Below are positions 1 through 24,000 of a stretch of DNA of 24,000 nt, one piece after another. Origin of the DNA: Acidobacteriota bacterium (GTDB taxonomy: Bacteria; Acidobacteriota; Vicinamibacteria; Vicinamibacterales; UBA2999). A program made the position numbers and the translations under genes. The DNA lies in NCBI GenBank assembly GCA_022842985.1, contig JALHON010000025.1, forward strand, positions 4,360-28,359, written 5' to 3'. The notes beneath the pieces are model-generated. The model saw only the letters and a program-made list of their open reading frames with translations, did not search any database and was not told the DNA's origin. Position 1 is the stretch's first letter; each line of letters starts with the position of its first letter.

Positions 1-2115
<2,115 letters not shown>

Positions 2116-2198
2116 GGGCTGGGTACTGGAGGCCGGGGGCTGGGGCTCACCGCCGTCACGCTGCCGCCGGCTGAAGAGCTGTCGCCACTTCACACACG

Positions 2199-4772
2199 AT
2201 GACTACTGAATCGCGCGTCCCCGTCAACATCGAAGACGAGATGAAGCGCTCGTACCTGGATTACGCGATGAGCGTGATCATCGGGCGCGCGCTTCCCGAC
2301 GTACGTGACGGGCTCAAGCCCGCGCACCGGCGCGTGCTCTTCGCCATGCGGCAGATGGGCCTCGCGAGCAACCGCGCCTACCGCAAGTGCGCGAAGATCG
2401 TCGGCGAGGTCATCGGCAACTACCATCCGCACGGCGACGCGCCGGCCTACGACACGCTGGTGCGCCTGGCGCAGGACTTCAACATGCGCAAGACCCTGGT
2501 GGATGGCCAGGGCAACTTCGGCTCGGTCGACGGCGATCGGCCGGCCGCCTATCGCTACACGGAAGCGCGCCTCGAAGCGCTGGCCGAAGCGATGATGAAC
2601 GACCTCGACAAGGACACCGTCGACTTCGTTCCGAACTTCGACGAAACCACGACCGAGCCCACCGTCTTCCCGACGGTCTACCCGAACCTGCTCGTCAATG
2701 GCTCGACCGGCATCGCCGTGGGCATGGCCACGAACATCCCGCCGCACAACCTCGGCGAGGTGATCGAAGGCACGGTGTGGCTCATCGAGAACACCCTGCT
2801 CGCGCCGGCCGACGCGCCGAAGCTCACCGCCGAACAGAAGCTCAAGGAGCTCATCCGCCTCATCCCCGGTCCCGACTTCCCGACCGGCGGCATCATCGTG
2901 GGGCTGCGCGGCATCCACGAGGCCTACATCCGCGGACGCGGCGGCGTGCAGGTGCGCGCCAAGGCCGAAATCGAGCCGATGAAGAAGGGCGATCGGCTGC
3001 AGATCGTCATCACCGAGATCCCGTACCAGGTCAACAAGAGCACGCTGCTCGAACGTATCGCCGACCTCGTGCGCGAGAAGTCGCTCGAAGGCATCTCCGA
3101 CATCCGCGATGAATCCGATCGCGACGGCATGCGGATCGTCATCGAGCTGAAGCGCGGCGAAGTGGGCGAGGTGGTGCTGAACAACCTCTACAAGCACACC
3201 CAGCTCCAGCAGACCTTCGGCATCATCACCCTGGCCATCGTGGCCGGCCGGCCGCGCGTGCTCTCGCTGCTCGAAGTGCTCGAGCACTTCATCGAGTTCC
3301 GCCGCGACGTCGTGCGCCGCCGCATCGAATTCGAGCTGCGCAAGGCCGAAGCCCGCGCCCACATCCTCGAAGGCCTGCGGATTGCGCTCGATCAGATCGA
3401 CGCCGTCATCACGCTCATCCGCTCGTCGAAGTCCACGCCCGAAGCGAAGACGGGCCTGATGACGAACTTCGGCCTGTCCGACATCCAGTCGCAGGCGATC
3501 CTCGACATGCAGCTCCAGCGCCTGACCGGCCTCGAGCGGCAGAAGATCCTCGATGAGCTGGCCGAACTCATCAGCCTCATCGAGCGCCTGCGCACGATCC
3601 TCGGCAGCCAGACGCTGCTGCTCAAGATCGTGGTCGACGAGATGCGCGCCGCCCAGGCGAAGTTCAGCGATCCGCGCCGCACCGTCATCATCGAAGACGA
3701 GAGCGAGTTCAGCATCGAAGACCTGATCGCCGACGAAGACGTCGCGATCACGGTCACCGATACCGGCTACATCAAGCGCACGCCGATATCGACCTACCGG
3801 CAGCAGCGCCGCGGCGGCAAGGGCCGCATCGGCATGCGCACGCGCGAGGAAGACGTGGTGAACCACCTCTTCGTCGCCTCCACGCACTCGTTCCTGATGA
3901 TCTTCACGGACCGCGGCCGCGCCTACTGGCTGAAGGTCCACGAGATCCCGGACGTCGGCGCCGATGGCCGCGGCAAGTCGATTGCGAACCTCGTGCAGAT
4001 GGAAGAGGGCGAGAAAATCGCCTCGATGGTGGCGGTGCGCGAGTTCGACGACCAGCACCACGTGGTGATGGGCACGCGCAACGGCACGATCAAGAAGACC
4101 GAGCTCTCCGCCTACTCCAACCCGCGCGCTGGCGGCATCATCGCCATGGGGATCGACGACGGCGACGGCGTCATCGCCGTGCAGCTCTCGGACGGCCAGA
4201 GCGAGATCTTCATCGGCACCCGTCAGGGCATGGCCATCCGCTTCCCCGAAGACGACGTCCGCGCCATGGGCCGCACGGCCTACGGCGTGCGCGGCATCAC
4301 GCTGCGTGAGGGCGACGAAGTCGTAGCGATGGAAGTGGTGAAGCCCGGCGGCACGCTGCTCACCGTGACCGAACTCGGCTACGGGAAGCGCACGCCGCTC
4401 GACGAGTACCGCGTGCAGAGCCGCGGCGGGCTCGGCCTCAAGAACCTCGACATCACGGCGAAGAACGGCCGCGTCATCGAGATCGCGCAGGTGAGCGAAG
4501 ACAAGGAACTGCTGCTCATCACCGAGCAGGGCAAGATCCTGCGGACGCCCACCGAAGACATCCGCACGATCGGCCGCGCCACGCAGGGTGTGCGTCTGAT
4601 GGATCTCGACGAAGACGACAAGGTCGTATCAGTGGCCCTCGTCGAGAAGGACGAAGAAGCCGCGATGGCGGCCGACGCGCCACCGTCCGAGGGAGCGCCG
4701 TCTGATGCGGCGCTGCCGGCCGACGCGCCGTCCGCGGACGTGCCGCCGGGCGACGAACCACCCACGGAGTAG
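2199..4772 (+). CDS. gyrA: DNA gyrase subunit A
   Basis: 857 aa. It has the N-terminal [27 protein letters not shown], the [14 protein letters not shown], the catalytic-Tyr context [10 protein letters not shown] and the GyrA-box QRRGGKG, which argues gyrase rather than topo IV. It lies directly downstream of gyrB. Confidence 0.97.
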
Positions 4773-4778
4773 GGGACG

Positions 4779-4798
4779 GGCCCGGCAGAGGCCGGGCC
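4779..4798. terminator. GC-rich hairpin between convergent gyrA and helicase genes (possible bidirectional terminator)
   Basis: GGCCCGGC (4779-4786), AGAG loop, GCCGGGCC (4791-4798) form a perfect 8-bp stem. It sits in the 33-nt gap between the two stop codons. There is no U-tract on either strand. Confidence 0.4.
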
Positions 4799-4805
4799 AC
4801 CGCGG

Positions 4806-7061
4806 CTACGCCGGCTGGAGCTTCGCGTACTTCGCGCGCAGCGTCTTCGTGCCCACGGTCGTGAACTTCACGACCACCTTCACGTCGTCGTCGAGCTCCT
4901 CGACCGACTGCACCGTGCCCACGCCGAACATCGCGTGACGCACGCGGCTGCCGGCCCTGAGACCGCCGCGGCCCGACTGGTCCTCGTCCTCGGGCTGCAC
5001 CTCACGCGGCGGACGCTGCGGCGCGCGGCTGTAGGGCGTCGCCGCGTAGCCCCAGCTCCGTGCCGGCGACCGCATGCTGCTCTCGGCCCGTGACTCCTCG
5101 TGACGCTGCAACTCAGGGGGAATCTCGTCGAGGAAGCGTGACGGCTCGGTGTCCTTGTACTCGCCGAAGATCCGGCGGCGCATCGCGCTCGTGAGATACA
5201 GCTCGCGCCTGGCGCGGGTGATGCCCACGTAGCAGAGCCGGCGTTCCTCTTCGAGTTCCGACTCGTCGTCCTTCGCGCGCGAATGCGGGAAGAGGCCTTC
5301 CTCCATCCCGGCGATGACCACCACCGGAAACTCGAGGCCCTTGGCCGAGTGCATCGTCATGAGCAGCGCCCGCGCCGCCTGGCTGCCTTCCGGCTTGTCC
5401 ACGTCCGAGAGCAGCGCCAGGCGATCGACGAACGACGCCAGCGACGGATCGGCGTCGCCCGCTTCGAACTGGCGGGCCACCGAGACGAGTTCCATCAGGT
5501 TCTCGATGCGGCCATCAGCTTCTTCGCTCTTCTCTTCGCGCAGATCGCGCAGGTAGCCCGACCGGTCGAGCAGCAGGCCGAGCACCGTGGAGACGGGGTC
5601 TTTCTCTGCCGCTGCCGTGATGCCGAGCATCATGTCGCGGAACGCGGCGAGCGGCGCCGCCTGGCGCGACGACACGCCGCCGCGGGTGACCGCGGCGTCG
5701 AGCTTCGCCCACAGCGAGTTCGACGACGAGATCATGTCGAGACCGGCGAGCAGCGGCGGCGCGTCCATGTCGGGCGCCTGCGTGTCCACACGCTCGAGCG
5801 CATCCATCACGCCCTTGCCGATGCCGCGTGGCGGCACGTTGATGACGCGCCGGAGGGCGACGTCGTCGTGCGGATTGAGCACGAGCTTCAGATACGACAA
5901 CGCGTCCTTGATCTCGCGCCGTTCGTAGAACCCGGTACCGCCGAGCACCTGGTACGGGATGCCGGCCGTGCGCAGCCCGTCTTCCACCGCGCGCGACTGC
6001 GCGTTCGTGCGGTAGAGAATCGCAGCCGTGGTGGCGTAGTCGGCCTGGATGGCACGCCGCACGACCTTCACGATGAAATCGGCCTCGTCGAGTTCGTCGG
6101 CGCCGCGGTAGGTGACGATTGGCGCGCCGCCGGCCTGATCCGTCCACAGCACCTTGTCCTTACGGCCGCGGTTGTGGCTCACCACTGCCGATGCCGCATC
6201 GAGAATGACCTGCGTCGAGCGGTAGTTGCGTTCGAGCTTGACGGTGACGGCGTCTGGAAAGTCGTGCTCGAAGTCGAGGATGTTCTTCACATCCGCGCCA
6301 CGCCACTTGTAGATCGACTGGTCGGGATCGCCCACCACGCACAGGTTGCCGTGCACGCTCACGAGCTGCTTCACGAGCAGGTACTGCGGGCGGTTCGTGT
6401 CCTGGTACTCGTCGATCATCGCGAAGCGGAAGCGGCGGGCGTAGCGTTCGCGCACGGCCGGCGCCGTGTCGAAGAGTTCCACGGTCTTCAGCAGCAGATC
6501 GTCGAAATCAAGCGCGCTCGCTTCCTTGAGCGCATCGAGGTACCCCTGATACAGCTTGCCGATGTCGCGGTCGCGCAGATTCCACGCGTCCTTGAACGTC
6601 TCCGGACCCTCCATACGGTTCTTCGCATGGCTGATGCGGCCGAGCACCATGCGCGGCTGGAACGTGGAGTCGTCCATGCCGTAGTCCTTCACGAGCTGCT
6701 TGATGACCGACTGCTGATCGCCGGAATCGTAGATCGTGAAGCTGCGCGAGAGGCCCAGATGGTGTGCCTCGCGGCGCAGCAGCTTGGCGCAGAGGGCGTG
6801 GAAGGTCGAGATCCACATGCCCTTGCAGTCGCACTCGAGGAGCACGCCCACGCGGTGCCGCATCTCTTCAGCGGCCTTGTTGGTGAAGGTGACCGCCAGC
6901 ACCTCGTCGAGCGAGGCGTGGCGTTCCTGGATGAGATGGGCGACGCGGTGCGCGATGACGCGCGTCTTGCCGGAACCGGCGCCGGCGAGGATGAGCAGCG
7001 CGCCGTCGACGTGTTCGACGGCCGCGCGCTGCTCGGAATTCAGTGACGACAGAAGGTCCAT
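4806..7061 (-). CDS. pcrA: ATP-dependent DNA helicase, UvrD/PcrA/Rep family (SF1)
   Basis: 751 aa. It has Walker A AGAGSGKT, motifs TFHALC, DEYQDTN, VGDPDQSIYKWRGA, YRSTQ and TMHSAKGLEFPVV, and RRLCYVGITRA. The C-terminal GxxVxHxxFGxGTV Tudor-like tail is typical of PcrA/UvrD. Confidence 0.93.
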   Translation of the reverse strand: MDLLSSLNSEQRAAVEHVDGALLILAGAGSGKTRVIAHRVAHLIQERHASLDEVLAVTFTNKAAEEMRHRVGVLLECDCKGMWISTFHALCAKLLRREAHHLGLSRSFTIYDSGDQQSVIKQLVKDYGMDDSTFQPRMVLGRISHAKNRMEGPETFKDAWNLRDRDIGKLYQGYLDALKEASALDFDDLLLKTVELFDTAPAVRERYARRFRFAMIDEYQDTNRPQYLLVKQLVSVHGNLCVVGDPDQSIYKWRGADVKNILDFEHDFPDAVTVKLERNYRSTQVILDAASAVVSHNRGRKDKVLWTDQAGGAPIVTYRGADELDEADFIVKVVRRAIQADYATTAAILYRTNAQSRAVEDGLRTAGIPYQVLGGTGFYERREIKDALSYLKLVLNPHDDVALRRVINVPPRGIGKGVMDALERVDTQAPDMDAPPLLAGLDMISSSNSLWAKLDAAVTRGGVSSRQAAPLAAFRDMMLGITAAAEKDPVSTVLGLLLDRSGYLRDLREEKSEEADGRIENLMELVSVARQFEAGDADPSLASFVDRLALLSDVDKPEGSQAARALLMTMHSAKGLEFPVVVIAGMEEGLFPHSRAKDDESELEEERRLCYVGITRARRELYLTSAMRRRIFGEYKDTEPSRFLDEIPPELQRHEESRAESSMRSPARSWGYAATPYSRAPQRPPREVQPEDEDQSGRGGLRAGSRVRHAMFGVGTVQSVEELDDDVKVVVKFTTVGTKTLRAKYAKLQPA

Positions 7062-7068
7062 TTAGGCA

Positions 7069-7179
7069 GGGGCTGGGGGCCGGGGCCTCGGGACTGGCGC
7101 GTGCCGGCGCCGCGATGCAAAAGACATGTCTTTCACTCGCGGGACGTTGGCACGCCCCAGCCCCTGGTCCCTGGCCCCC
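7069..7179. repeat. Imperfect G-run/C-run inverted repeat enclosing a perfect 14-bp palindrome (glmS-pcrA intergenic element)
   Basis: The left arm GGGGCTGGGGGCCGGGGCCTCGGGACTGGCGCGTGCC (7069-7105) is partly complementary to the right arm GGCACGCCCCAGCCCCTGGTCCCTGGCCCCC (7149-7179). The centre holds AAAGACATGTCTTT (7120-7133), a perfect palindrome. Confidence 0.55.
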
Positions 7180-7188
7180 AGAACCTGT

Positions 7189-9033
7189 CTATTCTACCGT
7201 GACGCTCTTCGCGAGGTTGCGCGGCTGATCGACGTCGCAGCCGCGGCGCACGGCGATGTGATACGAGAGCAGCTGCAGCGGCACCGTGATCACGATGGGC
7301 GCGAGGAACGGCGACATGGCAGGAATTGCCACGATCGAGTCGCTCGTGCGATCGAGCATTCGCCAGAGGGTGTCGTCGCCGGCGGTCGTGATGGCAATCA
7401 CGGCGCCACCGCGGGCCTTGGCCTCCTGGATGTTCCCCTGCATCTTCTCGAAGACATGGTCATGTGGCGCAATCGCCACGACCGGCATCCGCTCGTCGAT
7501 GAGGGCGATCGGCCCGTGTTTCATCTCGCCGGCTGGATAGCCCTCGGCGTGGATGTAGGAGATTTCCTTGAGCTTCAGCGCGCCCTCGAGCGCGATCGGG
7601 TAGTTGATGCCGCGCCCGAGGTAGAGGAAGTCGGTGCGGTTGTAGAAGCGCGAGGCGATGTCTTCGATCTGTGGCGCGCACTTCAGTACCTGCTCGATCT
7701 GCTGCGGCAACTGCAGCAGGTCGGCGATGTGGGTCTTGCGCTGGTCGACCGTGAGCGTCTTGCGCGCCTGGCCCATGTGCAGCGCGAGCAGATAGAGCGC
7801 CACGAGCTGCGACGTGAAGGCCTTGGTCGACGCCACACCGATTTCCGGCCCGGCGTGCGTGTAGATGGTGCCGTCGCTCTCGCGCGTGGCCATGCTGCCC
7901 ACGACGTTGCAGATGGCGAGGCTCTTCGCGCCCTGCTGCTTGGCTTCGCGCAGCGCCGCCAGCGTGTCGGCGGTTTCGCCCGACTGTGTGATGGCCACGG
8001 CGAGTGTCGTCGGCCCGGCGAGCGGCTTGCGGTACCGGTACTCGGAGCCGTAGTCCACTTCCACGGGCACCCGCGCCAGCTCCTCGATGAGGAACTTGCC
8101 GACGAGCGCCGCATGCCACGACGTGCCGCAGGCGATGAGCGTGACGCGGTCGATGCTCGTGAGGTCCGCGTCCGAAAGACCCGTATCGTCCGGGAAGATG
8201 GTGCCCGTCTCGAGCGAGACGCGGCCGAGGATGGTGTCGCGCACGGCCGCCGGCTGCTCGAAGATCTCCTTGAGCATGAAGTGCTTGTAGCCGGCCTTCT
8301 CGGCGGCGATGGGATCCCAGGTGACGCGGGTGGGCGTCTTGGCGATGACCGTGCCGGTGAAATCCGAGAACACGGCGCCGGCCTGCGTGACCACGGCCAT
8401 TTCCTGGTCGCCGAGGAACACGACGTTGCGCGTGTACTGCAGGATGGCCGGAATGTCGGAGGCGACGAAGTACTCGCCCTCGCCAAGACCCACGACCACC
8501 GGCGGGCCATTGCGGACTGCGACGAGCTTCTGCGGGTCGTCGGCCGAGAGCAGCACGAGCGCGAACAGGCCCCGCAGGCGTGTCATGGCGCGGCGCACCG
8601 CGCCGTCGAGGCCGTCGTCCTTCCATTCGCGCTCGACGAGATGCGCCACCACTTCCGTGTCGGTCTCGCTCACGAACGTGTGGCCCTGCGACTGCAGCTC
8701 GCGCTTCAGCTCGAGGTAGTTCTCGATGATCCCGTTGTGCACCACGACGATACGCCCGCGGCTGTCGCGGTGCGGATGCGCGTTCTCTTCCGTGGGGCGG
8801 CCGTGCGTCGCCCAACGGGTATGGCCGAGGCCGTACTCGCCCGAGAGGGGATCGGCAGCGAGGGCCGTTTCGAGGTTGCCGAGTTTGCCGGCGCTCCGCC
8901 GGATCGACAGCTCGCCGTTGTTGACGACGGCGATGCCGGCCGAGTCATAACCGCGGTATTCGAGCTTCCGCAGCCCCTCGATGATGAGCGGCACGACCTG
9001 CCGCTGCCCGATGTAACCGATGATTCCGCACAT
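7189..9033 (-). CDS. glmS: Glutamine--fructose-6-phosphate aminotransferase (isomerising)
   Basis: 614 aa. It starts MCGIIGYIG (N-terminal nucleophile Cys), has two SIS-domain regions ([18 protein letters not shown]) and ends with the canonical ...[10 protein letters not shown]. Confidence 0.97.
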
Positions 9034-9069
9034 GGTGGATGTCCTGCCCGTCCGCGCTCTTGCCCGGGT

Positions 9070-10464
9070 CTAGCGGCCGGCGGGGTCGCCCTTCGACACC
9101 CGCGCCGCGACCCATCCGGTCTTGTTCGTCTGCTTGCCGCGGGCGATACCCAGCGCGCCGTCCGGGACGTCGAGGGTGATTGCCGATCCGGCCGCCACGT
9201 AGGCGCCCTCGCCCACCCGTACGGGAGCGACCAGGGTGGAATCGCTGCCGACGAACGCGCCGTCGCCGATCACCGTGCGGTGCTTCTTCCGGCCGTCGTA
9301 GTTGCAGGTGATGGTGCCGGCCCCCACGTTTACGCCGGCCCCCACGGTAGAGTCGCCAAGATAGGCCAAATGGCCTACTTTGGTGCCCTTCCCAAGCTGT
9401 GACTTCTTGATCTCGACGAAGTTCCCGATGTGCACCTGCTCGCCAATTTCTGATTCTGGACGAATTCTGGCAAATGGCCCAAGCTGGGCGCCGTCCGCAA
9501 CGGTCGACGCCTGCACCACCGAGTGATTGAAGACGGTCACGCAGTTCCCGAGCATCGCGCCCGAGATCCTGGTGCCGGCGTGGAGCTCGCAGCCCTCGCC
9601 AATCGTGGTCGCGCCGTCGAGGATCACGAAGGGGTGGAGGATGGTGTCCTGGCCGATGCGTACGTCCGGCCCGATGTAGGCCGTCGCCGGGTCGACCAGG
9701 GTGACACCGGCCGCCATGTGGGCGGCATTGATGCGGCCCTGGAGCACGCGGCCCACCTCGGCCAGTTCCGCCCGGGTGTTGATGCCGCGGATTTCGTCCG
9801 CGTCGTCGAGCTGCACCGCGTCGACCACCCGGCCGTCGCGGCGGTAGATGTCCACGAGGTCTGGCAGGTAGTACTCGCCCTGCGCGTTGGCCGACCCCAG
9901 CCGCCCGAGTGCGGCAAAGAGCGGCGCGAGCTCGAAGACATAGACGCCGCTGTTGATCTCCCGCACCTCGCGCTCGGCAGGGGTGGCGTCGCGGTGCTCG
10001 ACGATGCGTACGAGCGCGCCATGCTCGCGGATCATGCGGCCGTAGCCGGTGGGGTCTGGCACCTCGGCGGTGGCCACGACCACCGCGGCCTGTCGCGCGG
10101 CCTGGGCATCGAGCACCCGGCGCACACTGGCGGCGGTGAGGAGCGGCACGTCGCCCGAGAGCAGCAGCACGCGACCCGTGGCGCCCTCGAGCGCCGGACC
10201 GGCCTGCAGCAGGGCGTGGCCCGTGCCGAGCTGCGGTTCCTGAATGACACAGCGGACGTCCGGGCCTTCGACCGCGGCGCGCACCACATCGGCGCCGTGG
10301 CCGAGAACGACCGTGATCGACGCCGGGTCGAGCGATCGGGCCAGGCGCAGCACCCATTCGATGAGGGGCAGGCCCGCCGCCTTGTGGAGCACCTTCGGCA
10401 GGGCCGACTTCATGCGGGTGCCCTTACCGGCCGCGAGCACCACGATGTGGAGATCGTTCTGCAT
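9070..10464 (-). CDS. glmU: Bifunctional UDP-N-acetylglucosamine pyrophosphorylase / glucosamine-1-phosphate N-acetyltransferase
   Basis: I place the start at ATG 10464 (MQNDLHIVVLAAGKGTRM, the nucleotidyltransferase signature). The C-terminal left-handed beta-helix hexapeptide repeats include NFVEIKKS and GAGTITCNYDG. The listed ORF start at 10578 would overlap rsmI. The gene ends 36 nt upstream of glmS. Confidence 0.95.
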   Translation of the reverse strand: MQNDLHIVVLAAGKGTRMKSALPKVLHKAAGLPLIEWVLRLARSLDPASITVVLGHGADVVRAAVEGPDVRCVIQEPQLGTGHALLQAGPALEGATGRVLLLSGDVPLLTAASVRRVLDAQAARQAAVVVATAEVPDPTGYGRMIREHGALVRIVEHRDATPAEREVREINSGVYVFELAPLFAALGRLGSANAQGEYYLPDLVDIYRRDGRVVDAVQLDDADEIRGINTRAELAEVGRVLQGRINAAHMAAGVTLVDPATAYIGPDVRIGQDTILHPFVILDGATTIGEGCELHAGTRISGAMLGNCVTVFNHSVVQASTVADGAQLGPFARIRPESEIGEQVHIGNFVEIKKSQLGKGTKVGHLAYLGDSTVGAGVNVGAGTITCNYDGRKKHRTVIGDGAFVGSDSTLVAPVRVGEGAYVAAGSAITLDVPDGALGIARGKQTNKTGWVAARVSKGDPAGR

Positions 10465-10498
10465 CTCTCTGGGATCTCGGTTGAAGGACGCCGGCTCG

Positions 10499-11332
10499 TC
10501 AGCCCTTCGACTTCCGGACGATTTCGTAGACTTCGTTGGCCGAGAGCCCGGTTTCCGCGGCGACCTGGCGAGCCGCATCCCGGCCCCTCTTGTCTGTTAT
10601 TCGACCAAACATTTCCAGCACGGCGTCGTCCGATGGCCGCTCAGCCGGGCCACTGATGGGTTTCTTCCTCGGTAGTACCAGCGTGAATTCACCCGCCACG
10701 ACCGTGAGCTGCGTCAACACCTCTGGGATCGTGCCCCGGTAGACCGACTCATGGAGTTTTGTCGTCTCCCGAAACACCGATATTTGGTCGTATGACATAT
10801 TATTCAGCTGCTCCAACGTCGCCTTCACGCGGTGGGGCGCTTCGAAGAACACCACCGGCGCGTCTTCCACAGCCCGGCCCAACGTCCCGAACCAACTTTC
10901 TCTGTCTTTTCCCCTAATAGGAGGAAATCCCAGGAAGGTGAAGCCGATGTCCGGCAACCCCGCCGCCGAGAGCGCGGCCATGACCGCACTGGGCCCCGGC
11001 ACTGGCTCGACGCGAATACCCGCTGCGACGGCCACACGCACGAGCTCCGCCCCGGGGTCGGAGACGGCCGGGGTGCCCGCATCCGAGACGAGCGCCACCG
11101 ACTCGCCACGCCGGAGCCGATCGACCAGGCCCTCGGCCTTCAGGCCTTCATTGTGGGAGTGCAGGCTGACGAGGCGGGTCGTAATGCCGAAATGGCGGAG
11201 GAGCTGGCCCGAGCGCCGGGTGTCTTCGGCCGCCACCACCGCCACCTCGCGCAGCACCCGGAGGGCACGGAAGGTGATGTCCTCGAGATTGCCGATAGGC
11301 GTTGCGACGACGTAAAGCGTACCAGCCATCAC
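10499..11332 (-). CDS. rsmI: 16S rRNA (cytidine1402-2'-O)-methyltransferase
   Basis: The N-terminus GTLYVVATPIGNLEDITFRALRVL and the motifs VAAEDTR and SDAGTPAVSDPG mark the tetrapyrrole-methylase-fold RsmI family. The first codon is GTG at 11332 with ATG at 11329, and either may be the start. Confidence 0.92.
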   Translation of the reverse strand: MMAGTLYVVATPIGNLEDITFRALRVLREVAVVAAEDTRRSGQLLRHFGITTRLVSLHSHNEGLKAEGLVDRLRRGESVALVSDAGTPAVSDPGAELVRVAVAAGIRVEPVPGPSAVMAALSAAGLPDIGFTFLGFPPIRGKDRESWFGTLGRAVEDAPVVFFEAPHRVKATLEQLNNMSYDQISVFRETTKLHESVYRGTIPEVLTQLTVVAGEFTLVLPRKKPISGPAERPSDDAVLEMFGRITDKRGRDAARQVAAETGLSANEVYEIVRKSKG

Positions 11333-11343
11333 GGCCGCTTTTT

Positions 11344-11349
11344 ATTGTA
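11344..11349 (-). promoter_or_regulatory. Candidate -10 box (TACAAT on minus strand) for rsmI-glmU-glmS
   Basis: ATTGTA on the plus strand reads TACAAT on the minus strand, 14 nt upstream of the rsmI ATG (11329). It lies in the only AT-rich patch of the rsmI/DUF885 divergent gap. I saw no convincing -35. Confidence 0.3.
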
Positions 11350-11376
11350 CCATCTGGAGATGCCCGCTCCCCGAGC

Positions 11377-13053
11377 GTGCCAGCAGACACCCCGAGTAAC
11401 GTGGCAGAGCCCTTCCAGCATTTTGTCGACGACTACCTGGCCTACCTCTACGAAGCGCACCCGACGAGCGCGACGTTGGATGGCATCCACGTACATGACG
11501 ACCTGCTCGACGACCTGAGCCGGACGGCGATCGACACCCATTCCGGCGCCCTCGCCGGCTTTGCCCGCCGCCTCGACGCGATTCCCGCCGCGCCGCTCAG
11601 CCCGGTGGACCAGATCGAGCACAAGATCGTCCGGGCGAACATCGAGTCCCGCCAGTTCGACACCGACCGCGTCCGCTCCTGGGAGCGCGACCCGCACTTC
11701 TACGGGCAGACGCTGGCCGCCAGCCTCGCCTCGCAGGCCATCTTCACCTTCGCCCCGGAAACCGACCGGGCGCGCCGCCTCCTGTCGAAGCTGCGCCAGG
11801 TGCCGCGCCTCGTGCAGGCCGCCCGCGACAACATCAAGGACTCGCCGGCCATCTTCGTGAAGACCGGCATCGACACCTTCCGGGGTGTCGTCACCTTCAT
11901 CGACACCGACCTGCCGCGGGCCTTCGCCAGCCTCGACGACATGCACCTGCTGGCCGACCTGGCGGATGCGTCCACCGAGGCCACGACCGCGCTCGGTGCC
12001 TACGCCCAGTACCTCGAGACCGAGGTGCGCCCCAAGGCGAAGGCCTCGTTCCGGCTGGGTCAGGAGCGCTTCGAACGCAAGCTGCTCGTGGACGAAGGCC
12101 TGCCGCATTCCTGCGAACGCCTGCTCACCATCGCCGAACGCGAACTGGGGCGGGTGCAGGAAGAGTTCCGCACGGTCGCCGGCAAGCTCGGCTACAAGGA
12201 ACCGCTCGACGCCTGGCAGAAGGCCAAGGACGCCCACCCGGCGCCCGGCACCCTCATCGCCACCGTCCGTGAGCAGGTCAACGAACTGCGCACCTTCCTC
12301 GAACGCAGTGGCGTCGTCGCCGTGCCGAACGGCGACCAGGTGCACGTGGCGGCCTCGCCCGAGTTCCTGCGCTGGTCCACGGCCAGCATGTGGATGCCGG
12401 GCCCGTTCGAAACACGCCAGACGCGCTCGACCTACTACCTGACCGACGCGCCACGCTCGTGGCCCGAGGCGAAGCAGCTCGAGCACCTGCGCGACCTGAA
12501 TCTGCCCACGCTGTGGAGCATCTCGATGCACGAGGTGTTCCCCGGCCACTTCCTGCACTTCCAGCACCTGCGCACCATCGAATCGAAGGTGCGCCGCTCG
12601 ACGCTGCTCGCCCCCACCTCCTACATCGAAGGCTGGGCGCACTACGCCGAGCAGATGATGCTCGAAGCCGGCTTCGGGAAGGGCGACGGCAACGTGCACC
12701 TCGGCCAGCTCGCCGAGTCGCTCGTGCGCCTGGCCCGCCTCGTCGTGGGCATCAAGCTGCACGCCGACGACTGGTCGGTGGAGCAGGGCGTACGCTTCTT
12801 CCAGAACGAAGCGTACCTCGAGGAATCACATGCACGGCGCGAGGCCGAGCGCGGGACGTTCGATCCGAGTTACGTCGTCTACGCCGCCGGCAAGCTCATG
12901 CTGCTGAAGCTCAGACAGGACTGGCAGGAACAGCAGGGCGGCAAGCCCTCGCTGCGCGCCTTCCACGACGCCTTCCTGAGCCAGGGCTCCGCCCCGTTCT
13001 GGGCGTTACGCGCGCTGATGCTCGGCGGTCACGCCGACGACGTCCTGGAGTAA
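11377..13053 (+). CDS. DUF885-family protein (HExxPGH metallopeptidase-like motif)
   Basis: It contains SMHEVFPGHFLHFQH and IEGWAHYAE, which are characteristic of DUF885. The start is uncertain. The listed TTG 11302 would overlap divergent rsmI, so in-frame GTG 11377 or GTG 11401 is more plausible. Confidence 0.8.
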   Translation: MPADTPSNVAEPFQHFVDDYLAYLYEAHPTSATLDGIHVHDDLLDDLSRTAIDTHSGALAGFARRLDAIPAAPLSPVDQIEHKIVRANIESRQFDTDRVRSWERDPHFYGQTLAASLASQAIFTFAPETDRARRLLSKLRQVPRLVQAARDNIKDSPAIFVKTGIDTFRGVVTFIDTDLPRAFASLDDMHLLADLADASTEATTALGAYAQYLETEVRPKAKASFRLGQERFERKLLVDEGLPHSCERLLTIAERELGRVQEEFRTVAGKLGYKEPLDAWQKAKDAHPAPGTLIATVREQVNELRTFLERSGVVAVPNGDQVHVAASPEFLRWSTASMWMPGPFETRQTRSTYYLTDAPRSWPEAKQLEHLRDLNLPTLWSISMHEVFPGHFLHFQHLRTIESKVRRSTLLAPTSYIEGWAHYAEQMMLEAGFGKGDGNVHLGQLAESLVRLARLVVGIKLHADDWSVEQGVRFFQNEAYLEESHARREAERGTFDPSYVVYAAGKLMLLKLRQDWQEQQGGKPSLRAFHDAFLSQGSAPFWALRALMLGGHADDVLE

Positions 13054-13059
13054 TTCACC

Positions 13060-13407
13060 ATGCCGCTCTACGAATACGAGTGCGAGTCCTGCGCGCACAG
13101 ATTCGAGGTCATCCAGAAGTTCTCCGACGCCCCCATCTCGGTCTGCCCGAAGTGCGGGGGGCCCGTGCAGAAGCTGCTGTCGTCGCCCGCGATTCAATTC
13201 AAGGGCAGCGGTTTCTACCTGACCGACTACGGCCGTGGCACCGGCAGCAAGTCCGAGAGCGCCAACACCAAGGCCGGCAAGGCCGAAAGTGGCGCCACGT
13301 CGGGCGGGGACAGCGCCGCGAAGAGCGACAGCGGCAGCAGCTCGGACACGAAGGCCTCGACGAGCGACACGTCGAGCGCGAAGCCCGCCGCCAGCAAGAG
13401 CGAGTAG
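13060..13407 (+). CDS. FmdB-family CxxC...CxxC zinc-ribbon putative regulatory protein
   Basis: MPLYEYECESCAHRFEVIQKFSDAPISVCPKCGGPVQKLLS is the classic FmdB-family zinc ribbon. It is followed by a Ser/Ala/Gly/Lys-rich low-complexity tail. The gene starts 6 nt after the DUF885 stop. Confidence 0.8.
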   Translation: MPLYEYECESCAHRFEVIQKFSDAPISVCPKCGGPVQKLLSSPAIQFKGSGFYLTDYGRGTGSKSESANTKAGKAESGATSGGDSAAKSDSGSSSDTKASTSDTSSAKPAASKSE

Positions 13408-13412
13408 GCGCC

Positions 13413-13432
13413 GCGCGGCCCGGCGGCCGCGC
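13413..13432. terminator. GC hairpin between convergent fmdB-like gene and galU
   Basis: GCGCGGCC (13413-13420), CGGC loop, GGCCGCGC (13425-13432) form a perfect 8-bp stem. There is no U-tract. Confidence 0.4.
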
Positions 13433-13433
13433 C

Positions 13434-14321
13434 CTACCGCTTCTCGAAGCCCAGCGTCTTCAGGTACTGCGTGAAGGCCTCGGACACGTCCGGGCGCTTC
13501 AGGCCGAAGTACGCCGTGGCCTTGAGGAAGCCGAGCTTGTTGCCGGCATCGTGCCGCACGCCGTCCACTTCGAGGGCGTAGAAGGGCCGCGTCTTCAGCA
13601 GCTCGCGCATCCCGTTCGTGAGCTGGATCTCGCCCGACTTGTCGGACTTCGTGGCTTCGAGCGCGGGGAAGATGTCGGGCGTGAGCAGGTAGCGGCCGAT
13701 GATGGCGAGGTTCGACGGCGCCTGGTCGCGCGGCGGCTTCTCGACCATGTCGAGGATGCGGTGCACGCCCTTGCCGAACTGCGGCGCCGGCTCCACGGCG
13801 AGAATGCCGTAATTCGACACATCCGCCTCGGGTACGCGCTCGACGGCGATGACCGGGCTCTGCACCTTGTCGAATACGTCGATCATCTGCTTGAGCGCCG
13901 GCGGGGTGGCGTCGAAGATGTCGTCGCCGAGCACCACGGCGAACGGCTCGTCGCCCACGAGGCCGCGCGCCATCAGCACGGCGTGGCCGAGGCCGAGCGG
14001 CTGGCCCTGACGCACCGACGACACGGTGATGAGGCTCGAGACCTTGCGCACCTCCTCGAGCAGGACGTGCTTCCCCTTCGAGAGCAGGTGTGCCTCGAGT
14101 TCGCTCGAGACGTCGAAGTGGTCTTCGATGACGCTCTTGCCCCGGCTCGAGATGATGATGATGTCCGTGAGGCCCGACTCCACCGCCTCTTCGACGCCGT
14201 ACTGGATGATGGGCTTATCGACCAGCGTCAGCATCTCCTTCGGCTGGACCTTGGTGGCGGGCAGGAACCGCGTGCCGAGACCGGCAGCGGGGAACACGGC
14301 CTTACGGATGGTCGAGGACAT
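13434..14321 (-). CDS. galU: UTP--glucose-1-phosphate uridylyltransferase
   Basis: The start is ATG 14321 (MSSTIRKAVFPAAGLGTRFLPATKVQPKEMLTLVDKP). It also has VLGDDI, IAVERVP and GRYLLTPDIF. Only the last 295 codons of the listed 688-aa ORF 13434..15500 are real. The remainder is antisense to serS. Confidence 0.93.
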   Translation of the reverse strand: MSSTIRKAVFPAAGLGTRFLPATKVQPKEMLTLVDKPIIQYGVEEAVESGLTDIIIISSRGKSVIEDHFDVSSELEAHLLSKGKHVLLEEVRKVSSLITVSSVRQGQPLGLGHAVLMARGLVGDEPFAVVLGDDIFDATPPALKQMIDVFDKVQSPVIAVERVPEADVSNYGILAVEPAPQFGKGVHRILDMVEKPPRDQAPSNLAIIGRYLLTPDIFPALEATKSDKSGEIQLTNGMRELLKTRPFYALEVDGVRHDAGNKLGFLKATAYFGLKRPDVSEAFTQYLKTLGFEKR

Positions 14322-14354
14322 TCGTAATAGGATACACAGCAGAGTCTTCTCCTC

Positions 14355-15641
14355 ATGCTGGATCCCGCCTTCGTCCGCGACAATCCTGAGACAGTGCGTG
14401 CAGGCTATGCCAACCGTGGCCTGGATGCGAATGCCGAGCTCGAGGCGCTCGCCGGGCTCGATACCGAACGCCGCCGGCTCATCCCAGAAATCGAAGGGCT
14501 GAAGCGCGAGCAGAACGCCGCCGCCAGCGAAGTCGCGCAGGCCAAGAAGCAGGGCCTCGATGCCTCGCATCTCTTCGAGGCGAACAAGGCGCGCGGGCAG
14601 AAGGTCAAGCAGCTCGAAACCGAGCTCGAGGCCATCGAGGCGAAACGTGTCGCCATCGTCACCACCCTGCCCAACCTGCCGCACGCGTCGGTGCCGGTCG
14701 GGAAGAGCGCCGCCGACAACGTGGTCGTGCGCACGTGGGGCACGCCGCGCGAGTTCGACTTCGAACCGCAGGCGCACTGGGATCTGGGCCCCGCCCTCGG
14801 CATCATCGACTTCGAACGCGCCACCAAGATCGCCCGCGCCCGCTTCGCCGTGCTGATGGGCGCCGGCGCGCAGCTCGAGCGCGCGCTCATCAACTTCATG
14901 CTCTCGCTGCACTCGGGCGAACACGGCTACACCGAGATCGAGCCGCCGTTCCTCGTGAACAGCGCCAGCATGTACGGCACCGGCCAGCTGCCGAAGTTCG
15001 AGCAGGATCTCTTCAAGATCGGGGGCGAGTGGGACCTGTATCTCATCCCCACCGCCGAAGTGCCGGTGACGAACCTCTATCGCGGCGAGATCCTCGACGG
15101 CCGCACGCTGCCGCTGCGCTACACGTCCTACACGCCGTGCTTCCGCAGCGAAGCCGGCTCCTACGGCGCCGACGTGCGCGGGCTCATCCGCCAGCACCAG
15201 TTCGACAAGGTCGAACTCGTGAAGTTCACGACCGCCGAGCAGTCGTACGACGAACTCGAAGCCCTCACCGCGAACGCGGAAGAAGTGCTGAAGCGGCTGG
15301 AACTGCCGTATCGCACGATGGCGCTCTGCACGGGCGACATGGGTTTCTCGTCGGCCAAGACCTACGACATCGAAGTGTGGCTGCCGAGCCAGAAGACCTA
15401 CCGCGAGATCTCGTCGTGCTCGAACTGCGAGTCGTTCCAGGCGCGCCGGGCCAACATCAAATACCGGCCGAACGGCACCGGCAAGGCGGAGTACGTGCAC
15501 ACGCTCAACGGCTCCGGGCTCGCCGTGGGCCGCACGCTCATCGCCGTGCTCGAGAACTACCAGCAGAAGGACGGCTCGGTCGTGATTCCGACGGTGCTGC
15601 GCCCCTTCATGGGCGGGCGCGAGGTGATTGCGAAGGCGTGA
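14355..15641 (+). CDS. serS: Seryl-tRNA synthetase
   Basis: 428 aa. It has an N-terminal coiled-coil arm ([14 protein letters not shown]...) and class II motifs ([43 protein letters not shown]). Confidence 0.97.
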
Positions 15642-15665
15642 CGACTGTCGCCGAACCCGTCGTCA
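15639..15665. terminator. Hairpin spanning both stop codons of convergent serS and permease genes
   Basis: TGACGAC (15639-15645) pairs with GTCGTCA (15659-15665), a 7-bp stem with a 13-nt loop. The serS TGA and the permease TGA (tca on the plus strand) both lie within the stem arms. There is no U-tract. Confidence 0.25.
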
Positions 15666-17048
15666 GAACGACCCGAACGTCGTGCCCACCACGAGCACCA
15701 CGGCCAGCGCCAGCAGCGGACCCACGACCGACACCATGAACATGTCGAAGTAGGCCTCGCGATGCGTGAGCCGGCAGATGCCGAGCATGGTGATGACGGC
15801 GCCGTTGTGCGGCAGTGAATCGAGCCCGCCGCAGGCAATTGCCGCCACGCGGTGCAGCAGTTCCGGGCTGATGCCGGCCGTGGCCGCGGCGGCGGCGTAG
15901 GTCTTCCCCAGCATGCCGAGCGCCAGGCCCAGGCCACCGGCCGCGGATCCGGTGATGCCGGCCATGATGTTCACGGCAATGGCTTCGTTCACGAGGATGT
16001 TCGAGCTCACGCCGGCAAGCGCCGCCTGCACCACGGCGAATCCGGCGAGCGAGGCGATCACGGCGCCGTAGGCGATTTCAGACGCGGTGTTGAAGATCGG
16101 CAGCATCGAGCTGAACGTGCCCTGGTTGAGCGAGCCCTTCAGATCCTGCCAGCGCCGCCAGTGCAGCAGCATCGCCGTGAGGGTCGCGAGCGCCAGCGCG
16201 GAGACGAGCGCCCACAGGCCGCGCACGTCGTTCACGCCCACGCCGCCGAACTTCGGCTCCTTGAGATACGCGAGGTCCATCGCCGGAATCACCCACCACG
16301 TCATGGCGATGTTCATCACGAGCACGACGAGGAGTGGCAGCACTGCGATCATGAGCGGCGGCTCGTCGAGCGCGGGCGCGGCATCCTGCGCGTCGAGCGG
16401 ATGGTGGCCGTAGCCTTCGCCGCGGTCGGCCGCCTGCCGCGCGCGCGACTGCAGCCACCAGGCGCCGAAGACGAGCATCACGAGGCCGCCGATGCTGCCC
16501 ACACCGGGTGCCGCGAACGTGTCGGTGCCGAAGAACGCGATCGGCATCGCGTTCTGGATCGACGGCGTGCCCGGAATGCCGCTCAGCGTGAAGGTGGCGC
16601 CGCCGAGCAGCACCGCCGCGGGGATGAACCGCTTCGGCGTGTGCGAGTTGCGGAAGATCGCAACCGCCACCGGATACACCGCGAAGATCACGACGAGCAC
16701 CGAGACGCCGCCGTAGGTGAGCACCGCGCAGGCGAGCACGATCGCGAGCACCGACCGCTTGGGGCCCAGGCGCGCCACGATCCACGACGCAATCGCCGAC
16801 GCGGAGCCTGAGTCCGCCATCAGCCGCCCGAGGATCGCCCCGAGCATGAAGAGCGCGAAGTAGCCGGTGACGAAGCCGCCGAGGCTCTTCATGTAAACCT
16901 GGCTGAGCACGGCGAGCAGCCGCGTTTCGCCGCCGATGAGCGCGGCGAGCAGCGCCAGCACCGGCGCCACGAGCAACACGTTGAACCCCCGGTACGCCAG
17001 GTACATCAGGAGGCCGAGGGAAAGAAGGATGCCGAAGACGCCAATCAT
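15663..17048 (-). CDS. GntP-family (ion transporter superfamily) permease, substrate unknown
   Basis: 461 aa and highly hydrophobic with multiple TM segments. The N-terminus MIGVFGILLSLGLLMYLAYRG and the C-terminal GGLDSLPHNGAVIT resemble gluconate/hydroxy-acid:H+ symporter-family permeases. Confidence 0.75.
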   Translation of the reverse strand: MIGVFGILLSLGLLMYLAYRGFNVLLVAPVLALLAALIGGETRLLAVLSQVYMKSLGGFVTGYFALFMLGAILGRLMADSGSASAIASWIVARLGPKRSVLAIVLACAVLTYGGVSVLVVIFAVYPVAVAIFRNSHTPKRFIPAAVLLGGATFTLSGIPGTPSIQNAMPIAFFGTDTFAAPGVGSIGGLVMLVFGAWWLQSRARQAADRGEGYGHHPLDAQDAAPALDEPPLMIAVLPLLVVLVMNIAMTWWVIPAMDLAYLKEPKFGGVGVNDVRGLWALVSALALATLTAMLLHWRRWQDLKGSLNQGTFSSMLPIFNTASEIAYGAVIASLAGFAVVQAALAGVSSNILVNEAIAVNIMAGITGSAAGGLGLALGMLGKTYAAAAATAGISPELLHRVAAIACGGLDSLPHNGAVITMLGICRLTHREAYFDMFMVSVVGPLLALAVVLVVGTTFGSF

Positions 17049-17122
17049 GCGCGGCCATCATTGAAGGAACGGCGGCGCTGGCGCAAGCCATACCGATGTG
17101 ACATGTTCTTGGACCGGAACGG

Positions 17123-17809
17123 ATGATGGCGCAGACCGACGGCACCCGCGAATCGGCAATCACCCACTGGATCACGGCGGCGGCGGCGCTGGCCGTCATC
17201 GTCGCGATTCGGTTCTTCCTGCCGATCCCGTGGATCTTCGACATGAACGATCCGGAGTTCATGCCGCTCATCCTGCTCGTGCCGCTGGCCGCGGTGTTCG
17301 GCCTCTACCACGCAGTGCTCGGACTGCGGTGGACGTTACGCGCGCGTCGGTTCGGCGTCGCCTCGCTCGAGATCACCGGCGAGGTCGGAGCGCTCGGACG
17401 TCCGCTGCACGGGCGGGTGCGCACGGCCCGGCCACTGCAGCCCGAAGGGGACTATGAGCTGCGCCTGCGCTGCATCGAGACCCATCAGATGCGCAGCGTG
17501 GGCGAGTCGGCACGCACGCACAGTCGCGACTACGTCGTGTGGGAACAGGCCGTGACGGTGCCGGCGGCGGGCATCGACTCGTCGAAGGGCATCCCGTTCT
17601 CGTTCACTCTGCCGAAGCAGGTGCGGGCGCCACAGCCCGAACGTGACCCGAACGCGATCCAGTTCGACTATGCGGTGGCCGTGCCGTTCGCGAAGAAGAT
17701 CTGGACGAACCGGCCCGCCAGCGGCACCTCGTGGCTGCTCGTCGTGACGGCACCGATGCCGGGCACGGACTTCAAGGCTGCGTTCACCGTGCCCGTGCAG
17801 CAGCCCTGA
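17123..17809 (+). CDS. Hypothetical membrane protein (2 predicted TM helices plus a beta-rich C-terminal domain)
   Basis: 228 aa. The hydrophobic segments are ITHWITAAAALAVIVAIRFFLPIPWIF and FMPLILLVPLAAVFGLYHAVLGL. Codon usage is GC3-rich like its neighbours. I recognise no family. Confidence 0.55.
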   Translation: MMAQTDGTRESAITHWITAAAALAVIVAIRFFLPIPWIFDMNDPEFMPLILLVPLAAVFGLYHAVLGLRWTLRARRFGVASLEITGEVGALGRPLHGRVRTARPLQPEGDYELRLRCIETHQMRSVGESARTHSRDYVVWEQAVTVPAAGIDSSKGIPFSFTLPKQVRAPQPERDPNAIQFDYAVAVPFAKKIWTNRPASGTSWLLVVTAPMPGTDFKAAFTVPVQQP

Positions 17810-17821
17810 AGTCGAGTACGC

Positions 17822-20050
17822 CTACCGCACGACAACCGCGATGTCGTCGGAGGCGATGCTGGCGCCGGCTGCGTTCAGCGCATGCACGCGCACGTAGTAG
17901 GTGCCGGGTGGCACGTTGCCGAACGACACCTGCGTCGCCGCACCGAGCGTGACTTGCGCCAGGTTGGAGAGCCCTGGCCCGGAACCGGCCACCAGACGGT
18001 GGCCTGTCACCACCCCCTGCCAGAACGGCCACCTCCACGTGAACGTGACCGTGCCGCCCGAGACTGTTGCCTGCAGGTCCTCGGGGGCGTATGGCGGCGC
18101 CGGCACGTTGCCGACGTGCAGCCGCACTTCCGGCGACGGCGGACTCATGCCGGCGGCATTCGCCGCACGCACCCGCAGGAAGTAGACGCCAGGCGGCACT
18201 GGCAGGTAGGTGAATGCCGGCGCAGCCACTGGCAGCGTCAGGCTCGTCACTCCGGTGGCCGGGCCAGCCTCCACGAGGTAGCTCGTCGCCACGCCGCCTA
18301 CGTAGGGCGGTGTCCAGGTCAGGGTCAACCGCGACCCGCTCATCCACCCCTCGATGAACGGCGGAGCGGCTGGCGGTGCACTGCCCTGTGTGGTCACGAC
18401 CACCTCGATCTCGTTCGAGGCAGCACTCATGCCGTAGGCGTTCACCGCACGCACACGCACGTAATAGCGGCCCGGCCCGACAGGCGAGGCCACGAGCGAC
18501 TGATTGGCGGTCTGCAGAACGACCGCCGTCGTGCCTGGCGCGAGCCCCGCCTCGAGGAGGAAGTGTGTGACGTCAGGCCCTGGCCGGTTCCACGAGAGTG
18601 TGACGGCGAAGCCCGCGACGGCCGCCCGCAACCCGTCAGGCGCCGGCGGTGGCACGTCGCGCCGAAGCGAGAAGCTGATGCCGGTCGTGACCGCGCCCGG
18701 CGCCACCGCGATCGGTGTGCCCAGCGTGCGCAGCTCGGCCTCGGTGCAGCGGGCCTCCGCGCACGGGATGTCGTCGAAGATCTCGCCGTTACGAGGGAAG
18801 TCGCTCACGTAGACGAAGTAGGTGCCGCCCGGGAGTCCGGGCAGGACGTATTCGCCCGAGGCGTTGGTGGTGGCCCAGACGACCTGGAAGGCCGCCCCCG
18901 AGGCCCTGACGACGCCCCGGACGTCGATGCCTGCGAGTGGCGTCAGGGTCGAGGCATCTCTGACCACACCGGAGATCCCACCGCCGGGAGACAACGCCAC
19001 ATCGCGGCCGGATACCGTGGCGCCGGTCGCGACGACGATCGGCGTGCTCGCAGCGACAGCCACCGGTTGAGAGGCGCACACCGCCTGCAGACACGGGATG
19101 TTGCCGTAGAGCGCGGGCACGTGGCTCGAGTCCTCAGTGATTGCCCAGAGGTAGTAGGTGCCTGCGGGAAGTCCGCCAGCGTCGAACCGCCCGGCGCCGT
19201 CGGTGCAGTCATACGCGGCCGCGGTGACGTACCCACTCGAAATCCGCAGAACGTAGACGCAGGCGTTCGTGAGCGGCATCAGCGTCGTGGCATCGGTGAG
19301 GGTTCCGGTGACGTGGGCCCCGGGATCGAGCGCGAAGTCCACTCCGCTGGCGGTGGCGCCGGGCAGCACGTCCACCGGAGTGCCCACCCCGGCGAACACA
19401 TCCAGGAAGCAGCTGCCGCCAGGGCACGGGATGTTGCTGTACACCTCGTCGGCGTAGCCCAGACCGTTTCGCGTCAGCACCTTGTAGCGGCCCGCCGGCA
19501 ACCCTTCGAAGCGGTAGGCGCCGCTGGCGTCGGTCTGGGTCTCGCGCATGATCTCGGCCGGCGGATCCGAGGTGTCGAGCGCGTAGAGCGTCATCACGAC
19601 CCCGGCGAGCGGCGCCAGCGTGCCGGCGGCGGTCACCACGCCAGACACCACACCTCCGCGATCCAGAACGAAGTTGGCGTTGAAGGTGGCGCCCGGGGCG
19701 ACCACCAGCGGAACGCCGGGCCGGCTACCCCGGCACTCCACCTTGCACAACACGTCGCCGAAGGCTTCGTTCGTGTAGCCGAGCGTGTTCCGCGTGTAGA
19801 GGTAGTACGTTCCGGCGGTCAGGCCCGTGAACGAGAAGATGCCGGTGCCGTCGGTCGTGACCGTGCGGTCGGGACCGAATTCACCGGTGAGCACCACGGT
19901 GATGCCGGCCAGAGGATTGCCACGGGCACCAAGCGACACCTCGCCCGCGATCGTGGCGCTCTGGGCCGCGGCGGAGGCGAGAGTGACCACGGAGAAGAGT
20001 GCAGCAAAGAGCGCGCACGTGACGTGTCCGCGCAGCGAGTGGAAAGCCAT
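17822..20050 (-). CDS. Secreted repeat protein: signal peptide, 4 CarboxypepD_reg-like repeats and 3 fibronectin type III domains
   Basis: The signal peptide is MAFHSLRGHVTCALFAALFSVVTLASAAAQ. Four repeats of about 101-112 aa (nt 18656-19957) share PLAG..V.L....TD..G.Y.F.GL.AGTYY and a conserved C-x3/4-C pair. Three FN3-like units (nt 17825-18655) share ...LSW..P....Y.LEAG..PG......VPPG.YYVRVRA.NA.G.S. An AGGGGG Shine-Dalgarno sits 5 nt before the ATG. Confidence 0.85.
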   Translation of the reverse strand: MAFHSLRGHVTCALFAALFSVVTLASAAAQSATIAGEVSLGARGNPLAGITVVLTGEFGPDRTVTTDGTGIFSFTGLTAGTYYLYTRNTLGYTNEAFGDVLCKVECRGSRPGVPLVVAPGATFNANFVLDRGGVVSGVVTAAGTLAPLAGVVMTLYALDTSDPPAEIMRETQTDASGAYRFEGLPAGRYKVLTRNGLGYADEVYSNIPCPGGSCFLDVFAGVGTPVDVLPGATASGVDFALDPGAHVTGTLTDATTLMPLTNACVYVLRISSGYVTAAAYDCTDGAGRFDAGGLPAGTYYLWAITEDSSHVPALYGNIPCLQAVCASQPVAVAASTPIVVATGATVSGRDVALSPGGGISGVVRDASTLTPLAGIDVRGVVRASGAAFQVVWATTNASGEYVLPGLPGGTYFVYVSDFPRNGEIFDDIPCAEARCTEAELRTLGTPIAVAPGAVTTGISFSLRRDVPPPAPDGLRAAVAGFAVTLSWNRPGPDVTHFLLEAGLAPGTTAVVLQTANQSLVASPVGPGRYYVRVRAVNAYGMSAASNEIEVVVTTQGSAPPAAPPFIEGWMSGSRLTLTWTPPYVGGVATSYLVEAGPATGVTSLTLPVAAPAFTYLPVPPGVYFLRVRAANAAGMSPPSPEVRLHVGNVPAPPYAPEDLQATVSGGTVTFTWRWPFWQGVVTGHRLVAGSGPGLSNLAQVTLGAATQVSFGNVPPGTYYVRVHALNAAGASIASDDIAVVVR

Positions 20051-20344
20051 GTCAGCCCCCTCGCAGACCCGGACTCTGTTGGCCAGGAGCCGCTGGTCGT
20101 GCCCGGACCCGCACTCGTGAGGAGCAGCCAGAGTCGTGCCATTCAGGCCGAGGGTGCTGGCGAGGCGAACAGCCCCGGTGCCAGGTGAGGCGAATGCCGC
20201 TCAGGGGATTCCACGGAGACGCCGGAACGAATCCCCGTGTCCCACGCTTGCGCCTTCACGCCGCGCCGCGCTGACTCAGCGGATCGCGCGCACCCGCGTC
20301 GCGTGTGCCGCAAGTGCGTGTGCTAGATTGAGTTATCACCGCGC

Positions 20345-20389
20345 GGAGGGATGGCCGAGTGGTTGATGGCGGCGGTCTTGAAAACCGTT
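20345..20389 (+). tRNA. tRNA-Ser(UGA) 5' portion only; apparently truncated or a pseudo-tRNA
   Basis: GGAGGGA TG GCC-GAGTGGTTGAT-GGC G GCGGT CTTGAAA ACCGT matches the acceptor 5' strand, the type II D-arm and an anticodon arm with anticodon TGA. Downstream I find no GTTCRAnnC T-loop and no TCCCTCC 3' acceptor strand. Confidence 0.5.
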
Positions 20390-20564
20390 GCGGCGCCCCT
20401 CGCGATCCCTCGATCTCCTCACAAACCTGAGTTTTTTCGCGGATCGTGCCCGCGAGCGACTTGGCTGGAGTGGGCTGAAATCGCCCTGTCTTTGCCCGCC
20501 GCAGGGACAATGTCGGGGACAGTGCGACGTCCCTGTTTCGCGCGGCGTCTCCCGCTGCGACAAA

Positions 20565-20589
20565 GGCTGGCCGAAGCGCCCGGCCAGTC
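20565..20589 (-). terminator. Candidate intrinsic terminator of the parDE operon
   Basis: The minus strand reads GACTGGCCG-GGCGCTT-CGGCCAGCC followed by TTTGTC. That gives 7 contiguous GC-rich pairs and a short U-tract, about 35 nt downstream of the parE stop. Confidence 0.35.
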
Positions 20590-20624
20590 GCGGCATGAGG
20601 CGTCGTTGTCGGCGCAGCGGACCG

Positions 20625-20927
20625 CTAGATTCCCTTGAGCACCTGCTCGACGTCCCGCGCGCCGTGCACCACTGCGACGATGGTCAGCGGGTCGCTGGCC
20701 GGGTCGTAGACCACCAGGTAGGACAACACGCGCCAGAACTTCACAGGGCGTTGTGTGAGGTCCTCGCGGAGGTGACCGATCTCGCGATTGGCGGCGAGCA
20801 TCTCGAACGCCTCCTCGAGCGCATCGTAGACCGTGAGCGCCGCGTCGACGCTCTCTTGGGCGATGAATGTCCCGATCGCGTCGAGCTGGTTGCGCGCTTC
20901 CTGCGAGAGCCGGTAGTGCCGGCTCAC
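20625..20927 (-). CDS. parE: Type II toxin, ParE/RelE superfamily
   Basis: 100 aa: MSRHYRLSQEARNQLDAIGTFIAQESVDAALTVYDALEEAF..L...REIGHLREDL....VKFWRV..YLVVYD......LTIVAVVHGARD. This is the typical ParE layout. Its GTG start overlaps the upstream antitoxin stop (GTGA). Confidence 0.8.
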   Translation of the reverse strand: MSRHYRLSQEARNQLDAIGTFIAQESVDAALTVYDALEEAFEMLAANREIGHLREDLTQRPVKFWRVLSYLVVYDPASDPLTIVAVVHGARDVEQVLKGI

Positions 20928-21178
20928 GCGCGCTTCTTGCCCCCGTGCTTCAGGCGCTGCCGGGCCTCGGCCATTGCCTGCGGGCCGTCGTGCAGATCAC
21001 CGGCGAGTGCTTGCACCCAGCCCCGCTCGATCGACGCACTGACGCGGGCGCGCATCTCGTCGTGCTCCTTCAGCAGGCGCAGCCCTTCGCGCACGACCTC
21101 GCTGGCGTTGTTGTAGAGGCCGCTCTCGACCTTTCGATCGACGAAATGTTCGAGCTCTGGCGTGAGTGACACGTTCAT
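20924..21178 (-). CDS. parD: Type II antitoxin, ParD-type ribbon-helix-helix
   Basis: I place the start at ATG 21178, giving 84 aa: MNVSLTPELEHFVDRKVESGLYNNASEVVREGLRLLKEHDEMR... This is the ParD/CC2985-type antidote signature. A GAGGG Shine-Dalgarno sits 6 nt upstream. The listed 200-aa ORF (to 21526) is an upstream run-on. Confidence 0.8.
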   Translation of the reverse strand: MNVSLTPELEHFVDRKVESGLYNNASEVVREGLRLLKEHDEMRARVSASIERGWVQALAGDLHDGPQAMAEARQRLKHGGKKRA

Positions 21179-21219
21179 AGGAGACCCTCGGGCGCGGCGT
21201 GGCGCCACCTTCCCCAAGA

Positions 21220-21246
21220 ATAACAGACTCTGGCAGAGTCCGTTAT
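21220..21246. promoter_or_regulatory. Near-perfect palindrome, candidate ParD operator / parDE promoter region
   Basis: ATAACAGACTCT-GGC-AGAGTCCGTTAT has 11 of 12 positions symmetric. It lies 42-68 nt upstream of the parD ATG in the divergent gap shared with the first metzincin-like gene. Confidence 0.45.
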
Positions 21247-21414
21247 CGAGCCCAGGCGCGGTCTCCTGAGGGCCGGCACACAGCGAGGTTCCGTATCGCG
21301 GACGCAGACGCGCAATCTTCTTGACCGGCCACCCGAGGGGGGTACACTGCCGTCGCCTCCCCACGCCACACTGGCGGCCGATCTCACCCGATCCCCCCAC
21401 GGTCGGAGTTCCTG

Positions 21415-21795
21415 ATGCTCGCTCGATCTTCTGCGCGGTTCCTGGCCGCGTGCGTTCTGGCCTGGTCGACGCCTGCCCTGGCCCAGGTGTCGACGTATCA
21501 CTTCCACACCGACGCCTCGACCGCACTGGTGTTCGAGAAGGTCGGCTACTTCAAGGCCATGCTGCACGAAGTTGGCCATGCCCTCGGGTTGACGCACCCA
21601 TGGTCTCCTCTTAAGGATCAACCAGAGTCTTTTCCGATCAAGCGCGGCGGCACTGTGATGAACGGCTTCGCATTCGCTAAGCCCACTGGAACCCAGCCGC
21701 CCGCCTACTATCGAGATGACCCGTTCGGCAATGTTGCACTGAAGCCGACCATCTGCGATATCTATGGCGTTGTCGATGCGGCGTTCCGCCAGTAG
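21415..21795 (+). CDS. Small secreted HExxHxxGxxH zinc-metalloprotease-like protein (mini-metzincin, copy 1)
   Basis: 126 aa. The Sec signal is MLARSSARFLAACVLAWSTPALA|QV. The zinc motif is HEVGHALGLTH (nt 21565-21597). GTVMN is a Met-turn candidate, and the C-terminal PTICDIYGVV resembles the matrixin DDIxGIQ helix. A GGAG Shine-Dalgarno sits 6 nt before the ATG. Confidence 0.75.
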   Translation: MLARSSARFLAACVLAWSTPALAQVSTYHFHTDASTALVFEKVGYFKAMLHEVGHALGLTHPWSPLKDQPESFPIKRGGTVMNGFAFAKPTGTQPPAYYRDDPFGNVALKPTICDIYGVVDAAFRQ

Positions 21796-22450
21796 CGCCA
21801 CGGCGGTCGCCGTGGCGGTCGCCTTCGGTGTTGCGTGTGCCTCGAGGGGCGCTGCCCCATGGTCACCCCCAGCGCTTGCGCGCCTTCCTGACCTCCCTCC
21901 CGGCCGCGTCCGTGTCGTTGAGGCGGAGTTTCGCAAAACGTTGCGTGAACAGCTTCTGCCTGGCGACGAGGTGGTGCACTTCCTCGCGACGGGGCAACCG
22001 GAGTCCGTGGGCCCGAAGCTCGAGGAGCTCGCGCAGGCGGTGGCGATCTCGGACGAAGTCCTGCTCGTAGAGGTCACCGAGACGAGCACAGAGCTCATCT
22101 ACAAGGAGACCTGGGCGCACACCGTTGTCCGGTCGCGCGTCACGTCGGTGTTCAAAGCGCCTCCAGGGTCCGTTCGCATCGGCGACGAACGCCTGTTCGA
22201 GATCGGCGGCGGGCAAGTCGTGATCGATGGCGTGATCGTGCAGGTGCTCAGCCCGATGCCGTATGCCAAGGGGCGTCGCTACTTGGTGACCTTTGGGCGT
22301 AAGGATTCCTTTGACGGTCTCTACCGGCCCTATGGGGCGATGCCGCTGCTCCAACAGGGGAACTCGTTCCTGGCATATCCTGGGTTCTCCGAGCATCTGA
22401 GTGGTGTCACGATTGATGACGTCCGCCGCGCTGTGAATGCGACACGCTAG
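21764..22450 (+). CDS. Secreted/possible lipoprotein partner of mini-metzincin, unknown family (copy 1)
   Basis: 228 aa. The N-terminus MALSMRRSASSATAVAVAVAFGVACAS is signal-like, with a possible lipobox GVAC. It overlaps the upstream gene by 32 nt. It is colinear with the hand-translated ORF at 23356..24000. Confidence 0.65.
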   Translation: MALSMRRSASSATAVAVAVAFGVACASRGAAPWSPPALARLPDLPPGRVRVVEAEFRKTLREQLLPGDEVVHFLATGQPESVGPKLEELAQAVAISDEVLLVEVTETSTELIYKETWAHTVVRSRVTSVFKAPPGSVRIGDERLFEIGGGQVVIDGVIVQVLSPMPYAKGRRYLVTFGRKDSFDGLYRPYGAMPLLQQGNSFLAYPGFSEHLSGVTIDDVRRAVNATR

Positions 22451-22853
22451 GCGCTCAGTACCTGGCTTCGGAGGATGACGCGAACAGGTAGCCCAAAGTT
22501 TTCGAGGCGATCCTGCTCGGTGTGGCGGCGGCGCCCGACGGCGACAAAGGACGATGCTGGCGGCAAGATGTTCGCGGCGTGTTCACTCGGCGGCTGGTGC
22601 GATTCGCGGCCGCCACTGACGATGTCGTCAGCACCCCGACCGATGAGGCTGCCGGTCTAACAACCGCGCTCGGCGACCCAAGGCCGTGCGATAGAGGCGA
22701 GAATCAACCGCGCGGGCCGAACCATTCGTGCAGCGGTCCTTCAGTCCGCTACCTTTCCGTTTCACGCAATCTGGACGCCCAGGACGAGATGTGACTGACC
22801 GAGTGCATCGCTGATGCCTCCATCGAGAAGTCTTCTCGCATCAACGAGTTGCT

Positions 22854-23372
22854 GTGGAGCGCGAACATCCGCCAAGCGAATGGAGTAACCCCAACGGGCG
22901 ATCGCGCTCCGCCTTTGGCGGCTTGCCCGGCGCTGAGATCCTGGTGGTGACGGGGACAATCTCAGGAACAGTCGCCCGGAGAAAGCAGGACCTCCTTGTG
23001 AATCCCTTGACCAACAGGCCGAGAGTCGGAGGTTTCATAGGCACTACGTTCGCGCCCAACAATCGGGTCTTGAAAGGCGTGATGTTCTTCACGAGCAATG
23101 AGAGCGTCCTGTTGCTCGAAGATGGCTACTACAAGACAACACTTCACGAAGGCGGTCATGCAGTGGGGCTGGACCACCCGAACCTTACCCCACTCTATCC
23201 ACAGGGTATCCCTGGTTGGTCGGCGCGGCCGGTAGGCACCGTCATGAACCCGATGGGCACCCTTGAAAACCCGGCAACTCCAGTACAGGGTCTCGATGAC
23301 TTTCTTAACTTTGTTCCGCGAACTCCAACGAAGTGTGACATCGAGGCGGTGCGCCGTGCTGCAGCGCAATAG
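22854..23372 (+). CDS. HExxHxxGxxH zinc-metalloprotease-like protein (mini-metzincin, copy 2; start uncertain, no signal peptide seen)
   Basis: It has HEGGHAVGLDH (nt 23145-23177), GTVMNP and PTKCDIEAVRR, colinear with copy 1. The frame is closed by TGA at 22812-22814, so there is no room for an N-terminal signal. An alternative start is ATG 23082, preceded by AAAGG. Confidence 0.6.
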   Translation: MEREHPPSEWSNPNGRSRSAFGGLPGAEILVVTGTISGTVARRKQDLLVNPLTNRPRVGGFIGTTFAPNNRVLKGVMFFTSNESVLLLEDGYYKTTLHEGGHAVGLDHPNLTPLYPQGIPGWSARPVGTVMNPMGTLENPATPVQGLDDFLNFVPRTPTKCDIEAVRRAAAQ

Positions 23373-24000
23373 CCGCTACGTGGCCCTCATCGCTGGCGTC
23401 GGCTGCTTCGCGATTTTCTGGATGTTTGGCGTTGAGGTGGGTGCACAAGCGACCTTGCGCACGCGCATGGTGTTTTTCGACACCTTTCCGATTGAAGACA
23501 AGCTGCGCCCCGACGACGAGGTCGTCATTGTGGAGATGCGGGCCGACGAGGCGGTCACCGACAAAGGTCTCTCGGGACTGGCCGCGCTTCGCTCAGCGGC
23601 GCGCCGTCGAACTGCCATGGTTGCGACTGTCGATGTTGCCGACGTAAGGGGCGAATCGGCGTTGGGCGGTGCCTGGGTTCACACGGTCTTCCGAGGCACG
23701 GTGGCTCAGGTTCACCGTATCGGCCCAGACGTGGATCGCCGTCACCGAATACGGAATGGAGAGCGCATCGAGTTTCACGTTAGCGGTGGCGAGATCAAGG
23801 TTAGAAACGTCATCGTCAGGGCGCAACCTGTCATCCCGTTTCCAGCGTCTCGTCAGTACGTCGTGTTTCTGTCTGGCAGACAAGGCGAACAAGGCCTGAA
23901 CGTGACCGCTACACCGCTGCTCGTTGACGGCGAGAATCTCGTTGCCGTGGCGTCGGCGAACAGTTCGATGGCTGGCCTAACCTTGGGAGATCTGAGGCGT
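23356..24000 (+). CDS. Secreted partner protein, copy 2 (3' end outside window; absent from supplied ORF track)
   Basis: Hand translation shows this frame open from 23248 to 24000. From GTG 23356 it reads MLQRNSRYVALIAGVGCFAIFWMFGVEVGAQATLRTRMVFFDTFPIEDKLRPDDEVVIVE...WVHTVFRGTVAQV...GERIEFHVSGGEIKVRNVIVRA...RQYVVFLSGRQG...PLLVDGENLVAV...GLTLGDLRR. Blocks are colinear with 21764..22450. It overlaps the upstream gene by 17 nt. Other possible starts are TTG 23263, ATG 23296, TTG 23311 and GTG 23335. Confidence 0.6.
   Translation, partial: MLQRNSRYVALIAGVGCFAIFWMFGVEVGAQATLRTRMVFFDTFPIEDKLRPDDEVVIVEMRADEAVTDKGLSGLAALRSAARRRTAMVATVDVADVRGESALGGAWVHTVFRGTVAQVHRIGPDVDRRHRIRNGERIEFHVSGGEIKVRNVIVRAQPVIPFPASRQYVVFLSGRQGEQGLNVTATPLLVDGENLVAVASANSSMAGLTLGDLRR

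Follow-up and report, generated by a model that had tools for sequence, protein, structure and literature searches.

TIMPs are generally seen as animal inventions, and few protein inhibitors of bacterial metzincins are known. Among the latter are the serralysin inhibitors (AprI for AprA, and Inh), eight-stranded barrels whose N-terminal residues enter the active site of the protease. In these systems, as in the gene pairs described here with their putative inhibitor, the metzincin has a genetically linked partner that bears a signal peptide. They differ from our proteins in that the inhibitor is not of the NTR/OB fold predicted for our partner protein and the serralysins are T1SS substrates with RTX repeats; to our knowledge, no cassette polymorphism is known for them.

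The closest precedent is the mtz-tim pair of Listeria monocytogenes (LMRG_00713/LMRG_00714), the only bacterial metzincin/TIMP-like pair described in the literature that we searched (PMC8235301). There, the gene for a secreted metzincin is immediately followed by one that has no promoter of its own and codes for an exported protein with a lipobox, whose predicted fold is TIMP-like although its sequence does not resemble TIMP, and the pair is associated with mobile elements and kept together across genomes. The A-B gene pair of the present study resembles mtz-tim in these respects, Tim and B being compared by description and not by sequence. However, the Listeria metzincin is a small stand-alone protein of Firmicutes, whereas in A, which comes from Acidobacteriota-like Gram-negative lineages, the metzincin forms the C-terminal end of a protein with ~1000 to >2000 aa, and polymorphic or orphan cassette behaviour has not been reported for mtz-tim (PMC8235301). 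A further parallel is offered by the potempins and KLIKK peptidases of Tannerella forsythia, which are likewise encoded by bicistronic, overlapping protease and inhibitor genes; potempins are exported lipoproteins, each specific for its linked protease, and the OB-fold beta-barrel PotA inhibits the MMP-like karilysin (PMC9890683). Potempin genes immediately precede the peptidase gene whereas B follows the peptidase domain, potempins have 98-132 residues as compared to ~180 mature residues in B, no NTR-type helices have been described for them, and their host is a member of the Bacteroidota that uses the T9SS route; no similarity between potempins and B was detected. Finally, orphan CT/immunity modules are familiar from the polymorphic toxin systems CdiA-CT/CdiI, Rhs-CT/RhsI and MafB-CT/MafI (reviewed in PMC4436062).

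We analyzed a window of 24,000 nt, the whole stretch of DNA under study, and give all coordinates as positions on its forward strand (Table 1). It carries two gene pairs, A1-B1 and A2-B2, which on balance probably represent two orphan cassettes, each composed of the tail of an MMP-like protease and a cognate TIMP-fold inhibitor or immunity gene whose product would block the protease.

Table 1. Features of the two cassettes and their surroundings
Feature	Position	Strand	Remarks
tRNA-Ser(UGA) remnant	20338..20413	+	left edge of island
ParE toxin gene (type II toxin-antitoxin)	20625..20927	-	Pfam ParE_toxin E=1.2e-14
ParD antitoxin gene	20924..21172	-	Pfam ParD_antitoxin E=3e-7
Promoter-like site TTGACC-16-TACACT	21321..21348	+	upstream of A1; consensus match only
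A1	21415-21795	+	126-aa ORF
A1 zinc-binding motif HEVGHALGLTH	21565..21597	+	sequence motif
A1 GTVMN	21649-21663	+	sequence motif
A1 PTICDI	21745-21762	+	sequence motif
B1	21764-22450	+	228 aa, exported; 32-nt overlap with A1
Spacer between cassettes	22451..22853		non-coding
A2	22854-23372	+	ORF, at most 172 aa; in-frame stop at 22812
A2 zinc-binding motif HEGGHAVGLDH	23145..23177	+	sequence motif
A2 GTVMN	23235-23249	+	sequence motif
A2 PTKCDI	23325-23342	+	sequence motif
B2	23356..24000	+	GTG start; 215 aa to window end; 17-nt overlap with A2

Two cassettes on a genomic island

The ORFs, motifs and A/B overlaps listed in an earlier note on this DNA were confirmed by their coordinates, and the similarity that it had seen between A1 and A2 (40% identity, E=7e-13) and between B1 and B2 (29% identity over 129 aa, E=2e-14) is far above chance. 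Both cassettes lie inside an island of low GC3 (0.62-0.77, as compared to 0.85-0.92 in core genes), next to a broken tRNA-Ser gene and a ParDE module that constitutes island cargo upstream of cassette 1. The tRNA-Ser remnant has an intact 5' half, matches the complete tRNA-Ser gene on the related contig L001 with 96% identity across 53 nt, and reaches an Rfam tRNA score of 29.1 bits (threshold 29). Its 3' half has been replaced and was absent when sought across the window, and ARAGORN called no tRNA at this site. Horizontal transfer into an island at the tRNA-Ser gene has probably brought the cassettes to this place. Homology to L001 continues for ~95 nt 3' of the B1 stop; a search of the spacer for coding signal and for A or B remnants found neither, and no full-length A gene is present within the window.

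The A-B pairing recurs in relatives, other uncultured bacteria represented mostly by metagenome contigs. A1 and B1 are 73% and 63% identical to their L001 counterparts, whereas A2 shares 81.5% amino acid identity with an orphan cassette on contig L008, and B2 is 70% identical to the B protein of that orphan and 67% identical to that of L006. Because each cassette is far closer to cassettes on other contigs than to its neighbor, the old in-place duplication proposed in the note does not hold; judged by these identities, the window contains two different types of one polymorphic module in tandem.

Extent of the A genes

In relatives, A is normally a secreted protein of ~1000 to >2000 aa. It carries CHB_HEX_C/Fn3_assoc and Ig-like domains, has a long middle part without assigned domains and ends with a matrixin-like (MMP-like) metzincin domain of ~190-200 aa; Big_2, Big_7 and Glucodextran_B domains were also found in the N-terminal parts. 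Full-length A genes with an HExxHxxGxxH..G(T/S)VMN..PTxCD(I/V) tail and an overlapping B gene occur in L001, L002, L005, L008, L010 and the P0011 contig. The metzincin signature recognized earlier in A1 and A2 is genuine: the HExxHxxGxxH/D zinc motif of clan MA(M) is present in both and across the relatives, the exception being P0157, a 96-aa fragment with HQLGH in which the catalytic Glu is changed to Gln. The G(T/S)VMN motif with its invariant Met is kept at the distance expected for a Met-turn (pLDDT 33 when the A tail was modeled with AlphaFold). A profile of the A tail matches the catalytic domains of MMP-16 and MT1-MMP from strand 1 to the zinc site (E~2e-4), and matrixins (MMPs, MEROPS M10A) are, at the sequence level, the nearest relatives of A, with a borderline Pfam M10 assignment. 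The Peptidase_M10 profile (PF00413), suggested beforehand as a check on the A proteins, scored 21.0 bits for A1 and 13.5 bits for A2, both below the gathering threshold of 24, which full-length relatives barely reach (24.3 bits for the main A of L008 and 24.1 bits for L010).

Mapping the homology revealed how much of this domain is left. A1 consists of a Sec-type signal-like N-terminus and the last 91 aa of the catalytic domain. Its homology to full-length relatives is confined to 21526-21792, matching only residues 894-984 of L001 A (catalytic domain there, 198 aa) with a sharp breakpoint and covering positions 132-233 of the 233-position A-tail profile. A2 is homologous to relatives over 22980-23369 (130 aa), where it matches residues 185-314 of the L008 orphan (188-aa domain), again with a sharp breakpoint; it spans profile positions 75-233, true homology being limited to the last 130 aa. 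The first 42 codons of A2 (22854-22979) are unrelated to the relatives, the protein has no signal peptide, and an alternative internal start (ATG at 23082) coincides with the start of P0157. A1 therefore keeps the last 46% and A2 the last 69% of the catalytic domain. The MMP alignment puts the domain start at strand 1, ~100 residues upstream of the A1 breakpoint, and both proteins are devoid of strand 1, helix A and strands 2-3. Lacking the N-terminal sheet and helix A, A1 and A2 are therefore 5'-truncated fragments, and neither is expected to be an active protease.

The earlier note had regarded A1 and A2 as small complete metzincins, and one could extend this to autonomous, very small secreted proteases, each regulated by its coupled B, that were anciently duplicated and kept as a pair. 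In line with this, both retain an unbroken zinc motif, a candidate Met-turn and the C-terminal helix, A1 is annotated as a 126-aa gene in the NCBI record, and it has a good Sec signal peptide, a GGAG Shine-Dalgarno sequence 7 nt 5' of its ATG and a promoter-like site that is the sole sigma-70-like match in 20200-24000 (0.3 expected by chance). Moreover, the retained parts of A1 and A2 show constraint resembling purifying selection, with dN/dS values of 0.13-0.27 (0.135 for the window-A2 branch as compared to 0.11 for the L008 orphan), and look as constrained as B. However, the truncated alignments, the missing signal peptide and unrelated 5' codons of A2, and the closer kinship of each cassette to those of other genomes all speak against it, as does the presence in relatives of fragments of varying length (96, 126, 172, 292 and 378 aa), one of them with the Glu to Gln exchange. 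We thus consider autonomous mini-proteases very improbable and regard A1 and A2 as remnants of a domain that ends a protein of ~1000 to >2000 aa. Given the constraint on both fragments and the promoter-like site, Shine-Dalgarno sequence and signal peptide of A1, the fragments may nevertheless have some function. They could persist as leader ORFs that drive the coupled translation of B, or else as recombination substrates or recent relics. For annotation, the lesson is that a small HExxH ORF beside a partner of this kind may represent a truncated tail and need not be a mini-protease.

Predicted fold and family of the B proteins

The B proteins, which the note could not assign, belong to a sizeable, hitherto unannotated family with at least 331 cluster representatives. 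B1 had no match in Pfam, NCBIfam, PHROG or PADLOC, and none of 47 family members matched Pfam. B1 comprises a signal peptide, a non-canonical lipobox-like sequence (..GVAC/ASR), a Pro-rich linker of ~22 aa and a predicted TIMP/NTR-like OB-fold domain; the linker is modeled as disordered and the folded domain begins near residue 48. In B2, the signal peptide ends with ..GAQA/T, and the gene leaves the window ~5-10 codons ahead of its stop. The AlphaFold model of B1 (pLDDT 86, pTM 0.76) was compared to the PDB with Foldseek, and the best 50 matches were all NTR/TIMP modules, including C3 C345C, PCOLCE NTR, TIMP-1/-2 and agrin NtA (best match E=1e-4, probability 1.0; TM 0.26-0.37 query-normalized and up to 0.58 target-normalized). 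Of the structural check proposed beforehand, the B part hence yielded a TIMP/NTR-like model, whereas the A-tail model stayed at the low pLDDT given above. In the MT1-MMP/TIMP-2 complex (1bqq), chain M is matched by A and chain T by B.

B is thus predicted to have a TIMP/NTR-like OB fold, a resemblance at the level of the fold only. A PDB profile search with B gave no sequence match, hhalign against an approximate TIMP-1/2/3 alignment returned a probability of 0.1, and sequence homology between B and TIMPs (MEROPS I35) was not detected. Unlike TIMPs, B lacks the N-terminal Cys-x-Cys, conserved cysteines or disulfides and the C-terminal TIMP domain, and it has an additional N-terminal extension of ~40 residues bearing an invariant Arg and Asp; in an alignment of 47 B sequences, no cysteine is conserved and D68 and G150 are the only invariant residues. 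The A and B genes also differ from those of MMPs and TIMPs in being operonic and overlapping.

In each of the 14 contexts examined, the gene immediately upstream of B has a metzincin motif, and the two usually overlap; the contexts include DUF4953, a different metzincin family paired with a tandem double B. All eight look-ups that started from B found a metzincin-motif gene upstream, and none of ten distant metzincin loci carried B. The view of B as a conserved, translationally coupled, exported partner is borne out, and this synteny, in combination with the predicted fold, backs the idea of a protease and its cognate inhibitor. In an intact system, A would be exported via Sec, with the B gene beginning inside or just past the 3' end of A, and B would most likely attach to the catalytic tail of the A protein with which it is paired, in the periplasm or at the envelope, and block the active site, in a manner likened to TIMPs, serralysin inhibitors and potempins. 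In the window, both A genes have lost all that lies upstream of the region of the active-site helix. Both B genes are intact, with dN/dS values of 0.15-0.20 where A is truncated, and therefore their products are likely functional as two inhibitor/immunity proteins.

An alternative role for B is suggested by Listeria, where the metzincin cuts the adjacent TIMP-like lipoprotein at ~residues 49-55 and frees the TIMP-like domain (PMC8235301). By analogy, B would be a substrate or effector rather than primarily an inhibitor, tethered until cleavage sets free a fragment with an effect on the cell wall, and the lipobox-like Cys and disordered linker of B1 ahead of its folded domain would suit such processing. 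The linker is, however, missing in most family members, in which the median distance from the last signal-peptidase-like site to the first conserved strand is 6 residues (a heuristic site estimate). Furthermore, with A truncated, the window encodes no protease to process B1 and B2, and yet both are intact. This mode of action therefore appears improbable.

Joint divergence of tail and partner

L001 and L002 illustrate the relation between A and B. Their A proteins are 86-98% identical at the amino acid level N-terminally and 30-45% over the last ~300 aa, and their B proteins share ~21% identity; the nucleotide identity profile is a mosaic, with the alignment stopping at L001 position 2020. Over 55 pairs, the identities of A tails and B proteins correlate (r=0.73). 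In these comparisons, the catalytic tail changes in step with B, whereas A remains conserved in its N-terminal part. Tail and B probably diversify jointly and are exchanged as a unit, similar to the tip and immunity gene of a polymorphic toxin. The likeness extends to the large secreted protein with conserved N-terminal region and variable enzymatic tip, the small gene directly downstream that co-varies with the tip, the mosaic recombination and the orphan tip-plus-partner cassettes, truncated at the 5' end and located behind the full-length gene or away from it (both window cassettes, the L008 orphan and L006), and MafB provides a precedent for Sec-dependent export. On the other hand, known trafficking domains and demarcation motifs are missing from A, no recognized toxin-trafficking domain or secretion system was found linked to it, its tail matched no Tox-MPTase Pfam family, and the partner of polymorphic toxins is cytoplasmic whereas B is exported. 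We tentatively entertain the possibility of a bacterial polymorphic toxin/immunity system made up of the MMP-like tail and the TIMP-fold protein, in which the secreted protease tip would attack the envelope of competitors and the exported TIMP-fold proteins would confer type-specific immunity and accumulate as orphan cassettes like those of the window. If so, the NTR/TIMP inhibitory fold would have a prokaryotic counterpart in conflict systems, or possibly a prokaryotic origin.

A more conventional role is conceivable as well, with A as a housekeeping exoprotease that acquires nutrients or degrades matrix, B shielding the envelope of the producer during export without any antagonism, and the window cassettes as decaying leftovers of transferred copies. 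The N-terminal domains of A (CHB_HEX_C, Big_2, Big_7, Glucodextran_B) are of kinds that characterize hydrolases and adhesins that are secreted, and not known modules of toxin delivery, decay is visible in L009, L010 and the B relics of L008, and genetically linked inhibitors of bacterial metzincins have precedent (PMC9890683; PMC8235301), with Inh/AprI for serralysins and potempins for KLIKK proteases as analogues. We nonetheless find this reading rather unlikely, as it leaves unexplained why tail and B diverge abruptly and jointly where the N-terminal region is conserved, the occurrence in tandem of cassettes that differ in type and have intact B genes (window, L008) and the persistence of an intact, constrained B beside a truncated A. 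Returning to the orphan-cassette reading that we favor, the analysis defines a family with a confidently predicted TIMP/NTR-like fold and consistent metzincin linkage; should inhibition be confirmed, the family would add a class of specific MMP-type inhibitors that is new, lend itself to studies of how protease/inhibitor specificity co-evolves, and possibly belong to an interbacterial weapon of a new type, aimed at the envelope. In L008, the gene order is a full-length A-B pair, an orphan tail-B cassette and B relics, an arrangement typical of polymorphic toxin/immunity loci, and in L006, a 378-aa truncated A with its B follows a HigBA module.

Truncated metzincin genes and their full-length relatives

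Two successive gene pairs, each a small metzincin-motif ORF (A1, A2) overlapped by a partner gene (B1, B2), had been proposed in the earlier note, and the ORF coordinates bear out this four-ORF layout with its overlaps of 32 and 17 nt, as a motif search does for the positions of the zinc, GTVMN and C-terminal motifs in A1 and A2. Both are homologous pairs, with 40% identity between A1 and A2 (E=7e-13) and 29% between B1 and B2 (E=2e-14). In Pfam and NCBIfam, the A proteins gave metzincin matches below threshold (M10 21.0 and 13.5 bits; cutoff 24) and the B proteins none; searches of A and B against PHROGs, PADLOC, plasmids and phages likewise returned no match. NCBI calls B1 (P0001) from an internal GTG, as a 159-aa product without the signal peptide; A2 and B2 are absent from the protein-search matches, and so may have been left uncalled, or annotated as pseudogenes, in the source record. 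Two long antisense ORFs overlying real genes showed no family match and no codon-position signal, and are usual high-GC artefacts.

Features of the window
Feature	Position	Strand	Remarks
Core genes	1-20050		gyrB, gyrA, UvrD-type helicase, glmS, glmU, DUF885, serS, CarboxypepD_reg/FN3 protein
Last core gene before island	17822-20050	-	742-aa secreted protein; CarboxypepD_reg repeats, PKD, FN3; unrelated to A
Antisense ORF	17882-20188	+	768 aa
tRNA-Ser(UGA) remnant	20338-20413	+	5' half intact, 96% identical to the intact gene of contig L001
ParE/ParD	20625-21172	-	type II toxin-antitoxin pair immediately upstream of cassette 1
Antisense ORF	21175-22098	-	307 aa
A1	21415-21795		ORF
B1	21764-22450		ORF; shares 32 nt with A1
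A2	22854-23372		ORF
B2	23356 to window end		ORF; GTG start; shares 17 nt with A2

Of the B1 relatives with sequence context, P0002 is the closest; it lies on contig L001, where the A1 homologue is the end portion of a >984-aa protein and the B gene begins at the same MALSMR codons, within the 3' end of A. The same architecture is found in contigs L002, L005, L008 and L010 and in the contig of protein P0011; A in these relatives runs to about 1000-1640 aa and, on contigs that include its 5' end (L005, L008), has a signal peptide. It comprises CHB_HEX_C/Fn3_assoc and Big_2 or Big_7 domains, a long middle region without assignment, and a C-terminal tail bearing the motifs HExxHxxGxxH, G(T/S)VMN and PTxCD(I/V). 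A profile of the tail aligns with the catalytic domains of MMP-16 and MT1-MMP over the stretch between the first strand and the zinc site (E about 2e-4), more weakly matching archaemetzincin, serralysin and karilysin, and two full-length A relatives narrowly exceed the Pfam M10 threshold (24.3 and 24.1 bits). The MMP alignment and the borderline M10 scores mark the tail as a catalytic domain of matrixin-like type, about 190-200 aa long. The AlphaFold model of the full catalytic tail (P0155), built on an alignment of 4 sequences only, had a pLDDT of 33. A cysteine in the motif xC[TV]Pxx[LI] (L001 residue 762, nt about 2285) precedes the first strand of the catalytic domain by ~25 residues; the same column is conserved in L002, L005, L006, L008 and L009, and the residue is missing from A1 and A2. 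Its distance from the domain is reminiscent of the MMP cysteine-switch; another possibility is a disulfide with the PTxCDI cysteine.

In the window, homology to A is confined to the last 91 aa of A1 (21526-21792; 72.5% identity with residues 894-984 of the L001 protein) and the last 130 aa of A2 (22980-23369; 81.5% identity with the L008 orphan, a tail-B cassette located 3' of the full-length pair on that contig). Because homology ends at breakpoints, upstream of which the sequence is unrelated rather than decayed, strands 1-4 and helix A are missing from A1, and strands 1-3 and helix A from A2. Gradual pseudogene decay at the A2 5' end was rejected, as homology breaks off abruptly at 22980, aa identity upstream being 9%. 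Judging from these alignments, A1 and A2 are 5'-truncated tails, and the designation "mini-metzincin" does not survive the loss of the N-terminal strands and helix A. In the retained parts, dN/dS is 0.13-0.27, as in B, and the window-A2 branch shows no acceleration (0.135 vs 0.11); A1 is preceded by a promoter-like site and a GGAG and opens with a textbook signal peptide. Even so, we consider it highly improbable that A1 and A2 are genuine mini-proteases. The data allow four explanations: the truncations may be recent, A1 and A2 may be leader ORFs coupling B translation (B1 lacks its own Shine-Dalgarno sequence), they may be recombination reservoirs, or they may have some other function. One possible origin of A1 is an internal deletion that joined the signal peptide of a full-length gene to the tail; a comparison of the A1 5' region with every available 5' end showed no homology. 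A weak protein-level likeness between MLARSSAR..VLAWST of A1 and MPNRRSARGVLALST of L001 was discarded, as it had no DNA-level support. Elsewhere, A fragments of 96, 292 and 378 aa occur; the 96-aa one (P0157, from a Logan contig) is a truncated A that starts at the Met equivalent to window position 23082, and its catalytic Glu is replaced by Gln (HQLGH).

Predicted fold of B and its linkage to metzincins

Word-indexed protein searches yielded very few relatives (2, 5 and 3 matches), and the B family was recovered only when a three-sequence profile was run through an exhaustive HMMER search, which returned 331 cluster representatives at E<=1e-3, 89 of them at E<=1e-10. Members are mostly 200-230 aa long, lack conserved cysteines and in most cases have a signal-peptide-like N-terminus, the last AxA-type site lying, by a crude heuristic, a median of 6 residues ahead of the first conserved strand. 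With this strand begins a conserved N-terminal extension (VRxI ... LLPDDEVV) in which an Arg (134/136) and an Asp (143/144) are almost invariant. Among 47 aligned members, none had a meaningful Pfam match, and a GTDB genome scan with close B patterns returned no match; the 47-sequence alignment was too diverse for a pattern scan.

Using the same alignment, AlphaFold modelled B1 with a pLDDT of 86 and a pTM of 0.76, predicting a beta-barrel core with two flanking helices and a disordered stretch at residues 1-47 (signal peptide and Pro-rich linker). In a Foldseek search of the PDB, all of the top 50 matches were NTR/TIMP-fold modules (best E 1e-4, probability 1.0; target-normalised TM up to 0.58), including complement C3/C4/C5 C345C, PCOLCE NTR, agrin NtA and meteorin as well as TIMP-1 and TIMP-2, among them chains from MMP complexes. 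At the sequence level, B gave no signal against TIMP/NTR, and the predicted relation is one of fold-level resemblance only.

All 14 distinct B genes with readable surroundings lie immediately downstream of a metzincin-motif gene on the same strand, in most cases with an overlap of 14-32 nt (window cassettes 1 and 2, L001, L002 (also on L003 and L004), L005, L006, L007, the L008 full-length pair, the L008 orphan, L009, L010, the P0011 contig, L023 and L021/L022). Eight of these contexts were obtained by looking up B first and still had a metzincin neighbor, so the pattern that the earlier note had set against a joint role, B homologues mostly lacking an A-type gene next to them, is not seen at these loci. 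On L023, A is a >2065-aa protein ending in HEIGHVLGLDDH..SSVMN. The B fold is also paired with a second metzincin family, since on L021 (7294-11302) and L022 (2-3914) a DUF5117+DUF4953 "Met-zincin" protease is followed by P0046, which is 433 aa long and has two B domains in tandem. B is absent at 10 distantly related metzincin loci, and a metagenome scan with the A tail returned, among the matches listed, distant metzincins only, without B.

Island setting and modular divergence of cassettes

GC3 falls from 0.85-0.92 in the core genes to 0.62-0.77 in the A/B region, and the boundary is marked by the tRNA-Ser(UGA) remnant followed by the ParE/ParD module. The 3' half of the tRNA gene is replaced by unrelated sequence and was not found within the window; the remnant looks like a disrupted integration site. 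On L001, the tRNA-Ser is intact, with the A-B pair 590 nt upstream. The GC3 drop, the broken tRNA-Ser, ParE/ParD and the tRNA-Ser proximity on L001 together indicate that the window cassettes are island cargo. L006 carries HigB/HigA at the position equivalent to ParE/ParD, and on L023 a phage-type integrase follows B.

Between L001 and L002, aa identity in A is 86-98% through a large part of the N-terminal region and drops to 30-45% across roughly the last 300 aa; in B it is about 21%. The two contigs have a mosaic nucleotide profile, and blastn stops aligning them at L001 position 2020. A-tail identity correlates with B identity over 11 loci (r=0.73), and the two define the cassette types {window 1, L001}, {window 2, L006, L008 orphan} and {L002, L009}. 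On L008, a full-length A-B pair is followed by the orphan cassette, which has the entire catalytic tail, no N-terminal domains, and B, and then by B relics; on L006, a 378-aa truncated A and B lie directly after the HigBA module. At the gene level, these layouts are those of polymorphic toxin loci with orphan modules (PMC4436062). A known trafficking domain or toxin family was looked for and none was detected. A rival reading, a non-antagonistic self-protection pair accompanied by dead relics, is in our estimate unlikely, though far from negligible. Decay is seen at L009 97-3752 (an A gene with an internal deletion/frameshift) and at L008 6495-7739 (B pseudogene fragments after the orphan cassette); at L010 10725-11487, B is split by a frameshift that may be a long-read error.

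A candidate protease-inhibitor module

Going beyond what is observed (gene anatomy and truncation, membership of families, the predicted fold, linkage, island context and modular divergence), the best-supported reading is that B is exported, has a TIMP fold and acts as the inhibitor of its cognate MMP-like tail. B would bind and inhibit the tail of its cognate A, and the tail and B would be swapped and diversified as one module, like a toxin/immunity pair, with a presumed immunity role for B and antagonism by A. Of the A and B products encoded in the window, probably the B proteins alone function; the stretch holds truncated relics yet leads to an undescribed protease/TIMP-fold family.

Of the systems described so far, Listeria mtz-tim (PMC8235301) comes nearest; its authors stated that they had come across no other bacterial TIMP-like proteins on record, and our literature searches turned up none. 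A mode like that in Listeria, in which the protease cuts B and thereby releases it as an effector, strikes us as improbable for the A-B module, and the cognate-inhibitor reading is preferred. Potempins (PMC9890683) and serralysin inhibitors are functional analogues of B that differ in fold or gene order. New are the matrixin-like domain terminating giant proteins in Acidobacteriota-type lineages (L010), the large size of the B family, and a module that acts like a polymorphic/orphan cassette.
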